Source: an uncultured Verrucomicrobiae bacterium
GTDB taxonomy: Bacteria; Chlamydiota; Chlamydiia; Chlamydiales; Rhabdochlamydiaceae
NCBI GenBank assembly: GCA_963718565.1
Contig: OY970364.1
Location: 352,001-416,000, forward strand
DNA: 64,000 nucleotides
Direction: 5' to 3'
Under the pieces are notes generated by a model. The model was given only the letters and a program-made list of their open reading frames with translations. It made no database searches and was not told the origin of the DNA. Below, in pieces: positions 1 through 64,000 of this stretch (positions are counted from its first letter, which is position 1; each line of letters starts with the position of its first letter). The translations under genes and the position numbers were made by a program.

Positions 1-181
1 GAAGCCCTTGAGCGATTTTCCAGGATGCCAAAAACAGCAAAAGATACAATCTACGAAAAGCTCTACGAGATTTGCAAACCTTTCGCTAATCCTTGTCAAG
101 GATGCGCAAAAGATGCTTTTTATGACCAAAAAGGACAAAGTTCTACACCTGCGCAAAAAGCTCAAGCAATTCGGGATTATT
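1..181 (+). pseudogene. 3' end of an effector-like gene (helical C-terminal domain), cut by the window edge and interrupted by IS3 at 182
   Basis: Frame open from base 1: EALERFSRMPKTAKDTIYEKLYEI...AF...STPAQKAQAIRDYL, then runs into the IS3 left inverted repeat. Confidence 0.55.
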
Positions 182-648
182 TGCGCTGCCCCCCAAAAAC
201 TGGACACTGGAATAAGAAATTAAATCGAGTGTAAAGTTTTTCTCTAAAAAAACAAAAAGGAGAAAAACATTATGGCTAAACGAATCTCGCACCAAGCCAG
301 TTTTAAAGGCAGGGTAGCGCTTGAGGCATTAAAGGAAGACAAGACACTATCAGACTTGGCCCAACAATTCAAAATACATCCAGCACAAATCACCAAATGG
401 AAAAGTCAAGCAGTTCAAGGCATCTCGCGGCTGTTTGAAGATAGGCGTAAAAAAAAATCGGCCCCAGATATAGACATTGAGGCGCTTTATGCCCAAATAG
501 GCAGGCTTCAGTCTCAGCTCGAATTTTTGAAAAAAAAACCGGGGTTGACAACTCTTGAGAAACGCAGGTTGATTGAACCTGAACATCCCATGTTGTCTGT
601 CGAGGCTCAATGTGAAGCGTTGGGCCTCCCTCGATCTAGTTATTACTA
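182..648 (+). mobile_element. IS3-family element, truncated copy 1 (IRL, orfA and start of orfB)
   Basis: IRL TGCGCTGCCCCCCAAAAACTGGACA; near-identical to 11300-11767; cut at a TA by IS630. Confidence 0.92.
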
Positions 649-1767
649 TACTCTAGAAAATTGAAGTCTGGAGAGGATTGAGTTCAATTGTTTGGAAATT
701 GTCGTTAATTCGCTTTTTCAGCATGTCTTTTAAATTAATAACGCCAGTGTTGAAAAAATCTCTAATTTTTTCAGTAAATTCATTGAATTTTGAATACAGT
801 GTATTATAAGTAACACACTCTCTCATAACTTTCCATAAACGCTCAATAGCATTCAAATTTGGGGAATACGGAGGTAAGTAGTGTATTTGAATTTTGGTTT
901 GGCTATCCAAATATTTTTGCACTTCCTTATTCTTGTTTGATCTGCCGTTGTCTAAGATTAAGTGGATTTTTTTTGCATCTGTATTAGCCGCTAACGTTTG
1001 GAGAAAATCGACCGCACTTGCAGCATCCACAGTGCTATATTCCTTCGTCACGACTTGCATTGCAGTCAATTCAATGGCACCAATAAAATGCAATCGCTCT
1101 TGCTTAGCGGTTGTTCCTAATGTCTTTATTTCGTTTTTTAGGATCCACCCAGCCACAGACTGGCTCTGATACTCAGGGTGTACAGCATCTCCAAAGAAAA
1201 TTTTCTCGCCTTCTTGGAGACCGGCTTTCAATTCATTGTATTTTTTAAGGAACGCAGCTTGTTTTTCGGGATCGAGCTTTCCTGGTACTTTGATTGGATG
1301 TTTATAAACAAATCCATGCCTCTTCAACCAATTTGTCATACCAGCCACAGTGTATTTCACTTGATATGCGTCTAGAACGTAGAGACAAATTTTGCTCATT
1401 TTGAGATACGTTATTTGACTCAAATGTCTCCTCAGCGCATCTTCTTGGTCTAGGGTTAACTTGGAGGCCTTTCCCAAATGTGGATCATTGATAGTTTTTT
1501 GCTTGGCATCGTATTCTCTTTGATAATCATAAACGGACGACTCGCTAATTCTTAAAATCGCCGCTATTTCCCCTGGACTGTGGCAATCATCCCTACCTAA
1601 AATGACGCATACACGGTTCCGTTCGTTGACATCTCTTGTTTTTTTACAAGCTGTTCTAAATATAAACGCTGCTCATTGGACAACTTTTGCATAGAAGCAT
1701 TATCCACTATCGCTGAAATATTTTTTAGGGAAATTTAAAATTTTACAGAATCCAATCATGAATAGTA
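649..1767 (-). mobile_element. IS630-family element
   Basis: TA-flanked ends TACTCTAGAAAATTG / TACTATTCATGATTG (imperfect IR); DDE transposase inside. Confidence 0.85.
653..1692 (-). CDS. IS630-family transposase, split by a -1 shift at an A7 run (about 1639-1645)
   Basis: Motifs FFGDAVHP, LILDNG, YLPPYSPNLNAIERLW; ATG at 1692 joins ORF 653-1477 only via a -1 shift. Confidence 0.85.
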
Positions 1768-1769
1768 TA

Positions 1770-1939
1770 TACGGCGCGCGGTTAGGTTTGGTGAATTTTG
1801 ACAGGCTGCGACTTTGCCAAATCGATCCTTCTCGCTCGCCTTGCTATTCAGCAATGGTCTCGCTCGTTCGGCCGCTTCGCTTCGATTTTGCTTCGTCTCG
1901 CAGAGTCAAAATTCGCCAAACCTAACCGCGCGCCGTCTA
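1770..1939. repeat. MITE-like palindromic element, family A (about 170 bp)
   Basis: Terminal IRs TACGGCGCGCGGTTAGGTTTGGTGAATTTTGAC / GTCAAAATTCGCCAAACCTAACCGCGCGCCGT, TA-flanked; arm also at 38106-38158. Confidence 0.85.
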
Positions 1940-2494
1940 CCATAATTTCCTGGAAAGCATGAGCGCTGTACAAAGAATGCCATCGATAGGAGATCCTGAG
2001 GCAATTTCATTCATGAGCTCTTGCTCTGTCTTAAGTTCGGTGTGGATCAGTTCAAAGGCTTCCAATGCTGGAGATTGCAAAAACTCGGCGTTTTCGACAT
2101 ACACGTAATGAATCACTTGCTCAGTGATCGCGGGCAAAGGATAGGCGCTGCCGGCAAGGATGAATTTTCCACCCCCGTATCCGGTTTCTTCTAAAAGCTC
2201 GCGCTTTGCTGCCTCCAATGGGGATTCTCCGGAATCGATGCGCCCGCCGGGACAGCTCAGTAGCCATTTTCCTGGAGGATGCCGGTATTCTTTATTGATC
2301 ACAAATTTGCCCTCTTTGGTTCTTGCCAAAACAACGGCAGCGTGGACGCCAATTTCGAGAACGGAATAAGAGAGGTTAGGACCGTGCGGTAATTGGAGGA
2401 GGTCGACGCGCACATTGAAATAACCTTTGTGAACAATTTCACTGGTTTTAACTTCAGGAATGAGGATGCGGCGAGGTAACTGTTCTTCAGTCAT
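1937..2494 (-). CDS. NUDIX hydrolase (ADP-ribose pyrophosphatase-like)
   Basis: Nudix box GRIDSGESPLEAAKRELLEETGY; ATG at 2494 overlaps the kinase stop (ATGA). Confidence 0.9.
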   Translation of the reverse strand: MTEEQLPRRILIPEVKTSEIVHKGYFNVRVDLLQLPHGPNLSYSVLEIGVHAAVVLARTKEGKFVINKEYRHPPGKWLLSCPGGRIDSGESPLEAAKRELLEETGYGGGKFILAGSAYPLPAITEQVIHYVYVENAEFLQSPALEAFELIHTELKTEQELMNEIASGSPIDGILCTALMLSRKLW

Positions 2495-5256
2495 GAGGTT
2501 TTTAATTTTTTTAGTTCTTTTTTTAAACGTTCGGCAGATTCTTTTTCTTTCTTGGGCGATTTTGCACAATGGTAATACAGAGCAAGTTGTCGGAATAGGG
2601 CGATTTTTTCCCAAGGAAAGGCTTGGAGGATCCACCCCTTTTTATCTCCGATTTTTCCGCGCAGATAATAACTGAGCAACATCGTTGTCGGAGGATGTGG
2701 CAAGTCGATCGAACCGCTAAAATGAGAGCGGGCAATCTTTTCCCCTTCTTCGTGAAGCAAATAACATCCCATCGGGATGAACAGGGGAGAATATTCATCG
2801 CTTAAAATTTCTGGAGAATAAGTTTCGAGGAGATGCTGAGCTTCTTTCCTCTTATTTTGCATCAAGCAGGTTTCAATATGCAATGCATCCAGAAATGGCG
2901 TAGGAGGGAAGAGCGCAAAAAAAGGAAGTGATTCTATGCTCTTATCATCGAGAAGAGCCCGATCAAACAGAAAATAAGCACACCGCATTTGAGCATTTGT
3001 AGGTGCTCCTGCAAGTTGGTGGGATAGGGCGGTTAAAGCTTCATGGACGCCCTTTTGATAGTAAAGAAGGGCAATGCGGATAAGCGTTGCAGCTTGCTCA
3101 GCTTCTAAAAAATGCAGGTTTTCTTCAACCCATTCTTTTTTGCCAATGAGGAGCAGAGCAAACATCGCATTAGCAATCACTTCAGAAGATGGGGAGGTTT
3201 CAATGATCTCGACAAGCGTGATCGGCTTTTGCAACCAAAAAGCAAGCTGACAAATGAGATATTCCTGTTCCGATTCATGCAATAAAAAAATGGGAAGCTT
3301 TTCTACATGCCTTTTTAAACTCGATATCAGCTGTGTATGATCTTGAGCATGGAAAACTTTGGGGAGATAACGCATGGCCAGCAGCGCGAAATGATAAGCA
3401 GGAATTCTTTCGCGAGATGAGGTTTCATGAAGCCGGAAAAGGATATGTTCGCGAATAAGGCGCAGCAAAGGGTGTTTTGGATATTTCCGCATGCACAGCT
3501 CTAAACATTTGATCTCTTCCTCGATTTCTTTGGAGGCTTTATAAACAAGAGACTTTCCGAGATATTCCAAAGGCGCCCCAGGAGTAAAACGCAGCTTGCT
3601 GAACTCATCGAGGGCTAGCAGGTAAAGGCGTTCTTTTTCCTTTTTTTTCTTGAGGATCGAAGTTTCTTCGATCAGCGTGATTCCTGCCCTAAAAAGGGCT
3701 TCCCTCCCTTCCGCACGACCAAGAAATGAGCTCGCAATTCGACGGTATTCAAGAAGTGCTTTATTGTAATTTTTATTCGCTAAAAAAGCATCGGGGATGG
3801 CCAGACAGTTGACCATGACATTTTGACTGCCGACACTGACTTTCAAAGGACGGATTTCAAAGTCCGCATCACGTGAGACAAGGCCGATATGGGTTCCTGC
3901 CAGAGGAGTATGGCTGAGGTAATGACAGACTTTGTTGTGGTCAATTGATAAAAAAAGATGGTGATCGATCTTCTCCAGGCAAATCTCATGCCATGTTTGA
4001 TCATCGATGCGCGCTTCGGGAACGGTCATTACCTCAACATCGCTATGGAAGAGGCGGCAGTCTGTGCCGATCCAGACGCAATATCCATCACTGAGACCCT
4101 TTCTTTCCGGAGCTTCTGGGATTCCTATGAGCAGGCCAACACCTTGAGACTCTCTTCCTAGCTTGACCTGTGCTTCTACTTTGGTATTTCCCGAGAAGGA
4201 TGCTTTTGAAATCATGAGATTAACCCATTCCATGATCTCAGGAGAGCGTGTGATTGCAGTGTGGCGAGCAAAAAGGACATTCTCTTGAAATTCCCAATCC
4301 TGCGGTTCATCGGTTTTAATCTCTGCGACGGGAATCCATTCAGGTTTTCCTTCGAGAAAACTTTTAAGCTCAGCGATGATCTCGTCGACACTTTGAAAAC
4401 GCTCACTAGGAGCATAATGAAGACAGCGTTTTGCAATATCAGCAAGATGTTGGGGAATATCGCGATAAGGGGCCACCTCTAAAGGGTTGACCAGCTTTTC
4501 TAAATGCATCGTCTTCTGGTAATTTTTAACGGAAATGCGCTGAAAAGGAACGCGCAAAGTCAATAGCTGATATAAGATAACTCCTAAAGAATAAATATCC
4601 GTGACTGCTTGCGAGGGTTCACCGCGTACGCGCTCGGGTGCAATGTAATTCAAAGTTCCAGGAACTTTTCCCGGCCGCGTTAAGTCTTTGTAATGGGCGT
4701 GTTCTGCGCTTTCTTTCTCGTCAAATGTTTCTGGTTTTCCAATAAAGTCAGCCAGTCCCCAATCGAGGAGAAGCACTTCGCCATATTTTCCCACGATGAT
4801 GTTGTCAGGTTTAAGATCTCGATGGACAATTCCTTTGGAATGCGTATAGGCAATCGCTTCGCAGACAGCCAAAAAGATGCGTGTCAATGCGAGGATAGAG
4901 GATCCAATGGGATGCTGAATCTCTCCTTCCCTTTCTTCTTCAAAACTTTGTCTTAAAATTTGTTTAAGTGTTTCTCCTTCGACATAGGGCATCGTATAAT
5001 AAGTGTGTTTCAAGCTTGGATCGATAGAAAAAATCGAAATAATGGACGGATGGGTGAGTTGAGCAGCGACGCGCGCCTCTCTTAAGAACCTCTCTTCCAC
5101 AATGGGATGATCTTTAAGCTCAGGACGAATTTGTTTGAGCGCCACTTGCCGTTTGCATACGGGATCGAAGGCGAGAAACACTTCTCCCATGCCTCCGCGG
5201 CCAAGACTTTTAAGAATCTGATAATGTCCGATTTTTTCAGGAAGAATGGTGTTCAT
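2491..5256 (-). CDS. pknD: Ser/Thr protein kinase, chlamydial PknD type
   Basis: LGRGGMGEV, VALK, HRDLKPDN, DWG, GTLNYIAPE motifs; 921 aa with helical C-terminus. Confidence 0.85.
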   Translation of the reverse strand: MNTILPEKIGHYQILKSLGRGGMGEVFLAFDPVCKRQVALKQIRPELKDHPIVEERFLREARVAAQLTHPSIISIFSIDPSLKHTYYTMPYVEGETLKQILRQSFEEEREGEIQHPIGSSILALTRIFLAVCEAIAYTHSKGIVHRDLKPDNIIVGKYGEVLLLDWGLADFIGKPETFDEKESAEHAHYKDLTRPGKVPGTLNYIAPERVRGEPSQAVTDIYSLGVILYQLLTLRVPFQRISVKNYQKTMHLEKLVNPLEVAPYRDIPQHLADIAKRCLHYAPSERFQSVDEIIAELKSFLEGKPEWIPVAEIKTDEPQDWEFQENVLFARHTAITRSPEIMEWVNLMISKASFSGNTKVEAQVKLGRESQGVGLLIGIPEAPERKGLSDGYCVWIGTDCRLFHSDVEVMTVPEARIDDQTWHEICLEKIDHHLFLSIDHNKVCHYLSHTPLAGTHIGLVSRDADFEIRPLKVSVGSQNVMVNCLAIPDAFLANKNYNKALLEYRRIASSFLGRAEGREALFRAGITLIEETSILKKKKEKERLYLLALDEFSKLRFTPGAPLEYLGKSLVYKASKEIEEEIKCLELCMRKYPKHPLLRLIREHILFRLHETSSRERIPAYHFALLAMRYLPKVFHAQDHTQLISSLKRHVEKLPIFLLHESEQEYLICQLAFWLQKPITLVEIIETSPSSEVIANAMFALLLIGKKEWVEENLHFLEAEQAATLIRIALLYYQKGVHEALTALSHQLAGAPTNAQMRCAYFLFDRALLDDKSIESLPFFALFPPTPFLDALHIETCLMQNKRKEAQHLLETYSPEILSDEYSPLFIPMGCYLLHEEGEKIARSHFSGSIDLPHPPTTMLLSYYLRGKIGDKKGWILQAFPWEKIALFRQLALYYHCAKSPKKEKESAERLKKELKKLKTS

Positions 5257-5425
5257 TCAAAAGAGGATATCAGCTATTTGACAATTAGATGTACATCTTT
5301 CCACGCTTTTTAGCACGAACATTCATCGGTTTATTTAAATTTTTAACTTTTTTTGTTTTCTTTAAATAGTTTTAACTTGGTATACCTTCTTTCAGTTTTT
5401 TTTCTGATTAAATCACGAGGTTTCT

Positions 5426-6589
5426 ATGAGTCGCATCTCTGTCTTAGACCACACAGTACGAATGAACAATATCCAGCTCCAATCGAGCAACCATGTCCCC
5501 TCGCAAGGTACAGTGTCTTCTTTAAACGGTCGTTTAGTCGTCAATGCGGGAAACCGTTGTTTGGACGGTTGTTTGGATTGTGTGACTTCCATTCCAAAAA
5601 TGATCGGAAGATTCCTTAGGCACCGTTATGCGGATTTCCGGATGTTTTTCCGCTCCTCTATTTCCATGGTGGGAGGAACAACTCGAGAAGATATCCATCG
5701 CCGCATTGGCGAGATCCAGGAATTCATCGCCGTGATCGAAACTAGTAGGGATAGAAACGTTGTCAGAGAAGGATTTCGACGTCTTTCTCCTGGAGTCCGC
5801 GATCTCTTCTTTTATGTGGATCAAAATTATGTGGATGAATTTGTCCACAATCTTTCTCAAGCTCCAGAAATTGCGATAGAAATGATTCGCGAATGCGAAC
5901 AAGTCATCAGTTTTCAGCGTCAGCTCACCGCGGTCAATGCTTTCTATCGCATGTTTTTTGGTGGAACGAATGGACGTGCCACGAGAGTCCAACATCCTGA
6001 CATGACAACCCATCCTCGTCCATTTACACTGGTCACTGAAGATTTATTTTCTACGGTGTTCCCCCCTGGGCTAGTAAGAGTTGGAGGCAGTATCACAAGT
6101 GATGGTCAAGGGTCTGTAACGGTTCATGGATTTAACTTGGAGGTTCCTGGGACCGTTCCCTATGTTCAGAATGCAATTCCAGCTGACATCCAACAAAAGG
6201 CTATTGAAATTAACCGTCTGAAAACACAATTTGCCGCTTTAACTAATCCGCCGGCTGTTCCTGGAATTTTTAACGACATTATTATGGCAGATGATTTCAT
6301 GGAGATTCCTGTCTTCGATGCTTCACACCCAGGAGTTCAGAGTGCTCTTTTACCGGGCGCAACAACTACTGCAATAAATAACCGCGATGTCCGCCATCTT
6401 TTCGATAAAGATGCGCTTGAGAATCACTTTCAAGCTCATGGGAGTTCTTGGGCTCCAGCAAAATGTCCGACATGTCGCCATCCTGAGCATGGGGGGATTC
6501 GCCGTGAGTACTTGAGAGTTGACATAGATCTTCAAAATCAGATTCTGCAATTCTTAAGAAATGCTACGGGTAGTTCTTTAACTCGTTAA
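5426..6589 (+). CDS. Hypothetical effector with C-terminal U-box/RING-like domain
   Basis: DIIMADDFMEIPV...HLFDKDALENH...KCPTCRHP pattern; Ser/Asn/Gln-rich N-terminus. Confidence 0.6.
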   Translation: MSRISVLDHTVRMNNIQLQSSNHVPSQGTVSSLNGRLVVNAGNRCLDGCLDCVTSIPKMIGRFLRHRYADFRMFFRSSISMVGGTTREDIHRRIGEIQEFIAVIETSRDRNVVREGFRRLSPGVRDLFFYVDQNYVDEFVHNLSQAPEIAIEMIRECEQVISFQRQLTAVNAFYRMFFGGTNGRATRVQHPDMTTHPRPFTLVTEDLFSTVFPPGLVRVGGSITSDGQGSVTVHGFNLEVPGTVPYVQNAIPADIQQKAIEINRLKTQFAALTNPPAVPGIFNDIIMADDFMEIPVFDASHPGVQSALLPGATTTAINNRDVRHLFDKDALENHFQAHGSSWAPAKCPTCRHPEHGGIRREYLRVDIDLQNQILQFLRNATGSSLTR

Positions 6590-6602
6590 GTGATTCAAAT
6601 GG

Positions 6603-6633
6603 GGCAATTTTTGCAAAATTTGCAAAAATTGCC
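6603..6633. terminator. Perfect inverted repeat after the U-box-like gene
   Basis: GGCAATTTTTGCAAA-A-TTTGCAAAAATTGCC. Confidence 0.45.
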
Positions 6634-6698
6634 TCGAAATCTACGGCAATCTACTATAAAATCAACCTAGTAGAGGGAATTGCAAAACTCAGGTCTAG

Positions 6699-7706
<1,008 letters not shown>

Positions 7707-7725
7707 TTTCAACATGTAGGAGAAT

Positions 7726-8718
7726 ATGAAATTTCTGCCTCTTGCCATCACTGTTTTGATTTTTCACTGCCACCCGTCCCTAAACAGGCTTGAAGCAAAC
7801 ATTCCATCAGAATTTGTAATTAGTCATTCTATTCCTATTGGCCATTTTCCTGTTTCTATTGCCATCACAGAGGATGATGAGTGGGCTTATGTCGCCAATT
7901 TTGGAGGTAATGATGTGACACCGATTGATCTTACTCAGGGTGTTGCGCACAATCCGGTTTCCGTAGGAACGTGCCCTTGTTCTATCGCCATTTCATCTCT
8001 TGAGAAAACCGTGTATGTTGTGAATAGTCTGGATAGTACGATCACCACAATTTCTCTTGCTTCCGGTATTCCCGGTGCAACTTTTCCTCTAGGGTATGCT
8101 CCTAATTGCATTTCTATACTTTCCAAAGAGCCCATCGGCTATGTCCTCAATCAAGGAGAGAGCGATCCTCACAATCCTACCTATGGGTATCTCATTCCTT
8201 TGGATCTTTCCAATAATAGGAGTGGAAAAGCAATTTTTACAGGCAACAGTCCCACAACGATGGCGATAACCCCCGATGAGAGGTTTGCCTACGTCGTTAA
8301 TCTTGGCGATGCCACTGTAACGCCTATTGACTTAAAGGAAGGAGTTCCTCATCTCCCTCTTTCCGTGGGCAGTACGCCCGTGGCCATTGCAATGACGCCT
8401 GATGGAAACATGGCTTATGTGGCCGACCTCCAAGAGAATTGCGTTTTCCCAATTGACCTCTCCACGCGTTCCGTTCATTCTCCGATCGCAGTTGGAGTGT
8501 CTCCTCGAGCAATTGCCATCAGTTCCGATGGAAAAACCGCCTTTGTGGCCAATTCCGATGATAACACCCTCTCGTTGATTGATCTTGCGACATGTGTGCA
8601 AACCTCCATTGTTCCTGTGGGAAAAGGGCCTTCGTTCATTGCCATTTCTCATGATAACAATAGGATCTATGTCGTTAATAGAGGCAGCAATGATGTGACG
8701 GTACTCTCAAGAAAGTAG
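7726..8718 (+). CDS. Exported YVTN/YncE-type beta-propeller repeat protein
   Basis: Signal-like N-terminus; about 7 repeats of VGxxPxxIAITPDxxxAYVxN. Confidence 0.85.
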   Translation: MKFLPLAITVLIFHCHPSLNRLEANIPSEFVISHSIPIGHFPVSIAITEDDEWAYVANFGGNDVTPIDLTQGVAHNPVSVGTCPCSIAISSLEKTVYVVNSLDSTITTISLASGIPGATFPLGYAPNCISILSKEPIGYVLNQGESDPHNPTYGYLIPLDLSNNRSGKAIFTGNSPTTMAITPDERFAYVVNLGDATVTPIDLKEGVPHLPLSVGSTPVAIAMTPDGNMAYVADLQENCVFPIDLSTRSVHSPIAVGVSPRAIAISSDGKTAFVANSDDNTLSLIDLATCVQTSIVPVGKGPSFIAISHDNNRIYVVNRGSNDVTVLSRK

Positions 8719-8723
8719 ATGTA

Positions 8724-9089
8724 TTATTTGTGCTGGTCTTCTTCAATTTCCTGGTTGATATCTTCTTCCTCTTCTTCTAGAGGTTCCTCTTTGCTTTCTA
8801 AAAACTCGCGAAAGAGGATGTAGATGCCTCCGAGCGCGAAGAGCACAGGAAGAAGAATTTGCCAGGAGATACTGAACTGCACCGTCACAAACACCCCGAT
8901 GAAGACAAATAAAGTCACTCCCATATCATAATGGCGGCCTAAGAGATATTGTCTTAGGGCTAATGGAATCCCGACGGCAAGCATAATTCCTGGCCACCAG
9001 GCATTTAAATAAGCGACGATCGCAAGTCCGATAAGAAAGAGGGCAACCGACAAAGCTTTGGCTCGTCTTTTTGAGACCATTTGACTCAT
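8724..9089 (-). CDS. Small membrane protein (about 4 TM) with acidic tail
   Basis: Hydrophobic helices, WWPGIMLA motif, Glu-rich C-terminus; start taken at ATG 9089. Confidence 0.75.
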   Translation of the reverse strand: MSQMVSKRRAKALSVALFLIGLAIVAYLNAWWPGIMLAVGIPLALRQYLLGRHYDMGVTLFVFIGVFVTVQFSISWQILLPVLFALGGIYILFREFLESKEEPLEEEEEDINQEIEEDQHK

Positions 9090-9107
9090 AATGATTCCTT
9101 TTTGTTC

Positions 9108-9131
9108 AAGAGGGAATTGCAATTCCCTCTT
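9108..9131. repeat. Collapsed family B palindrome
   Basis: Perfect 24-bp palindrome AAGAGGGAATTGCAATTCCCTCTT; near copy at 49621-49642. Confidence 0.8.
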
Positions 9132-10339
9132 CAATAAATCAAAATACTTTGGTAGTTGAGGACTCCAAATGCCCAAATTCCAACCAGCATGTGGGAAACA
9201 GAAGGACCCACAATTGTTTGTTGGCGTTCGTAGATCAATCCCCAAATGACTCCTAAACCAAAAGCACAAAAAGCTAAACTGAACGATCTTAAACCATGAA
9301 AAAGCCCAAAGAGAAGATTCGAAGTGATTACTGCTAAGAACGCCCGATTAGGTGCTGTGAAGAAATTTCTCAAAGAACTTTGCAAACAGCCTCTAGCGAT
9401 GAATTCTTGGACGGGAACTAAAGCAGTGTAGAAGAACAGCAACAGACAAAAATTCACTTGTTTCTGCGGTTTGCCAAAAACATGATTAAAAGCTGTGTGC
9501 AAAAAGATGTGAGATTTATTCCCGAACTCAAACAGAGACAATTTGCTAAATTCGGGGACCGTTTTGATTAGGAACCATTTAAGTCCAACCATAAAAATCA
9601 AAATGGGAATCGTAAAAAGAACTGCTTCCAAGACATTTTTTTTCCATTGTTTGAGTGAAAGCCCATAAAATTCACGAGGAAAGTGGCTGCGTTTGACGAT
9701 AAGAACACAAGAAATTCCAAACAAGATGATGAAAGAAGAAACAAGCAACTGAGAAATCAGTGAATAGGATCCATACTCTTCAAAAAACTTCAAAGTATAC
9801 ACAAAAAAAGTCAGAAGAATAAAGAAGTGGATAATGAATCGACTCATCTGATCATGAGTTTTAGCGACACGGAGCTCTTCTTTAATGGAGCTGACAGCAG
9901 CTTCATTAGCTTTTTCAAGTCGTTGAGCCGCTTTTCTGGCGATATTTTTTAAAATTTTAGAAAAGGAAGGAGACTTCTCAATGAGAAGATCAAGGTCTTT
10001 TAAATTTAAAATCATCACTTCCGTATTTTCTAAAGCCTTTGCAGAAGTCATGCGAGTTTTCGTTCCTAAAACAGCCATTTCCCCAAACCATTCACCGGGG
10101 TGCAAAATTGCCAATCGATAGAGCGCTTCTGTTTCTTTGTCTTTTTTCAGGATCTCAACGCTGCCTTGATCGATCAGGAATAAATCGTCTCCTTTTTCCT
10201 CTTCTTTGACGATAAATGCATCTTTGTCGTAACTCGCGATTCTTATCAATGGAAGAAGTACGTGTAATTCTTCTTCAGAAAGGTTATGAAAAAGCTCGCA
10301 TTGCTTTAAATAGTCGATCAGTTCATTTTGCCTGACCAT
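9131..10339 (-). CDS. cNMP-binding domain fused to a CPBP (Abi/CAAX) intramembrane protease-like domain
   Basis: GDDLFLIDQGSVEI...GEWFGEMA...RMTSAKA; C-terminal QEFIARG, FGLFH, SH motifs in TM region. Confidence 0.85.
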   Translation of the reverse strand: MVRQNELIDYLKQCELFHNLSEEELHVLLPLIRIASYDKDAFIVKEEEKGDDLFLIDQGSVEILKKDKETEALYRLAILHPGEWFGEMAVLGTKTRMTSAKALENTEVMILNLKDLDLLIEKSPSFSKILKNIARKAAQRLEKANEAAVSSIKEELRVAKTHDQMSRFIIHFFILLTFFVYTLKFFEEYGSYSLISQLLVSSFIILFGISCVLIVKRSHFPREFYGLSLKQWKKNVLEAVLFTIPILIFMVGLKWFLIKTVPEFSKLSLFEFGNKSHIFLHTAFNHVFGKPQKQVNFCLLLFFYTALVPVQEFIARGCLQSSLRNFFTAPNRAFLAVITSNLLFGLFHGLRSFSLAFCAFGLGVIWGLIYERQQTIVGPSVSHMLVGIWAFGVLNYQSILIY

Positions 10340-10453
10340 TTTAGACTCTTAAATAGATAATTTCTGTTTTTATTTATAACCTTCTTCTAATTTAAAAATG
10401 AATATGTTTCAAGAATATATACCGAAATGAATTCAGGATTTGGACTTTAGAGA

Positions 10454-10582
10454 GTACGTCCTTAAAAACTCATGGCAAAAGTTGAAGACCATTTTGATCC
10501 ATGCCAAACTTACCACTTATCGATCTTGATTGGGCACGGATCGAAATGGTCTTCAACTTTTGCCAGAGTCTTCAAGGAAGTT
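10454..10582. repeat. Palindromic element, family F (copy 1)
   Basis: About 50-bp arms GTACGTCCTTAAAAACTCATGGCAAAAGTTGAAGACCATTTTGATCC; second copy at 13302-13396. Confidence 0.8.
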
Positions 10583-11389
10583 AATGTACGTGCTACCAGT
10601 TAAGGTGTGGCCGGAGAGGCTGTTTGATAACGCTCATGAACAAATTGTGCTAAATCGATCGGATCCCCTCGAAACCACCGACTCAAATACTCCCAAAAGC
10701 TCACGCCAAGTCTGGCGCATGTCTGCTTGAGCGTCAATAGGCCGTCTCGAAATTGTCTGCCCTCTACGCTTTTGGTAGTGCCAGAGATATTTCTTCGTTT
10801 AGCCACACCTCGGATATCTTGCTCATATTCAGCAGTTGGTTAAGCCCCTTCTTTTTTCGGTACTTTTTCCCCATATGTTCTTCAAGCCGGTTGAGCCAAT
10901 CATCCTTAACGCCACATTGGAAGAGATGCCATATGAATGCTTCATTGATCGCATAACCCTCTTTACCTTGGAGTAAAATTCTCAGGAAGTTTTTCCGTGA
11001 TTTGCTGGAGGCTGTTGTGTAATAAGCAAAATACTCACCTCCTATATGCGTGCAATATACATTTTTGTGTTGATGCACGCACTATACTACCATCGGGAGA
11101 TTGCCAGACCTCGAGCTTATAGGTTATGTCCTTAGGCACAGTCTCTAGTTCTTGAACGACATAGGTCTGGTAGCCCTTAAAGCGAGATCCTTTTGGGATT
11201 CCTGTGGCTACAATGCGCACTTCCTGTTGTACTTTCTGTGGAACCATTCCTCTTGCAGTAGTCGAGTTGATCCTACCAGTATTATTACCAGGAGCTCCGT
11301 GCGCTGCCCCCCAAAAACTGGACACTGGAATAAGAAATTAAATCGAGTGTAAAGTTTTTCTCTAAAAAAACAAAAAGGAGAAAAACATT

Positions 11390-11677
11390 ATGGCTAAACG
11401 AATCTCGCACCAAGCCAGTTTTAAAGGCAGGGTAGCGCTTGAGGCATTAAAGGAAGACAAGACACTATCAGACTTGGCCCAACAATTCAAAATACATCCA
11501 GCACAAATCACCAAATGGAAAAGTCAAGCAGTTCAAGGCATCTCGCGGCTGTTTGAAGATAGGCGTAAAAAAAAATCGGCCCCAGATATAGACATTGAGG
11601 CGCTTTATGCCCAAATAGGCAGGCTTCAGTCTCAGCTCGAATTTTTGAAAAAAAAAACCGGGGTTGACAACTCTTGA
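11390..11677 (+). CDS. IS3 OrfA (HTH)
   Basis: FKGRVALEAL...LAQQFKIHPAQITKWK; A10 slippery run at the 3' end. Confidence 0.92.
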   Translation: MAKRISHQASFKGRVALEALKEDKTLSDLAQQFKIHPAQITKWKSQAVQGISRLFEDRRKKKSAPDIDIEALYAQIGRLQSQLEFLKKKTGVDNS

Positions 11678-12551
11678 GAAACGCAGGTTGATTGAACCTG
11701 AACATCCCATGTTATCTGTCGAGGCTCAATGTGAAGCGTTGGGCCTCCCTCGATCTAGTTATTACTATGCTCCTATAGTAGAGTCAGAGGAAACCCTTGC
11801 TCTTATGCAGAAAATAGAAGAATTGCATTATGCGCAACCCGAATATGGTTATAGAAAAATACATGCCGATTTAAGGCGTGAGGGATTTAACGTGAATGAA
11901 AAAAGGATTGAGAGGTTATGGAGAAAAATGGGGTTTTTATCTGTTCTTCCCAGAAAAAACCTCAGCAAACCCTCCGCATCACACCCGCACTATCCCTATT
12001 TATTAAATGGTTTGTGGATTGGAACTCCTAACCAGGTTTTCAGTGCCGATATAACATTTCTCCCATTGGCTAACGGTTTTGTCTATCTGATTACAGTGAC
12101 CGATTGGTTTAGCAGATACGTGCTTGCTCAGGAGCTCTCGAACACTATAACTGTGGATTTTTGTCTTGCAGCACTAGAAATAGCCTTACAGAAAACGTGT
12201 CCAGAATATTTTAACACGGATCAAGGGTCTCAATTTACAAGCACCGCGTTTCTAGAATTATTGCGGCAACGGGGTATCAAGATCAGCATGGACGGCAAGG
12301 GCAGGTGCATTGACAACGTCTATCAAGAGAGAGGTTGGTGGTCTCTGAAATACGAAAAAATATATTTACATCGTTATGAAACAGTAAGAGCACTGCGTGC
12401 TGGGGTTGATGAGTATATCGAGCATTTCAATTGCAGTAGACCGCATCAGGCCTTATTGTATGCGACACCCAATGAAATTTATCATGGAATCAAACCCAAA
12501 TATTCAAAAGGAGAGTACAAAGGATTCGAAGTCAAAAAAGCAAAAAAATGA
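11664..12551 (+). CDS. IS3 OrfB (DDE integrase core), -1 frame relative to orfA
   Basis: YGYRKI, SADITF, NTDQGSQFTS, SLKYE, RPHQAL. Confidence 0.95.
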   Translation: MTTLEKRRLIEPEHPMLSVEAQCEALGLPRSSYYYAPIVESEETLALMQKIEELHYAQPEYGYRKIHADLRREGFNVNEKRIERLWRKMGFLSVLPRKNLSKPSASHPHYPYLLNGLWIGTPNQVFSADITFLPLANGFVYLITVTDWFSRYVLAQELSNTITVDFCLAALEIALQKTCPEYFNTDQGSQFTSTAFLELLRQRGIKISMDGKGRCIDNVYQERGWWSLKYEKIYLHRYETVRALRAGVDEYIEHFNCSRPHQALLYATPNEIYHGIKPKYSKGEYKGFEVKKAKK

Positions 12552-13301
12552 AAGTTGAAAATCCAAGAACGTTTGTGTACGTATATGCCAAGCATTCCGA
12601 GGGCTTTTCAAGAAGCCTGTCCGGCTTATTTGGGAAAGGCTTGTCGGGGGACTACCGTCCCCCCTGCTCCCGCCTTCGGCGGATGGGGCCCCTACCCCAT
12701 CCACCTCAGTTTGGGCATTATAAGGTCTGTTTTTCAGAATAAGAGGAGGGTCGGGGCTTCGCCCCCGCACCCCCGAAAACAGGAAAGTTCTCACTGGAGA
12801 AAAAAGAAGAAAAGAAAAAAAGAGATTGTAGGAAATATAACCTTAGAATAATATGCAGCGAATATGAGCTGCAGAATGGCTTATAGAGAAAGACTTAACA
12901 CAGAGAGTTACTTATTCCCCTCGATTTTCTGTCCAACTTTTTGTCGGCAGCGCACCGCTCCTCGCCTTGGGGTTTCCTCCTCCTGGCCTGAATTTAGGTC
13001 TTTTAGGCGTTTTTGTTAGACGTGTGATTTCATCTTTGAGTTCTTGCACTGTCTTCTTCAAAGAGACTATTTCCTCGCTCTGCTCCTGAACAAGGACGAC
13101 GATTGTCTGAAGCCAAGGAACAGCGTGCAGTTCTGAAGGGATCTTAGAAAGGCATTTGTTTGAGTTCATGCCAGAGCAGTCTAAATATAGGGCGCTCTGT
13201 TATCAAGCGAAAGTTTTATTAATGGGTCTGGGCGTTTTGTTCTGACTTTACAAGCCGCTCAATTCATACCTCCTCGGAGACCTGTGGCAAGCACTGAATG
13301 T

Positions 13302-13396
13302 CATTTGGATCCATGCCAGGCTTTGCATTTATCGATCTCAATCAGGCATGGATCCAAATGGTCTTCAACTTTTGCCATGAGTTTTTAAGGACGTAC
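13302..13396. repeat. Palindromic element, family F (copy 2, left arm truncated)
   Basis: GGCATGGATCCAAATGGTCTTCAACTTTTGCCATGAGTTTTTAAGGACGTAC. Confidence 0.8.
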
Positions 13397-13422
13397 ATTT
13401 TTGATGCATTTTTTTGCCGCTT

Positions 13423-13489
13423 CTATACTGAAGAAACTTCAAAAACTGGTTTTTTTAGCCTCCCTGTAACGGACTGTACGAACACAGCC
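13423..13489. repeat. Dispersed repeat, family E (about 66 bp), encoding the UvrA C-terminus
   Basis: CTATACTGAAGAAACTTCAAAAA...CGAACACAGCC; near-identical to 20477-20542. Confidence 0.85.
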
Positions 13490-16400
13490 TCTCTTTACCT
13501 TTCAGAAATTGCAACTGTTCGCGCAGATAGGGGGCTGTTAATGAATTCTTATTTCGGGCGATTTCTTCCGGAGTGCCGGATGCAACGATTTTTCCTCCGT
13601 GCTCTCCGCTACCCGGACCCATGTCAATGATGTAATCGGCAGCAGCGATCACATCGAGGTTATGCTCGATGATGACGACCGTATTGCCCATTTCGACCAA
13701 GCGTTGGAAGATGAGAAGAAGTTTCACGATATCGTCCGTATGAAGCCCGACAGTGGGCTCATCGAATAAATAGAGAGTATTGCCCGTCGAACGTTTGGCA
13801 AGTTCTCGGGAAAGTCTTATTCTCTGTGCTTCGCCGCCAGAAAGAGTGGCGATTTCTTGGCCCAATTGGAGATAGCTGAGTCCGACCGAAATCAATGTTT
13901 CCAAAATACGCACGGACTTAGGGATCGGAGGCAAAAAAGAAAGAGCCTCTTCGGCTGTCATCTGCAAGATCTGGCCGAGGTGCTTGCCTTTGGTCGTGAC
14001 TTTTAGACTTAATGGATTGAGCCGAAAACCGTGGCAGGATTCGCAAACGACCTTCACCGGGGGTAAAAATTGCAAAGAAATATGACGCGTTCCTAGCCCC
14101 CAGCAAGCCGTGCACATCCCTTTTCGATGATTGAAACTAAAATTCTTAGGGCTCAAACCGCGTGCTTTAGCTTCGGGTAGCGAGGCAAAGAAATAACGTA
14201 AAACAGAGAGTAAGTCGATATAGGTACTGACATCTGCTCGAATGGTGTGGCCGATAGGACTTTGATCAAGAACAAGGAGTTTGTCAAAGGCATCCGCTCC
14301 CAGAAATTGTCCGCCGCCGTAAACGATTTCCTTAGCCCCTTTTGATCTCCCTCTTTTACCGCGCAATGCGATTTCAACAGCAGGTTGCAGAAGGTTGTTG
14401 AGCAGGGTCGATTTTCCTGACCCAGAAACGCCTGTGATACACGTGATGGTTTGAAGGGGGATATCGACATCGACATTTTTAAGGTTGTGCATTGTCGCAT
14501 GGCGAATGCGATAGAACTCTGTAGATATGCGCCGAGAAGCAGGCAGGGGAATTTTTTTCTTGCCGCTTAAGTATTGACCCGTCAAAGAGTCGGGGTTTCG
14601 TTTGATCTCATCAAAGGTTCCCGATGCAATGATTTTTCCTCCCTGTTTTCCAGCCATGGGCCCAAAATCGAGGATATAGTCAGCGAGTTTGATCGTGAGC
14701 GGGTCGTGCTCGACTAGCAACAGTGTATTGCCGAGAGAGCAGAGCTGCGTTAAAGAGTGATTTAAGCGTTCGTTGTCATGAGGATGAAGGCCAATCGTCG
14801 GCTCATCGAGGACATAAAGACAGCCAGTGAGGCCGCTGCCCAGTTGCCTTGCAAGGCGAATCCGCTGAGATTCTCCGCCGGAGAGTGTTGGAGCGCTGCG
14901 CTCTAATGCAAGGTATCCCAGGCCAATTGCGCGAAGAAAATGAAGGCGTGATTTCAATTGCCTTAAAGTCTCTTCGAGGAACATCTGGTCATCATCGGAA
15001 AGCGTGATGTTTTCGATGAATGCGAATGCTGCGTCGATGGGCAAGCGGCAAAGGTCCACAAGTGACACATTGTGAATTCTGACATTGCGGGCGAGGGGAT
15101 TGAGCCGTGTTCCTTGGCAGGAAAGGCATGGAGTTTGGTCGAGCAAGGGAAGCAGAGGCTCGCGGATTTCAGGATCAGAACTTTTGGCCAGCATAGCCAG
15201 AACAGGATTAAATCCACGCCATTTAAAAAGAACGCCCTGATGCTTGACTTCTTTATCTTCTTTGGGCCCAGACAAGAGCAGCTGCAATTGGTCTGTTGTC
15301 AATTCCGAAAGGGGAGCTTTAGGTTCGATCTTCGTTTTTTTGAGAAACTCGAGAAAAACAGCAAGGGTCTCTTTGGTCACGTTCTCTTTCCAGAGCAAAC
15401 GTAGAAGGTTGAGGGAACTCATTTTCATCATTTCTGAATGGCGTGTGAGATCGGCCCCGTACTGAAAGCCGAGTCCTTGGCAATCGAGACACATTCCTTG
15501 CTCCGTATTAAAAGAGAAAGTATGCGGCGTGATCGGCGGATAAGATTTTCCCGTACTGGGATCTGCAAAAGAAAGATTGAAAAAGAGATCTTGCTCCTCC
15601 AGCGCAGCGACAAGCGTTCCTCCGGAAAGAGTGGCGGCCTGATCGATCGCATCAAAGAGACGTTTCTTATGTTCTGCGGAGACGATCAAACGATCGATGA
15701 CAAGGAATAATGCGTTTTTGCGTTGTTTGTCAAAAGGAATCTCTTGATCCAGTTCGTGATAGACATTGTTCAAGCGGATGCGCAGAAAACCTTGGCGCTG
15801 TAACTTGTCTTTGAGTTCTTCAAATTTTTCATTGCGTTTAAGGGCCAATGGAGAAAGAATCTGTAATTTTGTTCGATGGGGAAGTTCAAGCAATCGTTTA
15901 AGGACAATGTCTTTGCTCATTGTACGAATCTCTTTGCCGGTGTCAGGACTGTAGGCTGTGCCGAGATGAGCGTAAAGCACTCTTAAAAAGTCATAAGCTT
16001 CTGTCATCGTGCCGATGGTGCTGCGCGGGTTGCCGGCATGGCTTTTTTGTTCGATAGCAATTGCGGGAGAAAGCCCTTCGACATTCTCAACTTTTGGCTT
16101 CGGCATCTGCTTGACAAATCCGCGGGCATAGGCTGACATCGATTCAATATAACGGCGTTGTCCTTCAGAATACACAGTTTCAAAGGCAAATGAAGATTTT
16201 CCCGAGCCGGAAGGGCCGGTGCATACAGTGATTTTTCCACGAGGGATGTGGGCATCGACTGCCTTTAAATTGTTTTGCGCGGCGCCCTCTACAGTAATGT
16301 GCTGAGTAGGTTGCCGAGGTTGCGAAGTCTGCTTTGCAATGGGTGCGATAGGCGAGGATCGTAAAAACAGCTTTAGCGCTTCTCCAGTTGGGGTTTTCAT

Positions 16401-19169
16401 TTTCGCAATGTTTTCAGGAGTTCCCGCAGCGACGAGTTCTCCACCGAATTTTCCACCTTCGGGCCCTAAATCGATGATCCAGTCCGCACATTTGACAAGA
16501 TCCATGTGATGCTCAATCACAAGAACTGTGTTGCCTCGCTCAATCAGTTTTTGCAAGACATTAATCAATTTTTTGATGTCGTGAAAATGCAATCCCGTCG
16601 TCGGCTCATCGAGAATATACATCGTATTTCCGCTGGAGGGGCGGGAAAGTTCTTTGGCAAGCTTGATGCGCTGCGCCTCGCCCCCCGAAAGTGTGGGAGA
16701 GGGCTGTCCCAATTTAATGTAGTCTAGCCCAACATCCATCAGAGTCTCAAGCTTGGATTTAAGATGAGGGATTGCAGAAAAGAACTGAACGCCCTCGCTG
16801 ACGGTCATTTCGAGAACCTCGTAAATGCTTTTGCCGCGATAAAGGATAGAAAGAGTGTTTGGGTCAAAACGCTGTCCTTTACAATGCTCGCAAGGGATCC
16901 ACTCATCTTCCATGAAGTCCATGTCAATTTTGATCATCCCCATTCCAGAGCAATGCGGGCAGGAACCGTCTTTGACATTGAAGCTGAAGCGGCCCGCTTT
17001 ATAGCCTGAGGCAACACTTTCAGGAAGTTGACTGAATAGATCTCGGATATCGTCAAAGAGTTTGATGAAAGTTGCGGGATTGGAGCGCGGCGTACGGCCG
17101 ATAGGGGTTTGGTCGATGGCGATCACTTTATCGATCTGATTAAGTCCATGAACCGCTTTATATTTGCCCACAGGAAGCTGAGAATTGTGCAAATGGTTGG
17201 AAAGAATCGGATAGAGCGTGTCGCTGATTAGTGAAGATTTGCCAGATCCAGAAACTCCGGTGATAGCGACAAACAGTTTCAGTGGGATTTCGACGCTAAT
17301 CCCTTTTAGGTTGTGATGAGAGGCTTTTTCAATCGTCAGAGTATGGGCAAATGAGCGCCGTTTAGGGATAGAAATCTGTTTTTTCCCTGAGAGATAAGCC
17401 CCTGTGAGAGAATCTGGAGAAGAGAGAAGTTCTTGCAGACTGCCTTGCACAATGACTTTGCCGCCAAACTGTCCAGCTAAAGGCCCCACATCGATAATGG
17501 TATCTGCAGCACGGATAGTTTCTTCATCATGTTCGACGACGATCACGGTATTTCCTTGATCGCGCAAACTCTTTAAAGTCTGCAGGAGTTTGGCATTATC
17601 TCTGGGATGTAATCCAATAGAAGGCTCGTCGAGAACATAGGTCGCGCCGACAAGTCCCGATCCGATTTGCGATGCCAGCCGGACGCGCTGGGACTCGCCG
17701 CCAGATAGCGTAGGTGCAGTACGCTCTAGGCTGAGATAGTGCAGGCCTACCCCTGTGAGAAAGAGAAGGCGTTGGACGATTTCTTTAAGGAGCTCTTCTG
17801 CAATTGTTGTTTCATTTTTCGTCAGTTTGAGTGTTTGAAAAAATTGAAGGGCATCATCGATGGACATTGCGGTAATGTGTGCAATCCTTTTTCCACCGAC
17901 AGTTGCTGCTGCGGGATAAGGACGGATCTTGGCTCCCGAGCAGTCGGAGCAGATCGATTCATGCATGAACTCTTTCATTTTGGTGCGGTACAAATCGCTG
18001 TGCGCTTGATGGAAACGCTCTTTGGCCTCAAAGAGAACTCCGCGCCATTGGACGTATTCCGTCCATCGACTCTTTTTAATGGGATGGACAAAGCGCATTT
18101 CCGTCCATTTTTTTTCTGTCCCGTAGAGGAAAACATGTTGGGCTTTTTCGGAAAGTTTCTTCCAAGGCATCTTCACATCGAATCCATAGATTTTTGCCAA
18201 ATTATTATAGATATTCCCATAGCGCACTGTCTTGTAAGAGCTCGCAATGGAACAACAATCTTCAGCGATGGAGAGTTCAGGATCGATGATCTTTGCGATA
18301 TCGAATTCCTGAACGATTCCGAGCCCCTGACAAGTCAGGCACATTCCGGAAGGATGATTAAAAGAAAAATCGGCAGGACTCAAAGGGCCGTATGAAAGAT
18401 GAGATTTAGGGGAATAAGCATGCTGGGAAAATAAGGTTTCTTGGCCACTATCCATTTCTAAAACGCTCATGAGTCCCTGACCTACCTCAAGGGCTTGGGT
18501 TAAACTCTCTGCCAAACGGCTGTCATTTTCTGGCCCCAAGGTCAATCTATCGATAACGATATCGATATCATGGGCAACTTTCCCATCCATTTTAATCTCT
18601 TCACTTAAATCAACCACTTTTCCATCGAGGCGGACTCGTGTAAAACCTTTGCGGACAAGTTCGGCAAAATCCTCTTTAAATTCGCCTTTTTTGTTTTTGG
18701 CAAACGGGGCTAGAAGAATGAGGCGCGCTCCTTGCGGCATTTCACGGATCGTGCGTAAGATATGCTCAGCGCTTTGAGGAGTGACGACCTCGCCGCTAAT
18801 TGGACAGTGGGCGATGCCGACCCGCGCAAAGAGCACGCGCATAAAGTCGTAAATTCCTGTCACTGTTCCCACTGTCGATCGCGGATTTCTGCCAGCTGTC
18901 TTTTGTTCGATGGCAATGGTGGGAGAGATTCCACTGATTAGCTCTGCATCCGGCTTGGCAAAATCTCCAAGATGCCTGCGGGCATACGTGGACAATGATT
19001 CAATATAGCGCCGCTGACCTTCCACGTAGATGGTGTCGAATGCAAGCGATGACTTTCCCGAGCCGGAGACTCCGGTAAAGACGATCAATTGGTTGTGGTT
19101 TAAAGTCAGGTCGACATCTTTTAGATTGTGGACCTTGACTTTTTTTAAAATGATTTGCGGTTCTTGCAT
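13455..19169 (-). CDS. uvrA: Excinuclease ABC subunit A, tandem-duplicated chlamydial form
   Basis: Four Walker A motifs (GxSGSGKS), four LSGGE signatures, Zn-finger CxxC motifs; about 1900 aa. Confidence 0.97.
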   Translation of the reverse strand: MQEPQIILKKVKVHNLKDVDLTLNHNQLIVFTGVSGSGKSSLAFDTIYVEGQRRYIESLSTYARRHLGDFAKPDAELISGISPTIAIEQKTAGRNPRSTVGTVTGIYDFMRVLFARVGIAHCPISGEVVTPQSAEHILRTIREMPQGARLILLAPFAKNKKGEFKEDFAELVRKGFTRVRLDGKVVDLSEEIKMDGKVAHDIDIVIDRLTLGPENDSRLAESLTQALEVGQGLMSVLEMDSGQETLFSQHAYSPKSHLSYGPLSPADFSFNHPSGMCLTCQGLGIVQEFDIAKIIDPELSIAEDCCSIASSYKTVRYGNIYNNLAKIYGFDVKMPWKKLSEKAQHVFLYGTEKKWTEMRFVHPIKKSRWTEYVQWRGVLFEAKERFHQAHSDLYRTKMKEFMHESICSDCSGAKIRPYPAAATVGGKRIAHITAMSIDDALQFFQTLKLTKNETTIAEELLKEIVQRLLFLTGVGLHYLSLERTAPTLSGGESQRVRLASQIGSGLVGATYVLDEPSIGLHPRDNAKLLQTLKSLRDQGNTVIVVEHDEETIRAADTIIDVGPLAGQFGGKVIVQGSLQELLSSPDSLTGAYLSGKKQISIPKRRSFAHTLTIEKASHHNLKGISVEIPLKLFVAITGVSGSGKSSLISDTLYPILSNHLHNSQLPVGKYKAVHGLNQIDKVIAIDQTPIGRTPRSNPATFIKLFDDIRDLFSQLPESVASGYKAGRFSFNVKDGSCPHCSGMGMIKIDMDFMEDEWIPCEHCKGQRFDPNTLSILYRGKSIYEVLEMTVSEGVQFFSAIPHLKSKLETLMDVGLDYIKLGQPSPTLSGGEAQRIKLAKELSRPSSGNTMYILDEPTTGLHFHDIKKLINVLQKLIERGNTVLVIEHHMDLVKCADWIIDLGPEGGKFGGELVAAGTPENIAKMKTPTGEALKLFLRSSPIAPIAKQTSQPRQPTQHITVEGAAQNNLKAVDAHIPRGKITVCTGPSGSGKSSFAFETVYSEGQRRYIESMSAYARGFVKQMPKPKVENVEGLSPAIAIEQKSHAGNPRSTIGTMTEAYDFLRVLYAHLGTAYSPDTGKEIRTMSKDIVLKRLLELPHRTKLQILSPLALKRNEKFEELKDKLQRQGFLRIRLNNVYHELDQEIPFDKQRKNALFLVIDRLIVSAEHKKRLFDAIDQAATLSGGTLVAALEEQDLFFNLSFADPSTGKSYPPITPHTFSFNTEQGMCLDCQGLGFQYGADLTRHSEMMKMSSLNLLRLLWKENVTKETLAVFLEFLKKTKIEPKAPLSELTTDQLQLLLSGPKEDKEVKHQGVLFKWRGFNPVLAMLAKSSDPEIREPLLPLLDQTPCLSCQGTRLNPLARNVRIHNVSLVDLCRLPIDAAFAFIENITLSDDDQMFLEETLRQLKSRLHFLRAIGLGYLALERSAPTLSGGESQRIRLARQLGSGLTGCLYVLDEPTIGLHPHDNERLNHSLTQLCSLGNTLLLVEHDPLTIKLADYILDFGPMAGKQGGKIIASGTFDEIKRNPDSLTGQYLSGKKKIPLPASRRISTEFYRIRHATMHNLKNVDVDIPLQTITCITGVSGSGKSTLLNNLLQPAVEIALRGKRGRSKGAKEIVYGGGQFLGADAFDKLLVLDQSPIGHTIRADVSTYIDLLSVLRYFFASLPEAKARGLSPKNFSFNHRKGMCTACWGLGTRHISLQFLPPVKVVCESCHGFRLNPLSLKVTTKGKHLGQILQMTAEEALSFLPPIPKSVRILETLISVGLSYLQLGQEIATLSGGEAQRIRLSRELAKRSTGNTLYLFDEPTVGLHTDDIVKLLLIFQRLVEMGNTVVIIEHNLDVIAAADYIIDMGPGSGEHGGKIVASGTPEEIARNKNSLTAPYLREQLQFLKGKERLCSYSPLQGG

Positions 19170-19216
19170 CAAATTTTTCGACATTAGGACAAGATTTAAG
19201 TACAATTACAAGAAGT

Positions 19217-19390
19217 TATACCGAAATGAATTCAAGATTTGGGAATTTGGCAAGGAGGCGCCCTGAATTTGAGCCAGTGTATGCGGCGCCGAAGCAGCAC
19301 AACTTGAATAAGTTGTGCGATGCAGGCGGGCTCAAATACAGCGGCTGCCCGACGTAGCCAAAAACCAAATCTTGAGTTCATTTCGGTATA
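19217..19390. repeat. MITE-like element, family C (174 bp)
   Basis: IRs TATACCGAAATGAATTCAAGATTTGG / CCAAATCTTGAGTTCATTTCGGTATA; solo arm at 10418-10443. Confidence 0.85.
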
Positions 19391-19426
19391 TTTTCTACTT
19401 TTTGAATTTCTTAGTCACTATGCAAT

Positions 19427-20473
19427 ATGGTTGCTAGACTTTTTCTTGTTGTCATCTTGATTTTTAACTTTTTACCCGGATGGGGAAAAGAGATTTCCCA
19501 AGCTGTTCTTGTGACCGGCGGGGCAGGGTATATTGGGACGCAGACTTGCAAGGCCTTAAAGGAAGCAAGCTATTTCCCCATTGTTTATGATAATTTATCG
19601 CATGGTCATGCCCAAGCTGTCAAATGGGGGGTTTTAGAAATTGGGGACATTTCGGATCGAAAAAAACTCTATCAAGTCATCGATAAGTACCATCCTATTG
19701 CTGTCATCCATTTTGCAGGGTTCAAATCGGTAGGGGAATCTGGGAAGGATCCTGCCAAATATTATCTTAACAACGTTTGCGGCTCTGCGATTTTACTCGA
19801 TGCCATGCGGGAAAAAGGAGTGAACAAGGTGATTCTTTCAAGTACTGCGACATTGTATGGTCAAGTCTCAAAATTTTGTCCGATCAAAGAGACAGACGCA
19901 TGTCAACCCATCAATCCTTATGGAACCTCAAAATGGATGGTGGAAAAGATGATTCAAGATTTTAATCAAGCCTATGGTTTGCAATATGTGATTCTGCGTT
20001 ATTTCAATGTGGCAGGTGCGGATCTCCAATCCCAATGCGGAGAGAGGGGATCTTCTCCACAGAATCTGATCCCTATCATCCTTCAAGTGGCTAGCAAGAA
20101 AAGAGAAGAATTACAGATTTTTGGAAGCGACTATCCGACACCTGATGGAACGGCGATTCGCGATTACATTCACGTCGTTGATCTTGCAGATGCTCATGTT
20201 AAAGCATTGCAATATTTGCTCAAGGCTAATCCCAGCGCCATCATCAATGTCGGCACTGGGAAAGGATCTTCGGTTAAAGAAGTTGTGGCAGTCGCGCGAT
20301 CAGTCACAAAGCAAATCATTCCAGTGAAAGAGGCTCCTCGCCGTGCAGGGGACCCTCCCTTTTTAACGGCGGATGATGAGCGCGCTAAAAAACTATTGGG
20401 CTGGGAGGCAAAGCATTCGGATCTAGAGACGATTATTGAAAGCGAATGGAAGTGGATCCAGCTCCAGCAATAG
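19427..20473 (+). CDS. galE: UDP-glucose 4-epimerase
   Basis: VLVTGGAGYIG, PINPYGTSK (YxxxK), LRYFNVAG, DGTAIRDYIHVVDLA. Confidence 0.95.
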   Translation: MVARLFLVVILIFNFLPGWGKEISQAVLVTGGAGYIGTQTCKALKEASYFPIVYDNLSHGHAQAVKWGVLEIGDISDRKKLYQVIDKYHPIAVIHFAGFKSVGESGKDPAKYYLNNVCGSAILLDAMREKGVNKVILSSTATLYGQVSKFCPIKETDACQPINPYGTSKWMVEKMIQDFNQAYGLQYVILRYFNVAGADLQSQCGERGSSPQNLIPIILQVASKKREELQIFGSDYPTPDGTAIRDYIHVVDLADAHVKALQYLLKANPSAIINVGTGKGSSVKEVVAVARSVTKQIIPVKEAPRRAGDPPFLTADDERAKKLLGWEAKHSDLETIIESEWKWIQLQQ

Positions 20474-20476
20474 AGG

Positions 20477-20542
20477 CTATACTGAAGAAACTTCAAAAAT
20501 TAGTTTTTTTAGCCTCCCTGTAACGACTGTGCGAACACAGCC
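20477..20542. repeat. Dispersed repeat, family E (copy 2)
   Basis: Matches 13423-13489. Confidence 0.85.
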
Positions 20543-21009
20543 GGCAGGAGATTAACGCAAAGACGCAGAGCCGCGAAGTCGCGGAGATTTTATAAATCAT
20601 TACCATCAGATTGCTATAGCGCACTATGCCTTCAAGCACATAGCAACTTTCAATTTTTAAACCCAGCTGTTAGGGGGTTTAGGTCGGCAGGGACATTTGC
20701 AATTGATGTTCTCTGCATAGGCGGTTCCTAGGAAAAACAATAGGCACATGATTCCTAGAAATAATCTTGATTGGTTTTTCATCTTACACCTCCTATTTTT
20801 CACGAACACAGGCTTGAAACTCAAGATTTGCTTATATATCTATTGCGCTTAATTAACAAGAGAAAATGGGGTAATTTACTTTCCCGATGAAAATTTTCCG
20901 CTAGGAAAATTCTTCATCGAGAATGGCTCCCTTTACTTCCAGTGATTGCAAATTTGCCAGATTCGTTTTACTATGTGGGAAAATCAAGCACTTTAAAAAA
21001 CATCGCTTC

Positions 21010-22809
21010 ATGCAGACGAGAACAAAAATTATTTGTACGATCGGGCCCTCCGTTGGAACTTATGAAAAAATTGTACAGCTCATCCATGCGGGAATGAATG
21101 TCGCCAGGCTTAATTTCAGCCATGGGACGCAAGACGATCATCTGAAAACAATCGAGATGTTAAAAAAAGCCCGCGAAGAAAAGAAAGTTCCTCTAGCGAT
21201 TATGCTCGATACGAAAGGTCCAGAGATCCGAATTGGCAAAGTTAAAAATGATCAGTTTCCAGTCACAGCAGGCCAGCATCTGCTCCTCGTGAAAGAGGAG
21301 GTCTTGGGCGATGAGAATAAAATCCAAGTGACTCCTCCTATCGTCATCGACTCTTTGGACGTGGGCACGCGGGTGCTCATCGATGATGGTTACATCATCA
21401 CCCATGTTATCGAAAAACGCAAAGACGGGGTCGTTGTAGAAGTCGAAAACCCCGGCTGGATTAAGGACCATAAAGGGATCAATGTTCTAGGGGTCGATAT
21501 TGCTCTGCCTGCAATGACCCCGCAAGATATCTCAGATATCGCATTTGGCTGTAAACACGATATCGATATCATTGCGGCATCTTTTATCCGGTCCCCGGAT
21601 CACGTTCTCGAAATCAAAAGCCTTCTTGTTCAACAAAAAAAATCAGAAATTATCGTCATCTCAAAAATAGAAAACAGTTTAGGAGTTCAGAATTTTGAGG
21701 GGATTCTCCAAGTTTCCGATGGGATCATGGTCGCAAGAGGGGATTTAGGAGTAGAGTTGCCTCTGAAAGAAGTTCCCAAGCTGCAAAAAATGATGATCCG
21801 CAGGTGTTACCAAGCGGGGAAGCCTGTGATTACAGCGACACAGATGCTTGAGTCGATGATTAAAAATCCACGTCCAACGCGCGCTGAGGTTTCCGATGTC
21901 GCCAATGCGATCTACGACAGCACTTCCGCAGTGATGCTCTCAGGGGAAACAGCTGTAGGTCAATATCCTATCGAGACTGTGCAAATGATGAAGAGCATTG
22001 TTGAAGAAGCGGAAAAGGACTTCAATTATCGCGATTTTTTTAATCGCGACTCGCGGATCGATTTCAATGATGTCTCTAATTCTGTCGCGTTAGCCTCTGT
22101 CCGAACTGCCTATAGTGCCCAGGCCAAAGGGATCTTTTGTTTTACCGATAGCGGGTTTACAGCAAGAGTTGTCTCGCGCTTTCGTCCTGAAATGCCTATT
22201 GTTGTTTTAACTCCCCACCGTAAAATTTATCACCAGATGGCCTTGAATTGGGGAGTGATTCCTGTAGATCCTACGCCGGCCAAAAATGTTCAGGAGGCTG
22301 TCACCATTACGAGCTGTTTTGCCTTAAAGCAAGGAATCGTGCGCTATGGCGACCTCGTGGTCATTACTGCTGGGGCCCCTTTTGGCATTAGCGGGACGAC
22401 CAACATGATGCTCGTAGAAAGTATCGGCGATGTCCTTGTACGTGGACACTCGCGACCCGGCCGCAGAATTCATGGAAAGGTGACTTTGTTGCATGCGTCC
22501 GATGAAAAACGCCATGACGAGATGCGCGATAGGATTATCGTAATCTCGCGCTGTAACGATTCTTATCTTCCTTTGTTAAAGCATGCCTTAGGGATTGTTT
22601 TGCAAAACCACCCTGAAGACATCGCTTCAGAGGAATTTGCTCTTCAAGTGGCAAAAATGCTCGATATCCCGATTCTTACCCGTGCTGATGGAGCGATGAC
22701 CCTTCTCACTAATGGGCAAATCGTGACCTTGGATCCCCTCAAGGGGATTGTCTATAAAGGATCCATCACTAACGATGAGGAGATGATCCCCACGATTTGC
22801 TCGCCATAA
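21010..22809 (+). CDS. pyk: Pyruvate kinase with C-terminal PEP-utilising-like domain
   Basis: RTKIICTIGP, RLNFSHG, DTKGPEIR, MVARGDLGVE, ATQMLESM. Confidence 0.97.
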   Translation: MQTRTKIICTIGPSVGTYEKIVQLIHAGMNVARLNFSHGTQDDHLKTIEMLKKAREEKKVPLAIMLDTKGPEIRIGKVKNDQFPVTAGQHLLLVKEEVLGDENKIQVTPPIVIDSLDVGTRVLIDDGYIITHVIEKRKDGVVVEVENPGWIKDHKGINVLGVDIALPAMTPQDISDIAFGCKHDIDIIAASFIRSPDHVLEIKSLLVQQKKSEIIVISKIENSLGVQNFEGILQVSDGIMVARGDLGVELPLKEVPKLQKMMIRRCYQAGKPVITATQMLESMIKNPRPTRAEVSDVANAIYDSTSAVMLSGETAVGQYPIETVQMMKSIVEEAEKDFNYRDFFNRDSRIDFNDVSNSVALASVRTAYSAQAKGIFCFTDSGFTARVVSRFRPEMPIVVLTPHRKIYHQMALNWGVIPVDPTPAKNVQEAVTITSCFALKQGIVRYGDLVVITAGAPFGISGTTNMMLVESIGDVLVRGHSRPGRRIHGKVTLLHASDEKRHDEMRDRIIVISRCNDSYLPLLKHALGIVLQNHPEDIASEEFALQVAKMLDIPILTRADGAMTLLTNGQIVTLDPLKGIVYKGSITNDEEMIPTICSP

Positions 22810-22849
22810 TTATAGAGAAGAGAAACAAGAGGCAAAAGCATCCGAAATT

Positions 22850-23699
22850 TTAAAAGTCGGCTTGCTCACATTCATTCTCGATATCAGGGGGATTTGCTTC
22901 GTCGTTAAAATCATTATTGATCGCTCTCTGAATCCGATCAAGAGATTCAGCCGGGAGCAATTTCTGGTAATCATTGCACCAATGATTTAGTAATTGGAAA
23001 TTCATGTCATCCTTCTGAACGGATAACGCAATCTGAAAAATATTCCCACTTAAGCTATCAAAGAATGATGGAGGTAAAGCGAGTTTTTCCATTTCCTTTT
23101 TGGGTTGTCCAGTAGTGCTGTCGTAATATGTTTCACAGTACGTTGTAAGACGGCCCAAAGCAACGTAGTTAAAGATTGACCTGATCTCTTTAACCACATC
23201 ATCAGTAATAAGATTGTTATTTGAAAGGAATGACATCATTCCTGCAAAAACAAGAGTTGTTTTTGCAGATTCATAAGAACAATTTCCGACCACGGCATAA
23301 GGGAGCAGCATTTTAATCATATTGTCCAGATCACCGTTTGTGATTTCTTGTTTTTCTCCAGAAGGGTTTAGAATCTTCGGTAGTTCCTCATAAAAAAACT
23401 CAGATGCGATTGAAATTTCATCTTGTTTTTGAATACAGGCCATTAACTTTTGTGTCATCAATTTGGGATCAATTTTAAATATTTTTAAAGTGCCAAACTT
23501 GCTAGCTTTCTGTCCAGTATTCCCTATCATCGCAATGAAATTTGTTGCTTACATTCTTGCTGTAACCATGATTAAAATTCCATGATAGCCAATTAGAGGA
23601 TTCTTTAAAAAATTGAAAGACATCATCAAGAAAGTCTTTATATTCTAGTTGTTCAGGATGATAGTTACAAGTAGTGCCTGTGGGGATTATAGTTATCAT
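22850..23699 (-). pseudogene. Internally deleted, frameshifted copy of the protease-like effector gene
   Basis: Junction CCCTATCATC/GCAATG at about 23531 removes about 400 bp present in the right copy. Confidence 0.85.
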
Positions 23700-23999
23700 A
23701 GTATGCCTATTTTATATTGCTTTATAGATGAATTATATAATAATTCTTAATTATTATAAACATTTTTTTATTTGAGGGTATAGAAATGAATAAATGACTG
23801 ATTATCAACATCTTATTGCTTCTAAGAGGCGCTTGCTTTCTTTATAATAAGTCTCTTATTCTCATAAACTAAGGTTGTTTCTGAAACATAATTAAAATAA
23901 ATAAAAAATTCTTAAATTTATATTTGTTTTTTTCATATAATCACAGATATATTTAAAAAACTGATTTATAAAATAATATATTTTTAGTAATAAAATTTT

Positions 24000-24234
24000 A
24001 TGATTTCTTTAAATAATACCCAAGATTTCGAAAAGTATTATGGATGGAATGTTGTCTCTCAAACACCTAGTTCAGCAAAATGGAAATACTTATTATGAAA
24101 TCGAGTTTCAGAGCCCTTGGGGATATGGGAATTGTGTCATGGAAAGCCAGCAAAGTGTAGAAGAGTATCTCATTTCTCTTATAGAAAAGAGTAAGCCAAT
24201 CGAAGAGCTCTATCAATTAGCAGTTGTAATAAAT
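24000..24234 (+). pseudogene. Truncated copy of the 32874-33635 gene
   Basis: Same sequence with a frameshift near the start; cut by IS1634. Confidence 0.85.
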
Positions 24235-26147
24235 CCCGAGTTTGACACCTGAAGGCTATTTTTGAGACTATTTTGTCTATGAGAGACACCTCAAAAAAGC
24301 GAAAAACGTAGTGTACACATGGTTGCAAATTTTCAAATGAAAATTTGCAAAAAATGAAATGTACATGGTATGCAATATGTCATGTTTATCAGAACCACTA
24401 CCAATAGAAAAGGATAGAGCTACTACCATCTCGTAGAATCTTACCGGGATCAAGGTAGGGTGAAGCAGCGTATTTTGTTGTCTCTGGGTAAAGTGGGAGA
24501 AGATCGACTCGATGATCTCATATCAGCTATCGGCCGGCATAAAGATGTGCTCACCGCTCTGGATGCAGCTAAGTCCTTGGAGATCGAGGACACCTATATT
24601 CTGGGACCATTACTGATACTACAGCACATTTTTGCTCGTTTTGGCATCCAGCCGCTTCTCGCAAAGATTGCCGCACAGCATCCTCAACTGCAGTTCGATT
24701 TCGAACGCATTGTCTTTACTATGATCGTATGTCGTTTTCTTGAGCCGGGTTCGAAATTGAAGATTTTCGAGCATTGGCAAGACAAATTATACCCAGAAAT
24801 CCTTTCCGGCAAGGATGAGCTGCATCACCTTTATCGGACCCTGGATTTGCTTAGTCAGCATCAAGAACAAATCGAGCTCGATTTATACTGGCATGACCGT
24901 GACCTTTTGAATATATCTGTTGACGTGGTGCTCTACGATCTCACCACGTTGCGATTTGAGAGCACCAGAGAGAATCTTGGGGAATTATGTCGCTTTGGAT
25001 ATTCCAAAGAGATGCGCAGTGACTGCACACAAGTTGTGCTGGGTTTGCTTGTGAATACCGACGGCATTCCTCTGGGATTTGAAGTCTACCCTGAGAATAC
25101 GTTTGAAGGAGCCACTCTCGTTGATATCGTCAAGCGCATGCGCGAGAAATTCAAAATACGGCGCTTTATTTTCGTGGCCGATCGCGGACTTTTTTCCGCA
25201 AAAAATTTAGAGCATATCCGCGCCCACTGCGGGAATGAAGAAAAAGGTGAATTCATTGTCGGGATGAAATTAGGAGTGATTAAGCAGCGTCATGATGAGT
25301 TTTACGATCGCAGCCGTTTTACAAAAATGAATGATGAATTGGAATGCTATGAAACCACTCATAAAGAAGATCGTTGCATTATCACATGGTCAAAAAAACG
25401 CGCTGAGCGCGATAGAGAGACCCGAGAAGATATTTTGTCAAAGATCAGGAAGAAATTAACCAAAAAGCCCACTCCGAAAAATTTTGTATCCAACACAAAC
25501 TATCGCAAATACGTGACGGGGTTAAAAAGAGGGGAACCCAAACTTGACGAAGCTGTGATTGCCAGAGAATCACGGAAAGATGGATTTTTTGGGCTGATTA
25601 CCAACGTTCCTGTCGATCGAATGAGTTCGGCCGACATTATCATGGCTTACAAGCATTTGTGGATAGTGGAAGATGCATTCGGTGAAATTAAGGGAACACT
25701 CAGGGCTCGCCCGGTGCATCACTGGACAGATCAACGCATTAAGGGGCATCTCACCCTGTGTTTTTTAGCCTATTTTTGCGAAGCACAAATGACTAAATTA
25801 CTTCGCGAAAAGGGTGTTATTCTGGAGAACATTGCGATTCAAGAAGGAACAATTAAAGCACGCCCTTTGACTGTAGTTGAGGCAATGAGAGAGTTGGCGG
25901 AAGTTCGGGCAATTCCGGTGACAGTAAAAAATACTTGCGTCTGGGTACGTAACGATATCAAGGGAAATGCTGCGCAGCTGTTTAAAGCAATTGGGGCTCC
26001 AATCCCTCCAAAATTGCTGAAGTGTGCAGAGAGGCATGCCTGAAGAAAAACGCATCGATTGCACACAAATGTAGTGGTACACGGGATTTTATTTTTTGTA
26101 ACATGTTGATTTTAGAGCTGTTATAAAAATCAGGTGTCAAACTCGGG
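24235..26147 (+). mobile_element. IS1634-family element, type 1
   Basis: Perfect 18-bp IR CCCGAGTTTGACACCTGA. Confidence 0.9.
24382..26043 (+). pseudogene. IS1634 transposase with an in-frame TAG at codon 12
   Basis: MFIRTTTNRKG*SYYHLVESYRDQGRVKQR; LYDLTTLRFES, FGYSKE, VADRG, VEDAF motifs. Confidence 0.85.
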
Positions 26148-26411
26148 AATGGGCAAATCGTGACCTTGGATCCCCTCAAGGGGATTGTCTATAAAGGATC
26201 CATCACTAACGATGAGGAGATGATCCCCACGATTTGCTCGCCATAATTATAGAGAAGAGAAACAAGAGGCAAAAGCATCCGAAATTTTAAAAGTCGGCTT
26301 GCGCTGCCGACAAAAAGTTGGACAGAAAATCGAGGGGAATAAGTAACTCTCTGTGTTAAGTCTTTCTCTATAAGCCATTCTGCAGCTCATATTCGCTGCA
26401 TATTATTCTAA

Positions 26412-28478
26412 CCCAAGTTCGCCCGAGAGAGCTGACCTAAGTCCCTCATAATCAACAACATTAAAATCAACCTTTGCTTTCGTAAGTCCCTTATTTTTAG
26501 TGCTTTGCTGTTTTTGCGAATTTGTAGTGACTGAAAATTTGTAAAATAATTATTTCATGTTTAAATAAATTCGATCCATCGGTAAGATCTGAGGGCATGT
26601 ATATAAGGAAAACCCTCAAGACAGACCGTAAGAGCGGAAAAACCTACTCTGCTTTTCACTTGGTTGAATCCGTGAGGACTGATAGAGGCCCGCGCCAACG
26701 CGCGCTTCTATACATGGGAGCCGAAATCAACCTCCCAGAAGAACAGCATGCACTTCTCGCTCAATGCATTGAAGATATTCTTACAAGTGCGCAATCGTTA
26801 TTCGCTTATCCAGAAGAGATTCAAAAGCTAGCCCAATCTTACACCTCGCAGATTGTGCGTCGTTTGTCCGACCCAGGAGACAACGCGGAACAACTAAAAC
26901 AAGATCTACTACCTGAATTTGTCAATATCGACGTTCATTCAATTGAACAGACTGAACCACGGTCTGTTGGTGCGGAACATCTCTTACTTCAGATGGGAAA
27001 TCAACTCAAACTGCCGGAACAGCTGCAAAAACTAGGCCTTTCAAAAACAGATGCCGCAATTGCCTTGGGATCGATCGTTGCCAGGGCTGTACACCCAAGC
27101 AGCGAAAGGGAAGCTTATCGGTGGCTATGCACTAGCAGTGGTCTTGGCGAATTACTTGATTTCGACTTTACAAAAACTACTTTGCACAAGCTCTATAAAA
27201 TCAGCGATACGTTGCTGTCTCATAAAGACGGGTTGGAAACAGCTTTAGAAACCATCGAACAGCAATTTCATGGATACAAAAGTACAATAGCTCTCTACGA
27301 TTTAACCAATACGTATACAGAAGGGCGGGCTGAGGCAAATCCAAAAGCTGCCTATGGTCTTTCGAAAGAAAAACGAAATGATTGCCCTCTCATTACTATA
27401 GGGCTAGTCATGAATGAGCACGGATTTCTCATCAAAACCTCATTACTTGCAGGAAATGCTTCAGAGCCCCAAACCCTACAAACAATGATCGCGAGCCTAA
27501 GTATTCACTCGTCTCTAATCAAGCCAACTATTGTATTGGATGCAGGGATTGCTACCGAAGAGAATCTGACCTGGTTACGCAAGAATAGATATACGTATGT
27601 TGTCTCAGCAAGACAAGATCCTCCCGTTGTTGAATTTGAAGGACAATTAGTCTCAGTAGGTGATCAGCATGACCTAGTAAAAGCTGCCTTGATCAGTCAG
27701 GATGGTAATGAGGAAAATTGGCTCTATTGCGAATCTGAAGCAAAAGCAGCGGTCGCCTCAGGGATGAAGAAAAAATTTAGAAAACGATTTGAAGATGATC
27801 TACAAAAACTTGCGAATGGTCTTTCCAAACCTAAAGGGCGCAAGAAGCATAACAAAGTGCTTGAACGGGTAGGTCGGCTCAAGGAAAAGCATAAGAGAAT
27901 TTCAGGATGCTATGAAGTCAATGCAATTCCTTCAGAAGATGGGCTCACCACAATTGCTGTGGAATGGAAGGTGATCGAAGAAAAAATGCAAGAAAAGCTC
28001 ACTGGCTCCTATTTTCTGAGAACAAATCGAACCGATTTGGAAGCAAAAGAGTTATGGCAATTGTATAATGTTCTCAGAAGCGTTGAGGATGCGTTTCGAT
28101 TTATGAAATCCTCATTAGGATTGCGTCCAGTCTATCACCAGAAGGAACATCGAGTGGACGGGCATTTATGGATCACCATACTTGCCTACCATCTAATCCA
28201 ACACTGCAGGCACCAATTAATTCGAAAAGGGATAAACTATTTGTGGCAGACAATACGTAATATCATGATTACTCGAGTCCGAGTAACTGTGCGGGCCAAG
28301 ACAACAGAAGGCAGGGTGCTCTACCACCGCAGCACTACAAAGGCAGAAGGCGAGCAAATAGAGATTTACAGGGCGCTGGGATTATCGTCTTCAATTCTCA
28401 GAGGTCATAAAACACTCGTTTAATTCAAGATGTAGTGACGAATTTGCATAGCTCCTCTGGGAAAGCCGCGAACTTGGG
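26412..28478 (+). mobile_element. IS1634-family element, type 2, copy 1
   Basis: IR CCCAAGTTCGC; 4-bp duplication CTAA inside the IS3 3' region. Confidence 0.93.
26597..28423 (+). CDS. IS1634-family transposase (608 aa)
   Basis: LVESVRT..GPRQR, LYDLTNTY.EG, GLSKEKRND, VLDAG, VEDAFRFMKS. Confidence 0.93.
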   Translation: MYIRKTLKTDRKSGKTYSAFHLVESVRTDRGPRQRALLYMGAEINLPEEQHALLAQCIEDILTSAQSLFAYPEEIQKLAQSYTSQIVRRLSDPGDNAEQLKQDLLPEFVNIDVHSIEQTEPRSVGAEHLLLQMGNQLKLPEQLQKLGLSKTDAAIALGSIVARAVHPSSEREAYRWLCTSSGLGELLDFDFTKTTLHKLYKISDTLLSHKDGLETALETIEQQFHGYKSTIALYDLTNTYTEGRAEANPKAAYGLSKEKRNDCPLITIGLVMNEHGFLIKTSLLAGNASEPQTLQTMIASLSIHSSLIKPTIVLDAGIATEENLTWLRKNRYTYVVSARQDPPVVEFEGQLVSVGDQHDLVKAALISQDGNEENWLYCESEAKAAVASGMKKKFRKRFEDDLQKLANGLSKPKGRKKHNKVLERVGRLKEKHKRISGCYEVNAIPSEDGLTTIAVEWKVIEEKMQEKLTGSYFLRTNRTDLEAKELWQLYNVLRSVEDAFRFMKSSLGLRPVYHQKEHRVDGHLWITILAYHLIQHCRHQLIRKGINYLWQTIRNIMITRVRVTVRAKTTEGRVLYHRSTTKAEGEQIEIYRALGLSSSILRGHKTLV

Positions 28479-28773
28479 CTAAGGTTATATTTCCTACAAT
28501 CTCTTTTTTTCTTTTCTTCTTTTTTCTCCAGTGAGAACTTTCCTGTTTTCGGGGGTGCGGGGGCGAAGCCCCGACCCTCCTCTTATTCTGAAAAACAGAC
28601 CTTATAATGCCCAAACTGAGGTGGATGGGGTAGGGGCCCCATCCGCCGAAGGCGGGAGCAGGGGGGACGGTAGTCCCCCGACAAGCCTTTCCCAAATAAG
28701 CCGGACAGGCCTCTTGAAAAGCCCTCGGAATGCTTGGCATATACGTACACAAACGTTCTTGGATTTTCAACTT

Positions 28774-29661
28774 TCATTTTTTTGCTTTTTTGACTTCGAA
28801 TCCTTTGTACTCTCCTTTTGAATATTTGGGTTTGATTCCATGATAAATTTCATTGGGTGTCGCATACAATAAGGCCTGATGCGGTCTACTGCAATTGAAA
28901 TGCTCGATATACTCATCAACCCCAGCACGCAGTGCTCTTACTGTTTCATAACGATGTAAATATATTTTTTCGTATTTCAGAGACCACCAACCTCTCTCTT
29001 GATAGACGTTGTCAATGCACCTGCCCTTGCCGTCCATGCTGATCTTGATACCCCGTTGCCGCAATAATTCTAGAAACGCGGTGCTTGTAAATTGAGACCC
29101 TTGATCCGTGTTAAAATATTCTGGACACGTTTTCTGTAAGGCTATTTCTAGTGCTGCAAGACAAAAATCCACAGTTATAGTGTTCGAGAGCTCCTGAGCA
29201 AGCACGTATCTGCTAAACCAATCGGTCACTGTAATCAGATAGACAAAACCGTTAGCCAATGGGAGAAATGTTATATCGGCACTGAAAACCTGGTTAGGAG
29301 TTCCAATCCACAAACCATTTAATAAATAGGGATAGTGCGGGTGTGATGCGGAGGGTTTGCTGAGGTTTTTTCTGGGAAGAACAGATAAAAACCCCATTTT
29401 TCTCCATAACCTCTCAATCCTTTTTTCATTCACGTTAAATCCCTCACGCCTTAAATCGGCATGTATTTTTCTATAACCATATTCGGGTTGCGCATAATGC
29501 AATTCTTCTATTTTCTGCATAAGAGCAAGGGTTTCCTCTGACTCTACTATAGGAGCATAGTAATAACTAGATCGAGGGAGGCCCAACGCTTCACATTGAG
29601 CCTCGACAGATAACATGGGATGTTCAGGTTCAATCAACCTGCGTTTCTCAAGAGTTGTCAA
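28774..29661 (-). CDS. IS3 OrfB
   Basis: Protein identical to 11664-12551. Confidence 0.95.
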   Translation of the reverse strand: MTTLEKRRLIEPEHPMLSVEAQCEALGLPRSSYYYAPIVESEETLALMQKIEELHYAQPEYGYRKIHADLRREGFNVNEKRIERLWRKMGFLSVLPRKNLSKPSASHPHYPYLLNGLWIGTPNQVFSADITFLPLANGFVYLITVTDWFSRYVLAQELSNTITVDFCLAALEIALQKTCPEYFNTDQGSQFTSTAFLELLRQRGIKISMDGKGRCIDNVYQERGWWSLKYEKIYLHRYETVRALRAGVDEYIEHFNCSRPHQALLYATPNEIYHGIKPKYSKGEYKGFEVKKAKK

Positions 29662-29935
29662 CCCCGGTTTTTTTTTTCAAAAATTCGAGCTGAGACTGAA
29701 GCCTGCCTATTTGGGCATAAAGCGCCTCAATGTCTATATCTGGGGCCGATTTTTTTTTACGCCTATCTTCAAACAGCCGCGAGATGCCTTGAACTGCTTG
29801 ACTTTTCCATTTGGTGATTTGTGCTGGATGTATTTTGAATTGTTGGGCCAAGTCTGATAGTGTCTTGTCTTCCTTTAATGCCTCAAGCGCTACCCTGCCT
29901 TTAAAACTGGCTTGGTGCGAGATTCGTTTAGCCAT
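29648..29935 (-). CDS. IS3 OrfA
   Basis: Protein identical to 11390-11677. Confidence 0.92.
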   Translation of the reverse strand: MAKRISHQASFKGRVALEALKEDKTLSDLAQQFKIHPAQITKWKSQAVQGISRLFEDRRKKKSAPDIDIEALYAQIGRLQSQLEFLKKKTGVDNS

Positions 29936-31008
29936 AATGTTTTTCTCCTTTTTGTTTTTTTAGAGAAAAACTTTACACTCGATTTAATTTCTTATTCCAG
30001 TGTCCAGTTTTTGGGGGGCAGCGCAGCTTGCTCACATTCATTCTCGATATCAGGGGGATTTGCTCCGTCGTTAAAATCATTATTGATCGCTCTCTGAATC
30101 CAATCAAGAGATTCAGCCGGGAGCAATTTCTGGTAATCATTGCACCAATGATTTAGTAATTGGAAATTCATGTCATCCTTCTGAACGGATAACGCAATCT
30201 GAAAAATATTCCCACTTAAGCTATCAAAGAATGATGGAGGTAAAGCGAGTTTTTCCATTTCCTTTTTGGGTTGTCCAGTAGTGCTGTCGTAATATGTTTC
30301 ACAGTACGTTGTAAGACGGCCCAAAGCAACGTAGTTAAAGATTGACCTGATCTCTTTAACCACATCATCAGTAATAAGATTGTTATTTGAAAGGAATGAC
30401 ATCATTCCTGCAAAAACAAGAGTTGTTTTTGCAGATTCATAAGAACAATTTCCGACCACGGCATAAGGGAGCAGCGTTTTAATCATATTGTCCAGATCAC
30501 CGTTTGTGATTTCTTGTTTTTCTCCAGAAGGGTTTAGAATCTTCGGTAGTTCCTCATAAAAAAACTCAGATGCGATTGAAATTTCATCTTGTTTTTGAAT
30601 ACAGGCCATTAACTTTTGTGTCATCAATTTGGGATCAATTTTAAATATTTTTAAAGTGCCAAACTTGTTAGCTTTCTCTCCAGTATTCCCTATCATCATA
30701 TATCCATTGTAAAATCCTACGGCAATGGCATGGGCGGAACGAGTATAATCGTCACGATAGCTGAACCATCCTGTCGATATAAATCCATATCCTCCATTTT
30801 GGATAGAAGTGAGATTTTGAGAAGATTTTTTTTGATCAGAAACAATTGTTATCGCATCGACGAACTCTTTTTGTTGGCTCTTAGAGAAAACTTTACTAAT
30901 AGATGAAGAGTAGAACTTTTGAATGGATTTGGATAAAAGCTTGAACATGTAGGGAGCCTTTGCACCTTTTAGTTTGACTGTAACCTTGGATATTTTATAA
31001 TCACCATC

Positions 31009-32309
31009 CAGGGCCATTTAACTAAAAATTTTTGATACCAGATCAGCTAAGATGGCATAATAAATTCCTCAAATTTGGAGGACCTATTATGTCACGCCGT
31101 AAGCCAATCGACGCCACAATCCTAGAAGCTAGTAAGAATTTTGATGCCCGTGTATTCGCGGAAACCGTCAAGGGAGAGTTTGCAGATTTCCCTGATTATC
31201 GACGTAATCAAAAACGTGTCTTATATCCAGTTTGGTATTTGACTCTTGTTATTCTCTGCGGATTCTTTTGTGGATGCAATACGATTGAGGAAATCGCTGA
31301 ATATGTTTCTCTGCAGGAGGAGTGGTTTTCTTCTCTGCTAGGTGAGGAGCTCTCAGCACCTTCCCATGGAGCGCTCTGGTGGTTTTTAGTGAAAACACCC
31401 CCTGGTGCGCTCAAGCACTACTTGCAAAAATGGTTCAGCAAAATTCCTGCTTCATTGCGCGATCAGCTATTGGCGATCGATGGTAAACGGATGAAAGGCG
31501 CAAATTTCCTAGGCGGTGTCACACACGTAGTGGAGCTATTCGCAGCGGAGGATCGATTATGTCTTGCCGTGGAAAAGGTCCCAAATAAAACAGTCGAAAA
31601 GAGCACGTTACCAATCATTTTGGAGCAAGTGAATGTAGAGGGGGCGATTATTTCAGGAGATGCACATTTCACCGTAGCCGAATCGGCAGAACAAATCGTT
31701 GATGCGAAGGCAGATTATCTGCTGGCTGTTAAGGACAACCAGCCAACGCTGTGCGCTGAAATGGAGAATTTTTTTGATCAAGCTCACGCAGTCGAATGGG
31801 AGGAAGTCCCCCATTCGTTTCACCAGGAAGTAGATAAAGGCCATGGTCGAATCGACATTCGAGAAGTACGAGTCGTCGAGGACCTGGACTGGTTGCCAAA
31901 TGCGGGCAAATGGAAAAACTTAGTCTGTCTCATCGAAGTAAGGTCCACGAGGCAAAAACTTGGATCTACTGCCAATGAGGTATTTAGACGGCTATATATT
32001 TCGAGTCGTCGAGCATCTGCCAAAGATTTTGCTAAATGGACCCGACAGCACTGGAGCATAGAAAACAAATGCCATTGGGTAGCTGATGTGATTTTTGAAG
32101 AGGATTATGCATTGACGGATAGAGGGAATAGTGCGGAGAACATGGGGTTGTTTCGACGTTTGGCTATGAACATGGCTGCAGTTGTAGATCCAGAAAGGGG
32201 GCTCGCCTCCGTAAGGCGCGCAGCAACTTTCGGTGGTGGGTACTTAAAGGGAATTTTGGCAACATTTTTCTGTTCGAAAATGTCAAAACATTTTAGTTAA
32301 ATGGCCCTG
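31009..32309 (+). mobile_element. ISAs1-family element
   Basis: 19-bp IR CAGGGCCATTTAACTAAAA; 10-bp duplication AATCACCATC. Confidence 0.95.
31089..32300 (+). CDS. ISAs1-family transposase
   Basis: AIDGKR, IISGDA, YLLAVKDNQP, GHGRIDIR, RQHWSIENKCHW. Confidence 0.93.
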   Translation: MSRRKPIDATILEASKNFDARVFAETVKGEFADFPDYRRNQKRVLYPVWYLTLVILCGFFCGCNTIEEIAEYVSLQEEWFSSLLGEELSAPSHGALWWFLVKTPPGALKHYLQKWFSKIPASLRDQLLAIDGKRMKGANFLGGVTHVVELFAAEDRLCLAVEKVPNKTVEKSTLPIILEQVNVEGAIISGDAHFTVAESAEQIVDAKADYLLAVKDNQPTLCAEMENFFDQAHAVEWEEVPHSFHQEVDKGHGRIDIREVRVVEDLDWLPNAGKWKNLVCLIEVRSTRQKLGSTANEVFRRLYISSRRASAKDFAKWTRQHWSIENKCHWVADVIFEEDYALTDRGNSAENMGLFRRLAMNMAAVVDPERGLASVRRAATFGGGYLKGILATFFCSKMSKHFS

Positions 32310-32873
32310 AATCACCATCTTGTGAGAATACATGTCCTAATATTTTTGCTCGAAATGTGGCCTTCTCCTCCGGGATTAAGTTATCGTGATCCTTGCAATG
32401 AAATTTGTTGCTTATATTCTTGCTGTAACCATAATTAAAATTCCATGATAGCCAATTAAAGAATTCTTTAAAAAATTCTTTAAAAAATTGAAAGACATCA
32501 TCAAGAAAGTCTTTATATTCTAGTTGTTCAGGATGATAGTGATAAGTAGTGCCTGTGGGGATTATAGTTATCATAGTATGCTTATTTTATATTGCTTTAT
32601 AGATGAATTATATAATAATTCTTAATTGTTATAAACATTTTTTATTTGAGGGTATAGAAATGAATAAATGACTGATTATCAACATCTTATTGCTTCTAAG
32701 AGGCGCTTGCTTTCTTTATAATAAGTCTCTTATTCTCATAAACTAAGGTTGTTTCTGAAACATAATTAAAATAAATAAAAAATTCTTAAATTTATATTTG
32801 TTTTTTTCATATAATCACAGATATATTTAAAAAACTGATTTATAAAATAATATATTTTTAGTAATAAAATTTT

Positions 32874-33635
32874 ATGATTTCTTTAAATAATACCCAAGAT
32901 TTCGAAAAGTATTATGGATGGAATGTTGTCTCTCAAACACCTATTCAGCAAAATGGAAATACTTATTATGAAATCGAGTTTCAGAGCCCTTGGGGATATG
33001 GGAATTGTGTCATGGAAAGCCAGCAAAGTGTAGAAGAGTATCTCATTTCTCTTATAGAAAAGAGTAAGCCAATCGAAGAGCTCTATCAATTAGCAGTTGT
33101 AATAAATAATAAAGTTACAAAAAATAATATTCAGATAAAATTGGATCGTAATATAACATTTGTAGCCTATACTCTTTTGGAAAATGGGTCAATTTCTCTT
33201 AAGTTTGGCTACTCCTTGCATGTTCTTTTTATTTATTTAGTGTTTGAGCTTACAAATGTCACATCCATTGATGCTCTAAGAGAGTTGAATAATCCGAAAG
33301 TCGTGAACAATCTGGAAAAAGAAGAGTATGTTAAAACCCTTGAATCTCTAGAGTTTGATGGCATGCAAAAATGCATGACACTTTTTCGCCAGGCGATAGA
33401 AAACAGTGGATGGAGTCCTCAACTTTGTAATGGCATAAAAGTACTGTGCGATGCAGAGGTAAAGTATGGGCCTCATGCTCGTTTTAATTGGGAAGAGATA
33501 AAAAATAGTGCACATGCAAATTTTTACCGACGACAGTACGAGTTATTAAAGAAGCTTTCACATCAAGTCTTGGGAAGAGAATCTTCGCAGCTTCACCCAA
33601 GTTCTGTTGAAAAAGAGGCGCCGTCCCTAACTTGA
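32874..33635 (+). CDS. Hypothetical protein in AT-rich segment
   Basis: 253-aa ORF; LVFELTN...EEYVKTLESLEF acidic motif. Confidence 0.7.
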   Translation: MISLNNTQDFEKYYGWNVVSQTPIQQNGNTYYEIEFQSPWGYGNCVMESQQSVEEYLISLIEKSKPIEELYQLAVVINNKVTKNNIQIKLDRNITFVAYTLLENGSISLKFGYSLHVLFIYLVFELTNVTSIDALRELNNPKVVNNLEKEEYVKTLESLEFDGMQKCMTLFRQAIENSGWSPQLCNGIKVLCDAEVKYGPHARFNWEEIKNSAHANFYRRQYELLKKLSHQVLGRESSQLHPSSVEKEAPSLT

Positions 33636-33647
33636 TCAAGTGTCTGA

Positions 33648-33974
33648 TCAAAAACAGCTCAAAAAAAGGTCCACTTCATGGGAGGTGTCTTTGAGTGCGA
33701 TCAAAAAAGAGATGCGCTGCATTTGAGGAGCCATGACAGGAACCTCCGTTAAGTCAACGACCGCAGCTTTCAAATAGGAATCATGCGGGGTGATCTTGAA
33801 GTGATTTTTGCTGATATAATCAATCATGTCTTCTGCAATCTCTTCTAGCTGTTCTCGTGTGGGAGTGAATTGTTCATCTTTTTGCATTTTAGTGACTAAT
33901 GCATCGACGCGGCTTTTAAGCTTAAACGCCTCTTTAGTGTGTGGGGTCGGTTTTGGAGTTGGAAGGGCACCCAT
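33648..33974 (-). CDS. Hypothetical protein
   Basis: 108-aa ORF with AGGGAG RBS-like sequence upstream. Confidence 0.6.
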   Translation of the reverse strand: MGALPTPKPTPHTKEAFKLKSRVDALVTKMQKDEQFTPTREQLEEIAEDMIDYISKNHFKITPHDSYLKAAVVDLTEVPVMAPQMQRISFLIALKDTSHEVDLFLSCF

Positions 33975-34087
33975 AGTTCTCTCCCTAGTTTGTTTTCCTA
34001 TTTTTATTATTTTATTTTTTGATAATTAAATTCAAACAAAATTGGGATTCTACGTTTTAATTTTACTTATATTCAAGAAGATGAGAA

Positions 34088-34804
34088 TTATAGATATTGC
34101 TGAATTATGCTCAATGCGGAAAGGGAGGCTGTCTCAGCGCGGAGGGTGTTAGAATGAAGCCTCATTCCTTTGGCTTTGAGACAGTTCTGCAAAAATTCGC
34201 ATTCTTTGCTATGGAACCCGCTTTCGGGACCAATAAACAGAACAACGGGAGCGGGAAGGGGCAAAGCCAAATGCAGTTCCCAAAGGTATGGGGCATCCTC
34301 CTGGGCATCTCCAAACAGCGGGGTTCCGGAGATTGGGGCCCATTTCAAAAGAGGCGGTTTACATGCAATCTTAGGGAGATCCAGCCTTCCGCATTGCTTC
34401 ATTGCGGCGATGGAAAGGTGCGTAAGTCGTGCTGATTGCGCCTCAGATAATTGCTCTTTTTCGCTCAACATGCCAGGAAATAGCCAGAAAGCTGAGACCC
34501 CGAGTTCTGTCCCTTTTTCAATGATCCATTCGAGAAGGTTCATGCGGGGCAAAGCTTGAGCGAGGATGAGTGGAGTTTTTTGAGGGCTCCCTTCGCTGAT
34601 TTGAACCAGATGCAGTTTAGCCTCATCTTTTTTCAGTGCGATGAGATCGGCTTTAGCGAGCTGCCCTCGTCCATTGACCATCTCGACGCGATCCCCAGTT
34701 CTTGCGCGTGCAACACGCGACAGATGATGAAGTTCATCCCCTGCAAGGACAACGGTTGCATTTTCCTGGAACGGCTCATCGAGAAAATAGCGGTTATGAG
34801 GCAT
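34088..34804 (-). CDS. rsmE: 16S rRNA m3U1498 methyltransferase
   Basis: HHLSRVAR, EKGTELGV, AMKQCGR, IGPESGF, LRAETA. Confidence 0.93.
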   Translation of the reverse strand: MPHNRYFLDEPFQENATVVLAGDELHHLSRVARARTGDRVEMVNGRGQLAKADLIALKKDEAKLHLVQISEGSPQKTPLILAQALPRMNLLEWIIEKGTELGVSAFWLFPGMLSEKEQLSEAQSARLTHLSIAAMKQCGRLDLPKIACKPPLLKWAPISGTPLFGDAQEDAPYLWELHLALPLPAPVVLFIGPESGFHSKECEFLQNCLKAKGMRLHSNTLRAETASLSALSIIQQYL

Positions 34805-36059
34805 GGCGCAAGACCGCTTTCTTTAAAACTTCAGCAAAAAGGGTTCCCTTGGCTACATTAGCTTCCCTGTATAACTCCTCTAAAGAGATCACTTGAAAAG
34901 CGGCAAGTTTTTTGAAATGGGGTCCCACTTTTTTCGAGGAAGAAAGATTGAATACAAGCTTAAACCGATAATCCCTTTTTAACAGCTCGCTCTCCTGCGA
35001 ATAGGGGGTAATGTCTGCGTCTTCCAGATGGACGTCTTTCACAAAATCCTGGGGTGCATAAACGGTGATAAATTCGAGAGGATAGATTTCACGGAAAGTA
35101 GAAAGGGCGCAAAGAAGCGGCTGAATCATTTGCTCTTCGGAAGGTAGAATGACGAGGATTGCCTCATAACGAAATTTCTCTTTAAGTTTTTCCGGAGTTT
35201 GCTGCTTCCAGCGATTATGCGACCAGAGCCATTGTCCAGGCTCTTCTTTAATGCTCGCTTCAAGATAAGCAAGAGCGGCTTTCATCAAACGATCGATCTC
35301 TTGATCCAGGGGTGCTTCCTGATTAGGCCAGATGGGGTCGGAGTAATGCGTATAGTATTTGCCATCCCTTCTTCGAGTAGTGGCCACCATGATCGGCGAC
35401 CCTGTTCGATGCGAAAGAATAGCGGGGATAGGAGACGTCCAAGCTTTTCTCCCAAAAAAAGGACTGGAATACCCGCTGTTCGGCATTCCTTGATCGCCGA
35501 CAATGCCCAAAAATGCTCCCTTTTTTAGGCCTCTCAACCCTTCGCGGATTGCATTGTGCGGAGCGATGATTTTCCCCCCATATTTCTGACGGATGGAGAG
35601 CACCCAGTTGTAGAGATTGATATTTTTGATAGGGCGGCCAATAGCAACTCCTGGCATTCGGCGTGTTCCTTCGAGAAATAAGACTTCCCAGTTAGATTGA
35701 TGGCCGCAGAAAAAGATCACCGGTTTATTGTCTTTCATGAATTGATCCGCAGGCTTAGGGTTGATGCAAGTGGCAACCCGGTGAATCTCCTTTTCCGAAG
35801 AAAGTTTAGCGTACTCAAGACAGGTGATCACCAAATTATGAAGAGAAGCTTTTGCGAATTTCTGAATCTGTTCTTCAGTCAATTGCAGGGAAGAAGCGAG
35901 TGCAAGATTGCTCAAAGCTCGTTTGCGGAATTTAGGAATGCAATAATAGGCGCAAGTCCCCAAAAGCATCCCTAAGCGATGAATTGCCGAGTAGGGGAGA
36001 TAGCGGAGAGGCCAGGTCAAAACAAGGACGGAAATGAAAAAAAATTTATGCAGCATCAT
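34794..36059 (-). CDS. lpxL: Lipid A late acyltransferase (HtrB/LpxL) with C-terminal extension
   Basis: GHQSNWE, GIVGDQ, PFFG, PGQWLWSHNRWK. Confidence 0.85.
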   Translation of the reverse strand: MMLHKFFFISVLVLTWPLRYLPYSAIHRLGMLLGTCAYYCIPKFRKRALSNLALASSLQLTEEQIQKFAKASLHNLVITCLEYAKLSSEKEIHRVATCINPKPADQFMKDNKPVIFFCGHQSNWEVLFLEGTRRMPGVAIGRPIKNINLYNWVLSIRQKYGGKIIAPHNAIREGLRGLKKGAFLGIVGDQGMPNSGYSSPFFGRKAWTSPIPAILSHRTGSPIMVATTRRRDGKYYTHYSDPIWPNQEAPLDQEIDRLMKAALAYLEASIKEEPGQWLWSHNRWKQQTPEKLKEKFRYEAILVILPSEEQMIQPLLCALSTFREIYPLEFITVYAPQDFVKDVHLEDADITPYSQESELLKRDYRFKLVFNLSSSKKVGPHFKKLAAFQVISLEELYREANVAKGTLFAEVLKKAVLRHAS

Positions 36060-36111
36060 GCAATCATGATACCAGGAATCACGATTGTTTTCGAAGCTGC
36101 TGAAATTTTCT

Positions 36112-36300
36112 TTAAGCTTCTGGAGTCCCTATTTTTAACAATTCAGCGATCTCTTGAAAAAAAATGTCCGAGGCAGCTAAGCCTGATAAAATTTCAAAGA
36201 ATACATCTAGGGATACATTTGAGGTGGTTAGAGGATAGACCTGTAGTACAGCAACGACAGGATTTGAATCGATTGTTTTAAGACTTAGACTGGTGGTCAT
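36112..36300 (-). pseudogene. Relic of an F-box paralogue
   Basis: N-terminal about 45 aa and upstream DNA near-identical to 37590-37830. Confidence 0.8.
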
Positions 36301-36517
36301 AATTTAAACATAATACTTAAAGTTTTTATTTTTATAAATGATTGTTTTTAAAAAAGCAAACTGTTTAAAGATAATTGTATTTTAATTAAGAAATAAATTC
36401 AACATTAAAATGTTGTAATCTCTCAAAATAACACAATATAATAAAAATTATTTTAAAAATGTGAAAGTCATAAAATTGTATCAATTCCCTCTAAGGTCCA
36501 GTCATACTGGATTCGTA

Positions 36518-37726
36518 CTAGGATTTTATTATAAAGTCCCGGACTTCGATGGTGCCATCATAAAGACCAGCAAGCAATTTCCCGCCAGCAAAGGCAAGGG
36601 AGAAGGCAGGACTAAAACCTGATTTTCCATCTCGATCTCGAGGAAGAGTTACGCATTTACCTGTTTGTATATCCCAGATCTTGATCGTGCCGTCCCAAGA
36701 GCTTGAAAAGAGTTTCTCGGCGCCGGCAAAAGCAAAGGAGAGAAAAGCAAGGGAGAGAATGGATCCTGCATGCCCTTCAAGAGTGGCTTTGCACTGACCT
36801 GTTTGTGTATCCCAGACCTTGATTGTTTTGTCCTTAGAGCCTGAACAGAGTGTGCTGTCAACAACGGTAAGGCAGCACACGTGGTCTGTATGTCCTCGAA
36901 GAGTGGCTATGCACTGACCTGTTTGTATATCCCAGGCTTTGATTGTTTTGTCCTGAGAGCCTGAGTAGAGTGTTTTGCCAACGAGGGCAAGACAAAGAAC
37001 TGGCTCTAAATGCCCTTCAAGAGTGGTTATGCACTGACCCGTTGGTATATCCCAGACCTTGATTGTGTTGTCCCAAGAACTTGAATAGAGCTTGTCAGCA
37101 ATAACGACGAGGCGGGAAACGGAGCCTTTATGCCCTTCAAGAATGGCTATGCATTGACCTGTTTGTATATCCCAGACCTTGATTGCGTGGTCCCGAGAGC
37201 CTGAATAGAGTGTCTTGTCACCAGCGAGGGCGAGGCAAACGACTGGCTCTATATTTTGAAGAGTGCCTCTGCACTCACCTGTTTTTACATCCCAGATGTT
37301 GATTGTTTTGTCCCAAGAGCCTGAACAGAGTGTATTACCAGTAGTAGTAATGGCGAGGGAGGAAACTCCGCTCTCATGTTTACGGAAAGTCTTCAAAACA
37401 TACTTCCCTTCTCTAAGATTTAAATAAAAAGTTTCGTAGGTGCTCCTAAACTCTTTATCTTTAATAGTTCTGGGATCCACAGTTGAAAAATCCTTTTCAA
37501 ACAATGTGCGCCAAAGATAAGTGAGCCGAAAACAATCCTCATTATTTAGCATCAAGTTCCAGGATTTACAGACAAATCCACATTTGACAATGCCCGAGGC
37601 AGCTAAGTATGATAAAATTTTAAAGAATACATCTAGGGGTACATTTGAGGTGGTTAGAGGATAGACCTGTGGTACAGCAACGACAGGATTTGAATGATTT
37701 TTTTCAGAACTTGTAGTGATGGCCAT
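36518..37726 (-). CDS. F-box and WD40-repeat protein (eukaryote-like effector)
   Basis: VPLDVFFKILSYL...VCKSW F-box; about 7 repeats GH...SGSxDxTIKVWD (120-bp units). Confidence 0.92.
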   Translation of the reverse strand: MAITTSSEKNHSNPVVAVPQVYPLTTSNVPLDVFFKILSYLAASGIVKCGFVCKSWNLMLNNEDCFRLTYLWRTLFEKDFSTVDPRTIKDKEFRSTYETFYLNLREGKYVLKTFRKHESGVSSLAITTTGNTLCSGSWDKTINIWDVKTGECRGTLQNIEPVVCLALAGDKTLYSGSRDHAIKVWDIQTGQCIAILEGHKGSVSRLVVIADKLYSSSWDNTIKVWDIPTGQCITTLEGHLEPVLCLALVGKTLYSGSQDKTIKAWDIQTGQCIATLRGHTDHVCCLTVVDSTLCSGSKDKTIKVWDTQTGQCKATLEGHAGSILSLAFLSFAFAGAEKLFSSSWDGTIKIWDIQTGKCVTLPRDRDGKSGFSPAFSLAFAGGKLLAGLYDGTIEVRDFIIKS

Positions 37727-38067
37727 AATTTAAACCTAATATTTAAAGTCTTTTATTTTGTAGATGATTGTTTTTAAAAAGAAAATCGTTTAAAGATAAT
37801 TATATTTTAAATAAAAAATAAATTCAACATTAAACGCATTAAAATGCCGTATTCCCTCTAATGGCAGAGTTAATCGTGGATAAGGATCATAATGTAAACC
37901 TAATATTGAAAGTTTTTATTGCAATTTTATAAATGTTTGTTTTTTAAAAAACAAATCGTTTAAATATGATTATATTTTAAATAAAAAATAAATTCAACAT
38001 TAAAGTCGTATTCCCCTCCAAATAACACAATATAATAAAAATTATTTGAAAAATGGGGTTATTTGAT

Positions 38068-38158
38068 GAGGGAATTGCAAAACTCCTCGCCAGCAGAAAA
38101 TCGATTTGGCAAAGTCGCAGCTTGTCAAAATTCGCCAAACCTAACCGCGCGCCGTATA
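38068..38158. repeat. Chimeric MITE (family B arm joined to family A arm)
   Basis: GAGGGAATTGCAAAACTCCTCGCCAGCAGAAAATCGAT joined to TTGGCAAAGTCGCAGC...CGCGCGCCGTATA. Confidence 0.85.
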
Positions 38159-39303
38159 ATCGTGGATGCGGTGATGGATCTTATCTGATTGGAAAAATCG
38201 AGGTGTTTAACGGTTTGTCGTATCAAACTGGCACTCTTTGCTGTTTTGCGAAAGTTGAGCGCTGCTCTTAACACCTGAGAAAAAGAAACGGGATCGTCTA
38301 AAGATTCAATCACCGCCCCATTCTCCTGATTAAGGATTTCATGGCCCCCATTCGATGTTGAGGAAATCGTAAACAACCCCATCGCTAGAGCTTCTACTGT
38401 GACATTGGCAAAAGGATCATAGAGAGAAGGGATAATGAGGCAGTCGGCCATTTGATAAAAGCGCGCTGTCTGTTTTTGTGGACCGAAGAAAAAGACTTTT
38501 TGCGCAAGTCCTAATCGCTGAGAGAGCGCTTCAAAATAGGGGATGTTTTTATCTTTGCCGATCACACTGAGTTGGAAACGTTCATTTTTGATGGGGGCGA
38601 GTGCAAAAAGAAGTTTTTCCAGCCCTTTACGAAGAAAATTATGACCGACAAAGATCCATTGAAAAGCATTAGGATCTAACTTGAGCTCTTGAAGCGTTTT
38701 TTCTTTTTGAGATTCCCAGTGATCAAAAGCTTCTTGCATGGCATGCCATTCGACCCCGTTATGGACGACTTGAATTTTGTTTGGATCTGTACGATAGAAC
38801 CTTAGAATTTCCTGTTTGACCATGAAAGAATTGGTGAAAAGAACTTTTAAATTGGGATGTTCAAATCCTTTTTTTTCCAAAGAGAGGAGGGTTCGATGTA
38901 GGGGATTAATGGCAAAACTTAAACTTTTGGCAAAACCCTCTTCTTTCGAGCGGCGTGATAGATAGGCTGCGTGGGCGCCGTTGCCAGCGCGAATATGTGT
39001 TTGGAAGCGGTTGCGATCGAGTCCGAAAATGATTGGCGAGGGGTTCTTTGCCAGATATTCTGCGCAGGCTTTGTCAAAATGAACGACGTTCAAAACACTA
39101 AACAGATGATCGATAGGAAATGCGACCATCTTTAACTGGGGATGGGAAAAGGGCGTCTGCACAGATCCGCTGGTCAGTAGTGTGACATCACAGCCTTGGG
39201 CACAGAAATCGCGAGCGATTTCCCACGTGTATTTCTCTAACCCGCCTTGCTTAAAGAGTTCTGCTTTAATGAGTGTGACTGCAGGTTTATTTTTGCTGTT
39301 CAT
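38125..39303 (-). CDS. Glycosyltransferase family 4 (WaaG/RfaG-like)
   Basis: GGLEKY, RKGL, PSLYDPFANVTVEALAMG. Confidence 0.9.
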   Translation of the reverse strand: MNSKNKPAVTLIKAELFKQGGLEKYTWEIARDFCAQGCDVTLLTSGSVQTPFSHPQLKMVAFPIDHLFSVLNVVHFDKACAEYLAKNPSPIIFGLDRNRFQTHIRAGNGAHAAYLSRRSKEEGFAKSLSFAINPLHRTLLSLEKKGFEHPNLKVLFTNSFMVKQEILRFYRTDPNKIQVVHNGVEWHAMQEAFDHWESQKEKTLQELKLDPNAFQWIFVGHNFLRKGLEKLLFALAPIKNERFQLSVIGKDKNIPYFEALSQRLGLAQKVFFFGPQKQTARFYQMADCLIIPSLYDPFANVTVEALAMGLFTISSTSNGGHEILNQENGAVIESLDDPVSFSQVLRAALNFRKTAKSASLIRQTVKHLDFSNQIRSITASTIIRRAVRFGEF

Positions 39304-40579
39304 TTCTGCTAGATGGACTTTCTGTCAATGGAGCAGCTTCTTCGACTAAGATGTGATGATCTTTAATATGGATCGCCAATTCAAACTTGCTGTCATCAGA
39401 ACGAAACAGTTGAAAGCGGTTCATATAACTTCTGAATCGGTTGCGAAGATATTCCTCTCGCAAAGTTGGCTGAAGGACGCGTATATCGCGGTCAGAAACG
39501 TCGGACATTAATCTCGCAACGTATTTGTCTTCGAGCTGCCTTGGGTTGATAAATTGTACGCTCCAATCGAGGGTCTGACGGTCAGTTTTTTGTTCAGCGA
39601 TGACGACGATTTCGATCATATCTCTAACGGTGTGCAAAAAGAGATTGTCTACCCCATTGGCATAAAGGGGGAATGTGATGAGCGGCGCTCCCTGATTGAA
39701 ATGGACGAGATTATTCGGAGCGATCGAGACGTTTTGAGGGTTGAGGTTTTTTAAATTGTCAGGAGGAAAAAAGAGGGAAAGCTGGATAGGTGCCTCGACG
39801 GGGAGGAGATTGCAGCGAATAAAGTCGATCCGCAAGGCTTTGGCTTTAGGATCATCAATTTCTATTGGAGAATCGGAAAGGATGGGAATATTGATTTGTT
39901 TCCATGGATCAGGAACGAAGAAACTGACAACTTCAGAATTTTCGGACTTAGCCGAAAGTTCGTCCATTTGTGCTTTAGAGATGTCGTTCAAATTGAAAGT
40001 GATTCTTTGTTCTTTCGCTTTAAGCCGCTTGATGACCTCTTCTGGACCGCTTGCCGTCAGAGTCAAACGGTACGGCCATACATCGAGAAATTGATAGCCG
40101 CGGGGTGCCTCGCCGATAGGCTGTGTAATGACAATGGAGATTTGATCCGTCACGAGTTTGGTCATGCGGACGACGAAATTCGAGTGATAGACACGCGAAA
40201 TCCCATTGCTGATATCAATTTCAGGGTTGACCGAGAGCAAATTTTTCTTGCTCACAGTGACGATCCACTCATCAGGTTTGTCAGAGGCGTCGACGACGAT
40301 CTCCAAATCAGAAGGTGTTAATTCATCGATCAACGCCTTATTGCCGACAACTGTCAGCGTCAGTTTCTTTGCAAGCCGCCCATTTGCTTGCATCCCTTCC
40401 ACTGTTTTCCCAGGTGGCAAATGGACAATGCGTACAGGGACATTACTAATATTTCTTGTCGCGGTTAGAGTGTGATTGACGACCAGCCAAATAATCACGG
40501 CCAAAATGATAGAAACTAATTTACGGGGCCAGTGCTCAATGAATAGTTTATAGAGTAAAGTTTTCATGTCTTCAGCCAC
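39287..40579 (-). CDS. ybbR: YbbR/CdaR-like diadenylate cyclase regulator
   Basis: N-terminal TM (KLVSIILAVIIWLVV); directly downstream of dacA. Confidence 0.8.
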   Translation of the reverse strand: MAEDMKTLLYKLFIEHWPRKLVSIILAVIIWLVVNHTLTATRNISNVPVRIVHLPPGKTVEGMQANGRLAKKLTLTVVGNKALIDELTPSDLEIVVDASDKPDEWIVTVSKKNLLSVNPEIDISNGISRVYHSNFVVRMTKLVTDQISIVITQPIGEAPRGYQFLDVWPYRLTLTASGPEEVIKRLKAKEQRITFNLNDISKAQMDELSAKSENSEVVSFFVPDPWKQINIPILSDSPIEIDDPKAKALRIDFIRCNLLPVEAPIQLSLFFPPDNLKNLNPQNVSIAPNNLVHFNQGAPLITFPLYANGVDNLFLHTVRDMIEIVVIAEQKTDRQTLDWSVQFINPRQLEDKYVARLMSDVSDRDIRVLQPTLREEYLRNRFRSYMNRFQLFRSDDSKFELAIHIKDHHILVEEAAPLTESPSSRNEQQK

Positions 40580-41364
40580 TCACGCAAATTAAATTGACTT
40601 TTGAAATCGGTTTTTTGAGGTGAGGTAAAGATGCTGCGGATAATGCCTTTGAACCGATCGATTTTGACACCTGGGGTCATGACTCCATCTCGTGCAAGAG
40701 AGACTTTTCCCATTTCTTCGGAGATCACAATGATCATGGCATCCGTCATTTGGCTAGCTCCGAGGCCTGCGCGGTGGCGCGTCCCCATCGAACGCGTCAA
40801 TTGGGAGCCATCTTCGGCAAGAGGCAAGATGACCGCCGCTGCCACGATCGTCATATCACGGATGATCACAGCCCCATCGTGTAAAGGCGTGGTCGTCGCA
40901 AAAATCGATTCGAGGAGCTCCGAGGAAAAATTAGCGTTGAGAATGACTGCCTTGTTGGCAAATTCATCCAAAGAATCTTCATGTTGCAGCACGATTAAAG
41001 CGCCAATGCGTTTTTCAGCGAGGCGGTATGTGGAATTTGCAAGTTGATCTAAAAATTTATCGAACTCGGTGAGTTCTTTATAACGGCGGCCTTTAAGGCT
41101 AAGCTTAGACAGGGCAACCCGAAGCTCTGGCTGAAAGATAATCAGGATCGCAATGACCGCAACGTTTCCGATCAATACCATGATCTTGTGGAGGATGGGC
41201 AAATTTAGCCATGAAGAAATGGCAAAGATCAAAAGAAAAGCGAGCAACCCCAGAACAAGGTCCATCGAGCGGGTATTCCAGAAGAAGGAAAGCAAATAAT
41301 TGAGCAGCACCGAAATGATGATGATTTCAATAAAAGGAGTAAAGCCATGGAATAGCGGACTCAT
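40564..41364 (-). CDS. dacA: Diadenylate cyclase CdaA/DacA
   Basis: 3 TM helices, IFQPELR, PLHDGA, GTRHRA. Confidence 0.95.
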   Translation of the reverse strand: MSPLFHGFTPFIEIIIISVLLNYLLSFFWNTRSMDLVLGLLAFLLIFAISSWLNLPILHKIMVLIGNVAVIAILIIFQPELRVALSKLSLKGRRYKELTEFDKFLDQLANSTYRLAEKRIGALIVLQHEDSLDEFANKAVILNANFSSELLESIFATTTPLHDGAVIIRDMTIVAAAVILPLAEDGSQLTRSMGTRHRAGLGASQMTDAMIIVISEEMGKVSLARDGVMTPGVKIDRFKGIIRSIFTSPQKTDFKSQFNLREWLKT

Positions 41365-41630
41365 TTCTTCATTAACCCTTAAGGAGTGTGTTTGGAGGGA
41401 ATTGCAAGGCTGTTCTGCAAATCTTTAAGTTCATAATGTACCAAATTTCTCTATGAATCACAATTTGAAAATCAAGCCTTCTGACAAACGGGACTTTAGC
41501 TAGACATCAAAAAATAAATTTGAAAGATAAAGTGTACATCATGCCTCAAAAGAAATTTACCGAAGGAGAATTTTTTTCTCTGTGGTCTTCGTGTTCCCGA
41601 GCTTGCGAAGCGGGTGGTTAAATATCTTCA

Positions 41631-43697
41631 CCCAAGTTCGCCCGAGAGAGCTGACCTAAGTCCCTCATAATCAACAACATTAAAATCAACCTTTGCTTTC
41701 GTAAGTCCCTTATTTTTAGTGCTTTGCTGTTTTTGCGAATTTGTAGTGACTGAAAATCTGTAAAATAATTATTTCATGTTTAAATAAATTCGATCCATCG
41801 GTAAGATCTGAGGGCATGTATATAAGAAAAACCCTCAAGACAGACCGTAAGAGCGGAAAAACCTACTCTGCTTTTCACTTGGTTGAATCCGTGAGGACTG
41901 ATAGAGGCCCGCGCCAACGCGCGCTTCTATACATGGGAGCCGAAATCAACCTCCCAGAAGAACAGCATGCACTTCTCGCTCAATGCATTGAAGATATTCT
42001 TACAAGTGCGCAATCGTTATTCGCTTATCCAGAAGAGATTCAAAAGCTAGCCCAATCTTACACCTCGCAGATTGTGCGTCGTTTGTCCGACCCAGGAGAC
42101 AACGCGGAACAACTAAAACAAGATCTACTACCTGAATTTGTCAATATCGACGTTCATTCAATTGAACAGACTGAACCACGGTCTGTTGGTGCGGAACATC
42201 TCTTACTTCAGATGGGAAATCAACTCAAACTGCCGGAACAGCTGCAAAAACTAGGCCTTTCAAAAACAGATGCCGCAATTGCCTTGGGATCGATCGTTGC
42301 CAGGGCTGTACACCCAAGCAGCGAAAGGGAAGCTTATCGGTGGCTATGCACTAGCAGTGGTCTTGGCGAATTGCTTGATTTCGACTTTACAAAAACTACT
42401 TTGCACAAGCTCTATAAAATCAGCGATACGTTGCTGTCTCATAAAGACGGGTTGGAAACAGCTTTAGAAACCATCGAACAGCAATTTCATGGATACAAAA
42501 GTACAATAGCTCTCTACGATTTAACCAATACCTATACAGAAGGGCGGGCTGAGGCAAATCCAAAAGCTGCCTATGGTCTTTCGAAAGAAAAACGAAATGA
42601 TTGCCCTCTCATTACTATAGGGCTAGTCATGAATGAGCACGGATTTCTCATCAAAACCTCATTACTTGCAGGAAATGCTTCAGAGCCCCAAACCCTACAA
42701 ACAATGATCGCGAGCCTAAGTATTCACTCGTCTCTAATCAAGCCAACTATTGTATTGGATGCAGGGATTGCTACCGAAGAGAATCTGACCTGGTTACGCA
42801 AGAATAGATATACGTATGTTGTCTCAGCAAGACAAGATCCTCCCGTTGTTGAATTTGAAGGACAATTAGTCTCAGTAGGTGATCAGCATGACCTAGTAAA
42901 AGCTGCCTTGATCAGTCAGGATGGTAATGAGGAAAATTGGCTCTATTGCGAATCTGAAGCAAAAGCAGCGGTCGCCTCAGGGATGAAGAAAAAATTTAGA
43001 AAACGATTTGAAGATGATCTACAAAAACTTGCGAATGGTCTTTCCAAACCTAAAGGGCGCAAGAAGCATAACAAAGTGCTTGAACGGGTAGGTCGGCTCA
43101 AGGAAAAGCATAAGAGAATTTCAGGATGCTATGAAGTCAATGCAATTCCTTCAGAAGATGGGCTCACCACAATTGCTGTGGAATGGAAGGTGATCGAAGA
43201 AAAAATGCAAGAAAAGCTCACTGGCTCCTATTTTCTGAGAACAAATCGAACCGATTTGGAAGCAAAAGAGTTATGGCAATTGTATAATGTTCTCAGAAGC
43301 GTTGAGGATGCGTTTCGATTTATGAAATCCTCATTAGGATTGCGTCCAGTCTATCACCAGAAGGAACATCGAGTGGACGGGCATTTATGGATCACCATAC
43401 TTGCCTACCATCTAATCCAACACTGCAGGCACCAATTAATTCGAAAAGGGATAAACTATTTGTGGCAGACAATACGTAATATCATGATTACTCGAGTCCG
43501 AGTAACTGTGCGGGCCAAGACAACAGAAGGCAGGGTGCTCTACCACCGCAGCACTACAAAGGCAGAAGGCGAGCAAATAGAGATTTACAGGGCGCTGGGA
43601 TTATCGTCTTCAATTCTCAGAGGTCATAAAACACTCGTTTAATTCAAGATGTAGTGACGAATTTGCATAGCTCCTCTGGGAAAGCCGCGAACTTGGG
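41631..43697 (+). mobile_element. IS1634-family element, type 2, copy 2
   Basis: IR CCCAAGTTCGC; 4-bp duplication TTCA; a few SNPs relative to copy 1. Confidence 0.93.
41816..43642 (+). CDS. IS1634-family transposase
   Basis: Protein identical to 26597-28423. Confidence 0.93.
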   Translation: MYIRKTLKTDRKSGKTYSAFHLVESVRTDRGPRQRALLYMGAEINLPEEQHALLAQCIEDILTSAQSLFAYPEEIQKLAQSYTSQIVRRLSDPGDNAEQLKQDLLPEFVNIDVHSIEQTEPRSVGAEHLLLQMGNQLKLPEQLQKLGLSKTDAAIALGSIVARAVHPSSEREAYRWLCTSSGLGELLDFDFTKTTLHKLYKISDTLLSHKDGLETALETIEQQFHGYKSTIALYDLTNTYTEGRAEANPKAAYGLSKEKRNDCPLITIGLVMNEHGFLIKTSLLAGNASEPQTLQTMIASLSIHSSLIKPTIVLDAGIATEENLTWLRKNRYTYVVSARQDPPVVEFEGQLVSVGDQHDLVKAALISQDGNEENWLYCESEAKAAVASGMKKKFRKRFEDDLQKLANGLSKPKGRKKHNKVLERVGRLKEKHKRISGCYEVNAIPSEDGLTTIAVEWKVIEEKMQEKLTGSYFLRTNRTDLEAKELWQLYNVLRSVEDAFRFMKSSLGLRPVYHQKEHRVDGHLWITILAYHLIQHCRHQLIRKGINYLWQTIRNIMITRVRVTVRAKTTEGRVLYHRSTTKAEGEQIEIYRALGLSSSILRGHKTLV

Positions 43698-43810
43698 TTC
43701 AGACGGCAAGCCAAGATTTGAACTGATTTCGCGAGCGAAGCGAGTGAAATTAGTCCAAACACCAGAAGCTTTTGTAGCAATTTTGCGGGAACTTAGGTTA
43801 TATTGAGAGG

Positions 43811-45118
43811 ATGAAACCATTGCTTTCCTTACACTTCCAAAAGCGAGTTCCTTCGGCGATTCGTTTATCGCAAATTGAGTTCATGAAGCGAACCGATGGA
43901 GTCATTGCCGTGAATACTGCTATCGGAAATGTCTCTTTGCCGATGCATCCTGCTATGATCAAGCGGATGTTTTCTCTTGGCGCCCCGGATAGTCCTTTTC
44001 GGAAAGGAGTAGTCAAGTATTCGGCAACAGTGGGTGAAAAAGAAGCAAACCAAACGATCTTGTATCTCATTGAGAGTAGTGATTTTTCTTCACAAGGGTT
44101 GTTCAGTCAAATTACTGATGGGGGCAGCCATGCCATGGAACTGGCAATTCTTGGGGTATGCGGTCCGGCAGGTTCAGGAAAACATCCTCTTTTGCTCATC
44201 GATCCGACTTACACCAATTACACCTCGATGGCCGAGCGCACTGGGCGCACAACCGTTGCAGTGACCCGGCGCTTAGAAGAAAATGGGAAATTTACTCTGC
44301 CACAATTGTCCGAGATAGAAAAGGTCATCCAGAAAACAGATCCGTCAGCTTTGTTGGTCATTCCTTATGACAATCCCACAGGTCAATTTTTCCCTCAGGA
44401 AATTCTCAACGATCTAGGCAAGCTCTGCGTCAAACACAATCTGTGGATGGTCGGCGATGAAGCCTACCGTGAAGTGTTTTATGTTCCAGGCCGCGCTAGC
44501 AGCATTTGGGGCATCAGGGAAGAAGATGCGCCTGGAATTACAGGACGGCGTATCAGCATCGAATCTTCCTCAAAAATCTGGGACGCGTGCGGCCTTAGGA
44601 TCGGCGCTCTTGTGACAGACAACAAGGAATTTCATCAAAAGGCTGTTGCGGAAAATACTGCGAACCTATGCGCCAATGTGATCGGCCAATATATTTTTGG
44701 CGCTCTTCTTCATGAAACAAAGCCTCAGCTTCGGGCATGGTTCCAGCAGCAAAGAGACTATTATCAAAAAATTGCAACAGCTCTGACATCCGAGCTCAAG
44801 AAACAAGTGCCAAAGCTCATTGTCGCTCTGCCTGACTCTGCCTTATATACTGTTGTCGATGTGCGGAATATTTTCGGTGAGCATTTTGATGCAACAGATT
44901 TTGTCATGTACTGCGCTCAGAAAGGGCAGGTGGATATCCACGGCGTCAAAAAGACATTGTTAGTATCGCCGATGGAGGGTTTTTACTCCTCGCGCCCCGG
45001 TGAACCCAGCCCCGGAAAGACCCAGATGCGCATCGCTTATGTCGAACCGCCTGAGACCATGGCGGAGGTCCCTAGATTATTTTCTCAGTTGCTGCAAGAT
45101 TTTTCTCGTCTGAACTGA
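43811..45118 (+). CDS. PLP-dependent aminotransferase, class I/II
   Basis: DNPTG, GDEAY, SSSKIWDACGLRIG. Confidence 0.9.
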   Translation: MKPLLSLHFQKRVPSAIRLSQIEFMKRTDGVIAVNTAIGNVSLPMHPAMIKRMFSLGAPDSPFRKGVVKYSATVGEKEANQTILYLIESSDFSSQGLFSQITDGGSHAMELAILGVCGPAGSGKHPLLLIDPTYTNYTSMAERTGRTTVAVTRRLEENGKFTLPQLSEIEKVIQKTDPSALLVIPYDNPTGQFFPQEILNDLGKLCVKHNLWMVGDEAYREVFYVPGRASSIWGIREEDAPGITGRRISIESSSKIWDACGLRIGALVTDNKEFHQKAVAENTANLCANVIGQYIFGALLHETKPQLRAWFQQQRDYYQKIATALTSELKKQVPKLIVALPDSALYTVVDVRNIFGEHFDATDFVMYCAQKGQVDIHGVKKTLLVSPMEGFYSSRPGEPSPGKTQMRIAYVEPPETMAEVPRLFSQLLQDFSRLN

Positions 45119-45183
45119 AAGAATCAATTCCCTCTTTTAACAAATGTTTTTAATCGTGTAGGATAAATATACTGTGTCCAGTC

Positions 45184-45276
45184 TATACCGCGCGCAGGAA
45201 AGTTTTGTGAATTTGGACTCAGCGAGGCAAAGCCGCAGCCAGTCCAAATTCACAAAACCTGACGGAGCGCGGTATA
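45184..45276. repeat. MITE-like element, family D, related to family A
   Basis: TATACCGCGC..GTTTTGTGAATTTGGACT / AGTCCAAATTCACAAAAC..GCGCGGTATA; end fragment at 63741-63755. Confidence 0.8.
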
Positions 45277-45302
45277 GTTAATTTCTTGAAAGATCAGGAG
45301 CA

Positions 45303-46673
45303 ATGTCAATGGATGTCGTTACTCTGTCCCGGATCCAATTTGCCCTCACCAGCGGATTCCACTATATCTATCCTCCGCTGAGCATTGGCCTTGGACTCAT
45401 GCTCGTGATGTTTGAAGGAATGTATCTCAAAACGAAGAAAAAGCTCTACAAGGATATCACCAAGTTCTGGGTAAAAATTTTTGCTTTGACTTTTGCTTTA
45501 GGGGTAGCTACCGGGCTTGTTCAGCTCTTTGGATTCGGGACAAATTGGGCGCGATATTCTCGATTCGTTGGCGATGTTTTCGGGAGTGCTCTAGGCGCTG
45601 AAGGGGTTTTTGCCTTCTTTTTAGAAGCGGGGTTTTTAGGCGTGATGCTCTTCGGCTGGGATAGAGTCGGGCCAAAGATGCATTATTTTTCGACAATTTG
45701 TGTCGCTGCCGGAGCGCATTTTAGCGCCATTTGGATCGTCGTTGCCAATTCCTGGATGCAAACGCCTGCCGGATTTAAAATCGTCGGAGAAGGGTTGAAG
45801 ACTAAAGCCATCGTGACTGATTTTTGGGCGATGGTGTTTAATCCTTCGTCTGTAGATCGTTTGACGCATGTCATTTTGGGGTGCTGGCTCACGGGCATTT
45901 TTCTTGTGCTCAGCATCACAGCTTATTATTACTTAAAAAAACAGCATATGGCATTTGCTAAAGAAACGATGAAGATGGGACTTTGGTCTGCCGCCGTTGT
46001 GTTGATTTTGCAATTCATTTCTGCGGATATTACAGCTCGAGGAGTTGCGTTCAATCAGCCCTCTAAACTTGCAGCGATGGAAGGCATCTATCAAACGCAA
46101 AAAGCAACTCCTCTGACCCTTCTAGGATGGGTGGACACAACGAATCAGACAGTCAAAGGAGTGCAAATTCCAGGCCTGCTCAGCTTTTTGGTCTATCGCG
46201 ATTTTGAGACGCCTATTACTGGATTTGATCAGATTCCTCCCGATGAACGCCCCCCCATCGGCGTTGTTTTTCAAACGTACCACATCATGATTATGATGTG
46301 GGGACTCATGGCCCTTGTGACAATCGCAGGGCTTTATTTATGGAAGAAAAAGAAACTGGAGAAAGCGAAGTGGGCCTTGTGGTCGCTGATCATCTCGGTC
46401 ATTTTTCCTCAGGTTGCCAATCAAACAGGATGGATGACAGCGGAAATTGGGAGACAGCCTTGGGTCGTGTGGAAGTTATTGAGAACCGAACACGGTGTTT
46501 CTGCAAACATCAATGCCCATCAAGTGTTCATGTCGATCCTGATGTTCATCGTGATCTACTCTCTTCTTTTCGTATTGTTTCTCTTTTTGCTCGACCGCAA
46601 AATTAAGCATGGGCCTGTCGAAGAAGAAGAGCTAGTCTATCGCGATATTCTTCATCAAAAAGGAGGCCCATGA
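45303..46673 (+). CDS. cydA: Cytochrome bd oxidase subunit I
   Basis: [33 protein letters not shown]. Confidence 0.97.
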
Positions 46674-47698
46674 GCGAAATAGCACTCGCCTATCTTTGGT
46701 ATTTGATCATCGGAGTCTGTGTGGTTTTTTACGTCGCCCTGGATGGTTTTGACCTCGGTGTTGGAATCATGCATTTCTTTACAAAAAAAGATGACGAGAG
46801 AAGAGTTTTTCTCAATGCGATAGGTCCGGTTTGGGACGGTAATGAAGTGTGGCTTGTCGTCTTTGGAGGAGCTCTATTTGCCGGGTTTCCTGATGTCTAT
46901 GCCACTCTCTTTTCAGGCTTCTACGATTTTTGTATGATCCTCCTTGCAGCGCTCATTTTTCGGGCAGCAGCCATCGAATTCCGCAGCAAAAAGGACTCAA
47001 AGCGCTGGCGCTTTACTTGGGATGCGATCTTCTCTATTGCAAGTCTTGCCATTGCCTTTGGCCTTGGTCTTTCCATTGGAAATTTGATGGAAGGAATTCC
47101 ACTGAACAAAAATGAGGACTTTGTAGGAAGCTTTGAGCTCTTTTTCCGTCCCTATCCCATTCTCATAGGCTTTTTTACCCTTAGCTTGCTCATGATGCAC
47201 GGATCGATCTTTCTCACGCTCAAAACAGAAGGTCAATTGCATCGCCGTTTACGCACATGGTCTGTGCGTTGCATCCTCGTCTTTATCGGGTTTTTTATTC
47301 TGACGACCATCGTAACATGGGTTCATGCACCGCAGATGATCCATAAATTTCTAGAAACGCCTTGGCTTTTGGTTGTCCCCTTGGCAGCGCTGTGTGCAAT
47401 TCTCAACGTGCCTCGCATGTATACCCGCAATGAGGACGGCTTGGCCTTTATGTCTTCTTGTTTTTGCATTCTCTTTTTATTCTGCATTTACGGAATCGGG
47501 ACGTACCCTAATCTTGTACGATCCACCATCAACCCAGAAGAGAACAGTCTGACATTTTTTAACTCGTCCGCTTCGGCCCTTACGCTAAAAGTACTTCTCA
47601 TCATCGTTCTTATTGGCATTCCCATGGTTTTGGCTTATGGAACGATGATTTACCGTATCTTCCGCGGCAAGGTTAAAATTGGTTCTTCGAGCTATTGA
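46670..47698 (+). CDS. cydB: Cytochrome bd oxidase subunit II
   Basis: LDGFDLGVG, IGPVWDGNEVWL. Confidence 0.97.
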   Translation: MSEIALAYLWYLIIGVCVVFYVALDGFDLGVGIMHFFTKKDDERRVFLNAIGPVWDGNEVWLVVFGGALFAGFPDVYATLFSGFYDFCMILLAALIFRAAAIEFRSKKDSKRWRFTWDAIFSIASLAIAFGLGLSIGNLMEGIPLNKNEDFVGSFELFFRPYPILIGFFTLSLLMMHGSIFLTLKTEGQLHRRLRTWSVRCILVFIGFFILTTIVTWVHAPQMIHKFLETPWLLVVPLAALCAILNVPRMYTRNEDGLAFMSSCFCILFLFCIYGIGTYPNLVRSTINPEENSLTFFNSSASALTLKVLLIIVLIGIPMVLAYGTMIYRIFRGKVKIGSSSY

Positions 47699-48600
47699 AC
47701 CTTCCGAATTGCAGAGACATTGCTTTGGGCAATCCACTTTGCAAGATGCTTGATGTCGTGATACCCAAATCCGCAACATCCGCCCACAAATTTTAGACTG
47801 TATTGTTCTCCTGTCTCGACGATCTTCTTTAAAGAGTCGATTTTGCGCGGTTCTAGCAATTCTTCCTCTGTTTCATAAAAGGCGGGATTTGCATCCCAAG
47901 AATTGGGATAAAAACCGATCAAGCGCTTGAGAAGATTCCTGTCTTCAAAGCAAACGGCCATGCGATCAAACGCATGTGGCGAGCAGCAATTCAGTGAAAA
48001 TCCTTCCACAAATGACTCGCGGTCGATGCGTGCAATCGTAGACTCAATTGTCGCTCCGTTTAAAAGATGTCCTTCTCGATCGACGATAAAGCTAAGGATC
48101 AACGGGATATTAAGCGACTGGGCTGCTTGGCTAATGCCTATCGCCTCCCGATCTGTGCCAATGGTTTCGTGCAAAATCACCAGATCGGAGGTCGACAATC
48201 CAAAGCTGCCAAGAACCTCCAGGCAAAGCTCATATTGTTGTTTGGCAAACAGACATGCTTGCGCAACATCGGGAGCAAACGCCGGCTGGTAGCAATCGCC
48301 GGCAGGGCCTAGGCAGATAGCGATTCGTTCAAAGCTCTTTTCTCCCAAAGCTGCCAAAAGGGCCTCAAGGTTTAGGCTCAACATTTCCTTGTAGAGCTCA
48401 ATAAACCCCTCTTTGAGCAGAGAGCGCAGAAAGAAGGTGTTGACGGTGGGCAGTGTCGCCCCAGCATCGACATATCCTCTTGCAATGAGTTCTACCGCAG
48501 AGCGGTATAGATGTTTGCCTTGCCGTTTGATTGTTAACGCGTTAGAGGATATCCCAAGGCTGGACAGCACGCACCCATACGGGCCAAATAAAATTTTCAT
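47692..48600 (-). CDS. Homocysteine S-methyltransferase family protein
   Basis: YVDAGA..TVNTF, LGP, ETI, LNCC, FYPN, VGGCCG Zn-binding motifs. Confidence 0.88.
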   Translation of the reverse strand: MKILFGPYGCVLSSLGISSNALTIKRQGKHLYRSAVELIARGYVDAGATLPTVNTFFLRSLLKEGFIELYKEMLSLNLEALLAALGEKSFERIAICLGPAGDCYQPAFAPDVAQACLFAKQQYELCLEVLGSFGLSTSDLVILHETIGTDREAIGISQAAQSLNIPLILSFIVDREGHLLNGATIESTIARIDRESFVEGFSLNCCSPHAFDRMAVCFEDRNLLKRLIGFYPNSWDANPAFYETEEELLEPRKIDSLKKIVETGEQYSLKFVGGCCGFGYHDIKHLAKWIAQSNVSAIRKVQ

Positions 48601-48657
48601 AAAAAGTTCTCCTAAGAAGCTGTCTTAAAATCTAGTTTTTACTGGATGGATTGTTGG

Positions 48658-48771
48658 AAAAAGCACTTAGGAGCAAAAACAGAACATGCCGCGCACCTAA
48701 GTGCATCGCATGGGCATAGAAAATTTAAAAACACCTTGTAGAAAAAGCATCATATTACACTTAGCTAAGTG
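48658..48771 (-). promoter_or_regulatory. Putative leader-peptide transcription attenuator
   Basis: 18-codon Met-rich uORF overlapping hairpin GCACTTAGG..CCTAAGTGC followed by T5; alternative hairpin possible. Confidence 0.55.
48697..48753 (-). CDS. Putative leader peptide MMLFLQGVFKFSMPMRCT
   Basis: Read directly from the minus strand; 4 Met and 1 Cys; no strong SD sequence. Confidence 0.45.
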   Translation of the reverse strand: MMLFLQGVFKFSMPMRCT

Positions 48772-48835
48772 GCACCATTTACCCACATTTTGAATTTTTT
48801 TACAAGATCGGATTTTGATGAGAGCAGGGTATAGG

Positions 48836-48980
48836 AAATTAAGAAGAATTTTTTAAACTTAGTAAAGGTTTTTAAAGTGTCTCTTTTTCACATGTCGGGG
48901 ACACGCAGTGCTGTGTCCCCGACATGTGAGAAAGTGGCAGTTTAAAAATGTTTCTCTAATTTAAAAAATTCTCTTAATTT
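48836..48980. repeat. About 145-bp palindromic element overlapping the exonuclease stop codon
   Basis: Core CACATGTCGGGGACAC-8nt-GTGTCCCCGACATGTG with imperfect AT-rich outer arms. Confidence 0.75.
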
Positions 48981-49585
48981 ACTGTGCCCTGTTGATTCAT
49001 AATTCCGGGGAACCCGACGATTGTTTTGTAACAGAGCAGAAGGTGTTTGACTCCATTCATCGCACAGTGGGGCTGTTCTTCTTTAGGGAGTTGGTAGGCA
49101 ACGGCGATTTTGTCTTTGGAGACACCTGTTTCCCAGGGGTATTTTCCAGTTCCCGACATTCCCTTTTTCATCGCTTCATTCCAATACATCGAAGCTAGGT
49201 CCAGCCAGTGATACGGCCAGCGCAGTTTTTCTTGGAGATCTGGATCGACAAGCTGTGAAAAGTAAATACGGTCAAAGGAAGGATTTTGACAAATGAAAAC
49301 GGCATCCCCGCGCTTCACCCGATTTTTTGCAAAAGACTCTTGAATTTTACTGCCGACAACAGACAGAGGTGATCCTTGGGCGATCTTATCCCAATTGAAA
49401 CCGTTGACTTGCAAACTTTCCGGGTCGCTCTTCTGCCAATCTTCAGGGGATATGGAAACAACGGCGTGAAATGTGTCTTTCAAGTCCCCGCTAAAAATAT
49501 CAAGAATTTGAAAGGCGATTTCAATGACCTTATGTTTATAGGGATTTAGGCCGTTAGTCTCGGTGTCAAGGAATATTCCCAACAC
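48974..49585 (-). CDS. DEDDh 3'-5' exonuclease
   Basis: FLDTETNG, QNPSFD, WLDL, PHCA. Confidence 0.88.
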   Translation of the reverse strand: MLGIFLDTETNGLNPYKHKVIEIAFQILDIFSGDLKDTFHAVVSISPEDWQKSDPESLQVNGFNWDKIAQGSPLSVVGSKIQESFAKNRVKRGDAVFICQNPSFDRIYFSQLVDPDLQEKLRWPYHWLDLASMYWNEAMKKGMSGTGKYPWETGVSKDKIAVAYQLPKEEQPHCAMNGVKHLLLCYKTIVGFPGIMNQQGTVN

Positions 49586-49744
49586 GGTTTTTATCCAATG
49601 CTCATTTATCCAAACTTTTTAGAGGGAATCGCAATTCCCTCTTTAGACAGATTGTATCAAGGAAGTTGTTCAGACTTCAATAAATATTTGGCGGCATGAG
49701 CATCTTCTGATATAACAAGTTTTTGAGTTTGAAGGAGGTCGAAA

Positions 49745-50209
49745 ATGGAACCTAACATAGGTCTTAATGAGCAGAATAGAAGCGCGATAAGTACTGGGTT
49801 GGGGCGATTACTTGCAGAAGTTTATACGCTCTATTTAAAAACGCAAAATTTTCATTGGAATGTGCGAGGGACTGAATTTTATTCCTTACATCTTCTTTTT
49901 GAGAAGCAATATGAAGAAATGGCTGAGGAAATCGACGAGGTCGCTGAGAGGATCCGCGCTTTAGGGTTCTTTGTTGAGGCATCTTTTTCATCCTTTTCTG
50001 AGCTTTCCTCAATTAAAGGCGAAGAAAAGGTCTTAAATGCCAAGGAGATGCTGACCAGTTTAGTCCAGGGGCACGAAGCGTATATTCGAGAAGCCAGGAG
50101 AGTTGCGGAAATCGCTGATCGAGAGCTTGATTTTGCCACTGTAGACATGTTGGGCCGGCGCATGGGGGCACATGAAAAAATGGCCTGGTTCTTACGCAGC
50201 CAAGTTTAA
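49745..50209 (+). CDS. dps: Dps DNA starvation protein
   Basis: NFHWNVRG, LHLLFEKQY, DEVAERIRALG, HEKMAWFL. Confidence 0.95.
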   Translation: MEPNIGLNEQNRSAISTGLGRLLAEVYTLYLKTQNFHWNVRGTEFYSLHLLFEKQYEEMAEEIDEVAERIRALGFFVEASFSSFSELSSIKGEEKVLNAKEMLTSLVQGHEAYIREARRVAEIADRELDFATVDMLGRRMGAHEKMAWFLRSQV

Positions 50210-50322
50210 AATAATGTTTACATTCACAAAAAAGCAATAGCAGTAGAGAGGAGCTTATGCTATATTTGGCCCTTTTTGAGGATTTTTGAGGACATATACT
50301 GCCTCAAAACAGTGGACGCCCT

Positions 50323-50769
50323 ATGCCTATTTCACCGCAAAAATTTCGAGAAATCATTTTTCAGCTGCTTTATAGCGATGATTTTGGGGGCAGCGTAGAG
50401 GTCGCAGAAATGTTAATGGCGCAACTTTGCGTGACGAAGAAAACTGTTCGCGAAGCCTGTGAGGTCAAGGAAAAAATTCTTGAAAAGAAAAAGCAGATCG
50501 ATGAGCTTATCTGTAAACACTCGGAATCCTATGATTTTGAAAGAATTCCTCGTGTCGAGCGCAATGTGATCCGGTTGGGGACATATGAACTCCTTTTCTC
50601 TTCCGATGTTCCGCCAAAAGTAGCCATTGCCGAGGCTATTCGACTTACCCGAAAATTCGCAACGCCCGAAGCTGCGACGTTTGTTAACGCCGTTTTAGAT
50701 TCCATCTATAAACAACTTCCCATCGGATCTTATCTGTATGACGCAACCGTTTCGGGCCAGCCAGTTTGA
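50323..50769 (+). CDS. nusB: Transcription antitermination factor
   Basis: VERNVIRLG, VPPKVAIAEAIRLTRKF, FVNAVLD. Confidence 0.93.
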   Translation: MPISPQKFREIIFQLLYSDDFGGSVEVAEMLMAQLCVTKKTVREACEVKEKILEKKKQIDELICKHSESYDFERIPRVERNVIRLGTYELLFSSDVPPKVAIAEAIRLTRKFATPEAATFVNAVLDSIYKQLPIGSYLYDATVSGQPV

Positions 50770-51610
50770 GGTCGATAAATGCTTAAGTCAATTATCTACT
50801 TTGGGAATCGGCGGACCCGCACGGTTTTTTATCGAAGTGCAAAAGTCAGAGGAATTGCCAGATCTTTTAAAATATTGTCATGCACAAAAACTCCCTTTTT
50901 TTGTTCTCGGCAAAGGATCAAATTGTCTTTTTGACGATCGTGGATTTAATGGACTTGTCATCCTCAACAAGATTGCTTTCTGTCAATGTGAATGGCCGAT
51001 TGTCAACGTCGGAGCGGGTTATTCTTTTTCCCTCTTGGGGACCCAAACGGCACGCAAAGGCTGGGCGGGACTTGAATTTGCTTCCGGAATTCCCGGGTCT
51101 GTCGGTGGAGCCATTTATATGAATGCAGGTGCGAGTGGAGCTGAGACATGTGAATCGCTGCTCGAAGTCACTTTCGTAAATGAGCACGGAGAATTTGAGA
51201 TTTTGAAACAAGACCAGATTGCATTTTCCTATCGCTTTTCGACGTTTCAAGAGCGCAAAGGAGTGATTGCCAGCGCTAAATTTTTGCTCCATCCTTCTGA
51301 GGAAGCGCGCAAAAAACAGCTTGGCATCATCGGATACCGTACTCGAACCCAGCCTTATAGCGACAAATCCGCAGGCTGTGTCTTCCGCAATCTTGACTCT
51401 CATTCCGCTGGGGCGCTGATCCAACAATGCGGTCTCAAAGGCAAGCGCATCGGCGGCGCCGAAGTGTCTGCGATGCATGCAAATTTTATCGTCAATAAAG
51501 GTAACGCCACTTCTAAAGACATTCTCGAACTTGCTGAAGAGGTGAAAAGAGTGGTTAAAGAAAAGACCGGGATCGAACTCGAGAAGGAGATCCGCTATGT
51601 TCCGCGCTGA
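50738..51610 (+). CDS. murB: UDP-N-acetylenolpyruvoylglucosamine reductase
   Basis: IGGPA, LGKGSN, GIPGSVGGAIYMNAGA, SAGCVFRN, HANFIVN. Confidence 0.96.
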   Translation: MTQPFRASQFEVDKCLSQLSTLGIGGPARFFIEVQKSEELPDLLKYCHAQKLPFFVLGKGSNCLFDDRGFNGLVILNKIAFCQCEWPIVNVGAGYSFSLLGTQTARKGWAGLEFASGIPGSVGGAIYMNAGASGAETCESLLEVTFVNEHGEFEILKQDQIAFSYRFSTFQERKGVIASAKFLLHPSEEARKKQLGIIGYRTRTQPYSDKSAGCVFRNLDSHSAGALIQQCGLKGKRIGGAEVSAMHANFIVNKGNATSKDILELAEEVKRVVKEKTGIELEKEIRYVPR

Positions 51611-52409
51611 TTTGCATTGTCATACGACCTTTAGCGATGGAACAATGACCCTCGAACAACTTCTCTATCTTGCCAAGGAAATGGGCCTTTCGGGGATTTC
51701 GATTACGGATCATGACACTATCGAGGCCTATTCTGCAGCACCCGCGATTGCTAAACAGCTCGGCATTCTGCTTGGAACCGGTGTCGAGTTTTCCTGTATG
51801 TTTCAGAAGATGAGCGTTCACGTTCTCAGTTATGATTTTGACCTCGATAGCCCTGCAATTGCAAAATTCTGCGCTCGGCACCAGCAGCGCAGAATGTTTC
51901 GAAACAGAGCGATTTTGGATAATTTGAGCCGTTTGGGGATGGCGATTTCCGAAGAAGAACTCCTTGCCATTGGCGAGAGGACGCTCGGGCGGCCACATAT
52001 TGCAAAGCTGATGGTTGAAAAAGGCTATGTGAGTTCGATTAAAGAAGCTTTTAACCATTATATTGGAGACGGAAAACCTTGCTATTCTTCAGGAGAAGGA
52101 ATTGCTGTACAGGAAACTATTGAGGTCATTCATCAGGCCAGAGGCAAAGCGTTTATCGCACATCCTCATCTTTTAGAACATTCACGCAAAATCAAAGAGC
52201 TACTCAAGCTCCCCTTTGATGGAATAGAATGCTATTATGCGAAATTTTCTTCTGAACAAGAAAATCAATGGGTCCAAATAGCAAAAGAAAGAGGATGGCT
52301 GATTAGCGGAGGCTCGGATTTTCACGGCTCTTCAAAAGATTACATTCAGCTCGGATGCTCTTGGGTCGATGAAGACAACTTCCACAAGATTTTTCAGCAT
52401 TTGATTTGA
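51597..52409 (+). CDS. PHP-domain phosphoesterase (TrpH/YciV-like)
   Basis: DLHCHTTFSDG, ITDHD, GRPHIA, AHP, GGSDFHG. Confidence 0.92.
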   Translation: MFRADLHCHTTFSDGTMTLEQLLYLAKEMGLSGISITDHDTIEAYSAAPAIAKQLGILLGTGVEFSCMFQKMSVHVLSYDFDLDSPAIAKFCARHQQRRMFRNRAILDNLSRLGMAISEEELLAIGERTLGRPHIAKLMVEKGYVSSIKEAFNHYIGDGKPCYSSGEGIAVQETIEVIHQARGKAFIAHPHLLEHSRKIKELLKLPFDGIECYYAKFSSEQENQWVQIAKERGWLISGGSDFHGSSKDYIQLGCSWVDEDNFHKIFQHLI

Positions 52410-52423
52410 GAGGGTATCTTCAC

Positions 52424-53662
52424 ATGTCAAACTACGCACACATCATCGACCGTTTATATCAGGCTACCTGTTCACCGGGCGCTCATTCGGGACTTGAAAA
52501 TGCTAAAGCTCTTCATCAAGCGCTTGCATTTCCAGCACAATCCTATGCGACGATACACATCGCCGGCAGCAATGGAAAAGGGTCAGTTGCCACAAAAATC
52601 GCCAAAGGACTTGAACTCTCAGGCTATCGTGTCGGCCTCTACACGTCGCCCCATCTTTTTTCCTTCCGCGAGAGGATTGCTGTCGACAGCCAGCCGATTT
52701 CTGAAGAGGAGGTGATCGAAGGAATGCAGAGGATTTTTTTCTGGAATGAGAAAGGGAATCTCGGCGCTACTTTTTTCGAAATGACGACCTTTCTTGCCTT
52801 TGATTATTTTCGCAAAAAACAAGTCGATGTCGCTGTGATTGAAACAGGGCTTGGGGGAAGGCTTGATGCCACCAATATCATTTCCCCAGTCTTGACGGCG
52901 ATCACCTCCATCAGCCGCGAGCACGCGTACATCTTAGGGAATAACCTCGAGCAAATCGCTTCCGAGAAAGCGGGAGTTATTAAAGAAAACATCCCTGTCA
53001 TCTTAGGACCCAAGGCGCGCTTTCAGTCTATTTATGATCGCGCTAAAGAATTGAATTGCCCACTTTTTGTCTCTAGAAAAATCGGCTATTTTTACGATGA
53101 AGAGAACAATGCGATTGCAGAGCTGATCTTGTCCCGCCTCCCTCCGCCGTTCTCATTAAAGTCAGAGGCAGTGAAGCAAGCAGTTACCATCCGCCCTCCC
53201 TGCCGTTTCGAAAAGATGGGAGAAGCGATCTTCGATGTTGCGCACAATCCCAATGCTATTTTTTATTTGCTGCAGGCTTTGCACACTTTTTACCCTCAAT
53301 CGCGCTTCCGCTTTCTTGCAGGCTTTTCTAAAGATAAAGAATATGACCAGTGCTTGGATTTGATCGCGCCTGTGGCCACTCATATTCATCTTGTCCAAGC
53401 GCCGACCTCTCGCGCAGCAACAACAGAAGAGCTGAAGTCTGTTTTAAAAAATCAGGATCCTGCTTTCTCGACCGTCCATCCTTCTATTAAAGAAGGAGCG
53501 GAGGAAGCTTACACTCAAGCTCTGGCCCAAGACGAAATCCTCGTCGTTTGTGGAAGTTTTTACATCATGGCAGATGCAAAGGAGGCGATAGGGATTCAAC
53601 TTCCTAAAGACTCTTTAAACGAAAAGATTTTCCCTTCTGTTTTTTCTTCTTCAGTGACTTGA
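52424..53662 (+). CDS. folC: Folylpolyglutamate/dihydrofolate synthase
   Basis: HIAGSNGKGS, YTSPHL, ETGLGGRLDATN, DVAHN, GSFY. Confidence 0.93.
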   Translation: MSNYAHIIDRLYQATCSPGAHSGLENAKALHQALAFPAQSYATIHIAGSNGKGSVATKIAKGLELSGYRVGLYTSPHLFSFRERIAVDSQPISEEEVIEGMQRIFFWNEKGNLGATFFEMTTFLAFDYFRKKQVDVAVIETGLGGRLDATNIISPVLTAITSISREHAYILGNNLEQIASEKAGVIKENIPVILGPKARFQSIYDRAKELNCPLFVSRKIGYFYDEENNAIAELILSRLPPPFSLKSEAVKQAVTIRPPCRFEKMGEAIFDVAHNPNAIFYLLQALHTFYPQSRFRFLAGFSKDKEYDQCLDLIAPVATHIHLVQAPTSRAATTEELKSVLKNQDPAFSTVHPSIKEGAEEAYTQALAQDEILVVCGSFYIMADAKEAIGIQLPKDSLNEKIFPSVFSSSVT

Positions 53663-54441
53663 GACAATCCCAAGAAGAGTTGATCGATCTGATGGCTTGT
53701 GGGATAAGATTCTCCATTCTCTACAAGCTCATTGACAGTAGCGATTAACGCTTGCATTGTCTCTAAAGGATCATCAAAAGGTGTTGCTGTGAGATGTTGC
53801 ATATGCTTTTCAAAACATCGTTTATGACTTTCCGATAACGTAAGATAATGCATCTTTGCTTGTCTAAAGTCGCGATTATATACGGCTCTAGCGATATCAA
53901 AGAGTTCTTCGAGTTCTCCTGGCAATAGTTCGACTTCCTCTTCGACAAAGCGCACAGGATTTTGTTTAGCAAGCCAATCAAAGTGACGGGTGATCGGTTG
54001 GCCGTCCAGTTTGGCCTTAGCCTCAAGGAGCGCGTGTTTTGCATCTGCAATAATGCGGCGATGTGGGATCGATGGCTTATGGTGTCCCTCTAAATCCTGG
54101 ATGTGAACTTCCAGCATTTTGATCGCTTTCAGTGTAATTTTTCCTTTCTTAAGGGAAGTGGATTCATGCTGGATTTGTGTAACTTCGCCTTCGACAAGGC
54201 GTTCGACCAAGTCGCGGGAAAGGCTGACAACCTTTTCCTTAAGGTACTCCGTTTGCGCTTTGGCAAAAACATCAGAGGTTTTTTCCAAGTCTTGCAGTTT
54301 TTGCGAGGCGAAATTGAGCCTCTTGCACAAAGATTGATATTTTCTTTGGGAAATGCAATCGCTGATTTTCCCTTCAATGGTCTGCACTTCCGTTTGCAGC
54401 CATCGAGATCCGCTGAGCTTATTAACTTCGTTAGATCTCAT
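53596..54441 (-). CDS. Hypothetical helical protein, possibly a distant relative of the upstream paralogue array
   Basis: 281-aa ORF; AIKMLEVHIQDL resembles AIKSLQGRIQEL. Confidence 0.7.
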   Translation of the reverse strand: MRSNEVNKLSGSRWLQTEVQTIEGKISDCISQRKYQSLCKRLNFASQKLQDLEKTSDVFAKAQTEYLKEKVVSLSRDLVERLVEGEVTQIQHESTSLKKGKITLKAIKMLEVHIQDLEGHHKPSIPHRRIIADAKHALLEAKAKLDGQPITRHFDWLAKQNPVRFVEEEVELLPGELEELFDIARAVYNRDFRQAKMHYLTLSESHKRCFEKHMQHLTATPFDDPLETMQALIATVNELVENGESYPTSHQIDQLFLGLSQVTEEEKTEGKIFSFKESLGS

Positions 54442-54617
54442 AAGATTATCTTCTTATTATATGTATTAGATTATTAAGACACATAATATGCCTTAGTTTC
54501 ATTCTAATCCTTATACATATAATGTTCAATTACCATACTTAATTATAAAAACAGTTCTTAACATTTAAAATAAAAGCTATGCCGACGACAAAGCTGCCCT
54601 CTCAAGAGGGAAATAAA

Positions 54618-54652
54618 AAAAAGCTATGTCCTTTTCACAAGACATAGCTTTT
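54618..54652. terminator. Bidirectional intrinsic terminator
   Basis: AAAAAGCTATGTC-loop-GACATAGCTTTTT downstream of the 54683 gene. Confidence 0.7.
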
Positions 54653-54682
54653 TGCTAGAAATGTTGTAAATTAAAATGTTTT

Positions 54683-56740
54683 TTACAGCTTCCAGGCGGC
54701 TTTTAAGGCATTACGCACTTGATGGATCGCGGCGATCTTAATGGCAGCGTCAACGCCTTCCATGGATGCGCGAAAAGCTTTACGGCCAAAATCTCCCTGG
54801 AATTTAGAATAATCATTTGGGTCAACCAAAGAGGAATTGCTAGTGCGGGCTGCGGCATGCAGGTGATAGAAGGCGCCATACAAGTTGTGGGTGGCATTTT
54901 GCTCTCCTTGAGCACGATCTTTTGGACCGAGTTTAGTAGCTTCGAGACTGTCCAGCAATGCGATCACTGTTGCGCCATCTTCAAAATTGATTGCATCTTC
55001 AAGACATTCCAAAGCCAATTCTACGATTGTACGTTGCACAGAACGCGAACGCTCTTCGTTAGTCGCTGGGTAAGTCCCGGCAAAGGCCTTGTTGCCATAT
55101 TGCCCGTCGCCTCGAAGTTTCTCTGGAGCTTCATTTTTATGAATAAAGTAGAGGTGAAAGAAGGGACGATCGGCAATCGCGCGTGGATTCACATCTGTCA
55201 TCTTAAATACGCTCTGGAGTTGTCTAGAGTCCATCGTTTGAAGAGCTGCGTATGCTTCTTGCAATTGAGCATCATCTGCATCAGGCCCTAGAAGGATGAG
55301 TAGAGCTTGCAGGGTGTGAATGGTTTCAATGCTAGGATGAGTACTGACAACAGGAACTTCTTCTTGTGCTGGAGCCACATCTTCGAAATCCAATGTACTG
55401 ATATCAATGTCATCTGGCAAATATAATTCCGGTGGAAGGTCTGAAGGAGCCGAAGGAGATGGATCACGTCTCCTTGTTGGGTCAGATCGTGTAGGTGAAG
55501 GCGATGACACAACAGCCTGCATCTTTTTCGCTTCTTTCAATCGGCGCTTCATCTCCTCTGCTTGTTTTACAACGGTAACAACAGGAGGGATTGGGTCATT
55601 GGAACTGCTTAGGATTTTTTCCAAAGCTTCTTTTTTATGTCCCCAGCCTGCTGGCCAGGAAGAGAAGAGTTGATCAACAGTACGTCGCCCCATAACAGTT
55701 TGCCCCATGTCGCGATTGCTTTTTGTTTTTTGGATTTCGTTGAGAGCCTCAAAGAGCTTTTGTTTTTCGTTAAGAGAAAGGCGCGAGAAAATACCATCGA
55801 TGTTTGAAAGTTGTGCTGGAATATTGGATGAGCCGATGGCTTCTCCAATAACATGTATCAGTTCCTTTAAAACTTCCACCTGCGTAGCTTGACCTTGAAC
55901 TTGCTGCGTTTGTTCACTTTCTTTCTCTGTTTGTGCTTCGATGCATCTATTCAATATATTTTCTAGTGCCTCAAGATGAGTTGCAATTGCAGGTCCAGCT
56001 GTTTCGGGTGTATAGGGGGCATGTCTTTTGACTTCGTTATAATGGGCGAGAACAAGTTCAAAGTTTGTTCTAGGATCCTCTGTACATTTCTCTCTAATAT
56101 CCTTCAATTGATCTTCGAAGAGAGAAAGCAGGTAGTCTTCATCGGTCGCTCGCTGGATCTCTCGATCTTCTGAAATGGTAGTCAGAGGAGATTGTCGAGG
56201 GGAAGAGGTTTGGATACTTGGAGTTTGAGTTGTTTGCAAGGTGGATGACTGAGTCAGCATAGACTCCAAATTTTGGTTTGCAATGTCAAGAGCCTCTCGA
56301 TTTCCTCTGTTCATGTAGGAGTCGTCTGCAGACTTCAGTTCTTGGATGCGTCCTTGGAGTGATTTGATCGCAGAAGCATTTGGAGGAGTTGAAGATTGAT
56401 AAAGTTTGTCCACTGCCGATGCAATGTCGACATATTCCTCTGCAATCTGATTATTTTTATCAAGGGACTCTAGAATGTCAGCGCAAGCAGTAAGCTTTTC
56501 TGCAATCCCGAGAAGTTCTTCTTCGGTAATGTCAGGAATTGCATCTTGCTGTCTCCTATATGTCGCTTCGACTTTCTTCTGCAGTTCCGTTAGCAATTTA
56601 CTGTGTGGGATAAATTGGTTTGCGTTGCTGAGCTGTTCTGATGGGCTCAGACTATCGAAAACTGGTTTTTTTTGCTCAAGTTGTTCTTGAAGCCCAGTTG
56701 TCTGACCTAAAATTCGTTGTTTTACAGTTAGGGTGGTCAT
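54683..56740 (-). CDS. Effector-like coiled-coil protein, paralogue 1 (685 aa)
   Basis: N-terminal module shared with the two upstream ORFs; S/T/P-rich linkers. Confidence 0.8.
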   Translation of the reverse strand: MTTLTVKQRILGQTTGLQEQLEQKKPVFDSLSPSEQLSNANQFIPHSKLLTELQKKVEATYRRQQDAIPDITEEELLGIAEKLTACADILESLDKNNQIAEEYVDIASAVDKLYQSSTPPNASAIKSLQGRIQELKSADDSYMNRGNREALDIANQNLESMLTQSSTLQTTQTPSIQTSSPRQSPLTTISEDREIQRATDEDYLLSLFEDQLKDIREKCTEDPRTNFELVLAHYNEVKRHAPYTPETAGPAIATHLEALENILNRCIEAQTEKESEQTQQVQGQATQVEVLKELIHVIGEAIGSSNIPAQLSNIDGIFSRLSLNEKQKLFEALNEIQKTKSNRDMGQTVMGRRTVDQLFSSWPAGWGHKKEALEKILSSSNDPIPPVVTVVKQAEEMKRRLKEAKKMQAVVSSPSPTRSDPTRRRDPSPSAPSDLPPELYLPDDIDISTLDFEDVAPAQEEVPVVSTHPSIETIHTLQALLILLGPDADDAQLQEAYAALQTMDSRQLQSVFKMTDVNPRAIADRPFFHLYFIHKNEAPEKLRGDGQYGNKAFAGTYPATNEERSRSVQRTIVELALECLEDAINFEDGATVIALLDSLEATKLGPKDRAQGEQNATHNLYGAFYHLHAAARTSNSSLVDPNDYSKFQGDFGRKAFRASMEGVDAAIKIAAIHQVRNALKAAWKL

Positions 56741-56827
56741 AAGATCACATTCTCCAGGTTTGTTTTGAGTTCATTTCTATCGAGGGGTTTTGCAATTCCC
56801 TCTATCATTTTGAATTTGAGGATCGAT

Positions 56828-57739
56828 TTAAATGTCCACCCACGAATATTGTGGAGTGGAAGAATTGCGGACGCCTGAAGTTTCGGTGGTGCAGGGCGCT
56901 GATGACTGAATCAGCATAGACCGTAAACTTTGATTTGCAATTTCAAGAGCCTCTTTATTTCCTTTGTTCATGTAGGGGTATGCAGAAGTTAGTTCTTGGA
57001 TGCGTCCTTGGAGCGATTCGACTTCAGAAGCATTTGGGGGAGTTGAGGACTGATAAAGTTTGTCCACTGCCGATGCAATGTCGACACACCCCTGTGCAGT
57101 CTGACTACTTTCATCAAGGGACTTTAGAATGTCAGTGCAAGCAGTAAACTTTTTTGCAGTCGCGAGAAGTTCTTCTTCGCTAATTTGAGGAATTGCATCT
57201 TGTCCTATCTTATATATCGCTTTGGTTGTCTCCTGTAGTTTCGTGAGCGATTTACTGAGTTGGATAAATTGGGGTATTGCTATAAGCTGTTCTGATGGGC
57301 TCAGATTACCGATAGCTGACTTTGTTTCCTTAAGTTGTCGTTGAAATTCAATTGCCCGACCTAAAGTAGCTGACTTTGTTTCCTTAAGTTGTCGTTGAAA
57401 TTCAATTGCCCGACCTAAAGTAGCTGACTTTGTTTCCTTAATTTGTCGTTGAAATTCAATATAGGGCTTTAGACTGTCAGCGCAAGCAGTAAGCCTTTCT
57501 GCAATCCCGAGAAGTTCTTCTTCGGTAAAGTCAGGAATTGCATCTTGCCCTCTCTTATATGTCGCTTCGACTTTCTTCTGCAGTTCCGTTAGCAATTTAC
57601 TGTATGCGGTAAATTGGTTTGCGTTGCTGAGCTGTTCTGATGGGCTCAGACTATCGAAAACTGGTTTTGCTTCCTCAAGTTGCTCTAGAAGCCTAGTTGT
57701 CTGACCTAAAATTCGTTGTTTTACAGTTAGGGTGGTCAT
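56828..57739 (-). CDS. Paralogue 2 (303 aa) with internal duplication
   Basis: Two copies of the SPSEQL...EEELL module plus 18-aa tandem repeats. Confidence 0.75.
   Translation of the reverse strand: MTTLTVKQRILGQTTRLLEQLEEAKPVFDSLSPSEQLSNANQFTAYSKLLTELQKKVEATYKRGQDAIPDFTEEELLGIAERLTACADSLKPYIEFQRQIKETKSATLGRAIEFQRQLKETKSATLGRAIEFQRQLKETKSAIGNLSPSEQLIAIPQFIQLSKSLTKLQETTKAIYKIGQDAIPQISEEELLATAKKFTACTDILKSLDESSQTAQGCVDIASAVDKLYQSSTPPNASEVESLQGRIQELTSAYPYMNKGNKEALEIANQSLRSMLIQSSAPCTTETSGVRNSSTPQYSWVDI
57313..57460. repeat. 54-bp tandem repeat, about 2.7 copies
   Basis: Units start at 57313, 57367 and 57421; encode IEFQRQLKETKSATLGRA. Confidence 0.93.
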
Positions 57740-57803
57740 AAGATCACATTCTCCAGGTTTGTTTTGAGTTCATTTCTATCGAGGGGTTTTGCAATTCCCT
57801 CTA

Positions 57804-58706
57804 TCATTTTGAATTTGAGGATCGATTTAAAATTTCCACCTGCGTAGCTTGGTCTTGAACCTGCTGCGCTTGTTCGTTTTCTTTCATTGTGGTTGTGTAG
57901 ATTGCATTCATTAGCCCTTCTAATTCCTCAAGATGCCCTGCAATTTCGAGTTCAGTTATTTCGGACATACCAATAAGGCCCTTAGAAAGAGCATATTTTC
58001 TGACTTCTTCATAATGGTCAAAAAGAGCTGAAAATTCCTTTTTAGGATCATCTGTATATGTTTTTCTAATCTCTTGGAATTGATCTCGGAAGGAAGCAAT
58101 TTTCTGTTTCTCATCGGCCGGTTGTTGGATTTTTTGGTCTTCCGAGATCATAGTCCGAGGAGATTGTTGAGGGGAAGAATTGCGGACGCCTGAAGTTTGG
58201 GTGGTGCAGGGCGCTGATGACTGGGTCAGTATAGACAGTAAACTGTGATGTGTAATTCTAGGAGCCTCTTTATTTCCTTTGTTCATGTAGGAGTATGCAG
58301 AAGTTAGTTCTTGGATGCGTCCTTGGAGCGATGTGACTTCAGAAGCATTTGGAGGAGTTGAAGATTGATAAAGTTTGTCCACTGCCGATGCAATGTCGAC
58401 ATATTCCTCTGCAATCTGATTATTTTTATCAAGGGACTCTAGAATGTCAGCGCAAGCAGTAAGCTTTTCTGCAATCCCGAGAAGTTCTTCTTCGGTAATG
58501 TCAGGAATTGCATCTTGCTGTCTCCTATATGTCGCTTCGACCTTCTTCTGCAGTTCCGTTAGCAATTTACTGTGTGGGATAAATTGGTTTGCGTTGCTGA
58601 GCTGTTCTGATGGGCTCAGATTATCGACAACTGGTTTTGCTTTCTCAAGTTGTCGTTGAAGTTCAATTGCATGACTTAAAATTAGTTGCTTTATGGATAG
58701 AGTCAC
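57804..58706 (-). CDS. Paralogue 3 (300 aa)
   Basis: About 90-aa block identical to paralogue 1. Confidence 0.78.
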   Translation of the reverse strand: MTLSIKQLILSHAIELQRQLEKAKPVVDNLSPSEQLSNANQFIPHSKLLTELQKKVEATYRRQQDAIPDITEEELLGIAEKLTACADILESLDKNNQIAEEYVDIASAVDKLYQSSTPPNASEVTSLQGRIQELTSAYSYMNKGNKEAPRITHHSLLSILTQSSAPCTTQTSGVRNSSPQQSPRTMISEDQKIQQPADEKQKIASFRDQFQEIRKTYTDDPKKEFSALFDHYEEVRKYALSKGLIGMSEITELEIAGHLEELEGLMNAIYTTTMKENEQAQQVQDQATQVEILNRSSNSK

Positions 58707-58840
58707 AAGATCACGTTCTCCAAGTTTGTTTTTTGATAATCAATAAATTTATTAGCTGAGCATCTTAATTTTTTAGCTAATAAAAAAGAATAATTAAAAT
58801 AATTTTTTGATATTAATTATTATTAAATTAAATTTTATAA

Positions 58841-59437
58841 TTACTTGTATAAAACCTTTTGCAGTGTAAGAAGGGAAGGTGCCAGTGTTCGGTTGGGAAA
58901 TGTGTGGTAGCATACATTCCAAGTCATTGGACAGAGATGGGACAGTTCTCTCACAAGCGCTTCTTCTTCTCTTTTTCCCTCTTCATGGCCAGGATAGCAG
59001 GTGATACAGATGGCTCCGCTAGGGGAAATGAGGGCCATTGCCTTATTCACACTTGCTAAAGTGCTCCATGTCTGGGTTGTTATCTGTTTATTTCCTTTGG
59101 GAAGGTAGCCCAAATTATAGACGACGAGGCGCATAGGATTTTCCTCTACAATCGGAGGAAAGCATGCGTGGGATTGGCAATAGAGGTGGATGCGTGCTCG
59201 ATCTTTGGCAGGCAGCCGTGCTTGAAGGAGCATGTCTGTCTTTGTGATGGCTTCTTGCTGGAGATCGATGCCGATGACACCTCCCTGTTTTTCTCGCAGG
59301 ATTTCTGCGAGTTTGAGAGTATCATTGCCATTTCCACAGGTAGCGTCGATCGCCCAGCCCCCGTTGCGCAAAAGCTTTTCCCAATAGTGATGGGCAAGGT
59401 CGATGTGGGAATGAAATAAAGGGAAATTTCGGTTCAT
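58841..59437 (-). CDS. SAM-dependent methyltransferase (YtqB/MnmM-like)
   Basis: IDATCGNGNDT, YNLGYLPKG, YPGHEEG. Confidence 0.88.
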   Translation of the reverse strand: MNRNFPLFHSHIDLAHHYWEKLLRNGGWAIDATCGNGNDTLKLAEILREKQGGVIGIDLQQEAITKTDMLLQARLPAKDRARIHLYCQSHACFPPIVEENPMRLVVYNLGYLPKGNKQITTQTWSTLASVNKAMALISPSGAICITCYPGHEEGKREEEALVRELSHLCPMTWNVCYHTFPNRTLAPSLLTLQKVLYK

Positions 59438-59514
59438 CTTTTTCTTTATCTAAGAAGCTATCTAGCTTAGACTGGGCGCAGTATATCATCTGTCGCTATT
59501 TTGTAGGTAAGTTC

Positions 59515-61059
59515 ATGCAAACAGAAGTGCTCATCATCGGATGCGGAATTGCGGGGTGCATTATTGCCCTTGAGCTTGCCGAAAAAGGGATTCAGGTGAT
59601 TTTGCTTGGTTCTAAGGGTGGTACTGAGTCCAATTCCCATTCTGCTCAAGGGGGGATTATCTTTCGCGGAAGCGGCGATTCTCAAGAGCTATTAAAGGAG
59701 GATATTCTTCAAGCAGGTTGTGGGTTGTGCAATCCAGAAGCTGTCGAGCTGCTCGTTCAGTGGGGCCCCAAACTTGTTCAAGAACTGCTGATTGATAAAT
59801 ACAAAGTTCCCTTTGACCGTGATGAAAACAGGGCTTTGAGTATGACTGCGGAAGGAGCGCATTCGATTCCTCGCATTATTTATCATCGTGATCAGACAGG
59901 AAAGGCGATCATGTCGGTTTTACTTGACGCTGTTAAAAATTCTCCCCATGTTCAATTCAAGCCCAATCATACGGCTGTCGATTTAATCACCCTTTCTCAT
60001 CATTCTAAAAAACGGACAGATATCTATGCTCTGTCGACTTGTGTCGGGGCCTATGTCATGGACAATTCTCGCTGTGCCATCGACATCTGCTTTGCTCAAG
60101 AGACGATCTTGGCGACAGGGGGGCTTGGCGAAATTTATCTTCATACGACAAATCCTAAAGAAGCTCGTGGAGATGGGGTTGCCATGGCCTATCGTGCTGG
60201 TGCCCGCATCATGAATATGGAGTATGTCCAGTTTCATCCTACCGCCTTGTATCTTCCTTTCGATCGCCGTTTTTTACTGAGCGAAGCGCTGCGCGGCGAA
60301 GGAGCTGAACTCTTGACGAACGGCTTTCAGTCCTTTATGCACCGATACCATGAAAAAGGTTCATTGGCTCCTCGAGACGTGACGGCTCGAGCGATCTATC
60401 AGGAGATGGTTCGCTGCGAGTCTCAGCACTTATGGTTGGATATGACAGGTACAGAGGCCCCTTATCTCAAACAGCGCTTTTCCAGCATTTACAACTATTG
60501 TCTAGAAAAAGGTTTCGATATGACGAAGGAACCGTTACCCGTCGTTCCAGCGGCTCATTATTCTTGTGGCGGAATTGCGGTGGATTCCAAAAGCCAGACG
60601 ACGATTCGACGACTGCGCGCCGTTGGCGAGGTCGCATGCACGGGATTGCATGGGGCAAATCGCCTGGCTTCGACATCCCTTTTAGAGGCACTAGTGTGGG
60701 GACAACTCTGTGTCGATGATCTCATTGCTGGAATGAGAGGACGCGATGATTATTTGCCGCCGATCGACCCTTGGGTCATGAGCGATGGAATCGCAGATAG
60801 TGCATTGATCCAACAAGATTGGATGACGATCAAGCAGACGATGTGGAACTATGTGGGTCTCGTGCGGGACAAGGCACGCCTTGACCGTGCCCATAGGATG
60901 CTGACCGAACTTAAGTGGGAGATCGAATCGTTTTACGACCGCTGCTGCCTGACGCCCGAGCTGCTTGGATTGCGCAATGGCGTCCAAACCGCTCTGCTTG
61001 TCACGCAAGGGGCGCTTCGCAATCGCGATTCCATCGGATGCCACTATCGCCTGAATTAG
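59515..61059 (+). CDS. nadB: L-aspartate oxidase
   Basis: GCGIAG, AQGGI, EGAHS, QFHPT, SEALRGEG, LAPRD, GLHGANRLASTSLLE. Confidence 0.95.
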   Translation: MQTEVLIIGCGIAGCIIALELAEKGIQVILLGSKGGTESNSHSAQGGIIFRGSGDSQELLKEDILQAGCGLCNPEAVELLVQWGPKLVQELLIDKYKVPFDRDENRALSMTAEGAHSIPRIIYHRDQTGKAIMSVLLDAVKNSPHVQFKPNHTAVDLITLSHHSKKRTDIYALSTCVGAYVMDNSRCAIDICFAQETILATGGLGEIYLHTTNPKEARGDGVAMAYRAGARIMNMEYVQFHPTALYLPFDRRFLLSEALRGEGAELLTNGFQSFMHRYHEKGSLAPRDVTARAIYQEMVRCESQHLWLDMTGTEAPYLKQRFSSIYNYCLEKGFDMTKEPLPVVPAAHYSCGGIAVDSKSQTTIRRLRAVGEVACTGLHGANRLASTSLLEALVWGQLCVDDLIAGMRGRDDYLPPIDPWVMSDGIADSALIQQDWMTIKQTMWNYVGLVRDKARLDRAHRMLTELKWEIESFYDRCCLTPELLGLRNGVQTALLVTQGALRNRDSIGCHYRLN

Positions 61060-61244
61060 AGAGGGAATTGCAAAACTCCTCGCCGCATAAAATCGCGCTT
61101 TTGACACCTGTCGCCTTGGCGGCGGCTCTCCTACTTATCCAAGTATGCTTTCGCCGCCGCTAACCGAACCCGCTGTGCGGGTTCTGGCAACAGGTGCCAA
61201 AATCATCGATTTTCTGCTGGCGAGGAGTTTTGCAATTCCCTCTA
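61060..61244. repeat. MITE-like element, family B, full length (about 185 bp)
   Basis: 25-bp IR AGAGGGAATTGCAAAACTCCTCGCC with nested internal hairpins. Confidence 0.88.
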
Positions 61245-61311
61245 GAGTTTTTTGCTTGCTGGTAATTTCCTATTCCGGTTAAGATGCTCATCTTAAATTT
61301 GAAGTTTTGGT

Positions 61312-61385
61312 GGGGTATTAGCTCAGTTGGTTAGAGCGCCACGTTGACATCGTGGAGGTCAGCTGTTCGAGTCAGCTATATCCCA
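61312..61385 (+). tRNA. tRNA-Val(GAC)
   Basis: Cloverleaf: GGGGTAT/ATATCCC acceptor stem, CCACG-TTGACAT-CGTGG anticodon arm, AGCTG-TTCGAGT-CAGCT T arm; CCA not encoded. Confidence 0.96.
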
Positions 61386-61393
61386 AAACGTTC

Positions 61394-62974
61394 ATGAAAA
61401 TTTCTTTTGAAAACCCCACACTTCCTCTTAATCACACTGCCGCAGCGCTTATGGCAACTGCGGTGGTTGAGCTTTTTCCTAAAACGCTTCTTGTCGATGG
61501 GCGAGGAACTTCTAAATATTTTTACTATGATTTTATTTTTCCCTTTGAGTTCACATCAGAGTTTTTGCCTCTCATCGAAGAGCGGATGCGTGTGATGATC
61601 AGGGAGAAAAGAACTGTCCGTCTTACGGAAATGATGCCGTCCAATGCTGCTATGCTCATGAAGCACCTCCATCAAGAAATTGTTGCGGATAGGCTGATGC
61701 AAGTCCAGCAAGCGACCGTCCACATCGTTCACATCAGTGGCTTTTCTGTTTTTTCCCCTGAGCCAACTCTAGAAGAGCTCTCTATTCCTTTTTTTAAAAT
61801 TCTCGAAGGGTTTTCCTGTGAAGCCTCTCAAAGAAAAGCGTTCCGAATTGTCGGTGCGGCTTCCTTGGATAAGGAACGGTTGAAAGAGATCGCTAAGCTG
61901 CCGCCTGTTTCCTTGCAATGCCATTGGAAATTGAGTTCAGAAATGGCCCTGTGCGAACCGATGGAAGAAACGGGGATGTGGTATTGGCGGCCAAATGGAG
62001 ACAAGCTCCGGCAAATCCTGATCAAGTTCTGGCAAGAAGAGCTGATGAAGCAAAAATTTGAGTTAATTTCCTCGCCAACCCCGTTTATCGAAGATGGAGG
62101 GGAGAAAAGCCTTCGTCACAGTCATCGCGAATATTTTTTTCGATTTGGCATCCTTAAGATTGCTGAAATGGCATGGATTTTGAATGAAGATTTTCGTGAT
62201 CCAAGCCTTGGCCTCTTCTCGCCAAAAGCCTTTTTTGGCGACCGTGCCCATCTCTTTTGTTCTACGGAGAAACTTTTAGAAGAATGTATTTCGTCCTTGC
62301 GTTTCATCCTTAAAATCCCTAAAATTCTGGGTTTTGAGTTCGAAATTGTCTTATCAGTTTCGAGCGTTAGTGCTCAAAAGGTGAAGGCAAAAGGAGTGGC
62401 TATTTTCCAGCAAGCGCTGGAAGAAGCCGGCCTTGACTATACTCTTGAAAAAGAGTATCGAGCAGGCACTGTAGCGAGCATTAATATTTGTTTTGCTGAT
62501 TCCTTGGGAAGAAAATGGGCGGGGCCTTTTTTGAGGTTGTCAGATGCCGCAATGCCCCTGGGAAAAGGCACAATGCTGACTGTTTCAGCATTTGGATCCT
62601 TAGAGAGGATCTGTGCATTGTTATTGGAGAACAAATGTGGATGGATTCCACTTTGGTTAGCACCGCAACAAGTACGGATCTTAGTTGCAACGCGTAAAGT
62701 AGACCGTTACGCAAAAGAAGTTCACGAGGCTTTGAGCGCTCAAGGCATTCGAGCAACACTGGAGAGCTGCGCAGAAAAGTTAAAAGCGCGCCTCTACCGT
62801 GCCATGCTTGAAAAAGTGCCTTATGTCCTTTTGCTCGGCGAGCGAGAGGAAAAAGCAGGGACGCTCACGGTGCGTGCTTATGGAGAGAATGAAGAGCAGG
62901 TTTTGTCCTTGGACGAATTCTGCGTGAGACTGAAAAGGGAAATTGAGAGTGGAATCTCTGAATTTAAGAATTAA
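61394..62974 (+). CDS. Degenerate threonyl-tRNA synthetase-like protein (526 aa)
   Basis: FYYDF, GSLER, PLWLAPQQV, KVPYVLLLGERE anticodon domain; catalytic motifs eroded; upstream of infC. Confidence 0.8.
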   Translation: MKISFENPTLPLNHTAAALMATAVVELFPKTLLVDGRGTSKYFYYDFIFPFEFTSEFLPLIEERMRVMIREKRTVRLTEMMPSNAAMLMKHLHQEIVADRLMQVQQATVHIVHISGFSVFSPEPTLEELSIPFFKILEGFSCEASQRKAFRIVGAASLDKERLKEIAKLPPVSLQCHWKLSSEMALCEPMEETGMWYWRPNGDKLRQILIKFWQEELMKQKFELISSPTPFIEDGGEKSLRHSHREYFFRFGILKIAEMAWILNEDFRDPSLGLFSPKAFFGDRAHLFCSTEKLLEECISSLRFILKIPKILGFEFEIVLSVSSVSAQKVKAKGVAIFQQALEEAGLDYTLEKEYRAGTVASINICFADSLGRKWAGPFLRLSDAAMPLGKGTMLTVSAFGSLERICALLLENKCGWIPLWLAPQQVRILVATRKVDRYAKEVHEALSAQGIRATLESCAEKLKARLYRAMLEKVPYVLLLGEREEKAGTLTVRAYGENEEQVLSLDEFCVRLKREIESGISEFKN

Positions 62975-63491
62975 TCGAGAAATCCGAGCTCCGAAAGTTC
63001 GCGTCATCGATAAAGATGGCGGCCAGGTCGGAGTGTTGACTTTAGCAGAAGCATTGGCCAAAGCAGAAGCAGCTGGTCTTGACCTGGTTGAGATTGCGCC
63101 ATCCGCGGATCCTCCTGTGTGCAAGATTATTGATTTCGGCAAATACCGTTATCAGTTAACAAAAAAAGAAAAAGAACAGAAGAAAACACAGCATCAAGTC
63201 AAAGTCAAAGAGATCAAAATCAAGCCGAATACGGATGAACATGATCTAGAGACGAAGATAAAGCATGCGAGAGAATTTATTGCCAAGGGAAACAAAGTCA
63301 GGTTGACTTGTGTTTTTCGCGGAAGGGAAATGCTCCATCCAGAATTTGGACAACGCCTCGTTCAACGCATATGCGATCACCTGTCTGATGTTGCTTCCCC
63401 AGAGGCGCCGCCAAAAATGTTCGGTCGCAATTTGTCGATTGTGTTAGCGCCTGGAGCAAAGAAAAAAACAGCAAATAGTGAAAGGATTTAA
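62943..63491 (+). CDS. infC: Translation initiation factor IF-3 (non-AUG start, TTG 62943 or GTG 62949)
   Basis: INREIRA, LDLVEI, PPVCKIIDFGKY, FRGRE. Confidence 0.96.
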   Translation: MRVESLNLRINREIRAPKVRVIDKDGGQVGVLTLAEALAKAEAAGLDLVEIAPSADPPVCKIIDFGKYRYQLTKKEKEQKKTQHQVKVKEIKIKPNTDEHDLETKIKHAREFIAKGNKVRLTCVFRGREMLHPEFGQRLVQRICDHLSDVASPEAPPKMFGRNLSIVLAPGAKKKTANSERI

Positions 63492-63524
63492 GAAGTAGCT
63501 ATTGAAATTTACGGAGAAACTGTC

Positions 63525-63722
63525 GTGCCAAAAATGAAATCAAATAAAGCAGTGGCTGCGAGATTCAAAGTAACTGGGTCTGGCAAATTAGTCCGTCGTC
63601 ATCCCGGCCGCCGCCATATTTTGACCAAAAAAGCTGCGAAGCGCAAACGCCGTCTCAGAAAAGATGCTTTGGTCGATCAAGGACAAGTTAAAATGTATTC
63701 TCGTATGATGTTAGTAGGATAA
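63525..63722 (+). CDS. rpmI: 50S ribosomal protein L35
   Basis: MPKMKSNKAVAARFKVTGSGK...HILTKK. Confidence 0.96.
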   Translation: MPKMKSNKAVAARFKVTGSGKLVRRHPGRRHILTKKAAKRKRRLRKDALVDQGQVKMYSRMMLVG

Positions 63723-63785
63723 TTAAAATTGAATGAAAAACGGAGCGCGGTATAGTATCGCCTCAGTAAAATTTGGAGAATTACA

Positions 63786-64000
63786 ATGGTAAGAGTCACC
63801 AACGCTGTGGCTGCCAATCGCAAACGCAAACGCCTTCTTAAACGAGCAAAAGGATTTGTCGGTGATCGAAAAAATCACCTGCGTTTGACATCAGATGCTG
63901 TGATGTCTGCTTTGGCATTTAATTATCGCCACCGCAAACAAAAGAAAAGAGATTTCAAACGCCTTTGGATCGTCCGCATTGGAGTCGGTGCAAAGATCAA
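63786..64000 (+). CDS. rplT: 50S ribosomal protein L20 (partial)
   Basis: MVRVTNAVAANRKRKRLLKRAKGF...KKRDFKRLWIVRI. Confidence 0.95.
   Translation, partial: MVRVTNAVAANRKRKRLLKRAKGFVGDRKNHLRLTSDAVMSALAFNYRHRKQKKRDFKRLWIVRIGVGAKI

Follow-up and report, generated by a model that had tools for sequence, protein, structure and literature searches.

A conserved ThrRS-derived paralogue with an apparently dead active site lies between tRNA-Val(GAC) and infC in chlamydiae

Near the 3' end of the window, the whole stretch of 64,000 nucleotides that was analysed, a valine tRNA gene is followed by an ORF related to threonyl-tRNA synthetase (ThrRS) and by the genes for IF3, L35 and L20. The features of this locus are:

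61311..61386, + strand: tRNA-Val(GAC), without encoded CCA (ARAGORN)
61387..61393, + strand: spacer before the paralogue ATG, 7 nt long (8 nt with the Rfam tRNA end)
61394..62974, + strand: putative ThrRS-derived pseudo-synthetase ORF (P0001), 526 aa plus stop, uninterrupted
61394..61903, + strand: N2 (editing-domain-like) part, residues 1-170, from alignments and model secondary structure
62069..62638, + strand: shrunken class II core, residues 226-415, from alignments
62639..62941, + strand: class IIa anticodon-binding domain, residues 416-516, from PF03129 and alignment to 1qf6 residues 535-634
62943..62974, + strand: overlap of the last paralogue codons with the infC start region, with a GGAG-like motif inside
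62943..63491, + strand: infC (IF3), putative start TTG 62943
63525..63722, + strand: rpmI (L35)
63786..64000, + strand: rplT (L20), 5' part, continuing past the window

The tRNA is also matched by Rfam RF00005 (61312-61385, 66.8 bits). Depending on whether its end is placed at 61386 (ARAGORN) or at 61385 (Rfam), the ATG of the paralogue follows after 7 or 8 nt, which agrees with the distance of 8 nt given in a sequence-only reading of this DNA. The overlap with infC proposed in the same reading is borne out by the last 32 nt of the paralogue, which are shared with the infC ORF if the latter is counted from TTG 62943. Candidate infC starts in 62943..62974 are TTG 62943, GTG 62949, CTG 62958 and ATT 62970, of which CTG alone is conserved in 15/15 genus loci. 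No Shine-Dalgarno sequence was found in the 61387..61393 spacer before the paralogue ATG. Scanning 60900-64000 for promoters, terminators and Rfam families gave nothing besides the tRNA, the promoter-like matches being at chance level.

The paralogue is predicted to keep the ThrRS fold, composed of N2, a class II core and an anticodon-binding domain. Its AlphaFold model is confident (pLDDT 90.5, pTM 0.89), and the best PDB matches found with Foldseek are full-length ThrRS structures (1qf6, E 2.7e-42; 1nyq, E 2.2e-38). The sequence itself matches E. coli ThrRS (1qf6) with an E value of 2.4e-27; together with the Foldseek value for the same structure, this places the likeness to ThrRS far beyond chance. 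In the thrS model TIGR00418 the protein scores 184.7 bits and does not reach the cut-off of 383.65. Pfam recognised the anticodon-binding domain PF03129 alone (residues 426-514, E 6.6e-16), and tRNA_SAD (PF07973) had no match in the paralogue. The TGS domain is absent, the alignment to 1qf6 beginning at residue 71 of the latter. The core is reduced to about 190 aa, from roughly 290 in ThrRS; some 100 residues are deleted, the loop with the zinc-binding cysteine among them. Alignment, Pfam and model thus confirm the description, made earlier from the letters alone, of a ThrRS paralogue that lacks an N-terminal TGS region and carries editing-like and anticodon-binding domains. The structure prediction suggested at the time as a check gave a ThrRS fold, with 1qf6 as the top match.

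Motifs were read by aligning the paralogue with 1qf6 and with the canonical ThrRS of its own genome, and 25 paralogues were compared with the canonical enzyme. We use E. coli ThrRS numbering and take C334, H385 and H511 to be the zinc ligands and H73, H77, K156, D180, C182 and H186 to be the editing residues. In the core, GEKSLRHSH stands in the place of the KPMNCPGH loop, which has been either lost or substituted, and the zinc-binding Cys is gone with it. Motif 2, HRxE...GLxRVR in the enzyme, reads ILNED...GLFSPK in the paralogue, and QDDAH, FYGPK and WQCGTxQ have become GDRAH, GTVAS and WAGPFLR. MIHRA is changed to MLTVS, which places a Thr at the position of H511. The core positions lost are C334, R363, E365, R375, Q381, D383, Y462, K465, Q479, T482, Q484 and H511; those kept are the equivalent of H385 (in GDRAHLFC) and the GSLER sequence of motif 3. 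Hence one of three zinc ligands, the H385 equivalent, is present, and of the class II ATP-binding residues the motif 2 Arg and Glu are missing while the motif 3 Arg (GSLER) is there. In N2 the editing motif HxxxH reads HTAAA in the paralogue and NQTAA in most orthologues. The H73 equivalent is accordingly His in the protein from the window and Gln in most orthologues, and the positions equivalent to H77, K156, D180, C182 and H186 are all substituted. Across orthologues the other editing positions hold non-conserved hydrophobic or small residues. The active site is dead by these readings in 17/17 family proteins examined (P0001-P0098) and intact in 5/5 canonical matches (P0099-P0104). Judged from the alignments, the paralogue has therefore lost the residues for zinc, threonine and ATP binding as well as those for editing. 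All motif readings made earlier from the letters (HTAAA, KSLRHSH, ILNEDF..GLFSPK, TVSA, GDRAHLF and GSLER) were reproduced, and the loss of catalytic and editing residues supports the accompanying proposal that this ThrRS paralogue is catalytically dead.

The same proposal placed the real ThrRS elsewhere, and a genome search indeed found a second, canonical thrS. This gene lies at about 1,772,674-1,774,602 of the genome, 1.36 Mb from the paralogue; it scores 679.9 bits, has all motifs intact and is the sole match in the genome above the TIGR00418 cut-off. Every paralogue-bearing genome examined also has a canonical ThrRS. On sequence grounds, the synthesis of Thr-tRNA would thus be covered by the separate canonical thrS.

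The paralogue belongs to an old family that occurs in many chlamydial families, always in the order tRNA-Val(GAC), paralogue, infC. The infC gene is located downstream in 43/43 loci and tRNA-Val(GAC) upstream in 42/43, the remaining locus being truncated where its contig stops. Of the 101 sampled genomes of the phylum, 50 are listed with a second, non-canonical ThrRS-like ORF. The other genomes of the genus (n=18) contain 14 intact full-length copies, 2 short forms and 2 fragmented copies, the last in MAGs that are 64% and 72% complete and in which infC is fragmented as well. Apparent breaks in G006, G018 and G001 were dismissed, since each of the single stops is the natural end of the gene, placed a little earlier. 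Over the families the ORF varies from 304 to 613 aa. N2 is found in every member, and the anticodon-binding domain has been deleted in frame in several lineages; in L022 and L023, which lack it through such a deletion, the C-terminal tail that overlies the start of infC is retained. The paralogue is gone from 4/4 Chlamydiaceae-like genomes and from one other reduced genome, and the smallest genomes examined, the Chlamydiaceae-like ones included, are without it. Outright loss in reduced genomes indicates that the paralogue is dispensable.

The amino-acid sequence of the paralogue is under purifying selection that is about fourfold weaker than that on canonical ThrRS. Five independent unsaturated pairs (dS 0.12-1.06) gave NG86 dN/dS values of 0.238, 0.176, 0.154, 0.180 and 0.191, with bootstrap upper bounds of at most 0.37 and 0/200 replicates at 1 or above. 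In each of the three domains the ratio is 0.11-0.28. For the same pairs it is 0.037-0.055 in canonical ThrRS and 0.060-0.096 in infC. Among 71 proteins of the paralogue family 10 alignment columns show no variation and about 80 almost none. Identities are even across the domains (0.30-0.35) among members that have all of them; N2 can be called the best conserved part only in the sense that the shortest forms have no other recognisable domain. Neutral decay, against which the sequence-only reading had wagered, does not fit dN/dS values of 0.15-0.24, and an ordinary pseudogene is excluded by these values and by the intact ORF here and in 14 of the 18 other genus genomes.

The position of the paralogue bears on its origin. 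Of the non-chlamydial loci with room downstream, 9/67 have infC after an intact thrS, including 2/2 from Planctomycetota, as against 0/3 chlamydial canonical loci; the order tRNA-Val(GAC)-thrS-infC with an intact ThrRS was seen in 2 Actinomycetota loci. Because its slot matches that of thrS in the tRNA-Val-thrS-infC arrangement of other phyla, the paralogue is probably the ancestral thrS. We lean towards viewing it as the positional descendant of the thrS of a tRNA-Val-thrS-infC-rpmI-rplT cluster, whose enzymatic role was taken by a second copy. This second, canonical thrS may have been acquired horizontally. In a tree with a biased outgroup sample (24 of the best 80 tblastn matches to canonical ThrRS), the paralogues form one long-branched group (SH-aLRT 100, stem 1.43), the stem of which joins beside Planctomycetota with weak support (82). 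A clade of paralogues and chlamydial canonical ThrRS was not rejected in the AU test (p 0.472), so that duplication within the phylum is a possible origin and the tree cannot confirm the ancestral-thrS reading.

In view of the above, the locus is very probably best explained by a non-enzymatic relative of ThrRS that is maintained by selection, with charging left to the canonical thrS. What this relative does can be proposed more tentatively: it may be a non-catalytic RNA-binding module, acting as a tRNA(Thr)-like RNA binder or as a translation-linked regulator, and the sequence-only reading had likewise suggested tRNA/mRNA binding or regulation. N2 and the core would together grip a helix of the acceptor type, and an anticodon-type stem-loop would be bound by the anticodon-binding domain in members that have it. 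In view of the in-frame deletions of this domain, binding of an anticodon arm cannot be the function of the family as a whole. The net charge and pI of the paralogue are like those of ThrRS and not markedly basic, and they do not discriminate on RNA binding.

The paralogue cistron would also serve the expression of infC. It is probably co-transcribed with tRNA-Val(GAC), in which case the paralogue mRNA would begin where the 3' end of the tRNA is processed, and translation would probably start on the nearly leaderless message produced in this way. The spacer between tRNA end and ATG is 0-13 nt in 15/15 genus loci, and an RNase Z homologue in G000 scores 292.2 bits, just under the cut-off of 292.95. 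Ribosomes that finish the paralogue would terminate over the infC start region, so that the two genes would be coupled. A more elaborate scheme, which we regard as quite unlikely in its entirety, is that the ancestral thrS was displaced and then exapted both as a tRNA(Thr)-like RNA binder and as a leaderless 'sensor cistron' in an autoregulatory loop of IF3. RNase Z-type cleavage at the 3' end of tRNA-Val would then leave an mRNA starting 0-13 nt before the AUG, and termination of the paralogue on top of the non-canonical CUG start of infC would set IF3 synthesis. IF3 disfavours initiation on leaderless mRNAs, as is known from work in E. coli.

Three other explanations have to be weighed against a selection-maintained non-enzymatic protein. 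The paralogue could be a regulatory or stabilising subunit that forms a heterodimer with canonical ThrRS via the class II interface, an arrangement exemplified by SLIMP with mitochondrial SerRS2 and by the trypanosome prozymes. Motif-1-like elements and the region preceding them are kept (G.W.W.P.G, then FELISSP), the canonical enzyme accompanies the paralogue in every genome that has the latter, and regulation of an active partner by a catalytically dead paralogue is a known pattern, as described in PMC5201418. However, the canonical ThrRS of Chlamydiaceae-like genomes works without the paralogue, and the anticodon-binding domain, for which a pure interface partner would have no need, is still constrained where present. 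A heterodimer prediction with canonical ThrRS 235-642 and paralogue 170-526 scored 0.00, was run without controls and gives no answer either way. We consider this arrangement unlikely. Selection could also act on something other than a protein function, the ORF being a slowly shrinking relic kept open only for translational coupling, in which ribosomes would have to read through it to expose the infC start, or for infC signals at its 3' end. Such a relic would agree with a stop codon that overlaps the infC start region, where just the non-canonical CTG is conserved, with in-frame deletions that took the anticodon-binding domain and spared the C-terminal tail, with the range of ORF lengths between families (304 to 613 aa) and with clean gene loss in reduced genomes. 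Yet coupling selects against stops and not for residues, whereas dN/dS is low over the full length and in each domain, the invariant and nearly invariant columns are numerous, and a confident ThrRS-like fold is still predicted; the coupling-only explanation is accordingly very unlikely.

The third option, that the protein is still an enzyme, could mean a zinc-independent ThrRS, an aminoacyl-ligase with changed specificity or a trans-editing deacylase that stands alone and works through N2. The predicted intact fold, the retained motif 3 Arg (GSLER) and H385 equivalent, and the presence of N2 in all members would be in line with it. It is nevertheless extremely improbable: the motif 2 Arg and Glu, the zinc-binding Cys and His and all threonine and ATP contacts are missing in all members, the deletion of about 100 core residues includes the zinc Cys loop, and the HxxxH, D.C...H and Lys elements of the editing site have been replaced by Ala, Gln and hydrophobics, with no new conserved polar set.

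A non-enzymatic, selection-maintained ThrRS relative combines aaRS descent, loss of the active site, a coexisting enzyme and purifying selection, the features by which a pseudo-synthetase is recognised. Literature searches found no description of a dead ThrRS derivative that is conserved across many chlamydial families and occupies the position of thrS in the IF3-L35-L20 operon. If the displacement reading is right, the locus would offer a datable case in which the gene of an essential enzyme was functionally displaced and then exapted instead of lost. With a start that abuts the tRNA and a 3' end that overlaps a non-canonical infC start, the locus lends itself to direct tests of IF3 regulation in chlamydiae. 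One relative, P0082, is annotated as 'Threonine--tRNA ligase 2' in one source. Pipelines that give such ORFs this name or call them 'threonyl-tRNA synthetase' inflate aaRS counts in chlamydial genomes.

Compared with bacterial ThrRS (E. coli 1qf6, S. aureus 1nyq; TIGR00418), the paralogue has the same fold and domain order and keeps motif 3 GSLER, and in some other phyla an intact thrS shares its slot, with tRNA-Val(GAC) before and infC-rpmI-rplT after it. Unlike these enzymes it lacks TGS, has a core about 100 residues shorter and scores under the family cut-off, and it evolves about four times faster than canonical ThrRS at non-synonymous sites. Duplicated active ThrRS genes are known as thrS/thrZ of B. 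subtilis, cyanobacterial T1/T2 and the self-resistance copies BorO and ObaO, in all of which both copies are catalytically competent. Paralogue-bearing chlamydiae resemble them in having two ThrRS-type genes in one genome and differ in that one copy lacks the active site in every member examined. The N2/tRNA_SAD-type domain, which handles the tRNA 3' end in ThrRS, also occurs in AlaX and archaeal ThrRS-ed, free-standing editing proteins that belong to this superfamily. The paralogue shares a domain of this type with them, but its editing residues are not conserved, tRNA_SAD is not matched and a dead core is attached to the domain.

Closest in kind are the non-catalytic aaRS relatives: HisZ, a HisRS-like regulator of ATP-phosphoribosyltransferase, SLIMP, a SerRS-like protein of insect mitochondria, the accessory subunit of DNA polymerase gamma and the HisRS-like domain of GCN2. 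HisZ, SLIMP and the GCN2 domain have each brought to light a regulatory connection of translation with metabolism. Like all four relatives named, the paralogue is of class II descent, appears to have kept the fold and lost the catalytic residues, has an active enzyme alongside and is maintained by selection. It differs from such relatives in deriving from ThrRS and not from HisRS, SerRS or GlyRS, in being bacterial and in being confined to chlamydiae. HisZ, SLIMP, the polymerase gamma subunit and the GCN2 domain are encoded outside the operon of the enzyme, whereas the chlamydial paralogue appears to have stayed in the ancestral operon slot.

The ThrRS paralogue lies in this arrangement:

61311-61386 (ARAGORN) or 61312-61385 (Rfam): tRNA-Val(GAC), ending 7-8 nt 5' of the paralogue ATG
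61394-62974, forward strand: paralogue ORF, uninterrupted, 526 codons plus stop
62943 onward, forward strand: infC ORF from a TTG, overlapping the final 32 nt of the paralogue and followed by rpmI and rplT
62972-62974, forward strand: paralogue stop codon, 14 nt beyond CTG 62958

This agrees with the sequence-only reading, which had described an uninterrupted ORF just 3' of tRNA-Val and overlapping infC. Pfam matches the paralogue at residues 426-514 only, to the class IIa anticodon-binding domain (E 6.6e-16), and the paralogue's score against the NCBIfam thrS model (184.7 bits) stays below the cut-off of 383.65. A PDB sequence search returned E. coli ThrRS (1qf6, E 2.4e-27) in three aligned stretches. 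The TGS domain is absent, as had been proposed, since this alignment begins only at E. coli residue 71. With 71 family members as input, AlphaFold gave a confident model (pLDDT 90.5, pTM 0.89). Because its top PDB matches are full-length ThrRS (1qf6, E 2.7e-42; 1nyq, E 2.2e-38), the paralogue is, as modelled, an N2 editing-like domain, a class II core shortened by some 100 residues and an anticodon-binding domain.

The genome is a single contig of 2.28 Mb, of which the window is 352001-416000. It contains exactly one match above the thrS cut-off (1772881-1774548, 679.9 bits), a 642 aa ORF in which TGS, HTSAH, KPMNCPG, HRHE, QDDAH, FYGPK, WQCGTIQ and MIHRALFGSIER are all intact, so the expectation that the real thrS is encoded elsewhere was correct. 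E. coli numbering was transferred to this enzyme, and 25 paralogues were aligned to it. The paralogue reads HTAAA in place of the editing motif HxxxH, ILNED...GLFSPK in place of motif 2 (HRxE...GLxRVR), GDRAH for QDDAH, GTVAS for FYGPK, WAGPFLR for WQCGTxQ and MLTVS for MIHRA, and the zinc-cysteine loop KPMNCPGH is deleted or replaced. Nothing of the active site is kept except the H385 equivalent and motif 3 (GSLER). Every substitution listed from the sequence alone is present in the alignment.

In a protein search some 100 relatives, the most distant at 29% identity, ranked ahead of the first canonical ThrRS; the named sources are Rhabdochlamydiaceae, Chlamydiales or Chlamydiota MAGs, and annotations vary between 'threonyl-tRNA synthetase', 'hypothetical protein' and 'Threonine--tRNA ligase 2'. 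The catalytic set is missing in all 17 aligned family members (484-613 aa) and complete in the five next-ranked matches, with no intermediates. At least 50 of 101 genomes sampled over the phylum carry a second, non-canonical ThrRS-like ORF (304-613 aa). At 43 distinct loci infC follows the paralogue in every case, and tRNA-Val(GAC) precedes it in 42, the exception being a contig end. The paralogue was not found in the five Chlamydiaceae-like genomes of 1.0-1.2 Mb examined, all of which have the canonical enzyme and weak model matches to the anticodon-binding part only in other ORFs (about 430-660 aa); at the infC loci of four of them neither the tRNA nor a paralogue ORF lies in front of infC. 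In another reduced genome (locus L151) tRNA-Val is directly followed by infC and the paralogue is gone. The ORF at 59515-61059, 5' of tRNA-Val, has a NadB-type N-terminus (GCGIAG) and resembles an FAD-dependent L-aspartate oxidase; a similar ORF precedes tRNA-Val in L151. Several lineages have removed the anticodon-binding domain by in-frame internal deletion (L022 and L023); these deletions spare the last ~20 residues, those over the infC start.

Downstream sequence was long enough for comparison at 67 non-chlamydial ThrRS loci, and nine of these have an intact thrS directly followed by infC: both Planctomycetota loci, two of Actinomycetota, which also have tRNA-Val(GAC) upstream, and five of Bacillota. 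None of three chlamydial canonical thrS loci shows this adjacency. The dead gene thus occupies the exact slot that other phyla give to a working thrS, an argument for its descent from the ancestral thrS. In a tree of 59 rows (IQ-TREE, LG+C20 PMSF, quick search) a long branch (100 SH-aLRT, length 1.43) sets all paralogues apart, and their stem adjoins Planctomycetota, though weakly supported (82); the tree probably suffers from long-branch artefacts. The canonical enzymes of chlamydiae form a single group (100), with Desulfobacterales as sister (100). A topology that unites paralogues and chlamydial canonical enzymes in one clade passes the AU test (delta lnL 2.32, p 0.472), so displacement of the ancestral chlamydial thrS by a xenologue stays a suggestion from synteny.

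The canonical enzyme of this genome (L001, G000:C1:1772674-1774602) itself grouped in the quick tree with Desulfobacterales (100 SH-aLRT), not Planctomycetota, and in a PDB search its catalytic part scored higher with human cytoplasmic ThrRS (423 bits) than with the E. coli catalytic fragment (~380 bits), which hints at a non-vertical history. TGS-less forms are suggested at L107, L124, L142 and other Collinsella, Oscillospiraceae and Methanomethylophilaceae loci (ORFs of 584-606 aa); in one Methanomethylophilaceae archaeon bin, and in many loci of gut Bacillota and Coriobacteriaceae, the match to canonical ThrRS does not begin until query residue 68-71 or so. These candidates score 170-186 bits against the paralogue, versus 105-126 bits for chlamydial canonical enzymes. 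One Bacillota MAG (L090) has two tandem full-length ThrRS genes of 650 aa each, scoring 677 and 457 bits against the chlamydial canonical enzyme.

Intact full-length orthologues (52-80% identity) occur in 14 of 18 other genus genomes, shorter forms in two and fragmented copies in two, the latter being MAGs that are 64% and 72% complete. Because the essential infC is fragmented in both as well, these broken copies more likely reflect sequencing error. Single 'stops inside' in three other genus genomes were rejected as disruptions, being the genes' own, earlier stop codons. Five pairs, one without the anticodon-binding domain, gave NG86 dN/dS values of 0.238, 0.176, 0.154, 0.180 and 0.191 at unsaturated dS (0.12-1.06), with bootstrap intervals inside 0.11-0.37 and similar values in all three domains (0.11-0.28). 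Between these same genomes, canonical ThrRS gave 0.037-0.055 and infC 0.060-0.096. On the values for the two ThrRS-type genes, selection on the paralogue protein is purifying and roughly fourfold weaker than on the canonical enzyme; the neutral decay that would mark an ordinary pseudogene was not found. An alignment of 71 family proteins has 10 invariant columns and about 80 with conservation of 90% or more.

Judged from its residues, a working ThrRS or an N2-type editing enzyme can be excluded with good confidence, as can a neutral pseudogene, since none of 200 bootstrap replicates reaches a dN/dS of 1. A spacer ORF maintained purely for coupling to infC would leave the residue-level constraint in all domains unexplained. 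Our preferred reading, held tentatively and at somewhat less than an even chance, is a non-catalytic, predicted RNA-binding protein whose cistron also serves infC expression; RNA binding would use the tRNA-handling surfaces still kept. The main alternative, by analogy with SLIMP, is a heterodimer of the paralogue and canonical ThrRS, which we consider unlikely.

Both junctions bear on expression. The ATG lies 0-13 nt past the tRNA-Val(GAC) discriminator base in all 15 genus loci, abutting it directly in L011, and at most 25 nt from the tRNA in seven of ten other loci examined. The tRNA encodes no CCA, and no room is left for a Shine-Dalgarno sequence. Given this spacing behind a CCA-less tRNA, the simplest reading is that tRNA-Val and the paralogue form one co-transcript from which tRNA 3' processing would release an mRNA with little or no leader. 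A full-length RNase Z homologue is encoded in the genome and scores just below the cut-off (292.2 vs 292.95 bits). At the other end, no canonical infC start codon is conserved across the 15 genus loci in the region 62943-62974. The one candidate start kept in all 15 is CTG 62958, which has a GGAG-like motif 8 nt in front of it; GTG 62949 occurs in 10, and starts further upstream are excluded in most by in-frame stops. In other families infC likely starts at a TTG two codons ahead of the conserved 'IN'. This geometry would fit termination-reinitiation coupling with a non-canonical infC start.

Non-catalytic synthetase paralogues are already known as a kind. For a ThrRS-derived case, no description was found in the titles and abstracts returned by a full-text literature search. 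The putative non-canonical start of infC in this genus is reminiscent of E. coli infC, where an AUU start codon mediates the autoregulation of IF3.
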